The notes beneath the pieces are model-generated. The model was not told where the DNA came from. It was given only the letters and a program-made list of their open reading frames with translations, and made no database searches. A stretch of DNA of 64,000 nucleotides from Planctomycetota bacterium (GTDB lineage Bacteria > Planctomycetota > SZUA-567 > H5-PLA8), in assembly GCA_045863855.1 (NCBI GenBank), contig BTVV01000015.1:16259-80258 (forward strand), in the 5' to 3' direction. Positions 1 to 64,000 of this stretch are shown piece by piece. Numbering within the stretch: position 1 is the first letter of the stretch; the number at the start of each line of letters is the position of its first letter. A program made the position numbers and the translations under genes.

Positions 1-251
1 TCGAGGGCCTCGGGATCCACGTCGAGCCCTAGGAGCGTGCCGCCCGGGGCCAGCGCGTCGAGCATGGCGGCGGAGTGTCCGCCGGCGCCGAGGGTGGCGT
101 CCACGGCCAGATCACCCGGCCGAAGTCTAAGCGCATCAAGGGTTTCGAGCGGTAATACGGAGACGTGCGGAAGGCCCGGAGACGGGTCGGCTTCTGGCGT
201 TGAGGATGCGTTGGACTCGGGCGGCTGCGGGGCGTCGGGGGGTGCGCCCAT
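1..251 (-). CDS. rsmH: 16S rRNA m4C1402 methyltransferase RsmH (5' part, truncated by window edge)
   Basis: Not in ORF track. Manual translation from ATG 251 gives ...HVSVLPLETLDALRLRPGDLAVDATLGAGGHSAAMLDALAPGGTLLGLDVDPEAL, the RsmH N-terminus; downstream of mraZ. Confidence 0.93.
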   Translation of the reverse strand, partial: MGAPPDAPQPPESNASSTPEADPSPGLPHVSVLPLETLDALRLRPGDLAVDATLGAGGHSAAMLDALAPGGTLLGLDVDPEAL

Positions 252-311
252 GAGCGAATCGCCGCGCGGAGGCCCGCGCGGCTCCTTCCTATATCCCTAT
301 TCCGACCAGAC

Positions 312-566
312 TTACAGGCCTGCGGCGGCGGCGTGGCGAGCCGGAAGCGCGCGGACGTTCGCGCGCGCATCGAGGCCCGAAACGCGCAGCAGGCTCTGCA
401 TGAACGGTGAAAGTTCAACGCCGCCAAAGGCTTGGCTAAGGCTGCGGACTTCGTCGCAGCGCCGCACCAAAGCTTCCACGTCGTCGTGTAACTCCTGTGG
501 CGCCGGAGCGTTAGCTCCTTTGCTCCGCAGGTGTTCGCTGACCCGATCGATGCTCGACTTGCCCAT
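312..566 (-). CDS. small hypothetical protein (84 aa)
   Basis: Strong RBS (GGAGGAGGGG) before the ATG; fits between mraZ and rsmH on the same strand. Confidence 0.6.
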   Translation of the reverse strand: MGKSSIDRVSEHLRSKGANAPAPQELHDDVEALVRRCDEVRSLSQAFGGVELSPFMQSLLRVSGLDARANVRALPARHAAAAGL

Positions 567-591
567 CTTCCCCTCCTCCGCGCGGTGGTAA

Positions 592-608
592 CGGGGGGCC
601 GCCCCCCG
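592..608. other. GC-rich hairpin just downstream of mraZ
   Basis: CGGGGGG-ccg-CCCCCCG inverted repeat; no clear U-tract. Confidence 0.4.
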
Positions 609-615
609 CGCTCTA

Positions 616-1137
616 TTAGAGATTCAAAAGCCCTGTAACTTTCATGGCCGTTTCAGCAATACGCGCGCTCTTTTTCTGATCGTAGTCGCGCCGCGCTTCG
701 GCCGGCCAGAGTTCGATGCGGTTAAACGCGCCGCAGAACGCCACCTCTTCGCGCATGCCGAGTTGGTCGACCCAGGCGGCGGGCAGGACGAAGCGTCCCT
801 GCTTGTCCGGCTCGATTGGCTCGGCCCCGCCGGAGAGGTGGGCGACCAGTTCGGCCTTCGTTGCCTCGTCCAAATCCTGACGTTGCCGGATGTTGTCGAT
901 GATCGTGTCCAACTGCGTCTGCGTGTAGAGGCGCAGGAAGCCTTCGTCGTTCCAGCGCATCAAGAGGAGCTGGCCTTCGTTGCTCTCTTCGAGCGTCTTC
1001 ATCAAGTTGCGCGGGATTGCGACCTGGTTGCGCCCGGAGACCTTATGGAAGGCCGTGCCGAAGAACGTGGCGCGCCGCGGAGCGGTGGGTCGTTCGTTCG
1101 GAGTAGTCGGCCCTAGTGTGGTCACGGTCGCTCGCAT
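616..1137 (-). CDS. mraZ: division/cell wall cluster transcriptional regulator MraZ
   Basis: FFGTAFHKV..RNQVAIP, DKQGRFVLP and GAFNRIELW (two SpoVT/AbrB repeats); upstream of rsmH. Start uncertain. Confidence 0.9.
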   Translation of the reverse strand: MRATVTTLGPTTPNERPTAPRRATFFGTAFHKVSGRNQVAIPRNLMKTLEESNEGQLLLMRWNDEGFLRLYTQTQLDTIIDNIRQRQDLDEATKAELVAHLSGGAEPIEPDKQGRFVLPAAWVDQLGMREEVAFCGAFNRIELWPAEARRDYDQKKSARIAETAMKVTGLLNL

Positions 1138-1501
1138 TCGCTCTATTTCGTGCTAAATCTCACTACTTGGGACGCCGGAAAGATACTCGGCACTACCGAG
1201 CGCGTCAAGGGGGGTATCTCGTTGGAATGTAAGGATTTCGAAGAGGGGTGCAGATGTGGGGCTTATTTTTCCCTACTTACGCAAGGGGTAGTGGGTCGGC
1301 GGCGCAGGAATTCGAAGATAGTTGGCTGGAGCTTTACCACCATCGACCGGTTGCACTGGTGCTCTTGAGGAAATTCTGCGCCGCGGGCGGTTCGGTGGCA
1401 CTAACGGATAGGCTTCGGCGGCCGCGGAAAAGCCTGCAAGAAGGAGCAGGCGGGCGAGGGCTGGCGCCGGAACATCCCGTACGCACGATTTATTCGTTCG
1501 A

Positions 1502-1972
1502 ATGCGGGCAGATGAGGCTTGCCTTGAGGACTTCGGAGCATACGCTGTGCGTATGTCGCATACGGCGCGCCGGAGCGGCATCGAGCCGGACACCGTGGGG
1601 GTTTCGCGCATGCTTTCCTTCGAACTTCCCAGACCGTCGGGGGCCGAGTGGGATCAACGCGTGTTGAGCGTGCAGCTCACGCCGGCGGGGGCGCCGTTCG
1701 AACTGGAAGTGGTGTTGCAGGGTTCGCTTGCCGCGATGCTGGGCGAGAAGCTCGATAAGCGCGCGGTGCTGCATGTCACGCATTTGACGCCGACCGGCCG
1801 GCGGGGCCGCTTGCGCGCTCAGGTGAGTTTCGAGCGGCTCGAACTGACCGACGAGCCGGATCGAGCGGAGTCGTTGACGCTGATCGTGGATATGGATGCT
1901 CGGAATCTGGACGAGATCCTGCGCTGGCAGGAGAGCGCTCGGATGACGATTACGCGCAGTTTGCGCGCGTAA
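1502..1972 (+). CDS. hypothetical protein
   Basis: 156-aa ORF with protein-like composition, divergent from mraZ; no motif recognised. Confidence 0.55.
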   Translation: MRADEACLEDFGAYAVRMSHTARRSGIEPDTVGVSRMLSFELPRPSGAEWDQRVLSVQLTPAGAPFELEVVLQGSLAAMLGEKLDKRAVLHVTHLTPTGRRGRLRAQVSFERLELTDEPDRAESLTLIVDMDARNLDEILRWQESARMTITRSLRA

Positions 1973-2510
1973 TTTTCCGGCAAGGTTCGTAACTTTCCCC
2001 GTTCTGTTTTCGCACTCGTGCGCCTCTTTTTCGAACGAGCTTTAAGGACTTATGAGCGCGAAAGCGCGGTCTATACCACCTCGCGCACGTCGAGCAAAAA
2101 TTCGATTCTGCTATAAAACTGCCATAAATCGCTGCTGCAAAGCGTATATTTGCACGCAGGTGCTTAGTGTCCGGGCGGCTATGCGCGAGGGGCTGAACGG
2201 GTGCGGGTGGGTTAAAAATTGGAAATTCAAAATTCAAAATTTCGGGCGATTGGCAACATTCCGAAAATAAAGAGGCCGGCGCGTGGCGGCGGAATCGGCG
2301 TGGCTTTCCGTGGCCTTTGGCGTTCGATGGGCAGGGCGGTAAAGAGCAAAGAGTAAAAAGTAAACGTTATGCGTGACGCGCGATAGGCGGGGCGCCGGAC
2401 GGGTTGGGGTACGGGAGACGGTTGACAGGCTCGGTAAAAGGAATAACAACTTGGCGGAGTGGGATTGCAGGGGCGGTAGTGGGCGTGGTTGGCCGGGTAG
2501 CCGGCAGGAA

Positions 2511-2585
2511 TCTGTTTAATGGATGCTGTGGCGGTGGGCGATAGGTCTGAGGTTTGAGCGCGTGCGGATGGTTGGGCGCGGAGCA
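2511..2585 (+). repeat. array repeat copy 1 (module A, truncated)
   Basis: tctgtttaatggatgctgtggcggtgggcgataggtctgaggtttgagcgcgtgcggatggttgggcgcggagca aligns with copies at 6755, 7650, 8531 and 9342. Confidence 0.85.
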
Positions 2586-2674
2586 AGCACGCGGAAATTT
2601 CCCCATGGTACCTTTGTTTCTCGGCTACTTGGCCAGCAAAGGGGAATACACTCGCCGTTGTGGAGATCGTTGTA

Positions 2675-3880
2675 ATGAGAGTACCGGTTAAACCTGAACT
2701 CCTTCGCTGGGCCTGCGCGCGCGCGGGCAAGCCGGAGTCGGCGTTAGCCGAAAAATTTGCTGGCTACGAGGGCTGGTTGGCCGGCAGGAAGCACCCCACG
2801 CTTAAGCAACTCGAAGAGTTCGCACGAGCAACCCGCACGCCCTTCGGTTTCTTTTTCCTACAGGAACCACCGGTCGAGACGATCCCGATACCCGACTTCC
2901 GCACCGTCGGGAGCGAGCGCCTCCAGCACCCTTCGCCCGACTTGCTGGACACCATCTTTCTCTGCCAGCAGCGCCAAGATTGGTATCGCCAAAACGCTTT
3001 GATGCTGGGCGATCCGGCGCTGGACTTCATCGGCTCCGCCACCGTGCGGAGCGATGTCGTCGCTACCGCCGCGCGCATCCGCCGGACCGTCGGGTTCGAC
3101 CTCGACGCCCGAGTCAAAGCGTCCACCTTCCTCGACGCACTCCGCATGACGATCGACGCGGCCGACGAAGCGGGCATACTCGTCATGGTCAGCGGCATCG
3201 TGGGGCACAACTCTCATCGACCGCTCGACACCGCCGAGTTCCGTGGCTTCGCCCTCTGCGACGCCTCTCCCCATTTCGCCCCGCTCGTATTTATCAACGG
3301 CGCCGACACCAAGTCCGGCCAGATGTTCACGCTCGCCCACGAACTGGCTCACCTGTGGCTCGGCGAGTCTGGCGTCTCGGATGTCACCCCCGCCTCGTCC
3401 CTTCCGCAGCGGACTGAGGGCGGAGCCGGCATCGAGCGCTGGTGCAACGCCGTCGCGGCGGAGATGCTCGTTCCCCTCGAGGGCTTCCAACAGGCCTACC
3501 GCCGCCGTGCCGATTTGCGGCCGGAGATGCAGCGCCTCAGCCGGCAATACAAGGTCAGCACGCTGGTCATCCTCCGCAGAATGTTCGACGCCGGCGGCCT
3601 AACCCGCGATGTTTTTCAGGTAGCGTTTGACGCCGAACTCCAGCGCCTCAAATCCGAACTCGCCCGGCGCAAGGCCAAGGGCGGCGGTGGAGACTACTAC
3701 GCGACGACCTCCGTCCGCGTTAGCGAGCGCTTTGCCAAGGCCGTGCTCGCCAGCACCTGGGAGGGTCGCTCCAGCTTCACCGAGGCGTTCCGCCTGCTCG
3801 GCTGCCGCAACGTCAAGACCCTCGAATCCCTCGGCGATCGCCTCGGCATGGCCGCCTACCTTAGTGGTGGGGCCGTCTAA
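2675..3880 (+). CDS. XRE-HTH + ImmA/IrrE family Zn-metallopeptidase
   Basis: N-terminal HTH (LLRWACARAG...PTLKQLEEFA), PIPDFRT, FTLAHELAH (HExxH), ERWCNAVAAEMLVP. Confidence 0.9.
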   Translation: MRVPVKPELLRWACARAGKPESALAEKFAGYEGWLAGRKHPTLKQLEEFARATRTPFGFFFLQEPPVETIPIPDFRTVGSERLQHPSPDLLDTIFLCQQRQDWYRQNALMLGDPALDFIGSATVRSDVVATAARIRRTVGFDLDARVKASTFLDALRMTIDAADEAGILVMVSGIVGHNSHRPLDTAEFRGFALCDASPHFAPLVFINGADTKSGQMFTLAHELAHLWLGESGVSDVTPASSLPQRTEGGAGIERWCNAVAAEMLVPLEGFQQAYRRRADLRPEMQRLSRQYKVSTLVILRRMFDAGGLTRDVFQVAFDAELQRLKSELARRKAKGGGGDYYATTSVRVSERFAKAVLASTWEGRSSFTEAFRLLGCRNVKTLESLGDRLGMAAYLSGGAV

Positions 3881-4383
3881 TGGCCTACCTCCTCGACACC
3901 GGAGTATTCATTGAGGCCAAGCGCCGATTCTACGGTCTGGATTTTGTTCCCGGCTACTGGGACTGGCTCATGCGTGAGGCTAAGTCGGGCACGATCCGCT
4001 CCATCGAAAAGGTCGCCGACGAAATCGGCGCACAGCAGGACGAACTGAGCGCTTGGGCCGCGGCGTTACCGAGTGGATTCTTCCTGCGCCCCGACGCCAC
4101 CTTCAGTACTGCGTTCCAGCAGGTGAGCCAGTGGGCGCTCACCTCAGGTTTCCAACCCGCAGCGTACAACGAGTTCCTTGGAGTAGCCGATTCGTTCCTG
4201 GTCGCACAGGCTCTAGCTGGCCATCACACCGTAGTGACCCTGGAGAAGCCCGCCACGACGCCCAGCAAACGGAAGATCAAAGTCCCTGACGCGTGCGCCG
4301 GCGTCAGCGTCAAATGCATGACGCCTTACGAGGTGATGCGACTGCGGGGCGTACGGTTGGTGCTTGCGGGAGTCGCGACCTAG
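3880..4383 (+). CDS. DUF4411-like PIN-domain protein
   Basis: YLLDTGVFIEA, ADSFLVAQA, VVTLE, KIKVPDAC; TAATG stop/start overlap with the ImmA/IrrE gene. Confidence 0.88.
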   Translation: MAYLLDTGVFIEAKRRFYGLDFVPGYWDWLMREAKSGTIRSIEKVADEIGAQQDELSAWAAALPSGFFLRPDATFSTAFQQVSQWALTSGFQPAAYNEFLGVADSFLVAQALAGHHTVVTLEKPATTPSKRKIKVPDACAGVSVKCMTPYEVMRLRGVRLVLAGVAT

Positions 4384-4568
4384 CGAGAGGACAGTAGAGA
4401 AGTGTTGCGAGTAATCTGGAGCAATCGGCGGGTGGCCACCCGGCAATTGATTTTTGGGCGCTATGGAGCAAAGGCTGTTTTCTTACTCCATGCCGAACCG
4501 CCTGCTAAGCGTAGGGATGCTGGCCCTGGAAGCGACGGTGGCCGTTTTCGGAACCGGCTGAGACCGTG

Positions 4569-5021
4569 ATGACTAAACCGGATTACGACGATCCTGAAGT
4601 TGAGGCGCGCTGGTGCGATGCGCAGCGGAAGGCGGTCGCCGATTACCTGCGTTCTCAGAAACTCAAGCACGGTCGAATCGGGGATGGGCCGGCATGGCAC
4701 GTAGCTCCGCATGTGTCGATCTGGGCCGTGGAGAGCCTGAGCCGGCCCGAATGGATCGGCTGGTGGGCCATCTGTGGCGATCTGCCGACGGATTACCTTT
4801 CTGCAGCCGACGTGGAACCGCCGCAGCATCCCAGGAAAGCCTTGCGCATTTTCGCCGAGAACTGGCTTGGCATTGTGCAGGCCTGGAGGGAAGGGCGAGA
4901 AATCGAGCATACTCGCATCGGCGATCTGAGTTCCCGGAACGAATTAGGACCGTTGCTTGAATCGCGGGCCCGGATGTTAATGACGTGGGCTCAAGACGAT
5001 GCGCTGTGGGAAGAAGCGTGA
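4569..5021 (+). CDS. DUF4826-like protein
   Basis: PAWHVAPHVSIWAVES...IGWWAICGDLPTDY and C-terminal W..DDALWE, recognised from memory of the family. Confidence 0.75.
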   Translation: MTKPDYDDPEVEARWCDAQRKAVADYLRSQKLKHGRIGDGPAWHVAPHVSIWAVESLSRPEWIGWWAICGDLPTDYLSAADVEPPQHPRKALRIFAENWLGIVQAWREGREIEHTRIGDLSSRNELGPLLESRARMLMTWAQDDALWEEA

Positions 5022-5104
5022 CGGTTTATTTGTTGCCGTGGGGGTGGGTTGAGTGCGTGCGGTCGGCTGGGCACGGAGCAGCGCCCACGGCGCTTGCGCC
5101 GGGG
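5022..5104 (+). repeat. array repeat copy 2 (module A with internal deletion)
   Basis: ttgagtgcgtgcggtcggctgggcacggagcagcgcccacggcgcttgcgccgggg; its 3' half matches the 7650 copy. Confidence 0.85.
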
Positions 5105-5144
5105 TCGCCGCTACTGGCCTGGAAGATAGGAAGCTGCATTTCCC

Positions 5145-5402
5145 ATGAGCCCGACCAGTCCACAGAGATTCCCACGATGGAGGCGTATGCTGTTCTTCGG
5201 CGCCGTACTTTTAGGTTTGCCTGTCACCGGCTGGGCGATTGGGGAGCGCAGCTACCTGCTGGCGGTTTTTGCCGGCCTCGCTTCCGTTTTGGCTGTTGCG
5301 TCCAGTATTTCGTCCAAGCGTTGTCCGAATTGTCGGGAGCGATTATTCACCATTAGTTATCCCGCGTCCCATTGTCCGAAGTGCGGAACCTCATATACAT
5401 GA
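5145..5402 (+). CDS. small membrane protein with C-terminal Zn-ribbon
   Basis: Two hydrophobic helices, then CPNC...CPKC. Confidence 0.7.
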   Translation: MSPTSPQRFPRWRRMLFFGAVLLGLPVTGWAIGERSYLLAVFAGLASVLAVASSISSKRCPNCRERLFTISYPASHCPKCGTSYT

Positions 5403-5469
5403 ATTCGAGTAGTCGTTCAGGACTTGCTTTTGAGGGGTGGCCTAATTCAAGCGAGGCGGTTCGACGCGT

Positions 5470-5790
5470 ATGATACTTCCATTGTTCCTGTGCCTTGGGT
5501 TCGCGTGGACCGTGAGCGACGGGCTGCACGATTCGGATGGCGCGCTTGCCGTTTACGCTCCTGCCGAATTGCCCGCACGGACGGTTGAGTCCTTTCGATT
5601 TATCGGCGCGGCCACCACGCTTAGGGAAGTGACCGCCCGACTTGGCGCGCCGGATCAGGATAGGGGCAGCGGACTCTTTGTTTCTGTCTATCGGCTGGCG
5701 GACGGCAGCGAAGTGCTGATCGGTTCAGCCGATGGCGCGCAGGTGCTTTACGTGAGGCATGGTCGGGCTGTTTTGTTTGAGCGGCGATGA
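5470..5790 (+). CDS. small secreted hypothetical protein
   Basis: Hydrophobic N-terminus; TLREVTARLGAPD...GSG motif reminiscent of BamE/BLIP-like folds. Confidence 0.6.
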   Translation: MILPLFLCLGFAWTVSDGLHDSDGALAVYAPAELPARTVESFRFIGAATTLREVTARLGAPDQDRGSGLFVSVYRLADGSEVLIGSADGAQVLYVRHGRAVLFERR

Positions 5791-5805
5791 GACCGTGGTT
5801 TCGCC

Positions 5806-5905
5806 ATGCGGGGGACGGGACGGGCGTGAGAGATGGGGCGCGGCTTTCATGGGGTTGTAAACGCCTGCGGCGCCCCCATCACGGGGTGATGGGGGGCACC
5901 CGGGA
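5806..5905 (+). repeat. array repeat copy 3 (module B only)
   Basis: gagagatggggcgcggctttcatggggttgtaaacgcctgcggcgcccccatcacggggtgatggggggcacccggg at 5828-5904, near-identical to 6894-6969 and 8663-8739. Confidence 0.92.
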
Positions 5906-5948
5906 GCCAAACGCAAGATCACGGCCACCCGCCCTTTGGGAGCGTCCT

Positions 5949-6692
5949 ATGCGTCGAATGATGCACTTCAAGGCAATTACTTGGGTAATTCACTTCCTAA
6001 TGTGTGGGTCGATTTGCGCTGGCGAAGAATCGCCGGTCCATTTCGTTGATCCTGTGCTTTTAGAAGCTTTCAAATCCAAAGTGACCAACGAAAAGGAAAC
6101 AGGGAAGGTCGTCGGAAATATTCATGGACTGCATTATTTATTAGATTTAGAGATTGCCAATAGACTTAATGCGCTTGACCCAGGTGACGGCGATCATGCC
6201 ACGGAATTGTCTCTAGTTTTGGGGCTATGCAGTGAAAAGATTGGGACGCACACCGCAAAGGCGATGATTCGCCATATCAGGCATGTCATGGTGGTTACTA
6301 CCACATACCCCGCATCCAGCAGAGGACTGCCGGAGGCGTTGAGGCCTGCCTTTGACTTATTGGTGAAGCATGCATCGCCCGATCTTGTTTGCTTTTCTAT
6401 CCTTGATTTCATTCATGAAAAGGACGGGCGGGCTATGTTAGATGATACGGAGATGTCCATCGTTCTTGGCAGATTGTGGATGAGAGTAAGCGTGCCCAAC
6501 ATGCCGCCTTGGTTTCCGAAAGAAGAAGTTAACTCGGATGAGATTCGAAAGCAGTCGCTCGAATTACTCCAAAAACGAAAAGTGTACTATGAATCAAAGG
6601 GAAAGGACGAAGCGGAGAATTTAAGGCGCATCACAAAGCTGATTGAAGTCGTATTAAGAACGCCGGTAACGGTCATGGATCTTAAGGAGTGA
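5949..6692 (+). CDS. secreted hypothetical protein, AT-richer than host
   Basis: Signal-peptide-like start (..VIHFLMCGSICA-GEE). ORF track start 5787 runs into the repeat, so 5949/5958 is preferred. Confidence 0.75.
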   Translation: MRRMMHFKAITWVIHFLMCGSICAGEESPVHFVDPVLLEAFKSKVTNEKETGKVVGNIHGLHYLLDLEIANRLNALDPGDGDHATELSLVLGLCSEKIGTHTAKAMIRHIRHVMVVTTTYPASSRGLPEALRPAFDLLVKHASPDLVCFSILDFIHEKDGRAMLDDTEMSIVLGRLWMRVSVPNMPPWFPKEEVNSDEIRKQSLELLQKRKVYYESKGKDEAENLRRITKLIEVVLRTPVTVMDLKE

Positions 6693-6754
6693 CGAGTGGT
6701 GGGTGGCAGTGCGGTTTGCGGTTTACTCGCATAGACGGGAAGCCAGTGGGAACC

Positions 6755-7000
6755 CTTTTTAGGGCTACCGTTGCGGTGGGCGATAGGTTGAAAGTTTGAG
6801 CGCGTGCGGATGGTTGGGCACGGAGCAGCGCCCACGGCGGTTGGTCCGCGGCACCCGGCACTCGGCTGGTGCGGTGGAGTGCGATTCGGGCGGGAGAGAT
6901 GGGGCGCGGCTTTCATGGGGTTGTAAACGCCTGCGGTGCCCCCATCACGGGGTGATGGGGGCACCCGGGAGGTTTGAGCGGGTGCGGGCGTGGCACCCGG
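6755..7000 (+). repeat. array repeat copy 4 (full A+B plus a short A-like tail)
   Basis: Module A, linker, module B with a perfect 14-bp stem (6935-6965), then ggtttgagcgggtgcgggcgtggcacccgg. Confidence 0.92.
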
Positions 7001-7189
7001 TTCTGTCCACGCACCCGACTGAGAAGCGTAACCCGGGGGAATGAATGAGTGTCTGGTCAAAAACGTTCCCCATCGCCATCCATGCTAGGCGTCCTGAAGT
7101 ATTTCCCCGTGTTTGCGGTTGTTTTGATTGCAATGGGCCGCTGCGATCCAGAGACCGGAACCACAAAGTCAAAATCACGGGAGGTCACT

Positions 7190-7627
7190 ATGGATAGTAC
7201 TTATATTCACCCCAAACTTGGCGAACTTTATCCAGAAGATGTCGATTGGCAGACCGACAAGGCTACGGTCCCCTTTAGTAATACACCCATCGAGGTTTGC
7301 TTCGCCAATGGCTCCAAGGACGGACCTTGGCCGGCCGCATTAACAGGTTACGATTGGATTGAATCACACTGGAGTGAAGTGCTCGGATTAATTCAAGATC
7401 AAGCGTTTGATTTCTATAGTCCCTATGCAGACGCTGTCGCTGGCGTACCGGTATTCGCCTCTCCAGAAAAGCTTTGGGGTACCGAGGAGTTACTTTGCGT
7501 AAGAGTGTCTACCAAGGACGATTTCGAGGTAACCCTACGATTTAAATGGCAGGAAAAAGAGGATCCTCATGTGATTACCTTCTACGTCGAAAAGGGGCGA
7601 TGCGAAACACACTCGGTTGATGGATGA
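7190..7627 (+). CDS. hypothetical protein, putative immunity-like (DUF6985/DUF2004-like)
   Basis: GGAGG RBS at 7180-7184; acidic, with C-terminal F.W...DPH.ITFYV.G. Family call tentative; upstream starts (7049/7082) possible. Confidence 0.6.
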   Translation: MDSTYIHPKLGELYPEDVDWQTDKATVPFSNTPIEVCFANGSKDGPWPAALTGYDWIESHWSEVLGLIQDQAFDFYSPYADAVAGVPVFASPEKLWGTEELLCVRVSTKDDFEVTLRFKWQEKEDPHVITFYVEKGRCETHSVDG

Positions 7628-7649
7628 AGATGAGCAGGTTGGTTGAGAC

Positions 7650-7747
7650 CTGTTTAATGAATGGCTAGGCGGTGGATGGTTGGGCGGTGGCTTGAACGCG
7701 TGCGGACGGTTGGGCACGGAGCAGCGCCCACGGCGCTTGCGCCGGGG
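7650..7747 (+). repeat. array repeat copy 5 (module A)
   Basis: ctgtttaatgaatgg...ttgaacgcgtgcggacggttgggcacggagcagcgcccacggcgcttgcgccgggg. Confidence 0.88.
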
Positions 7748-7815
7748 CAATGTGAAAATCGGCCATCCGCTCGAACGCTATATCGAGGCTCGTGCGAGGA
7801 GGTGAAGGGCGCGCC

Positions 7816-8487
7816 ATGTTCAATCGCATCAGGCAGTTCTTCGGCGGTTCTAAAAAGGAGCCGCCGCCGACGAATGAGGAATTCGCCCAGCAGGCGGAGG
7901 CTTGGTACGAGCGGAAGTCGAAGCTCATGGAGGAGATTCTCGGGCGCGAGCACGGGATGGTGATGCACGCGATCATCCCGTATGCGGTGGGCGGGGCGCT
8001 GGACCTTTACTACTATCCGCACGGGGTTCCCGGGACGGGGATCGCGACGAAGGAACTCTCGGAGCTGCCCGGCCAGGGTTCGTCGAACCGCGTCTTTTCG
8101 TGCTACGAACTCGCGATGTTCACGCGCCACGCGTTGAACCTGGATGAAGCCAAGGATGCGTCGACTCCCTTTGGCCGCGCGCACGGAACCATCAATTCGA
8201 TATTAAATATGATCGCTCGGTACAGCGCCACGGCGTCGTTGAACCCGAACGAGACGTGCGAGTTTCCGGCCGAGATGGAGCGCGTGGGCGGGAAGTGCCT
8301 GATCTTCGACGCGTACGGCGTTCCGAGGCCCGAGCCGAAACGCGCCTTTGGCGTGCTGGCTGTGATCGAAGTTTACCGTTCGGAGATGGCGTTTGCGCGC
8401 ACGGAAGGTGGCGCGGCGCTGCTCCAGCGGCTGAAGGACGCCGGGCACTATCCGTACTCGGATTTGGACCGGGAGCCGGTGGCGTGA
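7816..8487 (+). CDS. Suppressor-of-fused (SuFu)-like domain protein
   Basis: GGALDLYYY...IATKELSE...YELAMFT and C-terminal IEVYRSEMAFARTEGGAALLQRLKDAGHYPYSDLDREPV; GAGGAGG RBS. Confidence 0.78.
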   Translation: MFNRIRQFFGGSKKEPPPTNEEFAQQAEAWYERKSKLMEEILGREHGMVMHAIIPYAVGGALDLYYYPHGVPGTGIATKELSELPGQGSSNRVFSCYELAMFTRHALNLDEAKDASTPFGRAHGTINSILNMIARYSATASLNPNETCEFPAEMERVGGKCLIFDAYGVPRPEPKRAFGVLAVIEVYRSEMAFARTEGGAALLQRLKDAGHYPYSDLDREPVA

Positions 8488-8530
8488 GGCCGCGTGGAAG
8501 GGGTAGGGTGGGCGGTGGGCGGTGGGCGTT

Positions 8531-8746
8531 AGTTTCAAGGATGCTGTGGCGGTGGGTGATGGGTTGAAGGTTTAGGCGCGTGCGGTCGGAGAGTCGCGGA
8601 GCAGCGCCGACGGCGCTTGCTCTGTGGCAGTCGGCTGATGCGGTGGGGTGCGATCCGGACGGGAGAGATGGAGCGCGGTTTTCATGGGGTTGTAGACGCC
8701 TGCGGCGCCCCCATCACGGGGTGATGGGGGGCACCCGGGTACCCGG
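8531..8746 (+). repeat. array repeat copy 6 (full A+B)
   Basis: Collinear with 6755-6970 over about 210 nt. Confidence 0.92.
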
Positions 8747-8763
8747 CCTAAGGGCAGTCGTTT

Positions 8764-9288
8764 ATGGGCGAGATTCATCTGGCTTCAAGAGACGGAGATC
8801 TGCAGCGGGTCAAAGAAATACTCGAGCATGATCCCGGTCTCATCGAATCGCGAAATGAGTACGACTATTCGCCTTTGCATTTAGCCGCAGAACGCGGGCG
8901 TACGTCCGTGGTGGAATATCTATTGGACGCAGGAGCAAATGTGAACTGCATCGATTCCGAGAATTATACGAAGACGCCGCTTTTTTTAGCCGCCGAATGT
9001 GGAAGAATTTGCGTCTGCATGATTTTAGTTGCACGCGGCGCCGATGTTAATTGTCGCGAAGAAACTTATAAAACTACACCCTTACACGAGGCGGCACGGT
9101 ATGGATTTTTCGATATTGTTGAATTCTTGATTGAGAGCGGCGCGGACATAAATGCCGTTGACGATGACCATATAAGTACGCCATTGGATTTAGCGGTCGA
9201 AAACAGGCGGGAAAAATCTATCGAGGTGCTGCTTAGGAGGGGTGCCGTAGCGCGCCAGGGCTCTTCGCGCGGCGGTGCGCCGAGTTGA
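8764..9288 (+). CDS. ankyrin repeat protein
   Basis: SPLHLAAERG, TPLFLAAECG, TPLHEAARYG, TPLDLA repeats; AT-richer than host. Confidence 0.93.
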   Translation: MGEIHLASRDGDLQRVKEILEHDPGLIESRNEYDYSPLHLAAERGRTSVVEYLLDAGANVNCIDSENYTKTPLFLAAECGRICVCMILVARGADVNCREETYKTTPLHEAARYGFFDIVEFLIESGADINAVDDDHISTPLDLAVENRREKSIEVLLRRGAVARQGSSRGGAPS

Positions 9289-9341
9289 TTCGAGAGGCGC
9301 GGGTGGCAAGCGCGTTCGTTATGCTGCGGGGGAGGTAGGCG

Positions 9342-9447
9342 TCTGTTTTATGGATGCCGTGGCGGTAGATGATGGGGTGGAGGATTGAGTGCGTGCAGTC
9401 GGCGGGGTACGGAGCAGCGCCCACGACGCTTGCTCTGTGGCACTCGG
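9342..9447 (+). repeat. array repeat copy 7 (module A)
   Basis: tctgttttatggatgccgtggcgg...ggagcagcgcccacgacgcttgctctgtggcactcgg. Confidence 0.88.
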
Positions 9448-9581
9448 CGCGTGACGCGTTTGGGTTCGGCGACGATCGACTGCCGGCGGCGCCGGCCGAC
9501 TCAAGCCGGATTGACTTCTGCTCTTGGCGCTTTCGCGCGGCGGCGTTTCCTCCATACTGTAGGGCAGGCAGGAGGCATCGC

Positions 9582-10145
9582 GTGACGGACGCGCCGGAAG
9601 GGAAGTCCAGCTATACGGGCCTGTGGGTTTTCCTGGGCTTGGCGGGCTATGTCACGGCTTGCGTTGGGGGCATCTACCTCCTCACGGGGGAGATCGTCGC
9701 CGAAAGCGGTTTCAAGGCTCTCGTTGCGGGCACGCTCGGAAGCCTGTTCGCGATCCTTATACTGGGCGCGCTCGCGAGTGCCTTGATTCTGGATCGCTTC
9801 AAGAGCGACCCGGCAGGGCGGGCGCGCGCGGCGATGGCATTGAGCGGCGTGCTGTTGCTCGCGGTGGCGTCCTTCGCCTGGTTCGAATTCCAGCCGCTGG
9901 CTGCGCGAAATCCCAGTTCTTTCTACGGCGCTCCCCAAGCCCGCTACGAAGTCACCTTTGCCTCGGGCGCCCAAGAGATTCGAACCGGCGCGCAGCTCGG
10001 CACTGAAGAGTGGAGCTGGTGGGTGGGGTTCTACTTCTCGATCCTGTTGGTCGGCGGCGCATCGGGCTTGTGGATGTTCGGTTCCAACCTGCTGGCCAGC
10101 TTTCGCATTCCGGAAAGCGCCGGCTCCGTCCCGCCCGATGCGTAG
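9582..10145 (+). CDS. membrane protein (about 4 TM)
   Basis: GGAGG RBS at 9571-9575 before GTG 9582; four hydrophobic segments. Confidence 0.72.
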   Translation: MTDAPEGKSSYTGLWVFLGLAGYVTACVGGIYLLTGEIVAESGFKALVAGTLGSLFAILILGALASALILDRFKSDPAGRARAAMALSGVLLLAVASFAWFEFQPLAARNPSSFYGAPQARYEVTFASGAQEIRTGAQLGTEEWSWWVGFYFSILLVGGASGLWMFGSNLLASFRIPESAGSVPPDA

Positions 10146-10277
10146 GCCCTGAGTTCGGCGTAGCTCGCATGCCTCGGTGCACAGGCGAGCCGAGTCCCGC
10201 GTAACATGGCTGAATAGGTATTGAACGCGCGCGGCGCTTAGATCATGGAATGATGGTTTATTTTCTGGAATGCAATA

Positions 10278-10574
10278 ATGACCATCCAATCTATTATCGT
10301 TCCCGTTTTTTCGTGGATCGTTGTGTTAATGCCGCTCTGGCTTGGTTGGTTTATTGGGAAAAAAGCTTGCATGAAATCGATTAAGAGGCTTTTGCTTCTA
10401 GGTCTGATTCCGATCATTATTTCATCCGTTTTTTTGTCGGTGCATTCCACAGAAGGAGACCCTCACCAGGAGAATGCTTTGGCGGTATTTGTGGTGTTGA
10501 TTTGGCTCGAAACTACTTTTGTTGCCGCCCACTTTTTCAGAACTATGGCAGATCGAAATGCCGTTAAGGATTAA
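10278..10574 (+). CDS. small AT-rich membrane protein (3 TM)
   Basis: Three hydrophobic helices; markedly AT-rich DNA. Confidence 0.62.
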   Translation: MTIQSIIVPVFSWIVVLMPLWLGWFIGKKACMKSIKRLLLLGLIPIIISSVFLSVHSTEGDPHQENALAVFVVLIWLETTFVAAHFFRTMADRNAVKD

Positions 10575-10618
10575 GTGGATTGTTAAGCGGTCTTACTTAA
10601 GGCGATTTCGTTTCGGTG

Positions 10619-10675
10619 CGCGCTTCGCGCGGAAAATTTTTTCACCTCCCCTACCCCTCCTTGGCAAGGAGGGGA
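10619..10675. repeat. REP-like palindrome (CCCCTCCTT-GGC-AAGGAGGGG type), copy 1
   Basis: gcgcttcgcgcgg...cacctcccctacccctccttggcaaggagggga; second copy at 14057-14114. Confidence 0.75.
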
Positions 10676-10761
10676 AAGGCTCGGTCAAAAGCAAAATGCA
10701 ATTGGTGAGACCGCATAGCCGCCGACATGGAGGCTTCGGTCGGACAGTGCGGTTGTGGCGC

Positions 10762-12090
10762 TTACACGGGCAGGTCGAAGAGATCGCGGGCGAGGCGGAG
10801 GATCTCGGGGCGTTGTTCTTTGGGCATGCCGCGGGGAAAGGGGAGTTTGGGGGTTTCGGCGGCTTCGAGGGCCAGCGGTGCGGCGGCGTTGAGCACGCGG
10901 CAGAGCGCCTCGGGGCTGACGGTGCCCAGATGATCGTGCGGGCTGTGGTGCTGCCAGCGCCCGCCGGGGAAATTGCTGCGGTGGTACCAGACGGCCGGGA
11001 CGCCGTAGACGGTGAGCGGGAAGTGGTCGCCGAAGGGCGTGATCGTCACGTGCGGGCGGACTTCGAGGCCGGCTTGGGCGAGTCGTTCGACGGCCCAGCG
11101 CCCGACGGCGGGGGCTCCGGCGATGAGCAGATCGGTATGCCCCAGGGCGGAGGAGAGGGAATCGAAGTTGAAGAGGAGCGCGTGGGCGTTCATCTCGCGG
11201 CGGTGCTTGAGGACGTAATGCTTGGCTCCGACGCTGAGCTGTTCTTCGGTCCCGAACGAGATGAAGCGCAGTCCGCGGCGGGTGGGCTTCTTGCGCGCGC
11301 GCAGCGCGAGCACTCGGGCGAGCGCCAATAGGCTGACCGTACCGCTGGCGTTGTCGTCGGCTCCGGGGTTGCCGAGCTGTGTATCGTAGTGGCAGCCGAA
11401 AGCGACCATCCCGGCCTTCGGATCGCGCCCGGGCCAGTCGGCGACGACGTTGTAGCTCACCGCATCGACCACTTCGGTCCGCACGCAGGCGCGCACGCGC
11501 TTCACGCCGTCGATGCGCCATTGGTAGGCGCTGCGGTAGGCGACGCCGACCGTGGGGCGCGCTCCGTGAAGGCGGACCCATTCGGGCAGGAGCCCGTCGG
11601 CCTTGGGCCACTCCATGGGCAGGCGGTCGTCGACCCACAAAATCACTTCGGCTCCGCTGCGCACGAGCTTGCGGTGCCCGTCGGTATCGGTGCTGAGGGG
11701 GCCGAAGACGAGGAGCGCTTTGCCTTTGAGGCTTCCGGGCTTGAGGCGTTCTTTCTGATCGGGGAGTTCGAGCCAGACGAGTTCGCGTTCTACGGGGCGG
11801 TCGGCGGGCGTGGTGGAGGGGCTTCCGGCGAGGACCGAGCAGGGGACGCGGACCCAGCGTTTGCCGTGTGGGATTTCGATGCGCGCTTCGGCGCGTTTGA
11901 GCATGCGGCAGGGGAAGGCTTCGAGTCGCACGTCGGCGCAGCCCAGGCGGCGGTACTGTTCGAGGAGGTATTCGGCGGCGCGGTGTTCGGCGGCGCTTCC
12001 GGCGCGGCGTTCGCCGATGGCGTTGCAAAGCATTTCCCAATGCGGGAGCAGATGCTGAGGGCGGATGGGGGGCAGGACGGCACTGGCCAT
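10762..12090 (-). CDS. M28 family metallopeptidase
   Basis: GCHYDT, GADDNASG, GTEEQ, NFDS, GDH and HHSPHD motifs. Confidence 0.9.
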   Translation of the reverse strand: MASAVLPPIRPQHLLPHWEMLCNAIGERRAGSAAEHRAAEYLLEQYRRLGCADVRLEAFPCRMLKRAEARIEIPHGKRWVRVPCSVLAGSPSTTPADRPVERELVWLELPDQKERLKPGSLKGKALLVFGPLSTDTDGHRKLVRSGAEVILWVDDRLPMEWPKADGLLPEWVRLHGARPTVGVAYRSAYQWRIDGVKRVRACVRTEVVDAVSYNVVADWPGRDPKAGMVAFGCHYDTQLGNPGADDNASGTVSLLALARVLALRARKKPTRRGLRFISFGTEEQLSVGAKHYVLKHRREMNAHALLFNFDSLSSALGHTDLLIAGAPAVGRWAVERLAQAGLEVRPHVTITPFGDHFPLTVYGVPAVWYHRSNFPGGRWQHHSPHDHLGTVSPEALCRVLNAAAPLALEAAETPKLPFPRGMPKEQRPEILRLARDLFDLPV

Positions 12091-12214
12091 GCGAGCGATC
12101 CTCGCTAAGAGTAAAGGTTGCAAGCGTGCACGAATCGGAAGCAGTATACCGCGCCGCCCGGGAGCGGCGCGGCGGATTCGCATGCGAGCCGGGGTTCGAG
12201 GGAGGGGGTGGGGC

Positions 12215-13078
12215 ATGGCGAAAAAAGCGAGCCGGGCGCGGGACGTGCGCCGCGTGTACCTGATGACCGATCTGGAAGGCTGCGCGGGCGTCGACGACTG
12301 GGATCCGCGGCACGCCGATTACGTGAATACCGCGCGCTACGTGTACGAGCGCGCCGAGATGCAGCGGCTCTTGACCGCCGAAGTGAACGCATGCGTCGAA
12401 GGCTGCGTGGACGCGGGCGTGGACGAAGTGATCGTGAACGACGCTCACGGAGCGGGCCGGACGATTCTGATCGAGGAGCTGCATCCGAAGGCGCTGCTGT
12501 TCCGGGGCAAGATGCGGCCGTATTGGCTGATCGGGCTCGACCGCTGCGACGCGATCTTTCACGTCGGGATGCACGCGATCTCGGATACGACGGCGGGGAC
12601 GTTGAGCCACACGATGAGCAAGAGCGTGAAGCATTACCGGGTCAACGGCCGTCCGGTCAGCGAGTTCGATATCTCGATTCTGATCGCCGGGCACCACGGG
12701 ATACCGGCACCGTTCTTCAGCGGTGAGCGTTTGGCGTGCCAGCAGGTGAAGACGCTGGCGCCGGCGACCGTCACGGTGGAGACGAAGGAAGGGTTCAGCG
12801 AGCAGTGCGCGATCCACCGGATGCCTGCGGTGGTTTGCGCGGAGATTCGGGAGCGTTCGGCTCGGGCGGTGGACGAGGCGCGGCAGGGCAAGCACCCGCC
12901 GGTGGCGTGGAAGGGGCCGTTTACGCTGGAGATCGAGATGCGCGAACCCTCGTACCGGCCCGAAGATGCGGGTCCGGGCAAGACGTTTAACCACAGCCGG
13001 AGCATGTCATGGCGCGCGGCTGACATGGTCTCGGTCTTTAACTATGCGGTGTACGGGAAGCGTCCGAAAGCGCGCTGA
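12215..13078 (+). CDS. M55 family D-aminopeptidase (DppA-like)
   Basis: YLMTDLEG, VNDAHG, VGMHA, TLSHT. Confidence 0.9.
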   Translation: MAKKASRARDVRRVYLMTDLEGCAGVDDWDPRHADYVNTARYVYERAEMQRLLTAEVNACVEGCVDAGVDEVIVNDAHGAGRTILIEELHPKALLFRGKMRPYWLIGLDRCDAIFHVGMHAISDTTAGTLSHTMSKSVKHYRVNGRPVSEFDISILIAGHHGIPAPFFSGERLACQQVKTLAPATVTVETKEGFSEQCAIHRMPAVVCAEIRERSARAVDEARQGKHPPVAWKGPFTLEIEMREPSYRPEDAGPGKTFNHSRSMSWRAADMVSVFNYAVYGKRPKAR

Positions 13079-13168
13079 AATGCTTCAACAGGGGGTGGGC
13101 GGGTGTTTAGTGGTGTATATGTCGCTAGATGTCTAAACCTCGTTGGGTGGATTTTGGGAGGTGGGCTC

Positions 13169-14029
13169 ATGTTGTCTTACAAACCTTTGTTGAAGCTGAT
13201 GTTGTGTGCATGTTTAGGCGCCGGGACGGTATGGGCGCAAGAGGGCGGAGGGCTGAAAGCTCCGGCGGAGACCTACGATTGGGCGACGCCTATGAAGGAG
13301 GTCGCCAAGAAGTTCAGCGGGACGCAGGGCGTGTACTTGCTGGTGGGGGATTCGATCACGTACGCGAATCCGAACACGCAGTACTGCCGCTACGGGCAGG
13401 GCCAGTCGCCGGCCGAGAAGGCATTCTTGAAGTGGGCTCATGCGGGCGAGAAGAACGACAGCGACGGGTTTCATCTGGCTTCGGCGGATGCGGCGGGCGG
13501 GCGGAGCCACACGGCGGTGAGCGGTATTCGCGCCGACGAGTCGCTGAAAGGCGGCAAGGCGGGCATCCCGGCGCTGGATGCGTTGATCAAGAAGTACAAT
13601 CCGCAGCTTGTGCTGTACATGCTGGGGACGAACGATCTTTCGGGCAACCGTCCGGTGGCGCAGTACATCGCGGACGTGGAGAAGGCGATGGATCTGTTCC
13701 TCGCGAACGGGACGGTGCCGATTCTCTCGACGCTCCCGCCGCACAAGCACCGCCTGGAAGCCTGCGAAGCGTACAACACGGCGTTGCGGCAACTGGCCGA
13801 GAAGAAGAAGATCCCGCTGCTGGATTTGAACGCGGAGATGAAGGCGCGGGCGGGCGACGGCTACATGGATGCGTACCTCGATAAGGACGGGATTCATTTG
13901 AGCGTCAACGGAATCGCGGCCGGTCCTTCGACGGAAGAGAATCTGAAGAAGAGCGGCTATCTGCTGCGCGGGTACACGACGGTGCAGAAGGGGATGATCG
14001 TGAAGGCGCAGGTCTTCGACGCGAAGTAA
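13169..14029 (+). CDS. secreted SGNH/GDSL hydrolase
   Basis: Signal peptide, GDSIT, LGTND, DGIH. Confidence 0.9.
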   Translation: MLSYKPLLKLMLCACLGAGTVWAQEGGGLKAPAETYDWATPMKEVAKKFSGTQGVYLLVGDSITYANPNTQYCRYGQGQSPAEKAFLKWAHAGEKNDSDGFHLASADAAGGRSHTAVSGIRADESLKGGKAGIPALDALIKKYNPQLVLYMLGTNDLSGNRPVAQYIADVEKAMDLFLANGTVPILSTLPPHKHRLEACEAYNTALRQLAEKKKIPLLDLNAEMKARAGDGYMDAYLDKDGIHLSVNGIAAGPSTEENLKKSGYLLRGYTTVQKGMIVKAQVFDAK

Positions 14030-14056
14030 GCCTTTTCGGTCAAGGCTTTAAGGAAG

Positions 14057-14114
14057 GCGCTTCGCGCGGTTGGTTCTGCTCACCTCTCCTTGCCCCACCT
14101 TGGCAAGGAGGGGA
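14057..14114. repeat. REP-like palindrome, copy 2
   Basis: gcgcttcgcgcgg...cacctctccttgccccaccttggcaaggagggga. Confidence 0.72.
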
Positions 14115-14226
14115 GACGGCGAGGTCCGAGGCAAGACTTCGTAAGACGGTTGCTCTCACCGCTTGACCTGAATCGTCTCTGCCGCGAGCTTATTCCCGGG
14201 AGCCTGAGCGCTCCCGGGAGGCTCGC

Positions 14227-14664
14227 GTGCTCAAGAAGCTGATCGAACAAACCCAATGGGCGAACGCGCGCTGGATCGCGTTCGTGTACGACCGCGCGCT
14301 CGAGGACCGCCCGCGGCGGCTGGTGGCGCATCTGCTGCTGGCGGAGCGGGCTTGGTTCGACCGGCTGGACGGGCGCGAACCGGGGCCGCTCTTGTTCGCA
14401 TTGCTGAGCCGGGACGAGTTGGAGCGGATGCAGGAGGCGCATCGCGCGCGCTACGCGGAGATCCTGGCGGGCGATTTGAACCGCACGATCGAGTACCGGC
14501 GCTTCAACGGCGAGCGCCATGCGTCGCCGGTTTCGGATATCCTGCTGCATCTGGTCACGCACGCGTTCCATCACCGCGGGCAGCTTTCGAGTTACTATGC
14601 CGAGCAGGGCGTGGCGTGCCCGCGGACGGACTTTATCCAGTATTGTCGTGCTCCGGAGGCGTGA
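14227..14664 (+). CDS. DinB family protein
   Basis: WANARW, HLLLAE..W, ILLHLVTHAFHHRGQ. Confidence 0.9.
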   Translation: MLKKLIEQTQWANARWIAFVYDRALEDRPRRLVAHLLLAERAWFDRLDGREPGPLLFALLSRDELERMQEAHRARYAEILAGDLNRTIEYRRFNGERHASPVSDILLHLVTHAFHHRGQLSSYYAEQGVACPRTDFIQYCRAPEA

Positions 14665-14741
14665 ATCGGTGCATGTATAGAGAAAGGTGCGGGTGGTCTA
14701 TACGTTAGTTGTGAAGGGTAGGCCGGATGGAGGTGGGATGC

Positions 14742-16619
14742 ATGCCGATCCGATTTCATAACCTGCTTTGGTTCATGGTATTATGGGTCGGTTGCAGCGG
14801 TTTATGCGCTTGTGCAGCGACGTTGGGGGTGGGGCCGGGCCAGCCGTACGGCCGGATTATGGATGCTTATAAGGTAGCAAAAGAAGGAGACATGATCGCG
14901 GTGCTGCCGCTGCCGAACGGGCAGGGGTACCGGGGCGAGGAACTGCAGGTCAAGAAGGCGCGGATCTACTTCAAAGGCATCAAGGGCCCCGACGGCAAGC
15001 GGGTGAAGATCGACGGGAAGGGCGTGGACTACAGCGGGCGTGAGCCGCATCCGCGCGCGATCTTTCAGTTCAATCCCGGGGCCGACGGCTGCGTGCTGGA
15101 AGGCTTCGAGTTGTACGACGCGCACAACGGATCGCACAACGGCGCGGGCGTGCGCGTGAACGCGGCCAACCACGTCACGATTCGCGACTGCGAGATCCAC
15201 ACCTGCGATATGGGCATGATGGCGAACGGTGACGTAAAGACACGTACGATGTCGAACTTGCGCGTCGAGTTCTGCCACGTTCACCACAACGGGAACAAAG
15301 AAGATCCGGGGCTGAACCACAACTTTTATCTGGGCGGCACGAGCGTGACGCTGCACGGCTGCGAGGTGAGCCACCCGGTCACGGGGCATAACGTGAAGAG
15401 CCGCGCGCACCACACGCGGGTGGAGTTCTGCTTCGTTCACGATTCGCTGAACCGGGAGTTCGATCTGGTGGACGGGCACCAGAACACCGAAGCGCCGAAC
15501 AGCGACGCGGTGTTGCTGGGGAATCTGATCGTCAAGAGCCCCACATGCGACAACGGGACGGTGATCCAGTTCGGGCAGGACGTGGGCAGCCCGCACAACG
15601 GCACGATTCACGTCGTCCACAACACGATCGTGACGTATTCGCGCGCGCCGATCGTGGAGCTTTCGGCTCCGGGGGCAAGCGCGAAGCTGTTCAACAACAT
15701 CGTCTGGCAGGCCGGTCCTTCGGACAAAGAGCTGCGCATCTCCGGCGTGCGCGGAGCGATCAAGCCCGAAGCGTTTTCGGGGACGCACAACTGGATGGGG
15801 CCGCGGGCCGAGTTTATGGGCGGTTCGAAGCTGACCGCCGAGGGGAACCACGTGAGCGCGGGCGAGGCGCCGCCCTTCGAGAATCCGGCGGTCTTCGATT
15901 ACCGGTTGAAGCAGGCGGCGGCGCCGTTCGGTGCGGGCCTGGCGCTGAAGGACCTCGTGCTTCCGGCGGTGCCCGGCGCTCCGCCGGCGGGGGCGCTGGC
16001 GCTGAAGCATTACGTTCATCCGTTGAAGACCGAAGCGCGCAAGATCGAGGGCGAGCCCGATTTGGGGGCCTTCGAGTCGGGAGCTCAAGCCGGGTTGGCG
16101 GTGGCGGCCGCGGCCGCGGCGGCATCTCCCGGCGAAGGGACGGCCGTGGCGGCGGTAACGCCGGCCGCCAAGCCGGAGGCCGCGCCGGCGAAGCCGGCGG
16201 TCGACGAGGCGCGGCAGAAGACGCAGCGGGAACGCTGGAAGGCGCAGCTCGTGGCGCGCGTGATCGAGGCGATTCAGGCCGGGGCGCATCCGCGGGCGTA
16301 TTTGCGCATCTTCGGCGATAAGCCGGAAGCGGTGAAGCTGTTGAGCGCCGACGAGAAGACCCTGCAGCTTTCGTTCAACGGGAACAAGATGCCTTGGACG
16401 TGGGCGCAGATCCGCGAGTCCGATCTGCTGGGTTTGATGCAGGTGGTCTTCGACGAGGCGCGCGCGGGCGATCATTACCTGCTGGGCGCGTTTTTGTGGA
16501 TGTCCGGGCGGCACGAACCGGCGGACCAGCATTTCGCGCAGGCGCGGCTTGCGGGGGCCGACGGGGTGGAGGAGGCGCAGGAAGTTTTGCGCACGGTTTT
16601 TCCGGCCGCGGCGCATTGA
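14742..16619 (+). CDS. secreted right-handed beta-helix protein with Ala/Pro linker and C-terminal domain
   Basis: Signal peptide; GAGVRV, HNFYLG, GHNVKSRA and NNIVW beta-helix repeats; PDLGAFE; low-complexity linker. Confidence 0.85.
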   Translation: MPIRFHNLLWFMVLWVGCSGLCACAATLGVGPGQPYGRIMDAYKVAKEGDMIAVLPLPNGQGYRGEELQVKKARIYFKGIKGPDGKRVKIDGKGVDYSGREPHPRAIFQFNPGADGCVLEGFELYDAHNGSHNGAGVRVNAANHVTIRDCEIHTCDMGMMANGDVKTRTMSNLRVEFCHVHHNGNKEDPGLNHNFYLGGTSVTLHGCEVSHPVTGHNVKSRAHHTRVEFCFVHDSLNREFDLVDGHQNTEAPNSDAVLLGNLIVKSPTCDNGTVIQFGQDVGSPHNGTIHVVHNTIVTYSRAPIVELSAPGASAKLFNNIVWQAGPSDKELRISGVRGAIKPEAFSGTHNWMGPRAEFMGGSKLTAEGNHVSAGEAPPFENPAVFDYRLKQAAAPFGAGLALKDLVLPAVPGAPPAGALALKHYVHPLKTEARKIEGEPDLGAFESGAQAGLAVAAAAAAASPGEGTAVAAVTPAAKPEAAPAKPAVDEARQKTQRERWKAQLVARVIEAIQAGAHPRAYLRIFGDKPEAVKLLSADEKTLQLSFNGNKMPWTWAQIRESDLLGLMQVVFDEARAGDHYLLGAFLWMSGRHEPADQHFAQARLAGADGVEEAQEVLRTVFPAAAH

Positions 16620-16663
16620 TTTTTGGGTGCGGAGTGGGCGGTTCCAGGCGTTGGCGGCTCGAA

Positions 16664-16775
16664 GGCCGGTGTGCCGGCTGCCGCTAGATGACCTGCGGGC
16701 GAGACGCCTGCGATACCTGGGCCGGTGTGCCGGCTGCCGCTGCATGACCTGCGGGCGAGACGCCCGCGATACCTG
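16664..16775 (+). repeat. tandem 2 x 56-bp repeat containing a REP hairpin
   Basis: 16664-16719 and 16720-16775 differ at 3 positions; core GCGGGCG-AGA-CGCCCGC. Confidence 0.9.
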
Positions 16776-16890
16776 GAACCGAAAGGCCTTGGCCGAGCGG
16801 GTTCCCGACTGGCAAACGGTTCCGAAGCCCCTACACTACCGGTTTCCGGGGGCGCCGTGGCCTCCTTGCCGCACAACCGAGGTTTCGAAC

Positions 16891-18615
16891 ATGAAGCTGG
16901 AGTGGTTTCGCGACCACCAGAACAAGCTCTGGTATATCGTCGCGCCGTTGGTGATTCTGAGCATGGTGATCTTCATGCCTTCCGGGGCGGAGAACGCCAC
17001 GGGGAGCGTGGAAGGCCCGAACGGCTGGATGGTGGGGCTGGACGGGACGCGGCACGAGTACTCGCCGGTGAAGCTGCTGACGACGCGTCGGATCATCTCG
17101 CGCTTCGAAGAACGCGGCGAGGTGCCGACCGAGAGCGCGCTGCACCACCTGACGCATTTGCAGATCGCGACGGAGATGGGCTTCGAGGCGGGCCCCAAGG
17201 AAGTGGCCGATTCGATCCGCGATTTTCTGAAGAAGAAGACGCAGCGCGAACAGATCAACCCCGAGCTGTACGAGAACTTCCTCAAGCGCCACGAGCTGAC
17301 GCGTGAGCAGTTCGAAGGCTTCATGCGCGAGCGCGTGCTGATCGACAAGTATTTCCGGCTTTCGGTGCAGGTGGCGATTTCCGACCCGTTCCTGTACGTG
17401 CGCTATTGCTCGGAGAAGGAAAAGGTCCGGCTGCTTTTCAAGAGCATCCGCAGCATCGACAAGGCGGGCGCGGTCGAGAAGCCGACGGACGAGGACGTGA
17501 GCAAGTACTACGACGAGCAGAAGGGTCTGGAAGCGGGTTCGCCGGGGGCGCTGTACACCGAGTCCAAACTCGCCGCGGACGTGCTGTTCCTCGAAGCCAA
17601 GCAGGTGGACGAGCAGATCAAGCCGGACGACGCCGAACTGGAGAAGTACTACGAGAAATACCGCACCATCTTCTGGGCGGACGCGGAAAAGGGCGGTTTC
17701 AAGCCATTCGCGGACGTCAAGGCGGACGTGCTGGAGCGTTACCGGCGCGACAAGCGTTCGGCCAAGGCGAACGAGCTTTTCGAGAAGTGGACGAAGGAAC
17801 TCGACGCAGAGCTGGCGAAGGTGAAGCCGGAGGCGGGCGCGTTCGACTGGGCGGGCTTCGCGAAGGCGCGCAGCCTGTCCTACTGGCGCACCAAGCCGCA
17901 GACGCAGGAGGCCTACCGTTCGGGCAAGGACGACGTGAACGCGGAAGATTTCAAGCTGGCGCTGAACCTGTTCCGCCTGGCCGAGCCGGGTCCGGACGAG
18001 GAGATGGAAAAGCAGCGCGTGGAAGACCGCAAGAAGCTGCAGCCGCCGTTGCGCGTGCATCATTTCACCGACAAGGAAGGCTTCGCAGCGCTGCGTCTGG
18101 CGGATTTCCAGCCCAGCCGGGTGCAGACGCTGGACGAAGCCAAGGACGAGATCGTGAAGCGCCTGATCGTGAACCGCTCGATCGACAAGGCGGAGGAAGA
18201 GGCCAAGGCGCTGCAGCAGCAATGGGAGGCGGGAACGGATCTGCCCAAGCCGGAAGACCTGGAAGACGAGGTTTGCGGCCCGGATTCGACGAACACGCTG
18301 GCGCGCCGCTTCCGCGCGTCGCCGGTACCTGTGGGGACGATCCTGCCGGTGGACCAGGACAACGACGCCGAGGCGGCCAAGAACGATCCCAAGACGCGGC
18401 ACATGGTCTTCCGCGTGGGGTACGTGGCGGAACGCTTCGTGCCGACGCTGGAAGCCTTCGACCAGGACACGACCTACAACCGCAGCCAGCAGCGCCAGAA
18501 CATCGATTACTACCAGCGATACGCGCAGCTTGAGGCCGCCGAGAAGTACCTGTTGAAGCTCGGCAAGCCGGAGAGTTCCCGCGGCATCAAGGACCCGCCG
18601 TTGTCCGGGCATTAA
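16891..18615 (+). CDS. SurA/PpiD-like membrane-anchored periplasmic chaperone
   Basis: MKLEWFRDHQ plus TM anchor, SurA-N-like helical region, KPFADVKADV and TLDEAKDEIVKRL. Confidence 0.75.
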   Translation: MKLEWFRDHQNKLWYIVAPLVILSMVIFMPSGAENATGSVEGPNGWMVGLDGTRHEYSPVKLLTTRRIISRFEERGEVPTESALHHLTHLQIATEMGFEAGPKEVADSIRDFLKKKTQREQINPELYENFLKRHELTREQFEGFMRERVLIDKYFRLSVQVAISDPFLYVRYCSEKEKVRLLFKSIRSIDKAGAVEKPTDEDVSKYYDEQKGLEAGSPGALYTESKLAADVLFLEAKQVDEQIKPDDAELEKYYEKYRTIFWADAEKGGFKPFADVKADVLERYRRDKRSAKANELFEKWTKELDAELAKVKPEAGAFDWAGFAKARSLSYWRTKPQTQEAYRSGKDDVNAEDFKLALNLFRLAEPGPDEEMEKQRVEDRKKLQPPLRVHHFTDKEGFAALRLADFQPSRVQTLDEAKDEIVKRLIVNRSIDKAEEEAKALQQQWEAGTDLPKPEDLEDEVCGPDSTNTLARRFRASPVPVGTILPVDQDNDAEAAKNDPKTRHMVFRVGYVAERFVPTLEAFDQDTTYNRSQQRQNIDYYQRYAQLEAAEKYLLKLGKPESSRGIKDPPLSGH

Positions 18616-18645
18616 CGGAAGCCGGGCTCCGGGGAGCGCACTCCC

Positions 18646-20595
18646 GTGAGCGACCGTTATCAGAAGGTCTTCGAGCAGGCCGGCGCCGGCATGCTGATGC
18701 TGGATCTCGAAGGCCGCATCGTGGACTTCAATCCGGCGGCATCGCGCCTGATGGGCCGGGCGCGCGGTTCGATGCTGGACCGGTCTTTCGAAAGCTACCT
18801 TCAACCGCGCTACCGTCGCGTGTTCCGCGAGCGGCTGAAGCTGCTCGAACAGCTCGGCCATTTGCTCCTCGACGCGCGCCTGGGCGAAAGCGACGGTGCG
18901 GGTCCCGAGGTGGTGCTCGACGCGTCCCTGGTTCCATGGAAAGACGAACAGTCGGTACTGGTGGTGCTGCGCGAGCTGGCTCGGCTCGAACACCAGGACC
19001 ATGAAGCGCAATGGCTGCGGCGCGCGCTGGAAGCGCGTTCGGGGCGCGCGCGGCGCTGGGTTTACCGCGCGGACCGTGAAGGCCGGTTGCATCCGCTGGC
19101 CGGATCGGAGAGCGCGGTGCCCGCCTGGGCGGTGGCGCTGGCGGCCTTGCCCGAAGCGCGGCTTGCGCTGGAGCGCGCGCTGGAAGGAAAATCGGCCGAA
19201 GCGCCGGCGCGCTGGTGGCACGCCGACGAGCAGGAGGCCGCGCGCCCGGAACGCTGGATCGCGCTGGCCTTCTGGCCGGTGGCCGGCGAGCACGGCGTCG
19301 TCGACGACGTGCTGGCGGTGGCCGAAGACCGCACCTTCGCCCGCCTGGCCGACGAAGAAGGCCGTCGGCAGCAGTTGCGCGGCGCGGTGGCGCTCTTCAA
19401 CGTGACGCTGGTCAACGAATTCAACAACTACCTCGGCGCGATCATGGCGCAGGCGTCGGTGCTGCGGCTCTCGGCGACCGGCGGGCGTCTGGCGCCTCCG
19501 GCGGTGGGCGCGATCCTGGATGCGGCGGAGGAAGCGGCGGCGCTGCTGCGGCGTTGCGCCGAAGTCGGTCATCCGGGCAGCGCGGAGTCGCAGACGGTGG
19601 ACCTCAACGCCGTCGCGGCCGACGCGGTGACGCTGCTGCGGCACCAGATGGGCGGGCGGATGGAGATTCGGCTCGATGCGTCCGTGCCGGCGCCGCCGGT
19701 GCGCGGTGACGCGGGGCTGCTGGGCGCGATGATCCTGGCGCTGGGCCGGATGGCGTCGTTCGCGATGCCGGCCGGGGGCACGCTGCAGGTGCGGACGTAT
19801 GCGGTCGAATCGAGCAGCCCCGCCGCTCCGCCGTGCGCGGGCCTGGAAATCGCCGACAGCGGGGTGGGGTTGGACCCGGTGGTGCGGGCGGAGGCGCAGA
19901 AGGGGCTGGTGCCGTCACCCGCCGCGGGGCTGGGCGATCCGCTCGATCTGGCGATCGCGCGGGCGGTGATCCGGCGGCACCGCGGGCAGTACGAACTCGA
20001 TAGCGTGCCCGGCCGCGGGACGACGTGGCGGATCGTCTTGCCGGGCGAAGAAGCGCGGCCGTTCCAGTCCGCGCCGCTGCCGGCCGCGCGCTTGCCCGCC
20101 GACAGCGGCGACGCGGAGCGGCCGCTGCCGCCGGCGTCCCGCCCGGTTTCGGAAGGCGAGCCATCGGAGTTGCCCGCGGTGCGCGCGTCGGCCGGCGAAG
20201 AGAGCAGCGACGGGACGTGGGTGCTGCTGGCCGACGACGAAGAGATTTTCCGCGACTTCGTGCGCCAGGTGTTGCAGCAGAACGGATACGACGTGGCGAT
20301 GGCGTCGGACGGGCGGGAGGCGGCGGAGTTGTTCCAGGAGGCTCCGGAGCGTTACGCGCTGGCGGTGCTGGACGCGTACATGCCGCGGATGGGCGGCCTG
20401 GAGGCGTACCTGCGCATGCAGGCGCTGCGCCCCGAATTGCCGGTGCTTTTCGTCAGCGGTTTCGTGCGCGGCCCTTCGCGGCAGGCGCTGCTGGCTTCGT
20501 GCCCGGGCCGCGCGGAGGTGATCTTGAAACCGTTTAGCGAGGATCGACTGCTGGACGCGGTGGAGCATATATTGCGTAAGAAGCCGAAGGGATGA
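18646..20595 (+). CDS. PAS-hybrid histidine kinase-like protein (degenerate kinase core) with receiver domain
   Basis: PAS (DLEGRIVDFNPAA), HisKA-like NEFNNYL, IADSGVG; REC with LADDE, LDAYMP, SG and KPF. Confidence 0.85.
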   Translation: MSDRYQKVFEQAGAGMLMLDLEGRIVDFNPAASRLMGRARGSMLDRSFESYLQPRYRRVFRERLKLLEQLGHLLLDARLGESDGAGPEVVLDASLVPWKDEQSVLVVLRELARLEHQDHEAQWLRRALEARSGRARRWVYRADREGRLHPLAGSESAVPAWAVALAALPEARLALERALEGKSAEAPARWWHADEQEAARPERWIALAFWPVAGEHGVVDDVLAVAEDRTFARLADEEGRRQQLRGAVALFNVTLVNEFNNYLGAIMAQASVLRLSATGGRLAPPAVGAILDAAEEAAALLRRCAEVGHPGSAESQTVDLNAVAADAVTLLRHQMGGRMEIRLDASVPAPPVRGDAGLLGAMILALGRMASFAMPAGGTLQVRTYAVESSSPAAPPCAGLEIADSGVGLDPVVRAEAQKGLVPSPAAGLGDPLDLAIARAVIRRHRGQYELDSVPGRGTTWRIVLPGEEARPFQSAPLPAARLPADSGDAERPLPPASRPVSEGEPSELPAVRASAGEESSDGTWVLLADDEEIFRDFVRQVLQQNGYDVAMASDGREAAELFQEAPERYALAVLDAYMPRMGGLEAYLRMQALRPELPVLFVSGFVRGPSRQALLASCPGRAEVILKPFSEDRLLDAVEHILRKKPKG

Positions 20596-20638
20596 GGTAT
20601 TAGTGGCAAACGGCAGACATCAAGCGGCGGACGTCGGA

Positions 20639-21157
20639 TTAGCGGTTGGGTTCGGTGTAGCGGCGCAGGAACTGTTTGTAGACGGGCGCGGGGAGGTAGC
20701 GCTTGACGACGCTTTCCCATCCGGCGGGTCCGACGAGTCCTTTGACGAAGCTGGAGGAGATTTCGGCGAGTTCGCGGGGCGGCATCAGGAAGACGGTGGT
20801 GAGTGCGGGCGCGAGGTCGTGGTTGACGTGGCGCATGGTCCGTTCGTATTCGAAGTCTCCGGCGCTGCGGATGCCGCGGACGATGTACTGCGCGCCTGCT
20901 TCGCGGGCGAAGTCCACGAGAAAGCGCCGTTCGAAGGTCTCGACGCTTACGTTTTTCAATCCGGCGGTGCAGCGCCGCAGGGCGGCGCGGCGTTCGTCGA
21001 GAGTGAAGGCGTAGCGCTTGGCGGGGTTGTCGCCGATGGCGACGAGGAGGCGGTCGAAGAGCCGCGCGCCCTCGCGGATCATGTAGAGGTGTCCGAGCGT
21101 GGCCGGATCGAAGGATCCTGCGTACACGGCCACGCGCCGGGCGGATTTGTCGGGCAT
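20639..21157 (-). CDS. coaD: pantetheine-phosphate adenylyltransferase
   Basis: YAGSFDPATLGH, IVRGIRSAGDFEYE, ISSSFVK. Confidence 0.96.
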   Translation of the reverse strand: MPDKSARRVAVYAGSFDPATLGHLYMIREGARLFDRLLVAIGDNPAKRYAFTLDERRAALRRCTAGLKNVSVETFERRFLVDFAREAGAQYIVRGIRSAGDFEYERTMRHVNHDLAPALTTVFLMPPRELAEISSSFVKGLVGPAGWESVVKRYLPAPVYKQFLRRYTEPNR

Positions 21158-21161
21158 GCGA

Positions 21162-21515
21162 TCAGAACGCCGCCAGCGCGTCCTTCTGTCCGTCGACGAC
21201 CTGGAAGATCTGGGTCAGTCCGAGCAAGTCGAAGACCTCGCGGACGTTGCTGGTCGGGCTCATCAGTACGATGTTGCCGTTGTGTTCCTGCGCTTCGGAG
21301 AGCGCGCCGATAAAGACGCCCGCGCCAGCGGAGGAGATGTACTCGACCTTGGACAGATCGACCACGAGCTTGTAGTGGTTCTGCCCGAACAATTCCGAGA
21401 TGGTTTCTTCGAGCTGCTCGAAGGTGTGCGCATCCAGGTAGCCAGCGACCCGAATAATGGTGACGTCGGGTTGCTTCAGCGTCTCGGTCTCAATGGTAAA
21501 TTCGTCTAGCGCCAT
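21162..21515 (-). CDS. STAS anti-sigma-factor antagonist (RsbV/SpoIIAA-like)
   Basis: GYLDA, VVDLSKVEYISSAG, VFDLLGL. Confidence 0.92.
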   Translation of the reverse strand: MALDEFTIETETLKQPDVTIIRVAGYLDAHTFEQLEETISELFGQNHYKLVVDLSKVEYISSAGAGVFIGALSEAQEHNGNIVLMSPTSNVREVFDLLGLTQIFQVVDGQKDALAAF

Positions 21516-21518
21516 CGC

Positions 21519-22013
21519 TTAGGGACTCCTTTTGGCCGGACGCCTGGGTTTTGTGCTTTTAGCTTTGCCTTGCGAATTGTCAACGAACTTGACCAGCCGC
21601 AGCTCGTTGGGAGCGCCGGCTTGGAACGAATAGGTGACCTCGTCCATGATCCTGCGGATGAGGAAGATGCCGAGGCCGCCTTTGCGCCCGTGGCGGACGT
21701 GTTCCTGCAAATCGACGTCGGGCACGGTGCCGGGGTCGAAGGGCCGGCCGTGGTCGTGTATGCGGACCGTGAAGCTGTCTTCGGCGACGTTCATCAGCAC
21801 CTTGATCGGCTTCGCTCCGGATAGCTCTTCTTCGTACGCGTGTTCCATCACGTTGGCGACGGCTTCGTCGACGGCCAAGGCCACGAGCTGCGCCTCGGCC
21901 GGCTTGAAGGGGCCGTCGCCCAGCACTTCGAGGACGGCCTTGCGGACCTCGGCCAGGTAGGCCGTGTCGTTCAGGACCGTCAGTTCTCTTTCTGCCGGCT
22001 TGCCCATGCTCAC
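21519..22013 (-). CDS. anti-sigma factor Ser/Thr kinase (RsbW-like HATPase)
   Basis: LAVDEAVANVMEHAY, DHGRPFDP, GGLGIFLIRRIMDEV. Confidence 0.92.
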   Translation of the reverse strand: MSMGKPAERELTVLNDTAYLAEVRKAVLEVLGDGPFKPAEAQLVALAVDEAVANVMEHAYEEELSGAKPIKVLMNVAEDSFTVRIHDHGRPFDPGTVPDVDLQEHVRHGRKGGLGIFLIRRIMDEVTYSFQAGAPNELRLVKFVDNSQGKAKSTKPRRPAKRSP

Positions 22014-22014
22014 C

Positions 22015-23994
22015 CTACACGATTCGGAACGTCGTCACGGTGATGTCGTCGTGCTGCTCGGCGGAACCCTGGTGATGTTCCAGGGTCTGAACCAGCAGCC
22101 GCACGAATTCCTTGCTGCTCAGGTTCGCGTACTCCTTGCAGAATCGAACCAGGTTTTCATCGCCCCACTCTTCGCGATTCGGGTTCATCGACTCGGGAAT
22201 TCCGTCGGTGTACATGACCACCCGGTCGCCCTTGAACAACTTTACCTGTTTCTCACGAATTGTCCGGTCGAAGATTGGACCTTTATCGAACCCCAAGGCG
22301 ATGCCGTTGGGCCGGATCAGTTCGCACTCGTTGGTCTGGGCGCGGTAGATGATCATGGGGTTATGGCCGGCGCTGGCGATGGTCATGTCCCGGGTGCGGA
22401 CGTTTAGGATCGCATACTGGCAAGTGACGAACATGCCGCGCTTGATCTCGCGCGCGACGTGGTAATTGGTCTTGCTCATGACGTCGGCGGGGCTGGCGTT
22501 CATCGGGGCCATCATGCGCAGGATGGTTCGCGTCCAGCTCATGACCATGCTGCCGGGGATGCTCTTGCCCGAGACGTCGGCGATGACCATGGCCAGGTGT
22601 TCCTGGTCGATGGGTATGAAGTCGTAGTAGTCGCCGCCGACTTCCTTGGCGCAGTAGTAGCCGGTGAAGATGTCGTAGCCGGGCAGGTTCGGGAGTTTTT
22701 TGGGCATCAACTGCGCGTGGATTTCCTTGGCCAAGTCGAGTTCGCTGTTGAGGCGTTCGACCTCGCGTTCCTGCTGGCGGGCGTCCTTGAGGCTCTGCGT
22801 CATGCGGTTGAACGCCATGGCGAGGAGGCCGATCTCGTCGTTGGTTTGCGGCCGCGTCTCGTGTTCGAGGTCGCCGCGCGCGACGATGTCCATGTCCCGC
22901 ACCAGGACGTTGATGGGGCTCGTCACGGCGCTGGCCAGTCCCAGCGAGAGGGCGATGCCGGCGCCGACGAAGACGAGCCCGAAGAGGGCGATCTTGGTGA
23001 GGAGGCGGCTGACTTCCATCTGCACCTGCTCCTCGGAGAGGATCAGGTTGGCGGTGGCGTAGAGCTGCTTGCCTTTGCCTTCGATGGATGCGCGGAAAAA
23101 GATGGAGCGCTGGTTGTTGTAGCGGCCCTGGTAGGCGACGATCTCCGAATCGGCTCCGCCCTCGATCGGGATATCGAGGCGGTATTCGTCGGCGTACGGG
23201 GAGAAGCTTTCCGCGCTGCGCGCGATGACGACGCGGCCGCGCGGTTCGGCCAGCGGTTCGCGGCTGGCGAAGATCGCGATGTCCTGCACGCGCGGATCGC
23301 CTTCCACGATTTTTTGCAGCAGCAACTGGTCGGACTGGCCTTCCGCGGTCTCGTGGAAATACTTCGCCGTGCGCGATTTATCCTCGTCCTTGTCGAACTG
23401 GACGAAGCGGTCGTACACGCGCCGCCCGAAGGCGCGCAGGGTGAGCGCCTGCTGGTACCCCGAGCGCAGGATGTCGTCGCGCAGCTTCTCCTGGAAAATG
23501 CGGATCACCACCAGCCCGAAGAGGGCCGAGATCAGGATGATCAGGAGGGAGATGAAGAGGCTGAATTTTACGGCGAGCGAGAGCCCCCGGCGGTGCAGGC
23601 GGCCGATTTCGGCGCCGGGCTGTCGAGAAGGCTTCTCGACGCTGCCGCTGCCGCGCCCGGGCCGGTTGCGCCCCGAATGTCCAGAGGAGCGCCGCGTTCC
23701 GGAGGAGCGGCGCTTGCTTTCTTCGGCCGGCGATCCGGGCACGTCGTCGAGGTTTTCGGCGGTGATGACTTCTTCGGTTTCGTCCAGTCCGGCCACGGCG
23801 TCTTCGGCCAACTCCGTCTCTTGAGCGCCGTCGTCGTGCAGGAGCGCTTCGTCTTCGGCGGCGGGCGGCGCTTGCTGCGCACGGGCGCTCGGGCGGCGGG
23901 GCGGGGCGTTCCGCCCTCCGCTCTTGCTCTCGCGCGGTGGTCTGCGTCGCGTGGCCACGGCATTCCTCGGTGCACTCATCCGCGTCTGGCGCAC
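22015..23994 (-). CDS. membrane HAMP-SpoIIE (PP2C) phosphatase (RsbU-like)
   Basis: 2 TM plus HAMP (NDEIGLLAMAFNRM), VGGDYYD, ADVSGK, YTDG, DDIT; long disordered N-terminus. Confidence 0.92.
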   Translation of the reverse strand: MRQTRMSAPRNAVATRRRPPRESKSGGRNAPPRRPSARAQQAPPAAEDEALLHDDGAQETELAEDAVAGLDETEEVITAENLDDVPGSPAEESKRRSSGTRRSSGHSGRNRPGRGSGSVEKPSRQPGAEIGRLHRRGLSLAVKFSLFISLLIILISALFGLVVIRIFQEKLRDDILRSGYQQALTLRAFGRRVYDRFVQFDKDEDKSRTAKYFHETAEGQSDQLLLQKIVEGDPRVQDIAIFASREPLAEPRGRVVIARSAESFSPYADEYRLDIPIEGGADSEIVAYQGRYNNQRSIFFRASIEGKGKQLYATANLILSEEQVQMEVSRLLTKIALFGLVFVGAGIALSLGLASAVTSPINVLVRDMDIVARGDLEHETRPQTNDEIGLLAMAFNRMTQSLKDARQQEREVERLNSELDLAKEIHAQLMPKKLPNLPGYDIFTGYYCAKEVGGDYYDFIPIDQEHLAMVIADVSGKSIPGSMVMSWTRTILRMMAPMNASPADVMSKTNYHVAREIKRGMFVTCQYAILNVRTRDMTIASAGHNPMIIYRAQTNECELIRPNGIALGFDKGPIFDRTIREKQVKLFKGDRVVMYTDGIPESMNPNREEWGDENLVRFCKEYANLSSKEFVRLLVQTLEHHQGSAEQHDDITVTTFRIV

Positions 23995-24117
23995 GACGTG
24001 CCCAGAAACGCAGGGGAGTTATCCCTTCCGCCTATCCCTTTGTGCAAGCACAGAATACATGAGCCGAGCGCACCTAGGGCTCAAGCGAGCCCCGCAAGCG
24101 CTTCCAGGCCGAATGCC

Positions 24118-25479
24118 TTAGTTCGCCGAGCCCGCCGCGAGCCGCCCGGAAGGCTGCGGGGATCGCGCATCGTCCGCCTGGGGCTCCGGCAAGGCCGACT
24201 GGCCGCGGTTGCCTCCCGGCGGAGCTAGGACGACGCGGTTGCGCCCGCCGTCCTTGGCCTTGTACAGCGCCGCGTCGGCTAACTGAATCAGTTCGTACTT
24301 GTTGTCCGCGTCGTCGGGGTAACAGGCGACGCCGAAGCTGGCGGTGATTTTCAGGACTTCCCCGCTGGGTGCGCGCAGGGCGATGCGTTCGACGGCCCTG
24401 CGCAGGCGCTCGGCCACGTCCTTGACGCGTTGGCGGTCGATCTCGGCCAGGACGATCGCGAATTCCTCGCCGCCGTAGCGGGCCACCATGTCCACCGCGC
24501 GGACCTGGCTGACCATGGAGCGGGCCATTTCCTGGAGCACGCGGTCGCCGGTCTGGTGCCCGTGGGTGTCGTTGAAGCCCTTGAAGTGGTCGATGTCGAG
24601 CATGACCAATCCCAGGCTGCGGTGATCGTCGCGCTTCACGCGCGCGATCTCCTGCGACAGGCGCGCGTCGAAGTGCCCGCGCGAGGCGACACCGGTGAGG
24701 TCGTCGATGATGCTGCGCCGATAGAGCGCTTCGTTACGCAGGCAGATGGCGAGCATCTTGCCGAGCGAGTAGAGGAACTCCATATCGGGCCCGGAGTAAG
24801 CCTTGCCCGCCAGCCGTCCGCCCAAGAGGAGGAAGCCTTCCAGCACCGTGGCCGGGGATTCGACTTCCTGGATCAGCGGAACGGCGACCTCCATGCCCAG
24901 TTCGCGCAGGGCCATCAGTTCGGGGAGTTCCTGGAACGAGGCCGGCAGGGTACTCAACGCAAGGCAGGAGCGCCGGGCCAGCGCTTCTTCGCACAGCGGC
25001 GAATGGGACGGCAGGCGCGCGCGGACTTCGCGCAAGCCTTGAGCGGCCGAACAACACAACGCCGCGTCGTCTTCGGCGAGTTGGCGCACGATCATCAGGC
25101 GCGGCGTCGTAAAGTGCCCTGAAACGGTGCGCAGGAGGTACGTCTGCATGCTGACGAGGTCGAGCGAGCGTGCGCTGGTCTGCCCGATGATCTCGAAGAG
25201 CGTCGAAAAGTCGTGCTCCTGCTTGCGCAGAACGCGGCGCAGAATCTGATTTTCTTCGACCGGATCGCCTTTGCCGGGTTCGGCCAAGTCGATGGCGCGG
25301 AAAAATCCGGAGCTTCCCGGCCGCCGCGCCGCCGCGCGTGAAGCCGGCTTGGGGCCGCCTTCGAGGCTGGCGTCCATCGGCATCGGGGTCTGCGGTGCGC
25401 TATCGGACACGCCGAGCTTTCCTCCCTTGCCCGAGGCGACGAAATAGGCTTCGCCAAGACACTCTAAAAGAACATGCAC
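24118..25479 (-). CDS. GAF-like + GGDEF diguanylate cyclase
   Basis: DDLTG, LDIDHFKGFNDTHGH, RAVD I-site, RYGGEEF, ADAALYKAK; start uncertain. Confidence 0.92.
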   Translation of the reverse strand: MHVLLECLGEAYFVASGKGGKLGVSDSAPQTPMPMDASLEGGPKPASRAAARRPGSSGFFRAIDLAEPGKGDPVEENQILRRVLRKQEHDFSTLFEIIGQTSARSLDLVSMQTYLLRTVSGHFTTPRLMIVRQLAEDDAALCCSAAQGLREVRARLPSHSPLCEEALARRSCLALSTLPASFQELPELMALRELGMEVAVPLIQEVESPATVLEGFLLLGGRLAGKAYSGPDMEFLYSLGKMLAICLRNEALYRRSIIDDLTGVASRGHFDARLSQEIARVKRDDHRSLGLVMLDIDHFKGFNDTHGHQTGDRVLQEMARSMVSQVRAVDMVARYGGEEFAIVLAEIDRQRVKDVAERLRRAVERIALRAPSGEVLKITASFGVACYPDDADNKYELIQLADAALYKAKDGGRNRVVLAPPGGNRGQSALPEPQADDARSPQPSGRLAAGSAN

Positions 25480-25788
25480 CTAGTGTCCGTGCGCGGCATC
25501 CATAACTTAGTCGAATGAGCGGCAGTATAGCCACCCCTCTTACATCTGCAAGCCATGGTGAGAGAAACGAGGATGGATTAACTCAAATCCAGCATTCGTA
25601 ACGCTCATGAGCACTGCTTTGGACCTACGCAGAACCACGATATGAAATGTAATGCACAATGTGTGTTTTGTCAATCGCATATTTCGACTTTGGTTCTTAA
25701 GCGGATACCTATTCTATGCTTAAGGTGATTCGAAAAATGGGGCGGGGCGGCAGGGACATGCATTCCACACGTGCATCGCGCGGCTCGT

Positions 25789-27237
25789 TTACGCCAGCGG
25801 CTGCGCCACTAGGTCGTAGTCCAGCGCTTTGGTGATGTGGGCTTGGATCAGCGTTCCGGGTTCGAGACCGCGCGCGGCTTTGCCGCTGAGGTAGACCAGG
25901 CCGTCGACTTCCCAAGCTTCGAGTTGCGTGCGGCCGGCCGCGTGCGCGCCTTTGGGCGCGTCGGCGCCGGCGGGCAGCGCACCGTCGACGAGCACGTCCA
26001 CCGTCTGTCCGACGCGAGCCTGGAGGCGTTTCCGCGAGACCTCAAGTTGTGCGAGCATCAGCGCTTCGCGGCGGCGGAGCTTTTCATCCAGCGGCACGGT
26101 CTCGGGTTCGCGCGCGGCGGGCGTGAGCGGCTCGTTGGAGTACAGGAAGACGCCGGCGTGGGTGAAGCGTCCGGATTCGACGAGTTCCAGGACTTCGAGG
26201 AAGTCGGCCTCGGACTCGCCCGGATACCCGACGATGAAGGTCGTGCGGATGGCCGCGCCCTTCAGCTTGGCAGCGATGAGATCGAGGAGTTGGAGGGTCT
26301 CGTCCTTGGTCACCATCCGCGCCATGGCTTTGAGCATGCGGTCGCTGATGTGCTGGAGCGGGATATCGATGTACGGGCAGAAGCGCGGATCGGAAGCCAG
26401 GACGTCCAGCATGGCGGCGTTGAGGTAGCGCGGGTAGGCGTACATCAGGCGGAACCAGCGCGGGCCGGCGACGGTCTTGAGCGCCTCCAGCAACTGGGGC
26501 AGGCGGTACTCGCCGTAGAGGTCTTTGCCGTAGCTGGACGTATCCTGCGCGATCAGGCTGATTTCCTGGGCGCCGCCTTCGGCGAGGCGCTGCGCTTCTT
26601 CGACCAGTTCCTCGACCGGCCGGCTGGCCTGGAGGCCGCGCATGCGCGGAATGCTGCAGAAGCGGCACGGGTTGCTGCACCCTTCGCTGATCTTCAGGTA
26701 CGCGTGATGCTGCGCGCCGATGCGCATGCGCGGCGCGACGAGGAAATCGTTGTAGCTCTTGGGGACCTTCTTTTTTGCGGCGCTGACCGCGGGGCCTTCG
26801 GCGTAGCTGCGGACCGCCTGCGCGTAGCGCTCGCTGCCGCCCTTGGCCTCGACGAGTTCCTTCACGATCTTGGGCAGGGTGGGGTAGTCCTTGAAGCCCA
26901 AGCGGGCGTCGGCGTGGCTCAGGAAGCGGCTCAGTTCCGAGGCATCGGCCGCGCGTTCGACCAGACAACCCAAAGCGACGACGGTGCGCAACTTGCCGCC
27001 CGCTTTGAGGCCGTTGAGTTCTTTCAGGACCGCCGCCGTTTCCTGCCGCGCTTCGTCGATGAAGCCGCAGGTGTTAACCAGGCACAGGTCGGCGATGGCC
27101 GGGTCCTGGGCGATCAGGAACCCTTCTTCGGCCAGCGCGCCGAGGATGCGTTCGCTGTCGACGAGGTTCTTCGCGCATCCCAGGTTGACCAGGCTGACGA
27201 TGGGCGGTTCGGTTTCGGCGGGCTTGCGGCGTTTCAT
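25789..27237 (-). CDS. rimO: ribosomal protein S12 methylthiotransferase RimO
   Basis: LGCAKNLVDSE, NTCGFI, YLKISEGCSNPCRFCSIP, RLMYAYP, TRAM C-terminus (EVDG). Confidence 0.93.
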   Translation of the reverse strand: MKRRKPAETEPPIVSLVNLGCAKNLVDSERILGALAEEGFLIAQDPAIADLCLVNTCGFIDEARQETAAVLKELNGLKAGGKLRTVVALGCLVERAADASELSRFLSHADARLGFKDYPTLPKIVKELVEAKGGSERYAQAVRSYAEGPAVSAAKKKVPKSYNDFLVAPRMRIGAQHHAYLKISEGCSNPCRFCSIPRMRGLQASRPVEELVEEAQRLAEGGAQEISLIAQDTSSYGKDLYGEYRLPQLLEALKTVAGPRWFRLMYAYPRYLNAAMLDVLASDPRFCPYIDIPLQHISDRMLKAMARMVTKDETLQLLDLIAAKLKGAAIRTTFIVGYPGESEADFLEVLELVESGRFTHAGVFLYSNEPLTPAAREPETVPLDEKLRRREALMLAQLEVSRKRLQARVGQTVDVLVDGALPAGADAPKGAHAAGRTQLEAWEVDGLVYLSGKAARGLEPGTLIQAHITKALDYDLVAQPLA

Positions 27238-27358
27238 GGGGCCGACTCTAATCCATGCGCGCGTGCATTTCCAATGGGCGCGCGGAGGTGGCGATCGGAC
27301 GTGTTCGATCGGGGCGTCCGGGGTATTCTTTCCGGCATCCCGAATCGGAGAGCGTTGC

Positions 27359-28378
27359 ATGCCGCCCGCCACCGTTGATCTGCCGGTCGCCGCGCCCGCG
27401 GAACTGGGTGTCGATCCCCGCGTCCTCGAGGAGCGCTTGGCGCCGCTGCTGGGCGCGCACAAGACCGGCGCGGCGGCCTTGCTGGTGCAGGGCAAGCTGG
27501 TCTGGGAGCGCTACTGGGACGGGCACGGCCCGGAGACGGCGTTCGACGTGTATTCGATCGGGAAGGCCTATGCGGCGGTGGCCGTCGGGCTGCTGATCGG
27601 CGACAGCGCGCTGGCGCTCGACGACCCGGCCTGCCGCATCCTGCCCGAATGGCAACGCGAAGGGCACCGCGAGATCACGATTCGCCACCTGCTCACGATG
27701 ACGTCGGGCTTGCGCCTCGATTTCGAAACGTTCACGGCCTCGGAAGACCCCACCGCCGCGGTGCTGGCCTGGCCGTTGGATCACCGGCCCGGGACGGTCT
27801 GGTGCTACGAGCAAGCCACCGTTCAGGCGCTCTGCCCGATCGTGAAGCGGCTGACGGGCAAGCAGCCGATCGAGTTCCTGCGCGAGCGGGTGCTGGGGCC
27901 GATCGGGGCGGGAAGCGTCGAGTGGCTGCGCGCGAAGAACGGAGATTGCAAAACCTGGCGGAGCACGCTGACCTCGGCGCGGGATCTGTGCAAGTTCGGC
28001 TGGCTGCTCTGCCGCGACGGCGCGTGGAACGGGCGGCCCCTGGTCGATCCGGGATTCTGTAAGGCGATGCGCACGCAGGATCCGCTCTTCGCCCATATCG
28101 CGTGCCTTTCGGAAAAGCAGGAACTCAAGTCGCGCAACTACGGCTACCTGCAATACCTCAACGTGAACAAGCTTTGGCCGGACGCCGATCCGCGCGCGTT
28201 CGCGCCGCTGGGCGCGTACGCCAACATGTGTCTGATCGATCCGGCGCGGGGTTTCGTTCTGGCGCGGATGGTCACGCCGGCGGGCCTCGACGACCATAAG
28301 GCGTATTCGAACGGTCTGGATGTGACGAGCGGCGGGACGAACGAGGTTTGGAAAGCGGTGCAGGCGGCGCTGGCTTAA
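27359..28378 (+). CDS. serine hydrolase, beta-lactamase family
   Basis: SIGK (SxxK), ITIRHLLTMTSGL, PGTVWCY, SARDLCKFG. Confidence 0.88.
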   Translation: MPPATVDLPVAAPAELGVDPRVLEERLAPLLGAHKTGAAALLVQGKLVWERYWDGHGPETAFDVYSIGKAYAAVAVGLLIGDSALALDDPACRILPEWQREGHREITIRHLLTMTSGLRLDFETFTASEDPTAAVLAWPLDHRPGTVWCYEQATVQALCPIVKRLTGKQPIEFLRERVLGPIGAGSVEWLRAKNGDCKTWRSTLTSARDLCKFGWLLCRDGAWNGRPLVDPGFCKAMRTQDPLFAHIACLSEKQELKSRNYGYLQYLNVNKLWPDADPRAFAPLGAYANMCLIDPARGFVLARMVTPAGLDDHKAYSNGLDVTSGGTNEVWKAVQAALA

Positions 28379-29058
28379 CGCTCCCATGCCAGAGTCGGCG
28401 GCAGGCCGAAGGCCGGGGCGAGGCTGCGGAAGACCATGGCGTGGCCGACGGCGTTCGTGTGCACCGCGTCGGCCATCAGTTCCGGCATGCGTAATTCGCC
28501 GGCGGCTTCCAGCGCGCACCAATGCGCGTAGACGTCCACGAAGGGCAGCTCGCGCCGGGCGGCCAGTTCGCGAATCTGTTCCACGCGGCGCTTGAGCTTG
28601 TGGTCTTCCTTCCAGATGTGCCCCGGTTCGGGTTTGAACTCTAGGATCGGCGTGGGCGTGCGCAGCAGGACGCCGCAGGAGAGGGCTTGGAGGCGGTCGA
28701 CGATTTCGGCGAGGCCCTCCGCGAATTCGGCGTCGTCGAGCTTGTTGGCGTCGTTGCTGCCGAAACAGACGATGGCCAGCGTGGGCATGAAGCGGGCGAC
28801 ATCGGTGTGCCAGCGTTGGAGCGCGTTGTGGACGGTGTCGCCGCTGATGCCGCTGTTGACGAGCAGGATTTTCTGGGTCTGGTAACGGTCGCGCAGTTCG
28901 CTGTGCAGCAGTTCGGGCCATTGCTTGGCGCCGCGCGTGAAGCCGGTGTTGCAGGTGTTGGAGTCGCCCAGCGCCAGCAGCAGGGCGTGCTTGCCTTCGC
29001 GCAGCCAGGCGCCGAACGCGGCGAGGGACTCGGTGCGCTGCATGAAGGGGTGGCTCAT
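28375..29058 (-). CDS. SGNH/GDSL hydrolase
   Basis: LGDSNT, NSGISG, FGSND, DAVH. Confidence 0.9.
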   Translation of the reverse strand: MSHPFMQRTESLAAFGAWLREGKHALLLALGDSNTCNTGFTRGAKQWPELLHSELRDRYQTQKILLVNSGISGDTVHNALQRWHTDVARFMPTLAIVCFGSNDANKLDDAEFAEGLAEIVDRLQALSCGVLLRTPTPILEFKPEPGHIWKEDHKLKRRVEQIRELAARRELPFVDVYAHWCALEAAGELRMPELMADAVHTNAVGHAMVFRSLAPAFGLPPTLAWER

Positions 29059-29393
29059 GGCGTGTTCCTGGCGCGCCGGGTGCGCTTGCGCGAGGCCTTG
29101 CCCAGCCGCTTGTGTAACTCCACGGGATCGCGCATACCGTGAAAGACGCTCACCACGACCAGATGCTCCCGAGTTGGATAATAGTAGACGCCATACCTCG
29201 AGAATTTCCTCAGCCGTTGCTTGCGGATTGGGCCTTCCACTTTGGGAAAGCTATTCGGAGTGGCCGCCGCTTCCAGGACACAGGCATCCAGTTCATGCGG
29301 AAATTGAGCGGCCAGTTTCGTGTCTTGGCCCAGGTACCAGTCGCGAGCTTCGCAGGCATCCTGTAGCGCGGCAGGCAGCCAATGTATGACCAT
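29055..29393 (-). CDS. RelE/ParE family toxin
   Basis: W.P.A..D..EA..WY and LRKFSRYGVYY...VVVSVFHGMRDP. Confidence 0.85.
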   Translation of the reverse strand: MVIHWLPAALQDACEARDWYLGQDTKLAAQFPHELDACVLEAAATPNSFPKVEGPIRKQRLRKFSRYGVYYYPTREHLVVVSVFHGMRDPVELHKRLGKASRKRTRRARNTP

Positions 29394-29394
29394 G

Positions 29395-29619
29395 TTAACG
29401 TTTGTGGCGCAGCTTATTCATGGCCTGCTCGTGCGGAATCACATCGGCGGGGTGCTTGCGGTAGGCTTTGAGTCTCCTTCTAAGCTCCACTCGCTGTGCC
29501 TGGGCCGGCCCATCCTCCGCGCATTCGGTCTTCACGCGGGCCAAGATCTCTTGCGCCAACCGCTTCTGATCCCCAAGGCTCAGCATAAGCGCCTGTTGCA
29601 GCACCGCTTGCCGGGTCAT
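29395..29619 (-). CDS. addiction-module antitoxin
   Basis: VLQQALMLS..QKRLAQEI and ELRRRLKAY...IPHEQA; directly upstream of the toxin. Confidence 0.8.
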   Translation of the reverse strand: MTRQAVLQQALMLSLGDQKRLAQEILARVKTECAEDGPAQAQRVELRRRLKAYRKHPADVIPHEQAMNKLRHKR

Positions 29620-29705
29620 GAAACGTTCCCTTTCGTTCGTCCGTCCGACTCGAAGAATATCTGATGAATTGGAGGGCGTCCAGACGCCGCATGCCGGCAG
29701 GAACG

Positions 29706-31490
29706 CTACCCTTCGACCGATAGCCGAGCTGTAGCAATTTCATAACGCACCCGCTGGTCGTTTACTTCGAGCGAGAACGTATCGTCGTGCCAAGCGCTCG
29801 CCACGCGCGGCGCACCGAAGGTGAGCAGCATGGGATGAACCGCGTGGACGCGGTCGTAGAGGTGCCGCCAGCTCAGCGTGCGGATCGGCCCGCGGAAATC
29901 CCACTCTTTCGCCTGGACCGGCGCGGCGTCGGTGAAGCGGTGGACGCTCAGCGTGGCGGTGCGGCCTTCCAGGAGCAGGCGTTCCCCGTCCATGCGCCAA
30001 GGGAGGCGCGTCTGGAGATGCCAGCGCGCGCCGGCGCGAAGGGTGCCGCGCCCGCGCAGGTCGTCGAGGACGAGCAGATGGGTGTCGTCGAGCAAGACGA
30101 GATGGCGCAGCGCGCGATCGGTCGCATGCGGGAAGGCGGCCTGGAGGTCGCAGGTGATGCGGAAGCCGCGTTCGAGCGCCAGGATATTTTTTAAGGGCGC
30201 CGTGGCCGCGTCGCAGCCTTCCTGGCCGCGCACGGTGAACATGTTGTGCTGGCTGGTGGCGCTCATGCCGTAGCCGGGATCGCAGAGAAAGCGTTCGGTT
30301 CCGCGGCCCAGGATGATCTGGCCGAGGTCTTTCTGGTTGTGGTTTCCGCCGTTCCATCCGCCGCGGAGCGCGAACCAGGTTTGGGGTCCGTGGCAGACGG
30401 CCCAGTCGAGGCCGCGGTAATGCCGCAAGCCGCCGCGCTTCGGCGGGGCGCTCGGTTGATGCGCTTCGCGAAACCAGAACGCTTCGATATCGAAGAATAC
30501 GCCGTGCGTATCTTCCCACTTGCGGTGGATGTGGGCTTGCTCCTGGAATCCGGCCCATTCCGGCCGATTTATGCGGCGCGCCCACCAGAAGACGTGGGGC
30601 AAGCCCCATTCGGTGGTGTCGTCGTTGATGTTGCTGAAGTTCAGCGGGCGCTTATCGCCGCCTTCGAATACGGACCAGCTTTCGATCGCCGCGTGGAAAC
30701 GCTCGTTGGCGAGCAGGCCCAGGTCGTCGCCGGTGAGGCGCTGGAGGGCGACGACGAAATCGGTCAGGTGGCCGACGGTGGTGCCGAGGTACATCATGCC
30801 TTCGGTCCAGCCGCCGCCTTCGGGGAAGTTATCGATCACGTGGCGCAGGCGGTCGCGCGCTTCGGCGACGACGCGCGCGGAGAGGCCGGGTTCGGCGTGC
30901 CGCAGCGCCAGCGCCGCGAAGCCGGCGTTCCCGTGCAGCGCCGAGCCCCAGTTGAAGTTGCAGCGTTCCCACCAGTCGTGGCGTTCGAGGCCTTTCAAGT
31001 ACGCATCGAGTCCCGTATCGCGCAGGACGGCGACGCAGCGGGCTTTGAGTTCGGCGTCGAGGTACGGATCGAGCGCGTCGAGCGCGAACGCGACGGTGTA
31101 AAGCAGATCGCCCGTATGCAGGTTGGCTCCGCGCAGGAAATCGCCGTTCACGGGACGCCAGTCGTGCGACCGGAAGGCGAGTTCGAGGGTTTCCTTGGCG
31201 AAGGCCAGGTGCCGCTGGTCGCGCGTCAGGTACCACGCGACGGTGGCGCGCTGGATGCGGTTTTTGAGGACGCGGCACGGAAAATCGGCGCGCGGCTGCG
31301 GCGTGCCGAGATACCACGGCACGTCGGTGGGATCGCCCGGCGCATGTTCGCGGGCCAGGCGGTCCAAGGCTTCGAGGTTGTTTTCGTGGAGTCGCTGGAA
31401 GTAGGGATCGCGCAGCTTCTCGGGCAACGCCTCCCACTCCGCGCCGGTGAGCAGCAGCGCGGGAGCGGGGAGGCCGAGGGCGGTTGCCAT
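29706..31490 (-). CDS. heparinase II/III-like polysaccharide lyase
   Basis: NW, GGWTEGMMY, NHNQKDLG, LCDPGY, HN. Confidence 0.85.
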   Translation of the reverse strand: MATALGLPAPALLLTGAEWEALPEKLRDPYFQRLHENNLEALDRLAREHAPGDPTDVPWYLGTPQPRADFPCRVLKNRIQRATVAWYLTRDQRHLAFAKETLELAFRSHDWRPVNGDFLRGANLHTGDLLYTVAFALDALDPYLDAELKARCVAVLRDTGLDAYLKGLERHDWWERCNFNWGSALHGNAGFAALALRHAEPGLSARVVAEARDRLRHVIDNFPEGGGWTEGMMYLGTTVGHLTDFVVALQRLTGDDLGLLANERFHAAIESWSVFEGGDKRPLNFSNINDDTTEWGLPHVFWWARRINRPEWAGFQEQAHIHRKWEDTHGVFFDIEAFWFREAHQPSAPPKRGGLRHYRGLDWAVCHGPQTWFALRGGWNGGNHNQKDLGQIILGRGTERFLCDPGYGMSATSQHNMFTVRGQEGCDAATAPLKNILALERGFRITCDLQAAFPHATDRALRHLVLLDDTHLLVLDDLRGRGTLRAGARWHLQTRLPWRMDGERLLLEGRTATLSVHRFTDAAPVQAKEWDFRGPIRTLSWRHLYDRVHAVHPMLLTFGAPRVASAWHDDTFSLEVNDQRVRYEIATARLSVEG

Positions 31491-31496
31491 GAATCG

Positions 31497-32675
31497 TTAC
31501 TTTCGCTTCGCTTTGGATTTTTTCTTCGGCTTGGCTTTCGGCTTGGGTTTGGATTTGGCGGTGGTCTGGCCGCGCCCGATGCTGGTGGCGATCAACTTCT
31601 TCATCAGAGCGTCGTAGGCGGCGCGGTTGACGGGGAGCTTGACCGGTTTTCCGGTGCGGCTGGAGAGGATCATCGCGTTGGCCAGTTCGAGGCTGTTGCG
31701 GGCGTCTTCTCCGGTGACGGCCGGCCGCGAATTCGTATCCAGCGCGCGGTGGAAATCGTGGAAGACGCGCGTGTGCCCCTGCACACCGGGCTCGCCGAGC
31801 GCGACTTCTTCCCACGCGGCTTCGGGCTGGCTCCATTTTTTGTCGGTGGTGGCGGTGAAGTGGCGCAAATCCTCTTTCAGGCGGGCGAAGCGGAGCTTGT
31901 CGCCTTCGAGGATCAGCTTGCCTTTGTCTCCGGCGATTTCGATGCGCTGGTCGCGCGGGATTTCGCAGGTGGAGGCGTACAGGTAGCCGATGGCGCCGTT
32001 GGCGTACCAGAGCAGCGCGTTGGCGCAGTCTTCGACTTCGATGGGGTGCATCTTCGTCTCGGTCTTGGCGTAGATCTCGCTGGGCATGGCTCCGCAGATC
32101 CACTGGAACAGGTCGAGGTCGTGGGGCGCCTGGTTGAGCAGCACGCCGCCACCCTCACCCTTCCAGGTGGCGCGCCATCCGGCGGAGGCGTAGTAGGCGT
32201 TGGTGCGGTAGTCGGCGGCGACGAGGAGGGTGCGGTTTACTCGGCCCAGCGCGCCGGACGCGACGAGTTCGCGGGCCTTGGCGAGCGCCGGACGAAAGCG
32301 CTGCTGATAGACCACGGCCAGCGTGGTCTTGGCTTTCTTGTGCGCCGCGATCATGCGGTCGGCGTCGCTGACGGTCACCGCGATCGGCTTTTCGCTGAGC
32401 ACGTGGACGCCGGCCTTCGCGGCGTCGATGGCGATGGGCGGGTGAAACCAGTGCGGCGTGGCGATGGAGACGGCCTTGATTTGCGGGTCGGCCTTGAACA
32501 TGGCCTTGTGGTCGGTGTAGGCGGCCACGCCGAGTTCTTTACCGCACGCTTCGGCGGCCTGCGCGTTGACGTCGCAGACGGCGCGCAGTTCGAAGCCGGG
32601 GGTATCCTTCGCCGCCTGAAGATGCGAGCGGCCCACGCCGCTGATCCCGATCACCGCGATGCCGATTTTGCCCAC
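31497..32675 (-). CDS. Gfo/Idh/MocA oxidoreductase
   Basis: IATPHWFH, HVLSEKP, GGGVLLNQAPHDLD. Confidence 0.93.
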   Translation of the reverse strand: MGKIGIAVIGISGVGRSHLQAAKDTPGFELRAVCDVNAQAAEACGKELGVAAYTDHKAMFKADPQIKAVSIATPHWFHPPIAIDAAKAGVHVLSEKPIAVTVSDADRMIAAHKKAKTTLAVVYQQRFRPALAKARELVASGALGRVNRTLLVAADYRTNAYYASAGWRATWKGEGGGVLLNQAPHDLDLFQWICGAMPSEIYAKTETKMHPIEVEDCANALLWYANGAIGYLYASTCEIPRDQRIEIAGDKGKLILEGDKLRFARLKEDLRHFTATTDKKWSQPEAAWEEVALGEPGVQGHTRVFHDFHRALDTNSRPAVTGEDARNSLELANAMILSSRTGKPVKLPVNRAAYDALMKKLIATSIGRGQTTAKSKPKPKAKPKKKSKAKRK

Positions 32676-32803
32676 GGATGCTGGCCTCCTGAAGGTGAAA
32701 GCCCGCGCTCTTCCGGACGCCCGGACGCGCGCAGGACGAAAAATCGTTATGGATGGGAAAGCTTAAAGCGTTCCGTGGCGCTTTCCACGCCAAGGCGCGG
32801 GGG

Positions 32804-35731
32804 TTATTCCGCGACCACCCAGGTTTCGTCCGGGTTGTACTCGGTCATCGCGCGGCAGATCTCGTCGGTCTGAGCGCCGCAATCCTTCTGGTACACGGTG
32901 CCGGTGTTGTTGATGATGAACGTGTTGCGTCCGGTGTCGTTCCAGCGTGCGGGCCAGGCCACCAGCGCGTACCCAATCGTCATGTTCTCGCCGCCTGAAT
33001 ACAGCCGCTGTCCGCCCGGCGCCTGCGCGCCTTGGCCCTTGAGCACCTTGAAGTAATACCCGGCCTTCGGCGCGGCAGTGCCCGCGTCGGTCGAAGCTTG
33101 GGCAAAGGCGTGATCGACGAGGGTCAGGTCGCCTTGGCCGGCTTCGATCTCGTACAGGCTGTGCTTTCCGGTGATGGTTTGCGCGTACTCGAGCACGCCA
33201 TCCTGGTCGTAATCGGTGCGGCGGTAGATGTCCTGTGCTTCGGCGTACATCTTGCATGCGGCGATGGCGGCGCTTTCGTTGGCGGCCAAGCGGCTGCGCA
33301 GGAGGTTCGGAATGGCGACGGCGGCGATCACCGCGACGCCGGCGGTGAGCAAGGCCGGCGAGATGCTGCCCGGATATTCGGGGCTGGGCGCGGGCAACTC
33401 GCTGCGCCAGACCCAGCCCTGCTCGTTCATCTGGAGCAGCGCGCCCGACGGCAACTGCCACGCGCGGAAGAAGCCTTCGTCGGGCCACAGCCCCAAGTCC
33501 ACCGAACGCATGAGGCGCAGCGCCGTGCGCCCCGCGGCTTCGCGTTCCATTCCGCTGAACGGATTGAGCTGGTTCAACGGCTCCATTTCATGCCCGTTTT
33601 CTTCATTCGGCAGGTCGGCTTCTTTCCAATCCCCGTCGAGGTTGTAAGCGTCCCACTTCGCGGCCAGTTCGGCTGTTTTTTCGCCCAAGTCTTTGGCGTA
33701 CAGGGCGCCCGTGTTGTTGATCTGGTAGCAACGCGTGCCGGATTTCCCGTATTCCGCCGGATAGGCGAAGAGGGCGTACCCGATGGTCATGTTCTCGCCG
33801 ACGAGGTAGGGCTTCGGACCGCCGGGGACCTGTTCTCCGGCTTGGCCTTTGAGCACCTTAAATCGATAGCCGTGGAATGCGCCGGTCTCGTTGGGCTTGC
33901 CGTCGGCTTCGGCCATTTTCTGTTCGATGAGCACGAGATCGGCCGCACCGGGCGTGATTTCCAACAGGCTGTTCGCGCCGCGCAGGGCTTGCGCGTATTC
34001 GAGGATGCCGTCGCCGTCGTAGTCGGTGCGCCGGTAGATGTCCTGCGCTTCGGCGTAGGCCTTGCAGGCCGTCGCGGCCGCTCTTTCGTTCGCGGCGGTA
34101 TCCCCGGCCGGCGCTTCGGCGAGTCCCGGCCATTCGGAGAGCACAGCGAGCGCGCCGCCGGCTCCGAGCAGACCCAGGCCGCTGAGGATCAGGCTGCCGG
34201 TTCCCTTGCCCCGGTCGGCGGCGTAAGCGAACTGCGCGGGAAGCTTCGCGGGATCGAAGGGCTGGCCCGTCAGGCGCGCGATCGTTTCCTGGAAGCCGGA
34301 GTGATCGACGATCGACTCCTTGCGTTCGAGCTGATCCAGCCCGCGCCGCAAGGCGTTCACCGTCGTGCCGTAATACAACCGGTCGCCCAGCACGATGAAC
34401 GCTCCGGGGCCGGCCCCGACGAGGCCGTCGCTGATGTAGTGCATGGTCTTGTCTTTGTAGGGCACCGGTTTGAGCGAGAATTGCGAGAGTTGGCCTTGCG
34501 TGATTTGCGCCAGCGCGCCGACGGCTTTCTTGAGCGCCGCATCCACGCGCGCCGGGTCCTTCAGCTTCACCGCCAAGACCAGCCCCGGTACGAGGCTGAT
34601 CGGGGCGGAAGTGTCCACTTCGGTCTGAGCGGTCACGATTTCGGTATCGAAATTCGCGAGCAGGTCGGCTTGCACGTCGATGCCCAACAGATTCTGAATC
34701 ATCGCGAGACCGGCATCGAAGTGCTGTTCGAATTTCGGCTCGACCGCGAGCGTAACCGAGCGGAGCAGCGGGATCAGCTTGGACGCGTCGAAGTGCGAGA
34801 CGGCCACGTACGGTGCGTTTTTCTCCGCGATCTTCAGGCTCTCGGCGGCGACGGGCGTACCCGCGGGCCAGAGCGCGCAAAAGCCCGCGCCGGGCGCGCC
34901 CAGCTTCATGGCGCCGCGGATTTCGACCCGCTCGTTCTTGAAGCCCAGGCCCGTGCCCAAAGCTTGCCACGAGTCCATGCCCAGCGCTTTCAGCGCCTGC
35001 GCGACCATGCGCGCATCCCGATCCGCTCCCAGCGGTGTCTGCTGGAAGACGAAGTCCATAATCCGGGCGGGCGCCAGGTAGCTCCAGGCCTGCGGCGAAT
35101 CCAGGCTTTGCTGCACGGAGACGAATGCCGGCGCCTGCGCGAGCGTGCCGGCCTGGCGCGCCGCCGGATCGGTGGCGCGCTGCTGCACGAGCGGCAGATC
35201 TTCCTGGGGCACGACGAGCATCACTTGGCCTGCGCTGAAGACCAGCGCCGGGGCATCCGGCTCCAGGCCCAAGGGCATCGGGTTGCCGCCCAGCAGCGCT
35301 TCCTGCATCGGCGGCGGCACCAGGCGCTTAAAGGCTTCCAGATCCTTGGGCTTCAGGGCGATCAACAGGCCCACCGGCATGCGCGGGTTGTCGCGCGTGT
35401 AGAGCCCCACCAGGAGCCCGCCGCTTAAAAGGCCCGCGTCGATATCGGCGAGCTTGGGCAGGATCGGCTGCTTGGCGGCGAATTCCTCGTATATCGTGCG
35501 CATTTCGGCGCAGGCGGGCGCGCAGAAGGCCTGCATCTCGGGCTGAGCGAACATCTGGCCCAACTTGGTCTGCGCGAGCTGTCCGCGCGCCGTGGCCAGA
35601 TCGGGGGCCAGGACCGCGAAGACGGTCGATTCAGGGAGCAGCGCTTCCGGTTTGAGGTCGTCCGCGCCGCGCAGGCCTGCGCAGGCGAAGGCCAGGACAA
35701 CCAACGCGCCAAGTATCGATCGTGCGAACAT
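32804..35731 (-). CDS. large secreted protein: DUF3352-like N-terminus plus two DUF2950-like domains
   Basis: Signal peptide; twice NE.AA..ACK.YAEAQDIYRRTDYD.DG.LEYAQ...GY.FKVLKGQ..PGG...MTIGYAL.A.PA...INNTG..Y.KD; pilin-like IAAVAIPNLLRSR. Confidence 0.8.
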   Translation of the reverse strand: MFARSILGALVVLAFACAGLRGADDLKPEALLPESTVFAVLAPDLATARGQLAQTKLGQMFAQPEMQAFCAPACAEMRTIYEEFAAKQPILPKLADIDAGLLSGGLLVGLYTRDNPRMPVGLLIALKPKDLEAFKRLVPPPMQEALLGGNPMPLGLEPDAPALVFSAGQVMLVVPQEDLPLVQQRATDPAARQAGTLAQAPAFVSVQQSLDSPQAWSYLAPARIMDFVFQQTPLGADRDARMVAQALKALGMDSWQALGTGLGFKNERVEIRGAMKLGAPGAGFCALWPAGTPVAAESLKIAEKNAPYVAVSHFDASKLIPLLRSVTLAVEPKFEQHFDAGLAMIQNLLGIDVQADLLANFDTEIVTAQTEVDTSAPISLVPGLVLAVKLKDPARVDAALKKAVGALAQITQGQLSQFSLKPVPYKDKTMHYISDGLVGAGPGAFIVLGDRLYYGTTVNALRRGLDQLERKESIVDHSGFQETIARLTGQPFDPAKLPAQFAYAADRGKGTGSLILSGLGLLGAGGALAVLSEWPGLAEAPAGDTAANERAAATACKAYAEAQDIYRRTDYDGDGILEYAQALRGANSLLEITPGAADLVLIEQKMAEADGKPNETGAFHGYRFKVLKGQAGEQVPGGPKPYLVGENMTIGYALFAYPAEYGKSGTRCYQINNTGALYAKDLGEKTAELAAKWDAYNLDGDWKEADLPNEENGHEMEPLNQLNPFSGMEREAAGRTALRLMRSVDLGLWPDEGFFRAWQLPSGALLQMNEQGWVWRSELPAPSPEYPGSISPALLTAGVAVIAAVAIPNLLRSRLAANESAAIAACKMYAEAQDIYRRTDYDQDGVLEYAQTITGKHSLYEIEAGQGDLTLVDHAFAQASTDAGTAAPKAGYYFKVLKGQGAQAPGGQRLYSGGENMTIGYALVAWPARWNDTGRNTFIINNTGTVYQKDCGAQTDEICRAMTEYNPDETWVVAE

Positions 35732-35829
35732 GGGTCAAGCTCCTGTTCAGGCGTGTGCAAAGCGGTTCATACGCAAGGGCATGAAATGGATATGTTTTAC
35801 GCGTTTGCGCGGCGACCTTTCGATCTTTG

Positions 35830-36636
35830 CTATTCGGGGCCGTGCCTTCGCGAAGGCTTATAGCGGCAGAATCCGCGCGGGCTGGGCTGGGATAGAAATT
35901 CCACCCAATGCGCCACCGCCGGCGAGGTAAACTCCGCGCGCAGCCGTTCCAGCGCTCCGGGCAGGTCCAGGCCGCTGCGGTACAGGATACGGTACGCTTC
36001 CTTCAGTTGCGTACGGTCCTCCGGCGTCAGGACCGGGCTGCGGCGCAGGCCGACGCTGTTCAAGCTCGTCACGCTGTTGGTTCCGTCGCCGATCAGGTAG
36101 GGCGGAACGTCCATGCCGAATCGCGAGCCGCCCGAGAGGATCGCGAGCCGGCCCACGCGGACGAATTGGTGGATCACCACGTTTCCGCTGACGATCGCGC
36201 CGTCGCCGATCTGGACGTGTCCGGCCAGTTGCGCGCCATTGGCGAGCATCACGCGGTCGCCGAGCACGCAGTTGTGGGCCACGTGGCTCCCGGCCATCAG
36301 GAAGCAGTCGTCGCCGACTCGGGTCGCGGTGCCTTCGCCGGTCGAGCGGTGGATGGTGACGTTTTCGCGCACGACCGTCCGCGCGCCGATGGTCGCGCGC
36401 GTGGGCTCATCCTTATAGGAGCGGTCCTGCGGCGTGTGGCCCAGGACGGCGCCCATGTGAATGACGCAGGCCGGGCCCAACTCGGCTTGCCCGCAGACGT
36501 AGGTGTGCGCCATCAACCGGGTGCCCGCGCCGATCTTGGCGCCGGCTTCGACGACCGCGAACGGGCCGACCTCGACGTTGTCGCCGAGTTCGGCGCGCGG
36601 GTCGACCAGCGCGGACGGATGAATGCGTGTGCTCAT
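35830..36636 (-). CDS. lpxA: UDP-N-acetylglucosamine O-acyltransferase
   Basis: IHPSALVDP, PQD, VRENVTIHRST, SHVAHNC, LAGHV, HQF, DVPPY, LNSVGLRR. Confidence 0.9.
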   Translation of the reverse strand: MSTRIHPSALVDPRAELGDNVEVGPFAVVEAGAKIGAGTRLMAHTYVCGQAELGPACVIHMGAVLGHTPQDRSYKDEPTRATIGARTVVRENVTIHRSTGEGTATRVGDDCFLMAGSHVAHNCVLGDRVMLANGAQLAGHVQIGDGAIVSGNVVIHQFVRVGRLAILSGGSRFGMDVPPYLIGDGTNSVTSLNSVGLRRSPVLTPEDRTQLKEAYRILYRSGLDLPGALERLRAEFTSPAVAHWVEFLSQPSPRGFCRYKPSRRHGPE

Positions 36637-36769
36637 GTCCCGGCGAGTTTCGCACCTTGGCCCCGCCCGGCAAGTGCCGGGAATGGCGCAGGCCGGACGG
36701 GCCGTCGAGCTTCGAAGGCCGTCAAGGCGCGCTCGCCGAAGCGCGGGCGGCCAGTATCATGGACGGAGC

Positions 36770-38593
36770 ATGAAAATCGAACGTGAGATCGCCGTCCGCG
36801 CGAAGCCCGAGCAGATCTGGGCGCTGATCGCGAACACCGACAGCCTCAACCGCGAGATCGGGCTGCCGTCGGTGGCCTATGCGCTGCAACGGGAGTCGGA
36901 AGGGCGTACGCAAGTCATTGCCAAAGCCAGCGCGCTCGGCGCGTCGCTCGAGTGGATCGAACACCCCTTCGAGTGGGCCGCGCCGCGGGAGTATGTGGTG
37001 GAGCGCGAGTTCCGCAAAGGCCCGTTCGACCGTATCCGTGCAGGCGTGCGCATCGCGCGCGATCCGGCCGATACGGACCTTACGCGGGTGACGGTCTTCG
37101 CCGAAGTCGCCGCGCGCGGCGTCTTCGGGCACCTTGGCGCGTCGCTGGGGCTGACGCGCAACGTCGAACAGGTCCGCAACGCGGCCGACTCGTTCGCCAA
37201 GTATCTCAATCAGGAGCTCAATACGCCCTATCCGCGCCGCGCGGGGAAGATCAAGTGCGACACACCGGCGCTGGAGGCCGCGGCGCAGCGGCTGCTGAAA
37301 CTCGGCGGCGATCCCGGATTGTGCTCGCTCTTGTACGAACACTTGCGCACGGCGCCCGAGGAAGAAGTCGTCCGGATGCGCGCCTTCGAACTCGCCGACC
37401 GCTGGAAGTCGGAACGCCTGGCCGTGCTGGTTCTGTTTTTGCAGGCCACGCGCGCGGGGCTGGTGGACATGACCTGGAACGTGCTTTGCCCCTGCTGCCG
37501 CGTGTCCAAGCACGAGCACGGAAAGCTGCAGGACGTTCACCGCGGCTGCCATTGCGATTACTGCGGGATCAACTTCGACGCCGATCTCGACCGGCTCGTC
37601 GAGATCCGCTTCACCGTACACCCGTCGATCCGCGAGACCAAAGGCCAGGTTTTCTGCATGGGCGGCCCGCTCAATTCGCCGCACGTTTGGGCGCAGCAGC
37701 GGCTGAAACCCGGCGAACGCCGCACGCTCGAACTGGCGCTGCCGCCTGCGCGCTACACGCTGCGCATACTGCAGACCGACTTGGCGCAAGACTTCGATCT
37801 CGCTGCCGGCGACGCGGGCGAACGTGGAACCCTCTCCGCGCGCCTGGCCGACGGCCAGCTTAAGCTCGATCTGGACGAGGCGCGTGCCGGACGCTTAAGC
37901 GTGGAACTGGAGAACGCCAGCGCCGTCGAACGCGTAGTGCGGCTGGAAGAACAGGCCTGGACCGATCAGGCCGCCAGCGCCGCCCTCGTCACGACGCTGC
38001 AAGACTTCCGCGATCTCTTCAGCCGCGAGTTTCTCGCGCCGGGCGAGGAACTTGCCGTGCGCAGCCTCACCTTTATGTTCACCGACCTGAAAGGCAGCAC
38101 CGCGCTCTACGAGCAGGTCGGCGACGCCAGCGCTTACGTGCTCGTGCGCGACCACTTCAAGGTGCTGCGCAAGCACATCAAGGACCGGCACGGCACGGTG
38201 GTCAAGACGATGGGCGATGCGGTGATGGCGGTCTTCCTTTCGCCGCTCGATGCGCTGGAGGCGGCGCTCGATATCCAGCGCGAGATTCAGGCGCAGCAGC
38301 GCGCGGGCGGCGGCGCGGCGAAGGTGGCCATCAAGCTGGGCCTGCATGCCGGAGCCTGCATCGCAGTGGGCACGGACGAGCATTTGGATTACTTCGGGAC
38401 CACCGTCAATCTGGCGCAGCGCGTCCAGGCTCAAAGCGAGGGCGGGGACCTGATTCTGAGCCAAGCCATGCTGGAACGCGCGGGGGTGCGCGCGCGGCTG
38501 GAGCAGCTTGGCGCTTCGGTCGAGGCGTTCAGCGCGACGGTCAAAGGCTTCTCCGAACCGCTGGCGCTTTTCCGGATTCGCTTCGCGTGCTGA
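36770..38593 (+). CDS. SRPBCC/DUF5939-type class III adenylate/guanylate cyclase
   Basis: N-terminal SRPBCC-like region, CPCC...HCDYC, FTDLKGST, VKTMGDAVMA, DYFGTTVNLAQR. Confidence 0.88.
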   Translation: MKIEREIAVRAKPEQIWALIANTDSLNREIGLPSVAYALQRESEGRTQVIAKASALGASLEWIEHPFEWAAPREYVVEREFRKGPFDRIRAGVRIARDPADTDLTRVTVFAEVAARGVFGHLGASLGLTRNVEQVRNAADSFAKYLNQELNTPYPRRAGKIKCDTPALEAAAQRLLKLGGDPGLCSLLYEHLRTAPEEEVVRMRAFELADRWKSERLAVLVLFLQATRAGLVDMTWNVLCPCCRVSKHEHGKLQDVHRGCHCDYCGINFDADLDRLVEIRFTVHPSIRETKGQVFCMGGPLNSPHVWAQQRLKPGERRTLELALPPARYTLRILQTDLAQDFDLAAGDAGERGTLSARLADGQLKLDLDEARAGRLSVELENASAVERVVRLEEQAWTDQAASAALVTTLQDFRDLFSREFLAPGEELAVRSLTFMFTDLKGSTALYEQVGDASAYVLVRDHFKVLRKHIKDRHGTVVKTMGDAVMAVFLSPLDALEAALDIQREIQAQQRAGGGAAKVAIKLGLHAGACIAVGTDEHLDYFGTTVNLAQRVQAQSEGGDLILSQAMLERAGVRARLEQLGASVEAFSATVKGFSEPLALFRIRFAC

Positions 38594-38676
38594 AGCCGCG
38601 TCTCCCGGATTTCTCCAACCTTGCGGCGCCATCGGGCTGCGCTTAAAACCGCTCGCCCACATGCGAGGAAGCGTTC

Positions 38677-39300
38677 ATGTCCAACTCTTGGCTCGATGAA
38701 TTCAAACGCACCGGCGCAGTCTGGCTGCACGACGGAACGGCGCAGCGACCTCACGCGCTGCTCACCAGCGGCCTGCATTCGGACGGCTTCGTGAACTGCA
38801 CGTACGTCACGCAGCGCCCCGCGCTCGTGTCGCGGCTCTTGCGCGATGCGCAAGGTTTGGCGCCGAAACTGCCGAAGACCAAGATCGATTGGGTGATCGG
38901 TTCGGCTTTTGGCGCGATCACCTTCGCGCACGCGGTGGCCGAACGGCTCGAGGCGCGCGCGGGCTTCACCGAAAAAGACGGCGATGCGATGGCGCTCAAG
39001 CGCTTCGAACTCGCGCCCGGCGAGACGATCCTGGTGGTCGAAGACGTAATCTCCACCGGCGGCAGCACGCTGAAGACTCTGGAAGGGATCCGGCAGGCCG
39101 GCGGGGGCAAGGTCACGGTGCTGCCGCAGATTCTCTGCCTGGTGAACCGCAGCGGGCGCGCCGATCTCGAAGGGTATGCGATCACGCCGCTGCTGGAATT
39201 GAAAATCAACACGTGGGATGCCGCTGCCTGCCCGCTCTGCAAGCTGGGCTCGCAAGCCGTCCGGCCCAAGACGCATTGGAAAGAACTGGTCGGTTCGTAA
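38677..39300 (+). CDS. pyrE: orotate phosphoribosyltransferase
   Basis: HALLTSGLHS, VVEDVISTGGS, CPLC....AVRPK. Confidence 0.85.
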   Translation: MSNSWLDEFKRTGAVWLHDGTAQRPHALLTSGLHSDGFVNCTYVTQRPALVSRLLRDAQGLAPKLPKTKIDWVIGSAFGAITFAHAVAERLEARAGFTEKDGDAMALKRFELAPGETILVVEDVISTGGSTLKTLEGIRQAGGGKVTVLPQILCLVNRSGRADLEGYAITPLLELKINTWDAAACPLCKLGSQAVRPKTHWKELVGS

Positions 39301-39361
39301 GCGAGCGGGGGAGTATACTGAATTTTTGCGGGTACGTATCTTCCGCGCAGAGGGTATCGCC

Positions 39362-39946
39362 ATGAGCGCCACGAACGAAACGCCGGTGCAGGTGCAGATC
39401 GAAGCGACGCCGAATCCGAACAGCCACCGCTTTGCCGTGAACCGCAAGGTGCTCGAGGGCCCCGGTCGCGATTTTCCGCATCGCGGCGCCGCGCTCGGTT
39501 CGCCGCTGCCCGAGGAACTTTTCAAGATGCCCGGCGTGGCCGGCGTTTTCGTGGGCCCCGATTTCGTGACCGTCACGATGCAGGAAGGTTCGGCTTGGGG
39601 CAACGTGAAGGGCCTGATCCGCGAGCTGGTCGCTGATTTCGTGGAGCGCGGCGAAGCGCCGGTGGGCGCGCCGCCGCCCGAGATGAAGCCCGGCGCGCAC
39701 AGCGCCGAGGCCGCCACCGAACTCGATAAGCGCATCGTCGAAGTGCTGGACCGCGAGATTCGGCCGGCCGTGGCCATGGACGGCGGCGACATCGTCTTCG
39801 CCGGATTCGACAACGGCGTGGTGATGCTGAAGCTTAAGGGCTCTTGCAACGGCTGCCCCAGCAGCATGATGACGCTGCGCATGGGTATCGAAAGCCGGCT
39901 GAAAGCGCAGTTCCCGGAAGTCGAATCGGTCCAGGCCGTGCCGTGA
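39362..39946 (+). CDS. NifU/Nfu family Fe-S scaffold
   Basis: ATPNPNS, IRPAVAMDGGDI, GSCNGCPSS. Confidence 0.92.
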   Translation: MSATNETPVQVQIEATPNPNSHRFAVNRKVLEGPGRDFPHRGAALGSPLPEELFKMPGVAGVFVGPDFVTVTMQEGSAWGNVKGLIRELVADFVERGEAPVGAPPPEMKPGAHSAEAATELDKRIVEVLDREIRPAVAMDGGDIVFAGFDNGVVMLKLKGSCNGCPSSMMTLRMGIESRLKAQFPEVESVQAVP

Positions 39947-39977
39947 GTTGAAAAGCGGACCGCAAGGAGAATGGTTC

Positions 39978-40361
39978 GTGCCTTACTACGACGTCACCAT
40001 CGAGACGCACTTTTGCGCCGCGCACGCGCTGCGCGATTACAAGGGCGCCACCGAACCCGTCCACGGGCACAACTTTAAGGTATGCGTAACCATCACCGGG
40101 CGCACGGTCGATAAGGCGGGCATGACGATCGATTTTCTCGATCTCAAGCCGCTCATCGACGAAGAGGTCGGCCGCATGCACTACGGCAATTTGAATACCG
40201 ACGTGCCGGAATTCGGCCCTCGGAAGCTAAGCCCCAGCGCGGAGAACATCGCCCGCGTGTTGTACCTGAGGCTCAAGAAGCGCCTGCCCAAGGCGGTGCG
40301 CATGGCCAGCGTGCAGGTGTACGAGTCTCCCGGCTGCTCTGCGACGTACCGCGAGCGTTGA
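39978..40361 (+). CDS. queD: 6-carboxytetrahydropterin synthase
   Basis: FCAAHAL, VHGHNF, PSAENIA, VYES; AAGGAG RBS. Confidence 0.88.
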   Translation: MPYYDVTIETHFCAAHALRDYKGATEPVHGHNFKVCVTITGRTVDKAGMTIDFLDLKPLIDEEVGRMHYGNLNTDVPEFGPRKLSPSAENIARVLYLRLKKRLPKAVRMASVQVYESPGCSATYRER

Positions 40362-40486
40362 GCGATGACCGCGGAAAGCCCATTTGCGCTTGGTCTTTCG
40401 CGCCCGTTAGGGTATGCCTTCAGTCTTGGTTCGCACGCCAACGTGCCCACGAGTCGAAGTCGATACCGGCAGGAGAGCCCATCCAC

Positions 40487-41224
40487 GTGGCTGAGTCCGT
40501 GACTGTCATCGCTCTGCGCGGCGCGCTGCATGCTGCGCCGGAGAACACCGTTCCCGCAATCAAGGAAGCCGTGAAGGCTGGGGTCGATATCGTGGCGCTG
40601 GACGTGCAGCCCACGTCCGACCACGTGCCGATTCTGATCGGCGACACGCGGGTCGACCGGGTCACCAACGGCCAAGGCAAGGTGACGCAACTTGCGCTGA
40701 AGGAGATCCAGTCGCTCGACGCGGGGAGCTGGTTCGACGCCAAGTTCAAAGGCACGTCCGTCGCGACGCTGGAAGACGGGCTGGCGGCGCTGGGCAAGAA
40801 GACGCGCGGTATGTTCATCCTGCCGCAGGTGGACGCGGGCTCCGCGTTCGGCGGGAACCTGCTTGCGCTGCTGAAGGGCCGCGCGGGCACCGGCGACCTG
40901 CTGGTCTGCCCCGATTCCGGAACGTTGAAGTCGTTGCGCGAAAAGGCACCCGATTTCGAGTATGTGCTCGCGCTGGACGAAAAAGTGGACGGGTGGCTGC
41001 ACATCGAAAAGGCGCGCAGCTTGAAGCTCAACTTCATCCGCCCGCACACGCGGCAGCTTAACGCCAAGCTCGTCGGCAACGCGCACGGCAAGAAGCTTAA
41101 GGTGTACGCCCACTTCGCCGACGAGGCGGACGAGATGGCCGAACTGATCGAGATGAAGGTGGACGGCATCGTGACCGGCCGGCCCGAGCGGCTCCAGGAT
41201 CTGCTCGCCGGCGCGAAAAAATAG
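40487..41224 (+). CDS. glycerophosphodiester phosphodiesterase-fold protein (catalytic residues substituted)
   Basis: APENT and LDAGSWFDAKFKG..V.TLED intact, but IALRG, VALD and IGD replace IAHRG, IExD and xHD. Confidence 0.85.
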   Translation: MAESVTVIALRGALHAAPENTVPAIKEAVKAGVDIVALDVQPTSDHVPILIGDTRVDRVTNGQGKVTQLALKEIQSLDAGSWFDAKFKGTSVATLEDGLAALGKKTRGMFILPQVDAGSAFGGNLLALLKGRAGTGDLLVCPDSGTLKSLREKAPDFEYVLALDEKVDGWLHIEKARSLKLNFIRPHTRQLNAKLVGNAHGKKLKVYAHFADEADEMAELIEMKVDGIVTGRPERLQDLLAGAKK

Positions 41225-41264
41225 GCCGCGCTTGACCAGGAGGCGGCCGCAAGGCCGCGCCCCG

Positions 41265-42317
41265 ATGCTTCTGGACGATCTGCTTAAAAGCCCCGGCGAA
41301 TGGCTGGGCGGCGCCGGCCCTCAAGCCGACATTGTCATTTCCGGCCGCGTGCGCATGGCCCGCAATCTGGCTAAGTACCGCTTCATCTCGCGCATGGACA
41401 CGGCCGAACGCCAAGCCGTCGTCGATCTCGTCAAAAGCTGCCTGATCGCCCGCGGCGTGGCGCCCGCCGACCGCATTTTCGAACTCCAGCAAGTCCCCAA
41501 GCTCGACTGCAAGCTTCTCGTCGAACGCCATCTGATCAGCAAGGAGCACGAAGAAGCGCCGCATCCGCGCGGCGTCGCCATCGGCGACGGCGAAGCCGTT
41601 TCGGTGATGTTCAACGAGGAAGACCACATCCGCCTGCAGGTGCTCAAGAGCGGGATGCGTTTGCAGGAGACGTTTGTCCAGGCGCAAGGCGTGGATGCGA
41701 AGCTCGACGAAGACCTCGATTTCGCGTTCTCCGCCGACTTGGGCTACCTGACCGCTTGTCCCACCAACGTCGGCACCGGGATGCGCGTCTCCGTGATGCT
41801 GCACCTGCCCGCGCTGGTGATCACGCGGCATATCGAGAAGGTCTTCCAGGCGGTCAGCAAGATCAACCTCGCGGTCCGCGGCCTGTACGGCGAAGGGACC
41901 GAGGCCAGCGGGCACTTCTACCAGATCAGCAACCAGGTCACGCTGGGCAAGACCGAGGCCGATATTGTCGCGAACGTCGAGCAGGTGATACCGACGATCG
42001 TGAATTACGAACGCAAAGCGCGCGAAGAGCTGCTGAAGAAGGACCGCGTGCGCCTCGAAGACCGCGTCTGGCGCGCGTACGGGTTGCTCAAGCATGTGCG
42101 CGTGATGACCAGCGACGAGTCGATGATGCTGCTCAGCGCCGTGCGCATGGGCGTGCACCTCGGCATCCTGCCGGGGCTGGATATCGGCACCGTCAACGAA
42201 CTCTTTCTCTTCTCGCAGCCCGCGCACTTGCAGAAGCTGGCCGGCAAGGCGCTCGAAGCCCACCAGCGCGACATCCGGCGCGCCGAATTCATCCGCGGGC
42301 GTCTCGAAAGCAACTAA
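41265..42317 (+). CDS. mcsB: protein arginine kinase McsB
   Basis: ISGRVRMARN, LVERHLIS, NEEDHIR, LTACPTNVGTGMR, RGLYGEG, QISNQVTLG, QPAHLQ. Confidence 0.95.
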   Translation: MLLDDLLKSPGEWLGGAGPQADIVISGRVRMARNLAKYRFISRMDTAERQAVVDLVKSCLIARGVAPADRIFELQQVPKLDCKLLVERHLISKEHEEAPHPRGVAIGDGEAVSVMFNEEDHIRLQVLKSGMRLQETFVQAQGVDAKLDEDLDFAFSADLGYLTACPTNVGTGMRVSVMLHLPALVITRHIEKVFQAVSKINLAVRGLYGEGTEASGHFYQISNQVTLGKTEADIVANVEQVIPTIVNYERKAREELLKKDRVRLEDRVWRAYGLLKHVRVMTSDESMMLLSAVRMGVHLGILPGLDIGTVNELFLFSQPAHLQKLAGKALEAHQRDIRRAEFIRGRLESN

Positions 42318-42340
42318 AAGCTTTTCCTGTTGAACGAGAA

Positions 42341-44011
42341 TTACCGGAGCGGGCCTTCCGCCGGCCACGCCAGCTCGCCTTCGCGCCACGGCCGAATAAT
42401 CTGATTGTTGGTGCCGAAGTAGAATTCGTGCCCGTGCGCGCGCGGACAGTACCACACGCGCGAGACGATCCGGGCGTCGGCGCGCATCTCTTCCAGCGTC
42501 GCCAGGCGGGAATGGTCCAGCGCCGGGTACCAATGCCCCATCATCCCGTCGATGACAACGTGCCCGTCAGGGCTGTCGAGCAGCGTCGCCAAATGCCCGC
42601 GCAAGCCCAGCGTATACCCCTTGATCGGCACACCCAGGCGCGCGCCGATCAGTTCGGCCAAGCACGCTCCGATGCGCGACGTATCGCTGCAGAAGCACCC
42701 CGCCAGCCGCACGACGGTGCGGACTTCCGACTGTGTGCTCACGCGCGACCAACTCGCCGAATGCCGTGTCACGCAAGGGTGGAAGATCCAGAGCGCCGCC
42801 GCGGCCAGCGCGTCGCGCCAATCGGGAAAGCGTTCCGCCAGTAAGTCGGCCACGCGCTCGAAAGCATCCTCGCGCATCAAATCCAGATGCGCCTCGCCTT
42901 CGAGGTCGGCAAGCCAGAAGTCGCTCGGCGCGCCATCCCGCGTAGTGCGGTGCTCGTAGGCCGGCAGCCGGGCGAGGATGTACGCGCGCATCAGGTCGAG
43001 GTACGCCGGATCGTTCTTGGCTGGGCGTTCTGGGAGCCGCGCGCGCCCCGCGCGCCCGAATCGTTCCCGCGCGATGATGCCCAGATCGAAGCCGAACGGG
43101 TACGCGCCCGACCAGAGCGGAGTCCCCGCCTCGTCTTCGATGCGCAATTCCAGCCGGGCCGTCAGCAGAAGATCGTTCGACCATTTCGCGCGCGCCGGGA
43201 ACGCAACCGGATACTCCGCGCGCCACCCGTCGCCGGCCGCATGCCAGCGCACGGGCTCGAGGGTCTGCTCGGAGTCGCCGGGCAGCACAAGCTTCGCGCG
43301 AATGCGTCCGGCGTTTGGGGCCGTGCCTGGCCTGCGCCCGCTCAGCGCCAGCGCGCAGGGCCGATCCCAGGCCGGTTCGGGAACTTCCAGGCGCTCCAGC
43401 ACGAGCGGCGCGCTATGGAGATGCAGATCGCCGAAGGCGAGGGGCGTGTCCGCGGCCCAAGCGGGCATCGCCGGCCACGTGAGCGGGTCCGGGACCACTT
43501 CCTCGTGGAAGCCTGCTTTCACCGCGAAGCCGACGGGCTGCGCAGAGGCGTTCAGCGCGCCGGGGGACAGGCGCAGGGAAGCCCACCAGCCGCCATCGGG
43601 CAACCGTTTGAACGAGCCCAGCGCGGTCGGCGGGTCGGGCAGCTTTTTGGAGGGCTTATCGCCCGGGGCTTCGCCCGGCGCGATCCATTCGGCGGTGGCG
43701 TGCACCGCGCCGGTATCGTCCACGGCGTACATCCAGCGCGTGGCGTGGTCGTGGGCCGGATCGAGAAAGAAGACCGCGTGGTCGCGCAGATACCATTCGG
43801 GGAAGGACGGGCGAGGCGAGGCCGGCCCATGGGCCAGAACCGCGAGTTCCATGCCGTCCGCGCCGCAACGCAGGCCCACCTGCGCGCGCCTGCCCGCGGC
43901 ATCGGGGCCTAACGCCAGAGCCGGCGTGGAGGCCAGTCTTTCGGGAAGCAGCGGCGCATCGCCCGAGGAGGCGAATACGGCCGGCGATGCGAGATCGAGG
44001 CTCCAGCGCAT
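42341..44011 (-). CDS. hypothetical protein with possible C-terminal transglutaminase-like triad
   Basis: GCFCSD...RGHL...VIDG spacing; N-terminus loosely CBM9-like. Confidence 0.7.
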   Translation of the reverse strand: MRWSLDLASPAVFASSGDAPLLPERLASTPALALGPDAAGRRAQVGLRCGADGMELAVLAHGPASPRPSFPEWYLRDHAVFFLDPAHDHATRWMYAVDDTGAVHATAEWIAPGEAPGDKPSKKLPDPPTALGSFKRLPDGGWWASLRLSPGALNASAQPVGFAVKAGFHEEVVPDPLTWPAMPAWAADTPLAFGDLHLHSAPLVLERLEVPEPAWDRPCALALSGRRPGTAPNAGRIRAKLVLPGDSEQTLEPVRWHAAGDGWRAEYPVAFPARAKWSNDLLLTARLELRIEDEAGTPLWSGAYPFGFDLGIIARERFGRAGRARLPERPAKNDPAYLDLMRAYILARLPAYEHRTTRDGAPSDFWLADLEGEAHLDLMREDAFERVADLLAERFPDWRDALAAAALWIFHPCVTRHSASWSRVSTQSEVRTVVRLAGCFCSDTSRIGACLAELIGARLGVPIKGYTLGLRGHLATLLDSPDGHVVIDGMMGHWYPALDHSRLATLEEMRADARIVSRVWYCPRAHGHEFYFGTNNQIIRPWREGELAWPAEGPLR

Positions 44012-44016
44012 GAAGG

Positions 44017-45498
44017 CTATTTTGCAGCCACCGCGCGCTCGATGTAAAGCATCTTCGGCGGCAAGTTGCCGCCCGCTTCGAGCGTGAAGGTATGCGGGAG
44101 CTTCTCGATCGTCTCCGTCACCGTCTTCGCTTCTGCGTAGGTCACGCGCTGCGGTTGGTCGTAGCGGTCCAGCTTGCCGGGCGCGGTTGTCTCCTGGAAC
44201 GCGTAGGTGACTTTCAGGACCGTCCCTTCGGGCAGTTTGTTGTCCTTCGTCGAGACGGTAATCTCGTTCTTGCCGTTGTAGAGGAACGGCTGCGCGCCGC
44301 GGTTGTGCTCGACGATCGCGTTGACCGCGAACTTTGTCAGCGCGCCGCCGAATTCGGCCTTAAACCAGACGTTGTATTTCTGACGCACCTGCGCCGAAAC
44401 GTCGCCCGGCGCGGCTTCGGCCCACGTCTTGCCGCCGTCCACCGAAACGAAGAGCTTGCCCGCGCCCTCGAAAGCGGCCTCCACCGTCGCCGATGCGTAC
44501 GGGTAGCTCAACGGCAGCTTGAAAATCGCGGAACCGGCCCCGCTCGCGGCGAGTTTGCCGCCCTGCGCCTGCGCGTTGGCGAGGATCACGTCGGCCAGAT
44601 CGGCCGGCTTGGCGAAATCCGGTGCGTAGGTAAAGGTTCCGTTCGAGAAATTGCGCGGACCGTAATGCATGAAGATCGGCCCCAGGACGGCATCGTAGCG
44701 GAAGTCCTTCGTACCGCAGGTATGCACACCCTTGGTGCCGTTTGCGACCATCTGGCCCTCTTTGCCCTGCCACTCCAGGCGCAACGCAGCGCCGGACGGA
44801 AGGCTCAAGAGCGGCGCGTAACCTTGGTCGCGGCCCGTCACCGAAGCCCAGCCATCCGTATGCTTCGAGACACCGTTCGCCTTGGAGTTCTTGCAGCCCT
44901 GCACGATCCCGTCAGCCGTGTCGCCGCAGCAGAGGAACCCGTGCGGCGGCACGCGGCCTTCTTCCTTGGCCGCGAGTACGATGCTCGGATCGGCCACGAT
45001 GTCGTCCTGCCCCGCGATCGTGGACTTGTCCTTCATCCAGAAGTAGCTCTTCAGAAAGACGTCGAAGTAGTGCCACTTGCCATCGTACTGCACTTCCACG
45101 GTGGTATGTCCGGGGCTGCTCCAGCCGCGGTAGCGGACCGGCCAGCCGGCGGTTTCGAAGACAGCCTTCATGACCGTATGCTGCCCGCCGCAGAGGCCCC
45201 AGCCGTACACGTTAATTACCTTCAGCGGCCCGGTGGATTGCGGCGCCGCTTCCTTGGGATACGCATTATGGAAGAGCACCAGATGCAGGTAGTCGTACAG
45301 GGCGATCGCTTTCTCGTCGTTCGTCTTCGCACCGGCAAGCCGAATTACGTCGGCGACCAGCGTCTCCAGCGAACTGGCGTCCACGGTCCGGTCGGTCGTG
45401 ACCTTGTAGGCCTCGACCGCGGCTTGCGTGGAAGTAGTCCACGCCAGCGCCGCCATCAGACCGATGGCCGCCACGTACTTAAAGGATGAAGAGTGCAT
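44017..45498 (-). CDS. secreted transglutaminase-like protein
   Basis: Signal peptide; GWGLCG...PGHTTVEVQYDGKWHYFD (Cys-His-Asp). Confidence 0.82.
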   Translation of the reverse strand: MHSSSFKYVAAIGLMAALAWTTSTQAAVEAYKVTTDRTVDASSLETLVADVIRLAGAKTNDEKAIALYDYLHLVLFHNAYPKEAAPQSTGPLKVINVYGWGLCGGQHTVMKAVFETAGWPVRYRGWSSPGHTTVEVQYDGKWHYFDVFLKSYFWMKDKSTIAGQDDIVADPSIVLAAKEEGRVPPHGFLCCGDTADGIVQGCKNSKANGVSKHTDGWASVTGRDQGYAPLLSLPSGAALRLEWQGKEGQMVANGTKGVHTCGTKDFRYDAVLGPIFMHYGPRNFSNGTFTYAPDFAKPADLADVILANAQAQGGKLAASGAGSAIFKLPLSYPYASATVEAAFEGAGKLFVSVDGGKTWAEAAPGDVSAQVRQKYNVWFKAEFGGALTKFAVNAIVEHNRGAQPFLYNGKNEITVSTKDNKLPEGTVLKVTYAFQETTAPGKLDRYDQPQRVTYAEAKTVTETIEKLPHTFTLEAGGNLPPKMLYIERAVAAK

Positions 45499-45530
45499 TG
45501 GGAGGCTCCTGGAGACCGCATGTCCTAGTG

Positions 45531-45554
45531 ATATATACAACCGGTTGTCTATAT
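45531..45554. promoter_or_regulatory. palindromic operator-like site in AT-rich divergent intergenic region
   Basis: ATATATACAACCGGTTGTCTATAT, 11 of 12 bp complementary. Confidence 0.55.
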
Positions 45555-45695
45555 TTATGGGCCAAATTTATGAATTTATAACTTATTGTCTTATTTGTGT
45601 TTATAAAGCACGACGGTGTGTGGGTGGATGAGCCGAGGCCCTTTGGGTGCTCGATTCTTGACTTTGCCGCCCCAGACGCAAAGCTCGCATCAGGC

Positions 45696-46565
45696 ATGGA
45701 ACGTCTCGTGAACACAACCGCCTCCGAACCCCTGGATTTTGCCGCCAAGGTCCGCTGGCGGATCGAGCACGACCGTAATCCGTTATTGGTCACCCTCCAA
45801 GACAAATACGCCGCGCGCGCTTACGTGGAAGCGCGTGGAGTGGCGACGGCACGTCTGCTTTGGCATTCCCATCGGCCCGGCGGGATACCGTTTCGTCGCT
45901 TGGGCGATCGGTTCATCGTCAAGGCGGCTCACGGATGCGGCTGGAACCTGATCGGCTGGGACGGCGGGCTTTACCGCTTCGGCAACGGCGAAGGGCTGCT
46001 GCATCCCGATGGGTCGCTCAACCTCGCCGCGCCCTCGCTGTACCGTCTCGACCGCGAAATGTGGCAGCGCCAATGCGATTACTGGCTGAGCATCCGGCAC
46101 AACAAGGGCGAGTGGGCGTATCAGCACATTCCACCGCGCATCGTGATCGAGGAGTGGCTGCGCGCGCGCGACGGCTGCGACCTGAAAGATTACCGCTGCT
46201 ACGTCTTCGACGGCCGAGTCGCGGCGATCAATATCGGTTCGCCCCGTTTGCGTGAGCGGGGCGAGAACATCTTTTTCGATCCGGAATGGAACCCCATCGA
46301 ACTGACGCGCTACGAAGAAACGCTGCCCGATCCGCTGCCCCCGCGCCCTACCGATCTGGCGGGCCTGCTGCGCGCCGCCGAGGCGCTCGGGCGCGGCATC
46401 GATTTCGTGCGCGTCGATCTGTACGAGACCGACTGCGGCATCGTGGCCGGCGAATTGACCGTGTACCCGCAGGCGGGGCTGCCCAACACGCCGACGGCCT
46501 GCCCCAAGTTTAACGCCTGGCTGGGCGCGCAGTGGAAGCTGCCGGAATCGCCGCCCACGCTCTAA
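45696..46565 (+). CDS. TupA-like ATP-grasp protein
   Basis: DKYAARAYV, FIVKAAHGCG, EWAYQHIPPRIVIEEWL, DYRCYVFDG, DFVRVDLY, GELTVYP; start uncertain. Confidence 0.88.
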   Translation: MERLVNTTASEPLDFAAKVRWRIEHDRNPLLVTLQDKYAARAYVEARGVATARLLWHSHRPGGIPFRRLGDRFIVKAAHGCGWNLIGWDGGLYRFGNGEGLLHPDGSLNLAAPSLYRLDREMWQRQCDYWLSIRHNKGEWAYQHIPPRIVIEEWLRARDGCDLKDYRCYVFDGRVAAINIGSPRLRERGENIFFDPEWNPIELTRYEETLPDPLPPRPTDLAGLLRAAEALGRGIDFVRVDLYETDCGIVAGELTVYPQAGLPNTPTACPKFNAWLGAQWKLPESPPTL

Positions 46566-47686
46566 TCTTCCTCTTCTTCCACCGCCGGGCTTTTGGCTTC
46601 GGTCTTGGCGGCGGGGTTCTTGGGCGCGTCATCGCCTTCAGGCGCGGCGGACTTGGCGGCTGGTGCGGCCGGCGGATCGGGACGTTTGGGCGGCGGCGCG
46701 TTGGGATCCGTCACGCTCCAGCGCAGCCACTCCGTCGCCCGCTTCCCGTCGGACCCCGCGCAGCTTGCGCCGAAGATGAAGGTCCCTGCTCGCGAAGGCT
46801 TCCCCTTAATGGTTCCGTCCGCCGCGAGGCTCAGGCCCGGCGGAAGCGCGCCCGCCGGCCCGAATGCGTGTGGCGGTTTGCCGCCGGTAGAACCCAGTTT
46901 GAATTCGAAAGGCTCGTTCAGTTTCAGCGCTCCAGGAAGGCTTGAAAGGGTCACCACCGGCGCATCGGGATCGTAGGACTCGCAAGGTGGAATGTCCTTG
47001 GCGTCTAACCACCCGAAGTCTTTGGGCGGTGTGCTGCGGTAATACAAAAGCAGCCGTGGGCGTGCGGAGGCATCGTTGTACTGCTTGCTGCGAAAGCGCA
47101 ATTCCGCCAGACAGGCCTTCTCGAGCATCAACGCCACGCCGTGGTTCTGCGCAGGATTCGCCTGCCACATGCGCGCCGCGGCCGAGAGATCGAGGTCGAT
47201 GGCCCGCTTGATCTCGCCGCCGAACGGACCGTGCATTCGTGTCGCGGCAAGGCCCTGGGGGCTCCAGTCGCCGCCGGGGCGCTTCCAGTTCGACGCGCCC
47301 GTTGCCTGGTCCCACGAGGCGTTCGCTTCGTTCCACGCGCTGGTGAGCGGGTAGGCGCGCAGGAGCCCCACCTTGGTTTCGGACCAGTGCGAGTTCCAGC
47401 AGGTCAGGCGCAGGATCGCCGCTCGAAATCCCGGCGGCGCCTGGCGCAGATCGAACTTCACCAGCGCGCGGTAAAAGGTGTGGTCGGTGCGGCCGTAAAG
47501 CTGCAACTCGTCCTTCTCGCCGCGTCCGGCGGGCTTGCCGGTATGCTCGGAGGAAAGAAACGTATCGTCGGTCGCTTCCAGCGCAAAAGGTTCGTCCGCG
47601 GCGTAGAGCGTTGAAGTTAGGGTGAGCAGGAGCGCTCCCGTTAACCATCCGTAACAATAGAGGGTGTATGAAGATAACCGAGTCAT
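46562..47686 (-). CDS. secreted DNRLRE-like domain + Ig-like protein
   Basis: ATDDTFL, RALVKFDL, W.E..ASW, NHGV, RPRL; GGKPP..F...LPPGLSL..DGTIKGKP. Confidence 0.8.
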   Translation of the reverse strand: MTRLSSYTLYCYGWLTGALLLTLTSTLYAADEPFALEATDDTFLSSEHTGKPAGRGEKDELQLYGRTDHTFYRALVKFDLRQAPPGFRAAILRLTCWNSHWSETKVGLLRAYPLTSAWNEANASWDQATGASNWKRPGGDWSPQGLAATRMHGPFGGEIKRAIDLDLSAAARMWQANPAQNHGVALMLEKACLAELRFRSKQYNDASARPRLLLYYRSTPPKDFGWLDAKDIPPCESYDPDAPVVTLSSLPGALKLNEPFEFKLGSTGGKPPHAFGPAGALPPGLSLAADGTIKGKPSRAGTFIFGASCAGSDGKRATEWLRWSVTDPNAPPPKRPDPPAAPAAKSAAPEGDDAPKNPAAKTEAKSPAVEEEED

Positions 47687-47753
47687 CGTGCTCTCCGCTG
47701 GGCTCGGAATCCCGAGCGCACCTCGAAAGATATAGACATTATAGGCGGAATAG

Positions 47754-48443
47754 ATGGGTAGCGAAAGATTTTTACACGTCCAAGGCTCGGATGCCGATCT
47801 GCGGAAGCGTATGCTGCTCCTTCTGCAAGGTTGGAGGCCACAGATGGAAGGCGCGATCGTTTCCGGTTTGGTGCTCGCGGTCGTGGCCTACAGCTTTGCC
47901 ATCACTTTTTACCGAGAACTGAAACGCACGCCGTGGGACATGCTCGAAGCGCTGACGATGTTTGTGGCGGTCGGGCACGCGGTGGCGCTGCCGATCGCGT
48001 GGGCCGTCGAGAGCCGCACCGTCTACCTCGATAACGAGTATCTGGCCGTGCATGCCGCAATGGGCGGGGCGCTGGTGGGCATGTTCATGGCCGGCGGGGC
48101 GGTCTGGGTCGTGCGGCGCTTGAATCGCCTGAACGAACGGCGCCGAAAAACGCGGCTGCTCTATCTGCTGGGCGGCCTGCTGCTTTTTCCCTCGCTGGTG
48201 GCCGCCGCACCTTTGGTCTCGGTTCCCGTTCTGTGCCCGCTTTGGATCGCGCTGTACCGGCTCCACCAGCGCACCGAACGCTTACCCGATCCGTGGGACA
48301 CGTCCCGGGAAGCCGAACTTCGCCGCATTGTGGAAGAGCGCCGTGCAACGCGCGCGGCCCTGCGCAACACCGCGCAGGCTACGCTTGCTCTTGCCGAACC
48401 TTCCGCCGGTAGGCCAGCGGACCGATGCCCATCTGAGCCGTGA
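47754..48443 (+). CDS. membrane hypothetical protein
   Basis: Four to five hydrophobic segments; start uncertain; 3' end overlaps the convergent AraC gene. Confidence 0.65.
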   Translation: MGSERFLHVQGSDADLRKRMLLLLQGWRPQMEGAIVSGLVLAVVAYSFAITFYRELKRTPWDMLEALTMFVAVGHAVALPIAWAVESRTVYLDNEYLAVHAAMGGALVGMFMAGGAVWVVRRLNRLNERRRKTRLLYLLGGLLLFPSLVAAAPLVSVPVLCPLWIALYRLHQRTERLPDPWDTSREAELRRIVEERRATRAALRNTAQATLALAEPSAGRPADRCPSEP

Positions 48444-49224
48444 AGACGCGGTGGAATTGCGCGTAGCTGCCGAAGCCGGCTTCCAGCGCCGCTTGCAAGA
48501 GCGAGAGGCGCTGGCCGGCGCCGAAGCATTCGCGAAAGCGCTCCACGCGGCAACGGTTGCGGTATTGCGCGAGCGATACACCGGTCTGGCGCTTGAAGAG
48601 CCGCGAGAGCCGCGCGGGACTCAGGCCGGCGCGCGCGGCCAGTTCGGGCAGCGCCAGTTCCAAGCGCTCTTCGCGCAACAGCATCGCCGCGCGCTCGACG
48701 GCCGGGTGCACGTCCAGGCCCGGGCGCGCGTCTTCGGTCGCGGCGAAAGCCTGCCATGTGGCCAGGAGCGCGTGAGCGAGCCCGGCGTTGAAGAGTTCCG
48801 CCTGTTCACGCGCCAACGCCACCGGCGCGAACAAACGATCCAGCGCATCGGCGGCGTTCGCATTCAACCGCCGCAGCAGCAGATCCGGGGGAAGGCTGCG
48901 GCGAAGCGTACGAGCCGCTTCCGTTCGGCAGACGCGCTTCAACAGCCGCGGCCGAAAGACCGCGATCCAAGCCGCGTAATCCGGACTTTCTCCCAGTTGC
49001 AGATGCGGCTGGGCAGGAAAGAGCCATAGCAGCATGCGCGGGCGCAGTTCCACGCGCCGGCCTCCGATTAAGTAGACGGCGCTGCCGCGCGTGACGAGGT
49101 TGAATTCCAACTCGGCGTGGCAATGTCCACGGCGGCGTTCGGGCGGTACGTAATCGTATTCGCGGGGCCGCAGCCACAGGTCGCCGTCCAACTCGGCGGG
49201 GAGGGGGAGGGTGACGAAGCGCAT
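48379..49224 (-). CDS. AraC family transcriptional regulator
   Basis: Cupin HCHAELEF; LSRLFKRQTG, AGFGSYAQFHRVF. Confidence 0.93.
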   Translation of the reverse strand: MRFVTLPLPAELDGDLWLRPREYDYVPPERRRGHCHAELEFNLVTRGSAVYLIGGRRVELRPRMLLWLFPAQPHLQLGESPDYAAWIAVFRPRLLKRVCRTEAARTLRRSLPPDLLLRRLNANAADALDRLFAPVALAREQAELFNAGLAHALLATWQAFAATEDARPGLDVHPAVERAAMLLREERLELALPELAARAGLSPARLSRLFKRQTGVSLAQYRNRCRVERFRECFGAGQRLSLLQAALEAGFGSYAQFHRVFTAQMGIGPLAYRRKVRQEQA

Positions 49225-49332
49225 GACAAAAAATGATAACTATTCGCATCGCTCTTGAGAAGCATCGGTTTGAGGTTCCAGGTAGAGTGCCTGGCGAAGC
49301 GACAAATAACGCTACGCCAGGAGATCGAGACC

Positions 49333-50097
49333 ATGTCCACGCTTGCCTGCCCCGCCCGCGTCACGCCCGACCATGCGCGCCAATACCGCGAGCAGGGCTG
49401 GTTCCTGCTCGAGCGCGCCGTGCCGGACGAACACGTCGCGATGCTCCGCGATGAATGCGCGCTTTCCATCGAGCACATGAACCGCCGCATCGACGGGAAA
49501 GATCCGACGGTCTGCGAACTGAACCACCGCGACCGGCGGTACTTCATTCCGTTCCGCTCGCGCGAGCGCGAGGCGATGCGCAACTACATCTTCAGTCCGC
49601 TGCTGGCCGACGTTTGCCGCGCCACGGTGGGCGGCGAAGCGTGTCTGAGCCTGGAGCAGTTCGTCGTGAAGGGTGGGGGCGGCGGCATGAAGTTCGGCTG
49701 GCACCAGGACGCCGGCTACATCAAGCACGACAATCCGGACTTCGTCACGGTGCTCTGCGCACTCGACGATTTAACCGAAACGAACGGGACGCTTTTCGTG
49801 CTGCCTTATGACCGCGCCGGCACGCGCGCCAAGACCGATCATAAAGTCGAAGCCGGGAGCAACGACTGGATCGGCTACTTCGGCGACGATCCGGGCATCC
49901 CGATGATTGCTCCTGCCGGGAGTCTGATCGTCTTCAGTTGCTATACGTTCCACCGCAGCGGTCCGAATTTTTCACCGGACCTGCGCCGCCTGTATCTGAC
50001 CCAGTACGCCACCGAGCCGATCCGGCGGCCGAACGGCGAGACCAAGAGCATGGGGGACGTGTTCTTGAGGGGCGGGGAAATCGTGACGCGGGGGTGA
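49333..50097 (+). CDS. phytanoyl-CoA dioxygenase (PhyH) family
   Basis: WHQD, ALDD...NGTL, FHRSGPN, RR. Confidence 0.9.
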   Translation: MSTLACPARVTPDHARQYREQGWFLLERAVPDEHVAMLRDECALSIEHMNRRIDGKDPTVCELNHRDRRYFIPFRSREREAMRNYIFSPLLADVCRATVGGEACLSLEQFVVKGGGGGMKFGWHQDAGYIKHDNPDFVTVLCALDDLTETNGTLFVLPYDRAGTRAKTDHKVEAGSNDWIGYFGDDPGIPMIAPAGSLIVFSCYTFHRSGPNFSPDLRRLYLTQYATEPIRRPNGETKSMGDVFLRGGEIVTRG

Positions 50098-50101
50098 GCG
50101 G

Positions 50102-51535
50102 CTACTTGCTCAACTGCGGGTCGCCCCACGCCGCGTGCGCGTGTTCCATCTCGCCCTTGCATTCGACGTACAGGACCAGCTTGTCCACGCCGGTGACGTC
50201 CACCTTGAAGTTTTCGGGCAGCTTGGGCTTCTCGAGCGGCTTGGAGCGCCAGAGTTCCTTGCCGTCGCCTTCGATGATGAATACCAGCGGCGTCTTGGGG
50301 CCCTTGGGCGCGGTATCGTTGATCGCGGCCTGCCCGCTCAGCAGCTTGTAGCGCCACTTCAGGCTGTACGTGGCGCTCGCGCGCCCGTTGGCCGGCGGGT
50401 GCATGCCCAGGCCGTGCTGGATGCGCACCGAGTTGATCAAGAGCTTCTGTTCGCCGTGCCCCAGTTCGGTGTTCAAGCCCAATTCGCCGAACCCCATGCT
50501 CGTATCCAGCGGTTCCAGATCGGCCAGGTAGACCTTGGGCGGCCCCTCCGCGAGCGCGCGGTCCACGAGGTTTTTGCGGATGCGGGCCTGATTGAGCCCC
50601 TGCAGGTGCGGCAGCGCCTTGCGGTACCAATGCTCCGCGCGCGCGAAAAACGCCTCTTTTTCCTCGGCGCGCTGGCGCTTACCGGCCAAGTTCCACCAGG
50701 TGTCGCCCAGCTTGGCCTGATCGTCCGGACTCGCCGGATCGGCCAGGTCCTGTTCGGCTACCGCGCGCAGGGTCAAGTCGTCGCCTTTGGCCAGCATCGG
50801 AACGCCCTTCTTCCAGTCTCCTTTGATCACGCAGTAGTAGCCGCCGGCCGTGCCGTTGGCCTTGGCGTCGTCGGGCGCCGCTTCCAGCGTCTTGAAAGCC
50901 TGCTTGGCGTTCATGTAGTGGCGCTGTTTGTCGCGCACCAGCGTGTCGATGCTTTTGACCCGCGTTACCAGCGGGATGCTCTGCGCCTGCCGAGAGGTGC
51001 CCTGCGCGAGCGTCACGAGTTTCGAAGCGTTCAGGTAGTCGTCGGCGTCCACCGCTTCGTCGATGACTTTGAGGTACATCTCGGTGAGCAGCGCGGCGCC
51101 TTCGGCGCTGCGCGCGCCGGTGGAGGCTTTGTTGAGCACCTCCATTTTCAGCGTAACGGTGTCCACCGTGTAGAACTTGCCCATGGTCGTGACGGCATCG
51201 AGCGCCACGTCGGGCGCACCGTTCGCCAGCGCCAAGTCCTTGGCTTCTTGCAGCAGCACGAATCGTGAGATGGGATCGTCGCGCGTCTCGACGGCTTGGC
51301 CGAGCAGCGTTCTGGAAAAGGTAGCCAGTTCTTCGGGGAGGCGTTTGGCGAACTGATCGGCGAAGACTTCGCGAATCGTCTTCTTGGCCTCAACCTGAGC
51401 GGCGGCGTCCGGCGGGACCACGCGTTCGGGGGCCGGTTCGGCTTCCTCGCCGGCGACGTTCCACGCCAGCAGCACGAATCCCAAGGCCCACGCGTGGGTT
51501 CGGATCCGATAGCGCAGGGGCGAGCATCTAGACAT
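50102..51535 (-). CDS. secreted helical protein with C-terminal NPCBM/NEW2 domain
   Basis: VYLADL, HGLGMHP, GDGKELWRS, VDVTGVDKL, HAAWGDPQL. Confidence 0.85.
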   Translation of the reverse strand: MSRCSPLRYRIRTHAWALGFVLLAWNVAGEEAEPAPERVVPPDAAAQVEAKKTIREVFADQFAKRLPEELATFSRTLLGQAVETRDDPISRFVLLQEAKDLALANGAPDVALDAVTTMGKFYTVDTVTLKMEVLNKASTGARSAEGAALLTEMYLKVIDEAVDADDYLNASKLVTLAQGTSRQAQSIPLVTRVKSIDTLVRDKQRHYMNAKQAFKTLEAAPDDAKANGTAGGYYCVIKGDWKKGVPMLAKGDDLTLRAVAEQDLADPASPDDQAKLGDTWWNLAGKRQRAEEKEAFFARAEHWYRKALPHLQGLNQARIRKNLVDRALAEGPPKVYLADLEPLDTSMGFGELGLNTELGHGEQKLLINSVRIQHGLGMHPPANGRASATYSLKWRYKLLSGQAAINDTAPKGPKTPLVFIIEGDGKELWRSKPLEKPKLPENFKVDVTGVDKLVLYVECKGEMEHAHAAWGDPQLSK

Positions 51536-51621
51536 GACCGGCTCCTATGGCGCAGAGACGCAATAACTATAGGGATTATTCGGCGAGCCGCAATAAGCTC
51601 CAAACCGCCTTTTCGAAGACG

Positions 51622-52509
51622 TCAGACGGTGACCGGCTCCTTGAGCAATTCCATAAATCGGCTCAGCGCCGGCGTAAAACGCTTGCGGCGGCGGTGGATG
51701 ATCCCGATCGGACGGGTCAATTCCCCCATCGCGGTGGGGCGCGCCACGAGGCTGCCACGCGCGGACTCGCGCTGTACCGTCGGCTCCGGCAGGATCGAGA
51801 CCCCGGCTCCGATCTCCAGCGCTTGCTTGATTGTCTCGATGTTGTCGAATTCCATGACCACGTTTGGCGCCGCGCGGTACTTGCGCAGGCAGCGGTCGAT
51901 GGCCTTGCGGATCGCCAGATCGCCTTCGAAGGCCACGAACGCTTCTCCGTCGAGATCGCGAGGTTCGATGCGCTTGCGCTGCGCCAGCCGGTGATCGGGG
52001 CGGCAGACGAAGACCATGGGCTCGCTGCGCAGCGGCACCACACGCAGTTCGCGGTTCGCCAGCGGGTAGCTCACGATGCCCAGGTCGGCCTCTTCGTCGA
52101 GCACCGCCTCCAGCACCTTGGCGGGGTGCAGGTATTCGAGCCGAATGCGCGCTTCCGGATAGGTGGTCATGAACTGCTGCATGTGGCGACTCATGACGTG
52201 CAAGCCCACCGAATAGATGGCAGCTACCCGCACCGTGCCCGCCACCTGGCTGCGCGTAGACCGGATTTTGGCCGCGATTTCATCGTATCCTTTCAATAAC
52301 CCTCGCACGCTCTCGTAGTATTGCTGCCCTTCCGGGGTCAGCACGAACGGGCGTTTGCTGCGGTCGATCAGAAGCACGTCGAGGTCGGCCTCGAGGTGCG
52401 AGACGGCTTGGCTGGCCGCGGCCTGGCTGACGCTCATGGCGCGCGCTCCTTTGGAGAAGCTGTGCAGGCGGACGACTTCGCAAAAGAGGCGCAGGGATTC
52501 TAGGTTCAT
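51622..52509 (-). CDS. LysR family regulator divergent from gltBD
   Basis: SFSKGA...SQAAASQ..LE..L.V.LIDRS; MEFDNIETIK. Confidence 0.93.
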   Translation of the reverse strand: MNLESLRLFCEVVRLHSFSKGARAMSVSQAAASQAVSHLEADLDVLLIDRSKRPFVLTPEGQQYYESVRGLLKGYDEIAAKIRSTRSQVAGTVRVAAIYSVGLHVMSRHMQQFMTTYPEARIRLEYLHPAKVLEAVLDEEADLGIVSYPLANRELRVVPLRSEPMVFVCRPDHRLAQRKRIEPRDLDGEAFVAFEGDLAIRKAIDRCLRKYRAAPNVVMEFDNIETIKQALEIGAGVSILPEPTVQRESARGSLVARPTAMGELTRPIGIIHRRRKRFTPALSRFMELLKEPVTV

Positions 52510-52565
52510 GGCAGCCTTGGGTTTGGTGGAGTTCTTGGCGTCCAGTTTCCGCAGGCAATAGTAGT

Positions 52566-52580
52566 ATAAGTGTTACTTAT
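52566..52580. promoter_or_regulatory. LysR T-N11-A binding site
   Basis: ATAAG-TGTTA-CTTAT inverted repeat between lysR and gltB. Confidence 0.7.
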
Positions 52581-52798
52581 GTAAAGTATATTTGATATTC
52601 CGTCTTGATTATATTTGGCTTGGTCATAATTTGGCTGCGGGTTTAAGGCGGTCCGCCTGTCGGACTTCTAACAATTCGGCAGTGTTAGTCCTTACCCGTC
52701 GTTCGTAACGACTGGTAAGGTTTCTGCGTGAAAGTCGAAGGCAAAAAACCTCCGGATGCACCAGTAAGTAAGGGTTCCTTTAATACGAGGTAGATGCG

Positions 52799-55700
52799 AT
52801 GGCCAAGCAGATTGGCGTGCCCCCTGCGAACGGACTCTACGACCCGCAGTTCGAACACGACGCCTGCGGCGTGGGGTTCCTTGTCGATATGAAGGGGCGC
52901 AAGTCGCACCAGACCGTTAGCGATGCTCTCCTTATATTGGAGCACCTCACCCATCGTGGCGCCTGCGGCTGCGAGACGAATACCGGCGACGGCGCGGGGA
53001 TTCTGATCCAAACACCCGACACGTTTTTCCGGCGCATCTCCAAAAAGCTGCGGATCGACTTGCCGCCGGCGGGGCAGTACGGCACCGGGCTGGTCTTCCT
53101 GCCGCAGAACAAGAAGGACCGCACCGTTTGCGGGAAGGTGATCGAGCGGGTGGTCCTCGAAGAAGGCCAGCACGTGCTCGGCTGGCGCGACGTGCCGGTC
53201 GACAACAGCATGCTTGGGCAGTCGGCCAAGGATTCCGAGCCCGTGATGCGGCAGATTTTTATCGGGCAGGGCACCGTTCGAAAGGACGATCCGCAGGCGT
53301 TCGAGCGGAAGCTCTTCCTGATCCGCAAGCGCGCCGAGCACATGGTCCGCGCGAAGAACATCGAGGAAGAGAAGCTCTTTTACTTCCCCAGTCTCTCCAT
53401 GCGCACCTTCGTCTATAAGGGCATGCTTCTGTCCGAGCAGGTGAGCCAGTATTTTCCCGACCTGCGGGAGCCCGACGTCGAGAGCGCGCTGGCAATGGTC
53501 CACTCGCGCTTCAGCACTAACACCTTTCCGACCTGGGATCTCGCTCATCCGTTCCGCTTCTTGAGCCACAACGGCGAGATCAACACGCTGCGCGGGAACA
53601 TCAATTGGATGCGCGCGCGCGAGCGCCTCTTCGAAAGCCGCTACTTCACGAAGGCCGAGATGGAGCGGATGCTGCCGGTCATTTTCGAACACGGCAGCGA
53701 TAGCGCGATTCTGGACAACGCGCTCGAGATGCTCGTGATGTGCGGCCGCTCGCTCGCCCACAGCATGATGATGCTCATCCCCGAGGCGCATTCGGGCCAC
53801 GAGACGATGAGCCAGGAAAAGAAGGACTTCTACGATTTCCACGGCTGCCTGATGGAACCGTGGGACGGTCCGGCCAGCGTGGCCTTCACGGACGGGACCT
53901 GCATCGGCGCGGTGCTCGACCGCAACGGCCTGCGGCCCAGCCGCTATTACGTGACCAAGGACGACAAGGTCATCATGGCCAGCGAAGTCGGCGTGCTGGA
54001 CATTCCGCCCGAGAACATCCTGCATAAGGGCCGCCTGCAGCCCGGACGCATGTTCCTGATCGACCTGGCAGAGCGCCGCATCATCGGCGACGAGGAGTTG
54101 AAGCATAAGCTCGCCTCGTCCGAACCGTACGGCGAGTATCTTAAGCAGCACATGATCTCGCTGGCCGATCTGCCCGAGCCGCCGGAAGTGCATGAGCCGG
54201 ACCACGACACGGTCTTCGTGCGCCAGCAGGCTTTCGGGTACACCACCGAAGACCTCAAGATCCTGATGCAGCCGATGGCGGTGAAGGGTGAGGAAGCCAT
54301 CGGCAGCATGGGCAACGATGCGCCGCTGGCCGTGCTCTCCGACCGCCCGCAGATGCTGTACGCCTACTTCAAACAACTGTTCGCGCAGGTGACGAACCCG
54401 CCGCTCGACGCGATCCGCGAGGAACTCGTCACCGACGTGGGCACCTGCATCGGCGGCGCGGGCAACATCCTAGAACCCAACCCCGAAGCGGTCTGCCGCC
54501 AGATCAAAGTGCCCATGTTCGTGCTCGACAATTACGAGTTGGCGAAGATCCGGCACAACCCCGATCCGAAGTTCAAAGCGGTGACGATCCCGATCCTTTT
54601 CGACGTGCCGGAAGACCCGTCCAAGGGCGCCGAAGCGCTGGAACGCGCCATGCAGGATCTGTACGAAGACGCCGAGCGCGCGATCCACGGCGGCGGGAAG
54701 ATTCTGATCCTTTCGGACCGTGGCGTCGACGAGAAGCGCGCGCCGATTCCGGCGCTTCTGGCCACCTCCGGCCTGTATCACCACCTTGTCCGGACCGGGC
54801 TGCGCGCGCGCACCGGCCTGCTGCTCGAAAGCGGCGAGCCGCGCGAGGTTCACCACTTCGCGCTGCTTTTGGCTTACGGCATCGGGGCCATCAATCCATA
54901 CTTGGCCTTCGAAAGCCTCGACGACATGATTCGCGACAAGGTGCTGCCGAAGGAGATCGACCACAAGACCGCGGTCAAGAACTTCATCAAGGCCGTCAAG
55001 AAGGGTGTCGTGAAGGTGATGTCGAAGATGGGCATCAGCACCGTCGGATCGTACCGCGGCGCACAGATCTTCGAGGCGCTGGGGTTAAACAAAAAGCTCG
55101 TGGACACCTACTTCGCCTTTACCGCTACGCGTGTCGAAGGCGTGGGCCTCCCCGAAATCGCCGAAGAGCAGCTCGCGCGCCACCGCCGCGCCTTCCCTTC
55201 CCGCGATGTGCCCGTCGAACAGCTCGACGCCGGCGGCCAGTACCAGTGGCGCCGCGACGGCGAGCACCACCTCTTTAATCCCGATACCGTGCACAAGCTT
55301 CAGTACGCGGTGCGCGCCAACGACTATAAGAAGTTCAAGGAATACAGCGCCGCGGTGAACGACACCTCGAAGAAGCTCTGCACGCTCCGCGGGCTCTTCA
55401 AGTTCAACGCCGAGGGGCGCAAGCCGGTCCCGATCGAGGAGGTCGAACCGGCCACCGAGATCGTGAAGCGCTTCGCCACCGGCGCGATGTCTTACGGCAG
55501 CATCAGCAAGGAAGCGCACGAGAACCTCGCCATCGCGATGAACCGCATCGGTGGGATGTCCAATACCGGCGAAGGCGGTGAGGACGAAGACCGCTTCGAC
55601 CGCGATCCCAACGGCGATTGGCGCAACAGTGCGATCAAGCAAGTGGCCAGTGCGCGATTCGGGGTCACGAGCCGATACCTTTCCAGCGCGCGGGAGCTCC

Positions 55701-57367
55701 AGATCAAGATGGCACAAGGCGCCAAGCCCGGCGAAGGCGGGCAGCTTCCGGCGCATAAGGTGTATCCCTGGATCGCCAAGACGCGGCACAGCACGCCATT
55801 CGTAGGGCTGATCAGCCCGCCGCCGCACCACGACATTTACTCCATCGAAGACTTGGCGCAGCTCATCCATGACTTGAAAAACAGCAACCCGAAAGCGCGG
55901 GTGGCGGTCAAGCTGGTCGCGGAGGTTGGGGTTGGCACGGTCGCGGCCGGCGTGTGCAAAGCGCACGCCGACGTGGTTCTGATCGCGGGGCACGACGGCG
56001 GCACGGGCGCTTCGCCGCTCACCAGCATCAAGCACGCCGGCGTGCCATGGGAACTGGGCCTCGCCGAGACGCATCAAGTGCTGGTGCAGAACGACCTGCG
56101 CGACCGCATCGTCGTGCAGACCGATGGCCAGCTCAAGACCGGCCGCGATGTGGCCATCGCCGCGCTGCTGGGCGCCGAGGAATTCGGCTTTGCAACCTCT
56201 GCCCTGGTTGCCAGCGGCTGCATCATGATGCGCGTCTGCCACCTGGACACCTGTCCGGTCGGGGTGGCGACGCAGAATCCCGAGCTGCGCAAGAAGTTCA
56301 TGGGCAAGCCCGAGCATGTCGTCAACTTCATGATGTTCATGGCCGAAGAGCTTCGCGAAATAATGGCGCAGCTTGGCTTCCGCAAGCTGACCGATATGGT
56401 CGGGCACAGCGAATTGCTCGACAGCAATGCCGCGGTGGCGCATTGGAAGGCAAAGGGACTCGACTTCTCCAAGATTTTCGCCAAGCCCGTTCCGCGCCGC
56501 GACGAAGCCACGCTGTATTGCAGCGTTTCGCAGGACCATGGACTCGAGAAGGCGCTGGACCACCAGCTTATCGAGCTGTGCAAGCCGGCCATCGAGAAGG
56601 GCACGGCGGTGAAGCACGAACTGCCGGTGCGTAACGTCAACCGCGTGGTTGGCACCATGCTGGGCCACGAGGTCACGCTGCGCCATCCGGAAGGATTGCC
56701 GGACGGCACGATCCACCTCAAGTTCACGGGTTCGGCCGGACAGTCCTTCGGCGCGTTCGTGCCGCGAGGCATCACGCTCGAACTGGAAGGCGACGCGAAC
56801 GACTACTTTGGCAAGGGACTTTCCGGCGGCCGGGTGATCGTCTATCCGCCCAAGCAGGCCACTTTTAAGGCCAACGAGAACATCATCATCGGCAACGTGG
56901 TCGGCTACGGGGCGACCGCTGGCGAACTTTTTGCGCGCGGCATGGCGGGCGAACGCTTCTGCGTCCGCAACAGCGGAATGAGTGCGGTCGTCGAAGGCGT
57001 GGGCGACCACGGCTGCGAGTACATGACCGGCGGGCGGGTCGTGGTGCTGGGGCGGACGGGCCGGAACTTCGCAGCCGGGATGAGCGGCGGAATCGCCTAC
57101 GTGCTCGATGAAGACGGCGATTTCGCGCAGCGCTGCAACAAGGAAATGGTGGGCCTCGAAAAGCTCGAGGTGAGCGAAGACCTCGTACAGGTGAAGACGC
57201 TCGTCGAAAAGCACTACAAGCTCACCGGCAGCCTTCAGGCCAAGCGCGTGCTCGACGACTGGAATGCGCTGTTGCCGAAGTTCGTGAAGGTGATGCCGAC
57301 CGATTACAAGCGCGCGCTGGAACAGTTGAAGAACGGCGAGCCGATGGCCGCCGCGGGCGCCGATTAA
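52799..57367 (+). CDS. gltB: glutamate synthase large subunit
   Basis: [50 protein letters not shown]. Confidence 0.98.
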
Positions 57368-57400
57368 CACGAGTCACCGATCAGGGGAGCCGCACCAGCC

Positions 57401-58840
57401 ATGGGTAAGCCAACGGGATTTATGGAAATCAAGCAACGCGAGTTGCCGACGCGCCGCCCGGTGGAAGAGCGCATCCGGGATTGGAAGGAAGTGTATCTGC
57501 CTTTCGCCCAGGAGACGCTTCAGCGCCAGGCCAGCCGCTGCATGGATTGCGGCGTGCCGTTCTGCCATCAGGGTTGCCCGCTGGGCAACATCGTGCCGGA
57601 CTGGAACGACCTCGTTTACCGCGACCGCTGGCGCGAGGCCATGGACCGGCTGCATTTGACCAACAACTTTCCGGAATTCACCGGCCGCTTGTGCCCGGCG
57701 CCGTGCGAAGCATCCTGCGTGCTGGGCATCAACGAGCCGGCGGTGACGATCAAGCAGATCGAGAAGACTATCGTCGAGCACGCCTGGAAGAACGGCTGGA
57801 TCAAGCCGCAGCCGCCGACGAAGGAAACGGGCAAGTCGGTGGGGGTCATCGGCAGCGGTCCGGCCGGGATGGCTTGCGCGCAGCAGCTCCGCCGCGTTGG
57901 GCACAAAGTCACGCTCTACGAGCGTTCCGACCGTATCGGTGGTTTGCTCCGTTACGGGATCCCCGAATTCAAGATGGAAAAGAAGTACATCGACCGGCGC
58001 ATGAAGCAGATGGAAGAAGAGGGCGTCGTCTTCGTGGTCAACGCGCACATCGGCGTGAACGTGGACGTGCTGGAGCTGAAGTCCAAGCATGACGCGCTGG
58101 TGCTCTGCGGCGGTGCGTCATCGCCGCGCGATCTGAAGGTGCCGGGCCGCGAACTCGAAGGCACCTATCCGGCCGTCCAGTTCCTCACGCAGGCCAACAA
58201 GGTGGCCTACGGCGATAAGCTTTCCAGCCAAGTCACCGCAAAGGACAAGCACGTCGTCATTTTGGGAGGCGGCGACACCGGCGCCGACTGCCTGGGCACG
58301 GTCATCCGCCAAGGCGCGAAGGAGATACACCAGTACGAACTGCTGCCCAAGCCACCGCTGGAGCGCGCCGCCAACAACCCCTGGCCCGAATGGCCGCGCA
58401 CGCTGCGCGTCGAATCGGCGCACGAGGAATGTGAAGCGCGCGACTACAACATCGAGACCACGCGCCTCGAAGGTGAAGACGGCAAGCTCAAGTTCCTCCA
58501 CGCCCGCCGCCTCAATTGGGTGAATGTGAACGGGCAGTTCAAGCCTGAGCCGATTCCGGGCAGCGATTTCACGGTTCGCTGCGATCTGCTGCTGTTGGCC
58601 ATGGGCTTCGTGGGTTCCGAGAAACCGGGCATGCTCGAAAAGCTGGGCGTCGAATTCGATCCACGCGGCAACGTGAAAGCCAACGCGGACAAGATGACCA
58701 GCGTGCCGGGCGTCTTCACCGCCGGCGACATGACCCGCGGGCAGTCGCTGATCGTCTGGGCCATCGCCGAAGGGCGTACCGCCGCGCACGGCGTGGACAA
58801 GTTCCTGATGGGCGAGACGCAGTTGCCCCGCCCGATTTAA
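57401..58840 (+). CDS. gltD: glutamate synthase small subunit
   Basis: MGKPTGF, RCMDCGVPFC, GSGPAG, GQSLIVWAI. Confidence 0.98.
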   Translation: MGKPTGFMEIKQRELPTRRPVEERIRDWKEVYLPFAQETLQRQASRCMDCGVPFCHQGCPLGNIVPDWNDLVYRDRWREAMDRLHLTNNFPEFTGRLCPAPCEASCVLGINEPAVTIKQIEKTIVEHAWKNGWIKPQPPTKETGKSVGVIGSGPAGMACAQQLRRVGHKVTLYERSDRIGGLLRYGIPEFKMEKKYIDRRMKQMEEEGVVFVVNAHIGVNVDVLELKSKHDALVLCGGASSPRDLKVPGRELEGTYPAVQFLTQANKVAYGDKLSSQVTAKDKHVVILGGGDTGADCLGTVIRQGAKEIHQYELLPKPPLERAANNPWPEWPRTLRVESAHEECEARDYNIETTRLEGEDGKLKFLHARRLNWVNVNGQFKPEPIPGSDFTVRCDLLLLAMGFVGSEKPGMLEKLGVEFDPRGNVKANADKMTSVPGVFTAGDMTRGQSLIVWAIAEGRTAAHGVDKFLMGETQLPRPI

Positions 58841-58961
58841 ACGCCTGCCGCCGCGGCGCTCTGGGTGAGCGACGCCGCGCGGTTTGGCAGCGAGGACCGG
58901 TTGCCGCCGCGTGCAAGCGCGGCCGCAGCCCGTCCACTCCTCCTGCGTCGTGTCCCTTGAG

Positions 58962-60311
58962 CTACAGCGGATTCTTCTGTCCGTAAACAGAGCCGTCGGT
59001 TTTCAATCCGTCGCGCTGCGGCACGGCGTAACGCGCAAACCAACCGTCCATACGGCTCTTCAGTTCGCGGATGCGCTCCTGCTGTCCGGATTCCCGCGCC
59101 AAATTCGTGCGCTCACTGGGATCGTGCATCAAGTCGAAGAGTTCATGCTCGCCGTGCGCATGCCGGTACACGAACTTCCACTCGCGCGTCCGGATCATCC
59201 GGACCGGCCCGTACTCGTCGAAGATCACCACCTCGTCGCGCGCATCGAGCGCCTCGCCGCGAAGCAGCGGCGCGAAGCTGCGCCCCGGCAGGTTGCGGTC
59301 CGCGATCGCCGGAAGTTCCAGGTAGTCGAGCAGAGTGGGGCAGAAGTCGTACGCGCTGAGCAGTTCCTCGTGGCTTACGCCTTGCGGAATGCGACCGGGC
59401 AGGCTGAGCAGCGCGGGCACGCGGATCGAGTTCTCGTACATATTCCGCGGCATCGTGCCGTTGCCTTTGCCCCAGAAGCCGTGGTGCCCGCACGAGAAGC
59501 CGTTATCGCTGAAAAAACAGACCAGCGTATTCTCGCGCAGGCCGCGCGCATCCAGAAACGCCAGCAGCCGGCCGATCTGATCGTCCATCGCGGTCACGGC
59601 CGCGAAGTAGCCCTTGAGCGCTTCGCGGTTCCCCAGATTTCCGTCGGTCAGGCGGCCCGCCCACGGATGCTTCGGTTCCTGCGGGCAGCTCTGAAAAGGG
59701 CAATCGGTGTAGCGATCGACGTACGCTTGCGGATGCTGCCCGATCCACGGGCTGTGCGGCGCGGTGTAATGGACGCTCAGGTAGAATGGATTCTGCGCCT
59801 CGGCGTAGCGCTCCAGCATAGCCAGCGCTTCGTCGGTAATCCGCTCGGTAATGTACCCGGGTTCTTTGATGAGCTGACCGTTGCGTACCATCGGCGCATT
59901 TTGGTACGGACTCCCTCCGCCTTGGTGGCAGTACCAATCGCGGAATCCGTGCTGCGGAAGCTGGCAGGCGCCGAGATGCCATTTGCCGCTCAGCCCGCAG
60001 GTCCAACCGTTGCGCGCCAATAGTTCCGTGTAGCAGGTCTCGTCCTGCAGGTACGCGTGTGCGTCCGGGCCCACCTGACGTCCTTCGAGGTAATCGTAAA
60101 CGCCGTGCTGCGAGGGGATCCGCCCGGTGAGAAACGTCGCGCGGCTTGGACTGCAAACCGGGGTCGCGACGAAGAAGTTGTCGAGCGCCAAGCCTTCGCA
60201 CGCGAGCCGGTCGAGGTGCGGCGTTTGAATCTCCGGATTGCTGCGTCCCATCGCCCACGGACCTTGATCGTCGGAGAGTACAAAGAGGACATTCGGTCGC
60301 TTGGGCATCAA
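58962..60311 (-). CDS. FGly-dependent sulfatase (choline-sulfatase-like)
   Basis: PNVLFVLSDDQG, CSPSRATFLTG, GKWHLG, APHSP, SDNG. Confidence 0.93.
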   Translation of the reverse strand: MMPKRPNVLFVLSDDQGPWAMGRSNPEIQTPHLDRLACEGLALDNFFVATPVCSPSRATFLTGRIPSQHGVYDYLEGRQVGPDAHAYLQDETCYTELLARNGWTCGLSGKWHLGACQLPQHGFRDWYCHQGGGSPYQNAPMVRNGQLIKEPGYITERITDEALAMLERYAEAQNPFYLSVHYTAPHSPWIGQHPQAYVDRYTDCPFQSCPQEPKHPWAGRLTDGNLGNREALKGYFAAVTAMDDQIGRLLAFLDARGLRENTLVCFFSDNGFSCGHHGFWGKGNGTMPRNMYENSIRVPALLSLPGRIPQGVSHEELLSAYDFCPTLLDYLELPAIADRNLPGRSFAPLLRGEALDARDEVVIFDEYGPVRMIRTREWKFVYRHAHGEHELFDLMHDPSERTNLARESGQQERIRELKSRMDGWFARYAVPQRDGLKTDGSVYGQKNPL

Positions 60312-60364
60312 CGCTCCAGACTCCTGGGGTGCCGTGAGGTTCGGGACCGTTCCCGTTCCGCGCG

Positions 60365-62404
60365 TTACTCGTCCTCGCCCTTTTGACGCGCTTTTGCCGC
60401 CGCGATCACCGGAGCCGCGATATGCGTGGGCACGTTTTCGTAATGGCTGAAATCCATCGAGAAGAAACCTTCTCCAGCGGTGATCGACTTTAACTCGCTC
60501 GCAAAGTTCTGTACTTCGCTGGCCGGCGCCTGGGCCTTGACGACCAGCATCTCGCCCATTTGGTCCATGCCTTGCACGCGGCCGCGCTTGCCGCTGATCA
60601 GTCCCGTGATGTCGCCCATGAACTTAGCCGGAATCATAATTTCCAGGTGGACGATCGGCTCGATCAGCACCGGTTTGGCCTGTTCGAATGCCTGCGCGAA
60701 GGCCTGCCGCCCGGCGATCTGAAACGCGATATCCTTCGAATCCACCGGATGGTGCTTCCCGTCGTTCAGCCGCACGCGCACGTCCACCACGTGAATCCCC
60801 GGCCAGACACCTTCCACGAGCTTCTTCTGAATGCCTTTGTCCACGGACGGGATCAGGTTGTTCGGGATCACGCCGCCGACGATTTCGTCGACAAATTCGT
60901 AGCCTTTGCCCTGATTGGGCTCGAGCAGGATTTGCACCTCGCCGAACTGCCCCGCGCCGCCGGACTGCTTCTTGTGCCGGTAGCGTACTTCCGCCGTGCC
61001 GGCGACGGTGCTGCGATAGGGAATCTTGGGCAGGTGCGTTTCCACCTCCACTCCGAAACGCTTGAGCCGGTGCATCTGCAAGTCGAGATGCAACTGGCCG
61101 ATCCCGTGCACAACCAGTTCCTTTGTCTCCGCATCGACGTCGACGCGGAAGGTCGGATCGCTCTCTGCGAGATGCCGAAGCTGCTCGCTGATTTTGCCCT
61201 CGTCCTTACGGTTCTTCGCGTTGACTGCCAGCGCCGACATGGGGTTGGGGAATTCCAGCTTGGGCAGTGCGAAACCCTGGTCGTCGGTGCTCAGCGTGTC
61301 GCCTGTGCCCATGTGTTCGTGCTTGGCAATCGCAAATATATCGCCGGCGGCAACGCGATCGATCTCCTTCGAGTCCTTGCCCTGGACGCTGAGGAAGTGT
61401 GCGAAGCGTTCGGCTTTTCCCGCGCTGCTGCTGTGCGCGCTCGAGCCGGACGGGAGCGTGCCCTGAAAGCAGCGCAGGTAGCTAATTTTACCGATGAACG
61501 GATCGCGCTTGGTTTTGAAAACCTGCGCGTAGAAAGCGCCCTCGGGCAATCCATTCAGTTCCAAGGTCTCGGTCTTCTCTTCGCGCTTGCGCAGCGCCGC
61601 TCGTTTCAGCGCTTCGGCGGGCGGGGCGTAGCGGTTCAATATGTCTAAAATTTCGGCACAGCCCAGATCGTGCTCCGCCGCGCAGCACAGCACCGGCGTT
61701 ACCGCGCCGGCGAGCAGCGCTTTACGAAAGCACACGGCGAGCTCATCGTCGGGAATGGCCTCGTCCATCAGGTAGCGCTCCATCAGCGCTTCGTCGGCGC
61801 TGATGATCGACTCCTTGAGCTTGGCGGAGAGGTCTTTCGCGCGCGCGGCCAGTTCCTGCGGCGCGTGCGAGGGATCGTTCATCAGATTCCAGACGCCCTT
61901 GAATCCCGCGCCGTGCCCCAAGGGCAGAAACATCGGCGCCACCGACGGGCCGAAGATGTCCTGCAGCTTGGCGACCGTGCTCTCGAAGTCCGCGCGCTCA
62001 TGGTCCATCTTGGTCAGCACCAGGATGCGCGCCAGGCCGCGGTTCTCGAGCTGCCCCCAGAGTTTACGCGTCATCACCTCCACGCCTGCCGCGGCGCTGA
62101 CCGTCAAAAGCGCGGTCTCCACCGCCGCCAGCGCTTCGACCACGCCCGCCACGAAATCCGGTGTGCCCGGCGTATCGAGCAGATTGATCCGCGTTCCGCC
62201 GTGATCCAGGTGCAGGATGGACGTCTCGATGCTCCCGCCGCGTTCTTTTTCGTCGGCATCGAAGTCGCTGACCGTGTTCTTGTCTTTGATCGTGCCCTTG
62301 CGTTTGATTGCGCCGGCTTTGAATAGGAGGGCTTCCGCGAGCGCGGTTTTCCCGGTTCCGTAGTGTCCGACGAGCGCGACATTGCGTATGGGGGCGTGGG
62401 CCAC
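60365..62404 (-). CDS. elongation factor G paralogue (EF-G2-like)
   Basis: GHYGTGKT, DTPG, HKKQSGGAGQFG, GKHHPVDS; GGAGG RBS before GTG 62404. Confidence 0.9.
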   Translation of the reverse strand: MAHAPIRNVALVGHYGTGKTALAEALLFKAGAIKRKGTIKDKNTVSDFDADEKERGGSIETSILHLDHGGTRINLLDTPGTPDFVAGVVEALAAVETALLTVSAAAGVEVMTRKLWGQLENRGLARILVLTKMDHERADFESTVAKLQDIFGPSVAPMFLPLGHGAGFKGVWNLMNDPSHAPQELAARAKDLSAKLKESIISADEALMERYLMDEAIPDDELAVCFRKALLAGAVTPVLCCAAEHDLGCAEILDILNRYAPPAEALKRAALRKREEKTETLELNGLPEGAFYAQVFKTKRDPFIGKISYLRCFQGTLPSGSSAHSSSAGKAERFAHFLSVQGKDSKEIDRVAAGDIFAIAKHEHMGTGDTLSTDDQGFALPKLEFPNPMSALAVNAKNRKDEGKISEQLRHLAESDPTFRVDVDAETKELVVHGIGQLHLDLQMHRLKRFGVEVETHLPKIPYRSTVAGTAEVRYRHKKQSGGAGQFGEVQILLEPNQGKGYEFVDEIVGGVIPNNLIPSVDKGIQKKLVEGVWPGIHVVDVRVRLNDGKHHPVDSKDIAFQIAGRQAFAQAFEQAKPVLIEPIVHLEIMIPAKFMGDITGLISGKRGRVQGMDQMGEMLVVKAQAPASEVQNFASELKSITAGEGFFSMDFSHYENVPTHIAAPVIAAAKARQKGEDE

Positions 62405-62684
62405 GGTGGATTCCTCCCGATTCGAGAAGTGAAGTCGATAGGCGGCGGTTCGGCTCTCCGAGGTCATGGAGGCGCGCGGCGATTTGTGTGTGCGGCCGGT
62501 GTGAGTGGGGGGTGGGCTGATAGTGGAAGGGCGCCCCCCACGGCGCCCCTCGCCCCGGCCCAAGACGCTCCTGGGCGCCTGGCCATGGCCGCATAGTCCG
62601 CACGTCTTCCTGCGATATAGTACGCGCAAACGCCACGCGCAAGGGCAGGTTAGGGTGGCTCCATCGCTCGGTTAAGGCCGGTGC

Positions 62685-64000
62685 TTAAATCCCCGCGGCT
62701 TTTTCCGGATGCTGTTCTTCGCGCGGGTAGCGGATCATCTCCACCGTCTCCTGCACGTCCTGCGGCGGCGGCGGCGTGAACGCCGTCACCGCCAGCGTCA
62801 CCGCGAAGTTCACCAGCATGCCTACCGTACCGATGCCTTCGGGCGAGATGCCCAGCAGCCAGTGATCGGCGTTGTTGTACTGCTGGTCCACGATGAACTT
62901 GAAGTAGACGATATACGCCGTAGTGAAGCCGATCCCCGAAAGCATGCCCGCGATGGCGCCTTCTTTCGTGGTCCGCTTACTGAAAATGCCCAGTACGATC
63001 ACCGGGAAGAAGCTGCTCGCCGCGAGACCGAACGCGAACGCCACCACTTGCCCCACGAAACCCGGCGGGAAGATCCCCAACAGGCCCGCCGCGATCACCG
63101 CCAGACCCGCCGCGATACGCGCGAAGAAGAGTTCCTCTACTTCGGTCATGTTCGGTTTCACCACGCGCTTCATAAGATCGTGGCTGATCGCCGACGAGAT
63201 GACCAACAGCAGCCCCGCCGCGGTCGAAAGCGCCGCGGCCAACCCGCCCGCCGCGACCAGCGCCACCACCCACGGCGGCAGTTTCGCGATCTCCGGATTC
63301 GCCAGCACCATGATGTCTACGTCGACCTTCATTTCCTTCGCCGGATCGGTCTCGGTGCTGCGCACTACGCCGTCGATCAATCCGTTGCCGTTGGTGTCCT
63401 TGAAGACAATCAGGCCCGTTTCTTCCCACTTTTTGACCCACTCGGGCCGCGTCTCGTAGGGCTGGCCGTGCAGGGTCTGGATCAGATTCACGCGTGCGAA
63501 GGCGCCCACCGCCGGCGCCGTGGTGTACAGCGCGCCGATGAACAACAGCGCCCAGAATGCGCTCCAACGCGCCGCCCGCACCGTTGGCACCGTGTAAAAG
63601 CGGATGATTACGTGCGGCAACCCGGCGGTCCCCACCATCAGCGCGAACGCGATGGCAAAGACATCGATCATGCTTTTCTTGCCTTTAACGAACGCTGCCG
63701 TGTATTCCGGAAGCCCCAAGTCGGTATTGATTTGGTCCAGCGCTCGCAGCAGCGTCTCCCCGGCATGCGGGCCGTCCACCAGAGTGCTGCCGAAGCCGAG
63801 CTGTGGAATTGGATTTCCAGTCAACTGGTGGCTGATCGCGAATGCCGGAATCAGGAACGCGAATATCAGCACTACGTACTGCGAGACCTGCGTCCAGGTG
63901 ATGCCTTTCATCCCGCCCAGCGTCGCGTAGAAGAAAACGATCACGGTTCCGTTCACCACGCCGTAATCCACGCCCACGCCCAAAAGGCGGCTGAACACGA
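62685..64000 (-). CDS. sodium:solute symporter (ActP-like), 5' truncated
   Basis: GGMKGITWTQV, GTAGLPHVIIRFYTVP, AAALSTAAGLL. Confidence 0.92.
   Translation of the reverse strand, partial: VFSRLLGVGVDYGVVNGTVIVFFYATLGGMKGITWTQVSQYVVLIFAFLIPAFAISHQLTGNPIPQLGFGSTLVDGPHAGETLLRALDQINTDLGLPEYTAAFVKGKKSMIDVFAIAFALMVGTAGLPHVIIRFYTVPTVRAARWSAFWALLFIGALYTTAPAVGAFARVNLIQTLHGQPYETRPEWVKKWEETGLIVFKDTNGNGLIDGVVRSTETDPAKEMKVDVDIMVLANPEIAKLPPWVVALVAAGGLAAALSTAAGLLLVISSAISHDLMKRVVKPNMTEVEELFFARIAAGLAVIAAGLLGIFPPGFVGQVVAFAFGLAASSFFPVIVLGIFSKRTTKEGAIAGMLSGIGFTTAYIVYFKFIVDQQYNNADHWLLGISPEGIGTVGMLVNFAVTLAVTAFTPPPPQDVQETVEMIRYPREEQHPEKAAGI

Follow-up and report, generated by a model that had tools for sequence, protein, structure and literature searches.

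Gene content and composition of the locus

The window, a 64,000-nt stretch of contig C15 of a Planctomycetota bacterium, contains 11 ORFs between positions 2675 and 10574, all on the + strand according to the ORF calls; the initial annotation gave the strand correctly but counted ten. The genome (G000) is represented by an assembly of 287 contigs, 94% complete; the unpublished genome G017 underlies none of the statements made here. The features of the locus are as follows:

616..1137, - strand: mraZ, conserved left flank (Pfam MraZ; present in 41 of 41 genomes searched)
1502..1972, + strand: 156-aa ORF, function unassigned, directly upstream of the leader (no Pfam or NCBIfam match)
2021..2190, + strand: leader L, anchoring the array on its 5' side at a fixed position (27 genome matches; 93% identical copy at the corresponding place in G002)
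2419..2469, + strand: promoter-like box (TTGACA, 16 nt, TAACAA), common to the arrays on C3 and C51 and to G002
2495..2612, + strand: left-end-like stub, then repeat A copy 1 (RAYT 3' end with its hairpin decayed)
2675..3880, + strand: IrrE/ImmA-type M78 metallopeptidase protein (PF06114; host-like GC, 0.65)
3880..4383, + strand: DUF4411 protein (PF14367)
4427..4444, + strand: palindromic stub, read from the sequence as an outer left foot joined to an outer right foot, the element interior being lost
4569..5021, + strand: DUF4826 gene (89% identical to a G002 gene elsewhere in the same array)
5040..5116, + strand: repeat A copy 2, 5'-truncated
5145..5402, + strand: 85-aa hydrophobic ORF with a C-terminal zinc-ribbon-like motif (zinc-ribbon matches sub-threshold only)
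5435..5442, + strand: left-foot stub behind the stop codon
5470..5790, + strand: 106-aa ORF, no family
5828..5933, + strand: repeat B copy 1 (right end, second RAYT family) plus A-type outer foot
5949..6692, + strand: 247-aa low-GC ORF (Atlas gave no family; its first match, 0.84, is a lead only)
6701..6967, + strand: composite spacer of left-foot stub, A copy 3 (6757-6855) and B copy 2 (6892-6967)
7190..7627, + strand: DUF6985-like low-GC gene, open frame back to 7049 (weak PF22481)
7652..7770, + strand: repeat A copy 4, outer foot degenerate
7816..8487, + strand: SuFu-like gene, host-like GC (PF05076, E 8.7e-5, below cut-off)
8532..8738, + strand: composite spacer of A copy 5 (8532-8631) and B copy 3 (8661-8738)
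8764..9288, + strand: ankyrin-repeat gene, low GC
9299..9444, + strand: left-foot stub plus repeat A copy 6
9582..10145, + strand: 187-aa hydrophobic ORF, host-like GC, no family
10278..10574, + strand: 98-aa hydrophobic low-GC ORF, last array gene
10762..12090, - strand: M28 peptidase, conserved right flank

The compositional switches noted in the initial annotation are borne out: GC is 0.47, 0.48, 0.51 and 0.43 in the ORFs at 5949-6692, 7190-7627, 8764-9288 and 10278-10574, against 0.62 at 7816-8487, 0.64 at 9582-10145 and a genome median of 0.65. In all, 4 of the 11 array genes have a GC of 0.52 or less. The M78 and DUF4411 genes form a two-gene unit with no repeat in between. PF22481 is found in 21 of 27 homologues of the DUF6985-like gene, for which no homologue was detected among 300 other genomes of the phylum. 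The ORF at 1502..1972 aligns in G002 and not in G001, and its protein had no relative in a metagenome scan. PADLOC returned just generic M78 and ankyrin matches, and Rfam one chance snoRNA match and nothing relevant. A promoter and terminator consensus scan stayed at chance level and did not pick up the box at 2419..2469, whose promoter role is putative.

Two families of transposon ends separate the genes

The repeats belong to two unrelated families in the same orientation throughout. Seven co-oriented copies of a single family had been described; their positions and orientation stand, the single family does not. Family A is found at 2511, 5022, 6755, 7650, 8531 and 9342, and family B at about 5828, with further copies joined behind A at about 6892 and 8661. 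As initially reported, no additional copy occurs elsewhere in the window. The repeats had also been said to separate most ORFs, yet 3 of the 10 intergenic spacers hold no full repeat, two of them only an end stub. Family A has 36 genome matches by nhmmer, six of them within the window, and is therefore not confined to the locus, while the three genome matches of family B all lie there.

Family A consists of the final ~20 transposase codons and a terminal hairpin. In G002, a RAYT element with an internal deletion has a 3' end to which all six window copies align (73-77%), and all three B copies align (78-82%) to the ends of a full element of the congener G001. To judge from these alignments, both families are right ends of RAYT (TnpA-REP, HUH) transposons, which agrees with the REP-like, RAYT-type character first proposed. 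The hairpins have a GTGC or GTGG foot and a second one farther out; in the available part of the literature, a GTGG foot is reported for marginal RAYT groups (PMC6006769), and GTGC has no occurrence in the accessible text of PMC3733652. The A hairpins of the window are decayed in 6/6 copies (z +0.5 to -1.3), and those of B retain a 10-pair stem (z -1.7 to -3.5). The window array is old and partly decayed. Dispersed extragenic copies amount to 36 A, 20 R and 28 D-type matches, and inverted end pairs occur on C5, C189 and C259; the window copies are unpaired right ends. Among viral contigs, the right-end pattern had 0 matches.

Copying within the array has involved spacers whose junctions are specific to the locus. 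The best match of six of the seven repeat-bearing window spacers lies within the array itself, and the spacers at 8532 and 6757 share 81% identity over 214 nt. In addition, one 5' junction is common to 7 of 42 A copies, all at the window locus in two genomes; the local A clade has weak tree support (84/62).

The associated RAYT enzymes

The initial annotation envisaged an enzyme gene flanked by the same repeat. Full RAYT genes flanked by such ends exist in relatives and in this assembly, though none inside the window: on C13 a RAYT gene lies between ends of the sister family R. The assembly yielded no other intact enzyme of the clade, nor was a full A- or B-type RAYT detected in these 287 contigs. 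The HVH motif and the Tyr at the catalytic position are invariant in 9/9 aligned RAYT proteins. Against NF047646 (cut-off 80 bits) the C13 protein scores 64 bits and those of relatives 104, 85 and 88 bits. The clade spans records from Planctomycetota, Acidobacteriota and Armatimonadota.

In G001 we found 10 full B-type elements, 92.8-98.6% identical, with CG at both junctions in 10/10. Such copy numbers, with one full gene in G000, do not describe a single-copy, non-moving transposase. The left target is a known repeat in 3 of these 10 elements. According to the consulted sections of PMC3333891 and PMC8266576, TnpA-REP acts on single-stranded REP DNA, which it cleaves and recombines at dinucleotides; sequestration of flanking genes by TnpA-REP is there a proposal only (PMC3333891).

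A leader marks the 5' side of arrays

A 170-nt leader repeat (2021-2190), absent from the initial annotation, is present in 27 copies in the genome, often beside parS-like palindromes; the window copy is without the palindrome that precedes many of the others. It carries two tandem TGCTATAAA-like boxes and occurs in 2 of 41 relatives. GC is lower downstream of 19 of the 20 G002 leaders, and ends lie downstream of 16/20 and upstream of 0/20. The leader is a fixed mark on the 5' side of arrays. The leader region matched neither plasmids nor phages, and the metagenome scan recovered its pattern in one 1.35-kb contig. A role as an integrase attachment arm found no confirmation: no tyrosine recombinase or tRNA lies near any of the 27 copies; likewise, no full tRNA gene was found in the six loci tested.

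Foreign genes start behind right ends

The A-type ends are tied to foreign DNA and are not evenly spread, a link to foreign ORFs that the initial annotation had anticipated. A low-GC flank accompanies 28 of 36 A copies and 15 of 20 copies of the sister family R, compared with 10% of 1632 intergenic regions and with 4/43 and 0/21 in control repeats. Conversely, an end occurs within 300 nt of 34 of 152 low-GC genes and of 29 of 4842 typical ones, counts that are not independent because copies cluster; the other 118 low-GC genes have no end nearby. The association is polar, with same-strand foreign gene starts behind right ends. Behind 24 right ends of this genome we counted 13 same-strand gene starts, 2 opposite and 9 with no low-GC gene start, whereas 3240 controls gave 224, 206 and 2810, respectively. 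A supporting count over 45 right ends of three genomes places a gene start behind 36 and a gene end behind 3, the classifier having called four A right ends left and kept six D ends unclassified.

An alternative reading, which we consider doubtful, is that foreign genes enter a few tolerant hot spots by other means and REPIN/MITE-like RAYT derivatives hop into the gaps later, oriented by transcription or replication, so that the repeats mark islands and move no genes. Several spacers indeed have the form of a mini-element, a left-foot stub plus a right end. Moreover, several Y1 families accumulate together in these islands, as this passive accumulation predicts (a repeat family of a different Y1 class favours them in 7/16 cases), and the link between ends and GC is weak outside the genus: at 66 scorable loci of the RAYT clade in other lineages, GC is 5 points lower downstream in 19 and upstream in 13 (p 0.056). 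Two other repeat families of the genome, however, avoid the islands, and in the three full G001 elements with a recognisable left target the right flank does not resume that repeat (3/3).

Turnover of the array between congeners

Array content turns over between congeners. At the mraZ-M28 interval, the congener G002 keeps the leader and 2 of the 11 genes, SuFu and DUF4826, beside three other genes. The SuFu-like protein has an 89% identical counterpart placed ahead of DUF4826 there, so the order is reversed, which is not expected from passive accumulation. In G001, G012 and G004 the interval is empty. Gain, loss and reordering in this interval took place as first suggested. DUF4826 homology between G000 and G002 runs from ATG to stop, and this sole precisely mapped breakpoint pair, falling on gene borders and not inside the repeats, favours later insertion of the repeats, as do some variable gaps between the two genomes that hold no such ends. 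In G002 the DUF4826 gene sits between 96%-identical 126-nt repeats.

The cargo comparison revealed no gene moved between two loci with an identical junction. Just two cross-genome cargo pairs lie beside ends; the members of one occupy the same locus, and those of the other are 67% identical. In four partial-match runs, with short low-depth contigs (24 runs listed, no RNA run among them), we detected neither a circle nor a trusted joint at a repeat end; one of the runs gave three joints, with 22-31 letters on their sides.

Nature of the cargo and the Rhs connection

An immunity function of the cargo is weakly supported. Among 41 array genes of relatives, 7 have a Pfam match and 3 are of immunity type, one of them added by hand; the candidates in the window are the SuFu-like gene, below cut-off, and the ankyrin gene. 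It is nevertheless conceivable, though in our view unlikely, that the arrays are eroded Rhs toxin-immunity modules, in which a transposon settled close to the 3' end of the toxin and deletion removed the toxin but spared the immunity gene, the orphan-immunity stores arising by deletion and RecA with no capture machinery. Rhs core fragments with partner genes are found in G000, G001 and G002. Behind the Rhs-partner pairs on C88, C186 and C163, and behind genes in G002 arrays, lies one and the same tail sequence, which continues into an att-like remnant, the 3' half of tRNA-Arg(CCT). SMI1/KNR4 genes and a shared N-terminal membrane motif also occur behind Rhs and behind right ends alike. Yet the window contains neither Rhs fragment nor tail (no TIGR03696 match on its contig, the Rhs modules lying elsewhere in the genome), 34 of the 41 array genes are without a Pfam match, and no upstream toxin gene was recognised for distant homologues of DUF4826 (4/4) or of SuFu (4 of 7 flanks viewed).

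The tail also bears on passive accumulation: entire composite spacers, including this non-transposon sequence, recur between unrelated genes as copies of 84-96% identity, and simple end-to-end hopping is therefore insufficient.

Integron-like features

In line with the initial annotation, the array yielded no integrase or attC site. A pattern-and-fold scan found no attC-like site between the ORFs (its one match lies inside the M78 gene), and no integron integrase in the genome exceeds the cut-off of 265 bits (the best reaches 75 bits). On contig C3 that pattern-and-fold scan did pick up two attC-like sites; the same leader and promoter-like box precede two attC-like cassettes there, together with a third site that an A-type end interrupts. 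This arrangement is what a decayed integron would leave, with attC sites overwritten by transposon insertions and the leader as leftover attI/Pc. We judge this origin highly improbable, as the window spacers hold no attC-like site or core remnant, a model built from the C3 sites gave just two attC-like matches across the genome and 39 fetched stretches combined, and at the C3 orthologous locus G002 has right-end units. IntI at E <= 1e-40 was matched in none of 17 family genomes, a search in which no control genome matched either. Similarly, no XerD-like 5' recombinase emerged, since none of 18 tyrosine recombinase matches falls on a leader-bearing contig.

A model of polar gene accretion

Taken together, we slightly favour (probability roughly 0.55) the reading that RAYT (TnpA-REP) transposon ends are the basis of many polar gene-accretion arrays, the locus being one of them. 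In such a scenario, the HUH transposase would cut single-stranded DNA at CG beside the element end and the right end would be joined elsewhere; joints just ahead of a gene start would be kept by selection, and the flanks trimmed to coding sequence. Gene-plus-spacer units might then be excised, duplicated and re-inserted via recombination between spacers, with exchange by RAYT strand transfer or by RecA acting on 100-400 nt of shared sequence. The leader would supply the promoter, and the cargo would be a mixture of foreign genes that includes some orphan immunity genes derived from Rhs toxin modules.

More tentatively, the system could be an HUH-driven analogue of integrons, a possibility to which we give clearly less credence. 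Here RAYT would recombine right ends, single foreign genes being captured and shuffled as gene-plus-spacer circles among at least 20 leader-anchored arrays; the leader, from a parS-parB region, would be both entry site and promoter, and RAYT would have a host-level function.

Relation to known systems

We found no RAYT cassette-array system described in the literature searched, which mostly excluded subscription texts; the supplements of PMC3333891, PMC3733652 and PMC6006769 may list such ends or captures. In the portions consulted of the sources on REPtrons (PMC3333891, PMC8266576, PMC6006769, bioRxiv 119735), the shared features are an HUH Y1 gene framed by inverted hairpins whose foot is conserved, dispersed non-autonomous copies, inverted pairs and a dinucleotide junction. 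REPtrons as presented there have a GTAG foot, in contrast to GTGC/GTGG with a second outer foot here, and those of E. coli are reported not to move as units, whereas whole elements are multicopy in G001. Also unlike REPtrons, dispersed copies here keep the transposase 3' end, and the ends stand in polar arrays, each end being followed by one foreign gene. The TIRtrons/TIRYTs of Acidobacteria and other groups share RAYT-like genes bounded by inverted ends but, as far as described in the accessible text (PMC3733652), are without cargo arrays or leader. In prochlorosin clusters (bioRxiv 2020.03.09.984088), C-terminal TnpA-REP fragments are interspersed at a conserved distance in variable gene clusters; there one paralogous family faces the transposase, while here the genes that follow are unrelated and share its strand. 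The authors proposed that those fragments have a diversifying role, and later regarded causality as unsupported either way.

With integrons and CALINs, as covered by the text available (PMC4889954), the arrays share co-oriented single-gene units between repeats, a fixed 5' anchor, and gain, loss and reordering. They differ in having no IntI/attC, in repeats that are transposon ends upstream of genes, and in numbering about 20 or more per genome. Bacteroidales rAID-1 loci, in the part of bioRxiv 471110 consulted, similarly show co-directional low-GC genes, a repeated intergenic sequence and some immunity-like cargo; in contrast, the arrays lack the 5' XerD-like recombinase, and the immunity role of their cargo is putative.

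The host benefit of RAYT/REP systems is treated as an open question in the sections seen of bioRxiv 119735 and bioRxiv 2024.07.17.603846. The present lineage offers a testable case: several end families have intact enzymes, the ends are precise, with a CG junction, there are recent multicopy elements, and the arrays, which escape integron finders, hold roughly one in five low-GC genes of the genome (34/152). If the enzyme does not move genes, transposon debris still organises the accessory genome; if it does, it would provide a second chemistry for integron-like stockpiling and possibly a programmable single-strand recombinase.

Organization of the array and its repeats

The G000 assembly (6.9 Mb, 64% GC), whose contig C15 holds the window, carries 11 ORFs between mraZ and the M28 peptidase, all on the forward strand; four have a GC content of 0.43-0.51, one of 0.55 and the remainder of 0.60-0.65. 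The initial annotation had correctly described a co-oriented series but counted ten ORFs, and the real repeats that it had assigned to one family fall into two. Repeat A (~100 nt) has six copies in the window and 36 matches genome-wide, and repeat B (~75 nt) has three, all in the window, two of which are fused behind an A copy. Short left-end stubs follow several stop codons in the window. The stems of the B hairpins are intact, and the window's A hairpins fold no better than shuffled sequences. The earlier statement that integron components are missing held: no attC-like site was found between the array genes by a scan that recovered two on contig C3, and no integron integrase in G000 exceeded the cut-off. 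That the array is a decayed integron is, in our judgment, highly improbable.

The repeats as transposon ends

Searches started from the sole full RAYT (TnpA-REP HUH transposase) gene of G000, on contig C13, and led to short matches in the congener G002 that coincide in part with A copies. In an internally deleted G002 element the RAYT start and end are still readable in one frame, and each of the six A copies in the window matches the final 100 nt of this element (73-77%). A therefore consists of the last ~20 transposase codons followed by a hairpin ending in GGCACCC and an outer foot, GGCCACCCGCC. For repeat B the match (78-82%) is to the ends of another RAYT element. A second congener, G001, has this element in ten complete copies (775-884 nt, 92.8-98.6% identical), every one of them with a CG at its left and right junctions. 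These near-identical elements (stretches L145-L152 and L291) are whole REPtrons moving like insertion sequences. The same design recurs in two more end families, R (on either side of the C13 gene) and D. The NCBIfam RAYT model places proteins of the relatives above its cut-off and the C13 protein below it. The named relatives that best match the G000 RAYT come mostly from Planctomycetota, so the genome is probably a member of that phylum. The initial annotation had suggested looking for a RAYT gene flanked by the same repeat: the C13 gene lies within R ends, and no cognate A- or B-type enzyme was found in the G000 assembly.

Association of the ends with low-GC genes

Mapped genome-wide, A copies are tied to low-GC flanks (500 nt, GC <= 0.55) in 28 of 36 matches, or 23 of 30 when contig C15 is left out, versus 10% of 1632 intergenic regions. 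The same holds for 15/20 R matches and for 7/16 matches of the hairpin family flanking an IS200-like gene; two other repeat families gave 4/43 and 0/21. With genes called by a simple purpose-made caller, 34 of 152 genes with GC <= 0.52 have an A, R, D or B end no more than 300 nt away, versus 29 of 4842 typical genes. Furthermore, the link between A right ends (the transposase 3' side) and low-GC genes is polar. Behind 24 such ends, a same-strand low-GC gene starts in 13 cases, an opposite-strand gene lies in 2 and neither in 9, the corresponding figures for 3240 control positions being 224, 206 and 2810 (Fisher p 0.008 for direction; copies are clustered and hence not independent). In G002, as many as eight units of right end plus gene follow one another in an array. 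Passive accumulation is a rather unlikely account of the arrays. In other lineages the RAYT clade (80 loci) has the same feet; the GC effect in the 66 scorable loci is weak (19 downstream vs 13 upstream), in a set not de-duplicated against the genomes coded here.

Other repeats were recorded alongside. The IS200-like Y1 gene on C66 (L019) has its own hairpin family (16 matches), which also favours the arrays and in G002 (L102) lies directly behind a leader. A palindromic repeat of another family, with 43 genome matches and no low-GC link, served as a control (window 10619-10680 and 14085-14115). At window 16664-16775 a 56-nt unit is repeated in tandem (95% identical), with one unit in G002; its family has 21 matches and no link to low-GC genes.

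Leader sequences

The initial annotation overlooked a 170-nt leader heading the array. It is shared with G002, and a search of 39 further relatives yielded no copy. Arrays are also headed by a second leader family, which has repeated GTGTAAA/GTATAC-like boxes.

Leader families
Window 2021-2190: leader repeat, 27 matches in G000 and at least 20 in G002
C13:53770-54083 (G000): second leader family
C27:2956-3285 (G000): second leader family
C149:8974-9295 (G000): second leader family
C168:10135-10383 (G000): second leader family
L106, L142 and L143: further stretches with the second family

Alignment to the orthologous G000 contig enters or crosses the leader and breaks just downstream in 15 of 20 G002 copies; four of the others meet a contig end in G000 and one is absent from it. 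Around the G002 copies GC is lower downstream in 19/20, and A, R or C ends occur downstream in 16/20 and upstream in 0/20. In G000 a low-GC flank (within 580 nt) was seen for only 5/27 leaders, several copies lying at contig ends. A TGnTAT-type extended -10-like box is present in 24/27 copies. Many are preceded by a perfect 16-nt palindrome, which we take to be the parS consensus; the window copy has none. There are 15 such sites in G000 and 13 in G002, eight of the latter directly ahead of a leader, and none in G001 with one mismatch allowed. Genome-wide they lie mostly 30-150 nt ahead of leaders (G000 C2, C26, C38, C52, C58, C79, C82, C154 and C236). The native cluster, made up of three sites, is on C2 beside parB, where a diverged copy of the leader is also present. 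On C3 (L332:1329-3530), in this genome where no IntI was found, a leader with a duplicated promoter-like box precedes two attC-like cassettes, a third attC-like site being cut off by an A-type end.

Turnover of the interval

Core DNA of G002 is 92-95% identical to G000, and its mraZ-peptidase interval measures 3.9 kb vs 8.6 kb. It comprises a leader, an unrelated ORF, a SuFu-like gene, A, another ORF, A, DUF4826 and one more ORF. The two genes common to both arrays occur in reversed order; for the other nine window ORFs, the 40 of 113 candidates scored gave no long G002 match. In G001, G012 and G004, mraZ lies within 0.3-0.7 kb of the peptidase; in four other relatives this neighbourhood was not found in the stretch fetched. 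The initial annotation had predicted gain, loss or reordering with breakpoints at the repeats. The changes are seen, but the mapped DUF4826 breakpoints fall at gene borders: homology runs from ATG to stop, and the G002 gene sits between two 126-nt repeats of another family (96% identical).

When the seven window spacers that bear repeats were compared with all of G000 and 30 G002 stretches, the best match of six lay inside the array itself and that of the remaining one at the orthologous locus of G002. Additionally, 7 of 42 A copies share one 5' junction, five at the window locus and two at its G002 orthologue (tree support only 84/62). Together, these matches and the common junction indicate that spacers were copied in place as the genes changed.

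Cargo

Window cargo includes an M78 peptidase with DUF4411, DUF4826, DUF6985-like, SuFu-like (below cut-off) and ankyrin genes, and five ORFs without any family. Among 41 array genes of G001 and G002 (one doubtful ORF dropped, one SMI1-looking ORF added by hand), 34 lack a Pfam match, two match SMI1/KNR4 weakly and one is an ankyrin. Part of the cargo probably derives from toxin-immunity modules, since the tail closing many G002 units also follows Rhs-partner gene pairs of G000. No such tail occurs in the window, and we consider it unlikely that the arrays are eroded Rhs-immunity modules.

This tail (L105:7114-7400, L141, L097 and L020:2420-2680) crosses an 11-bp-spaced direct repeat and continues into the 3' half of tRNA-Arg(CCT); its copies are stray remnants of attachment sites, distant from the tRNA gene itself, which is on C173. 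Small proteins that share a hydrophobic motif at the N-terminus occur in two settings, immediately behind Rhs fragments and behind transposon ends; those scanned had no Pfam family:
G000 C200, C124, C189, C27, C117 and C71
L145 and L148

A small two-gene pair of slightly low GC at window 29055-29619 (reverse strand) resembles, by eye, a RelE/ParE-type addiction module.

A model for array formation

According to PMC3333891 and PMC8266576, TnpA-REP cuts single-stranded DNA on both sides of a hairpin, each time at a dinucleotide, and exchanges strands between such sites; it has been proposed to acquire flanking genes. In three full G001 elements the right flank does not continue the left target, which, with the CG junctions, fits this cut-and-join chemistry. 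We put forward, with a probability of roughly 0.55, that transposition would fuse right ends to gene starts, that selection would retain and trim the useful joints, and that recombination between repeated spacers, by RAYT or RecA, would then add, remove and reorder units. A dedicated HUH capture system is a more doubtful possibility. Several observations count against the proposed mechanism: the breakpoints lie at gene borders, no cognate A/B enzyme was found in the G000 assembly, and no gene was caught behind an identical junction at two different loci. The initial annotation had also suggested seeking excised circles in reads; the short, low-depth read contigs yielded neither a circle nor a trusted rearrangement joint, which likewise counts against the mechanism.

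Comparison with known systems

The window repeats are of the REPtron kind. The G000 array works like an integron or a rAID cluster but falls outside the definition of both. In the main texts covered by our literature searches we found no account of arrays that are anchored by a leader and carry unrelated genes behind RAYT right ends; the nearest published case concerns prochlorosin clusters, among which C-terminal fragments of TnpA-REP occur.
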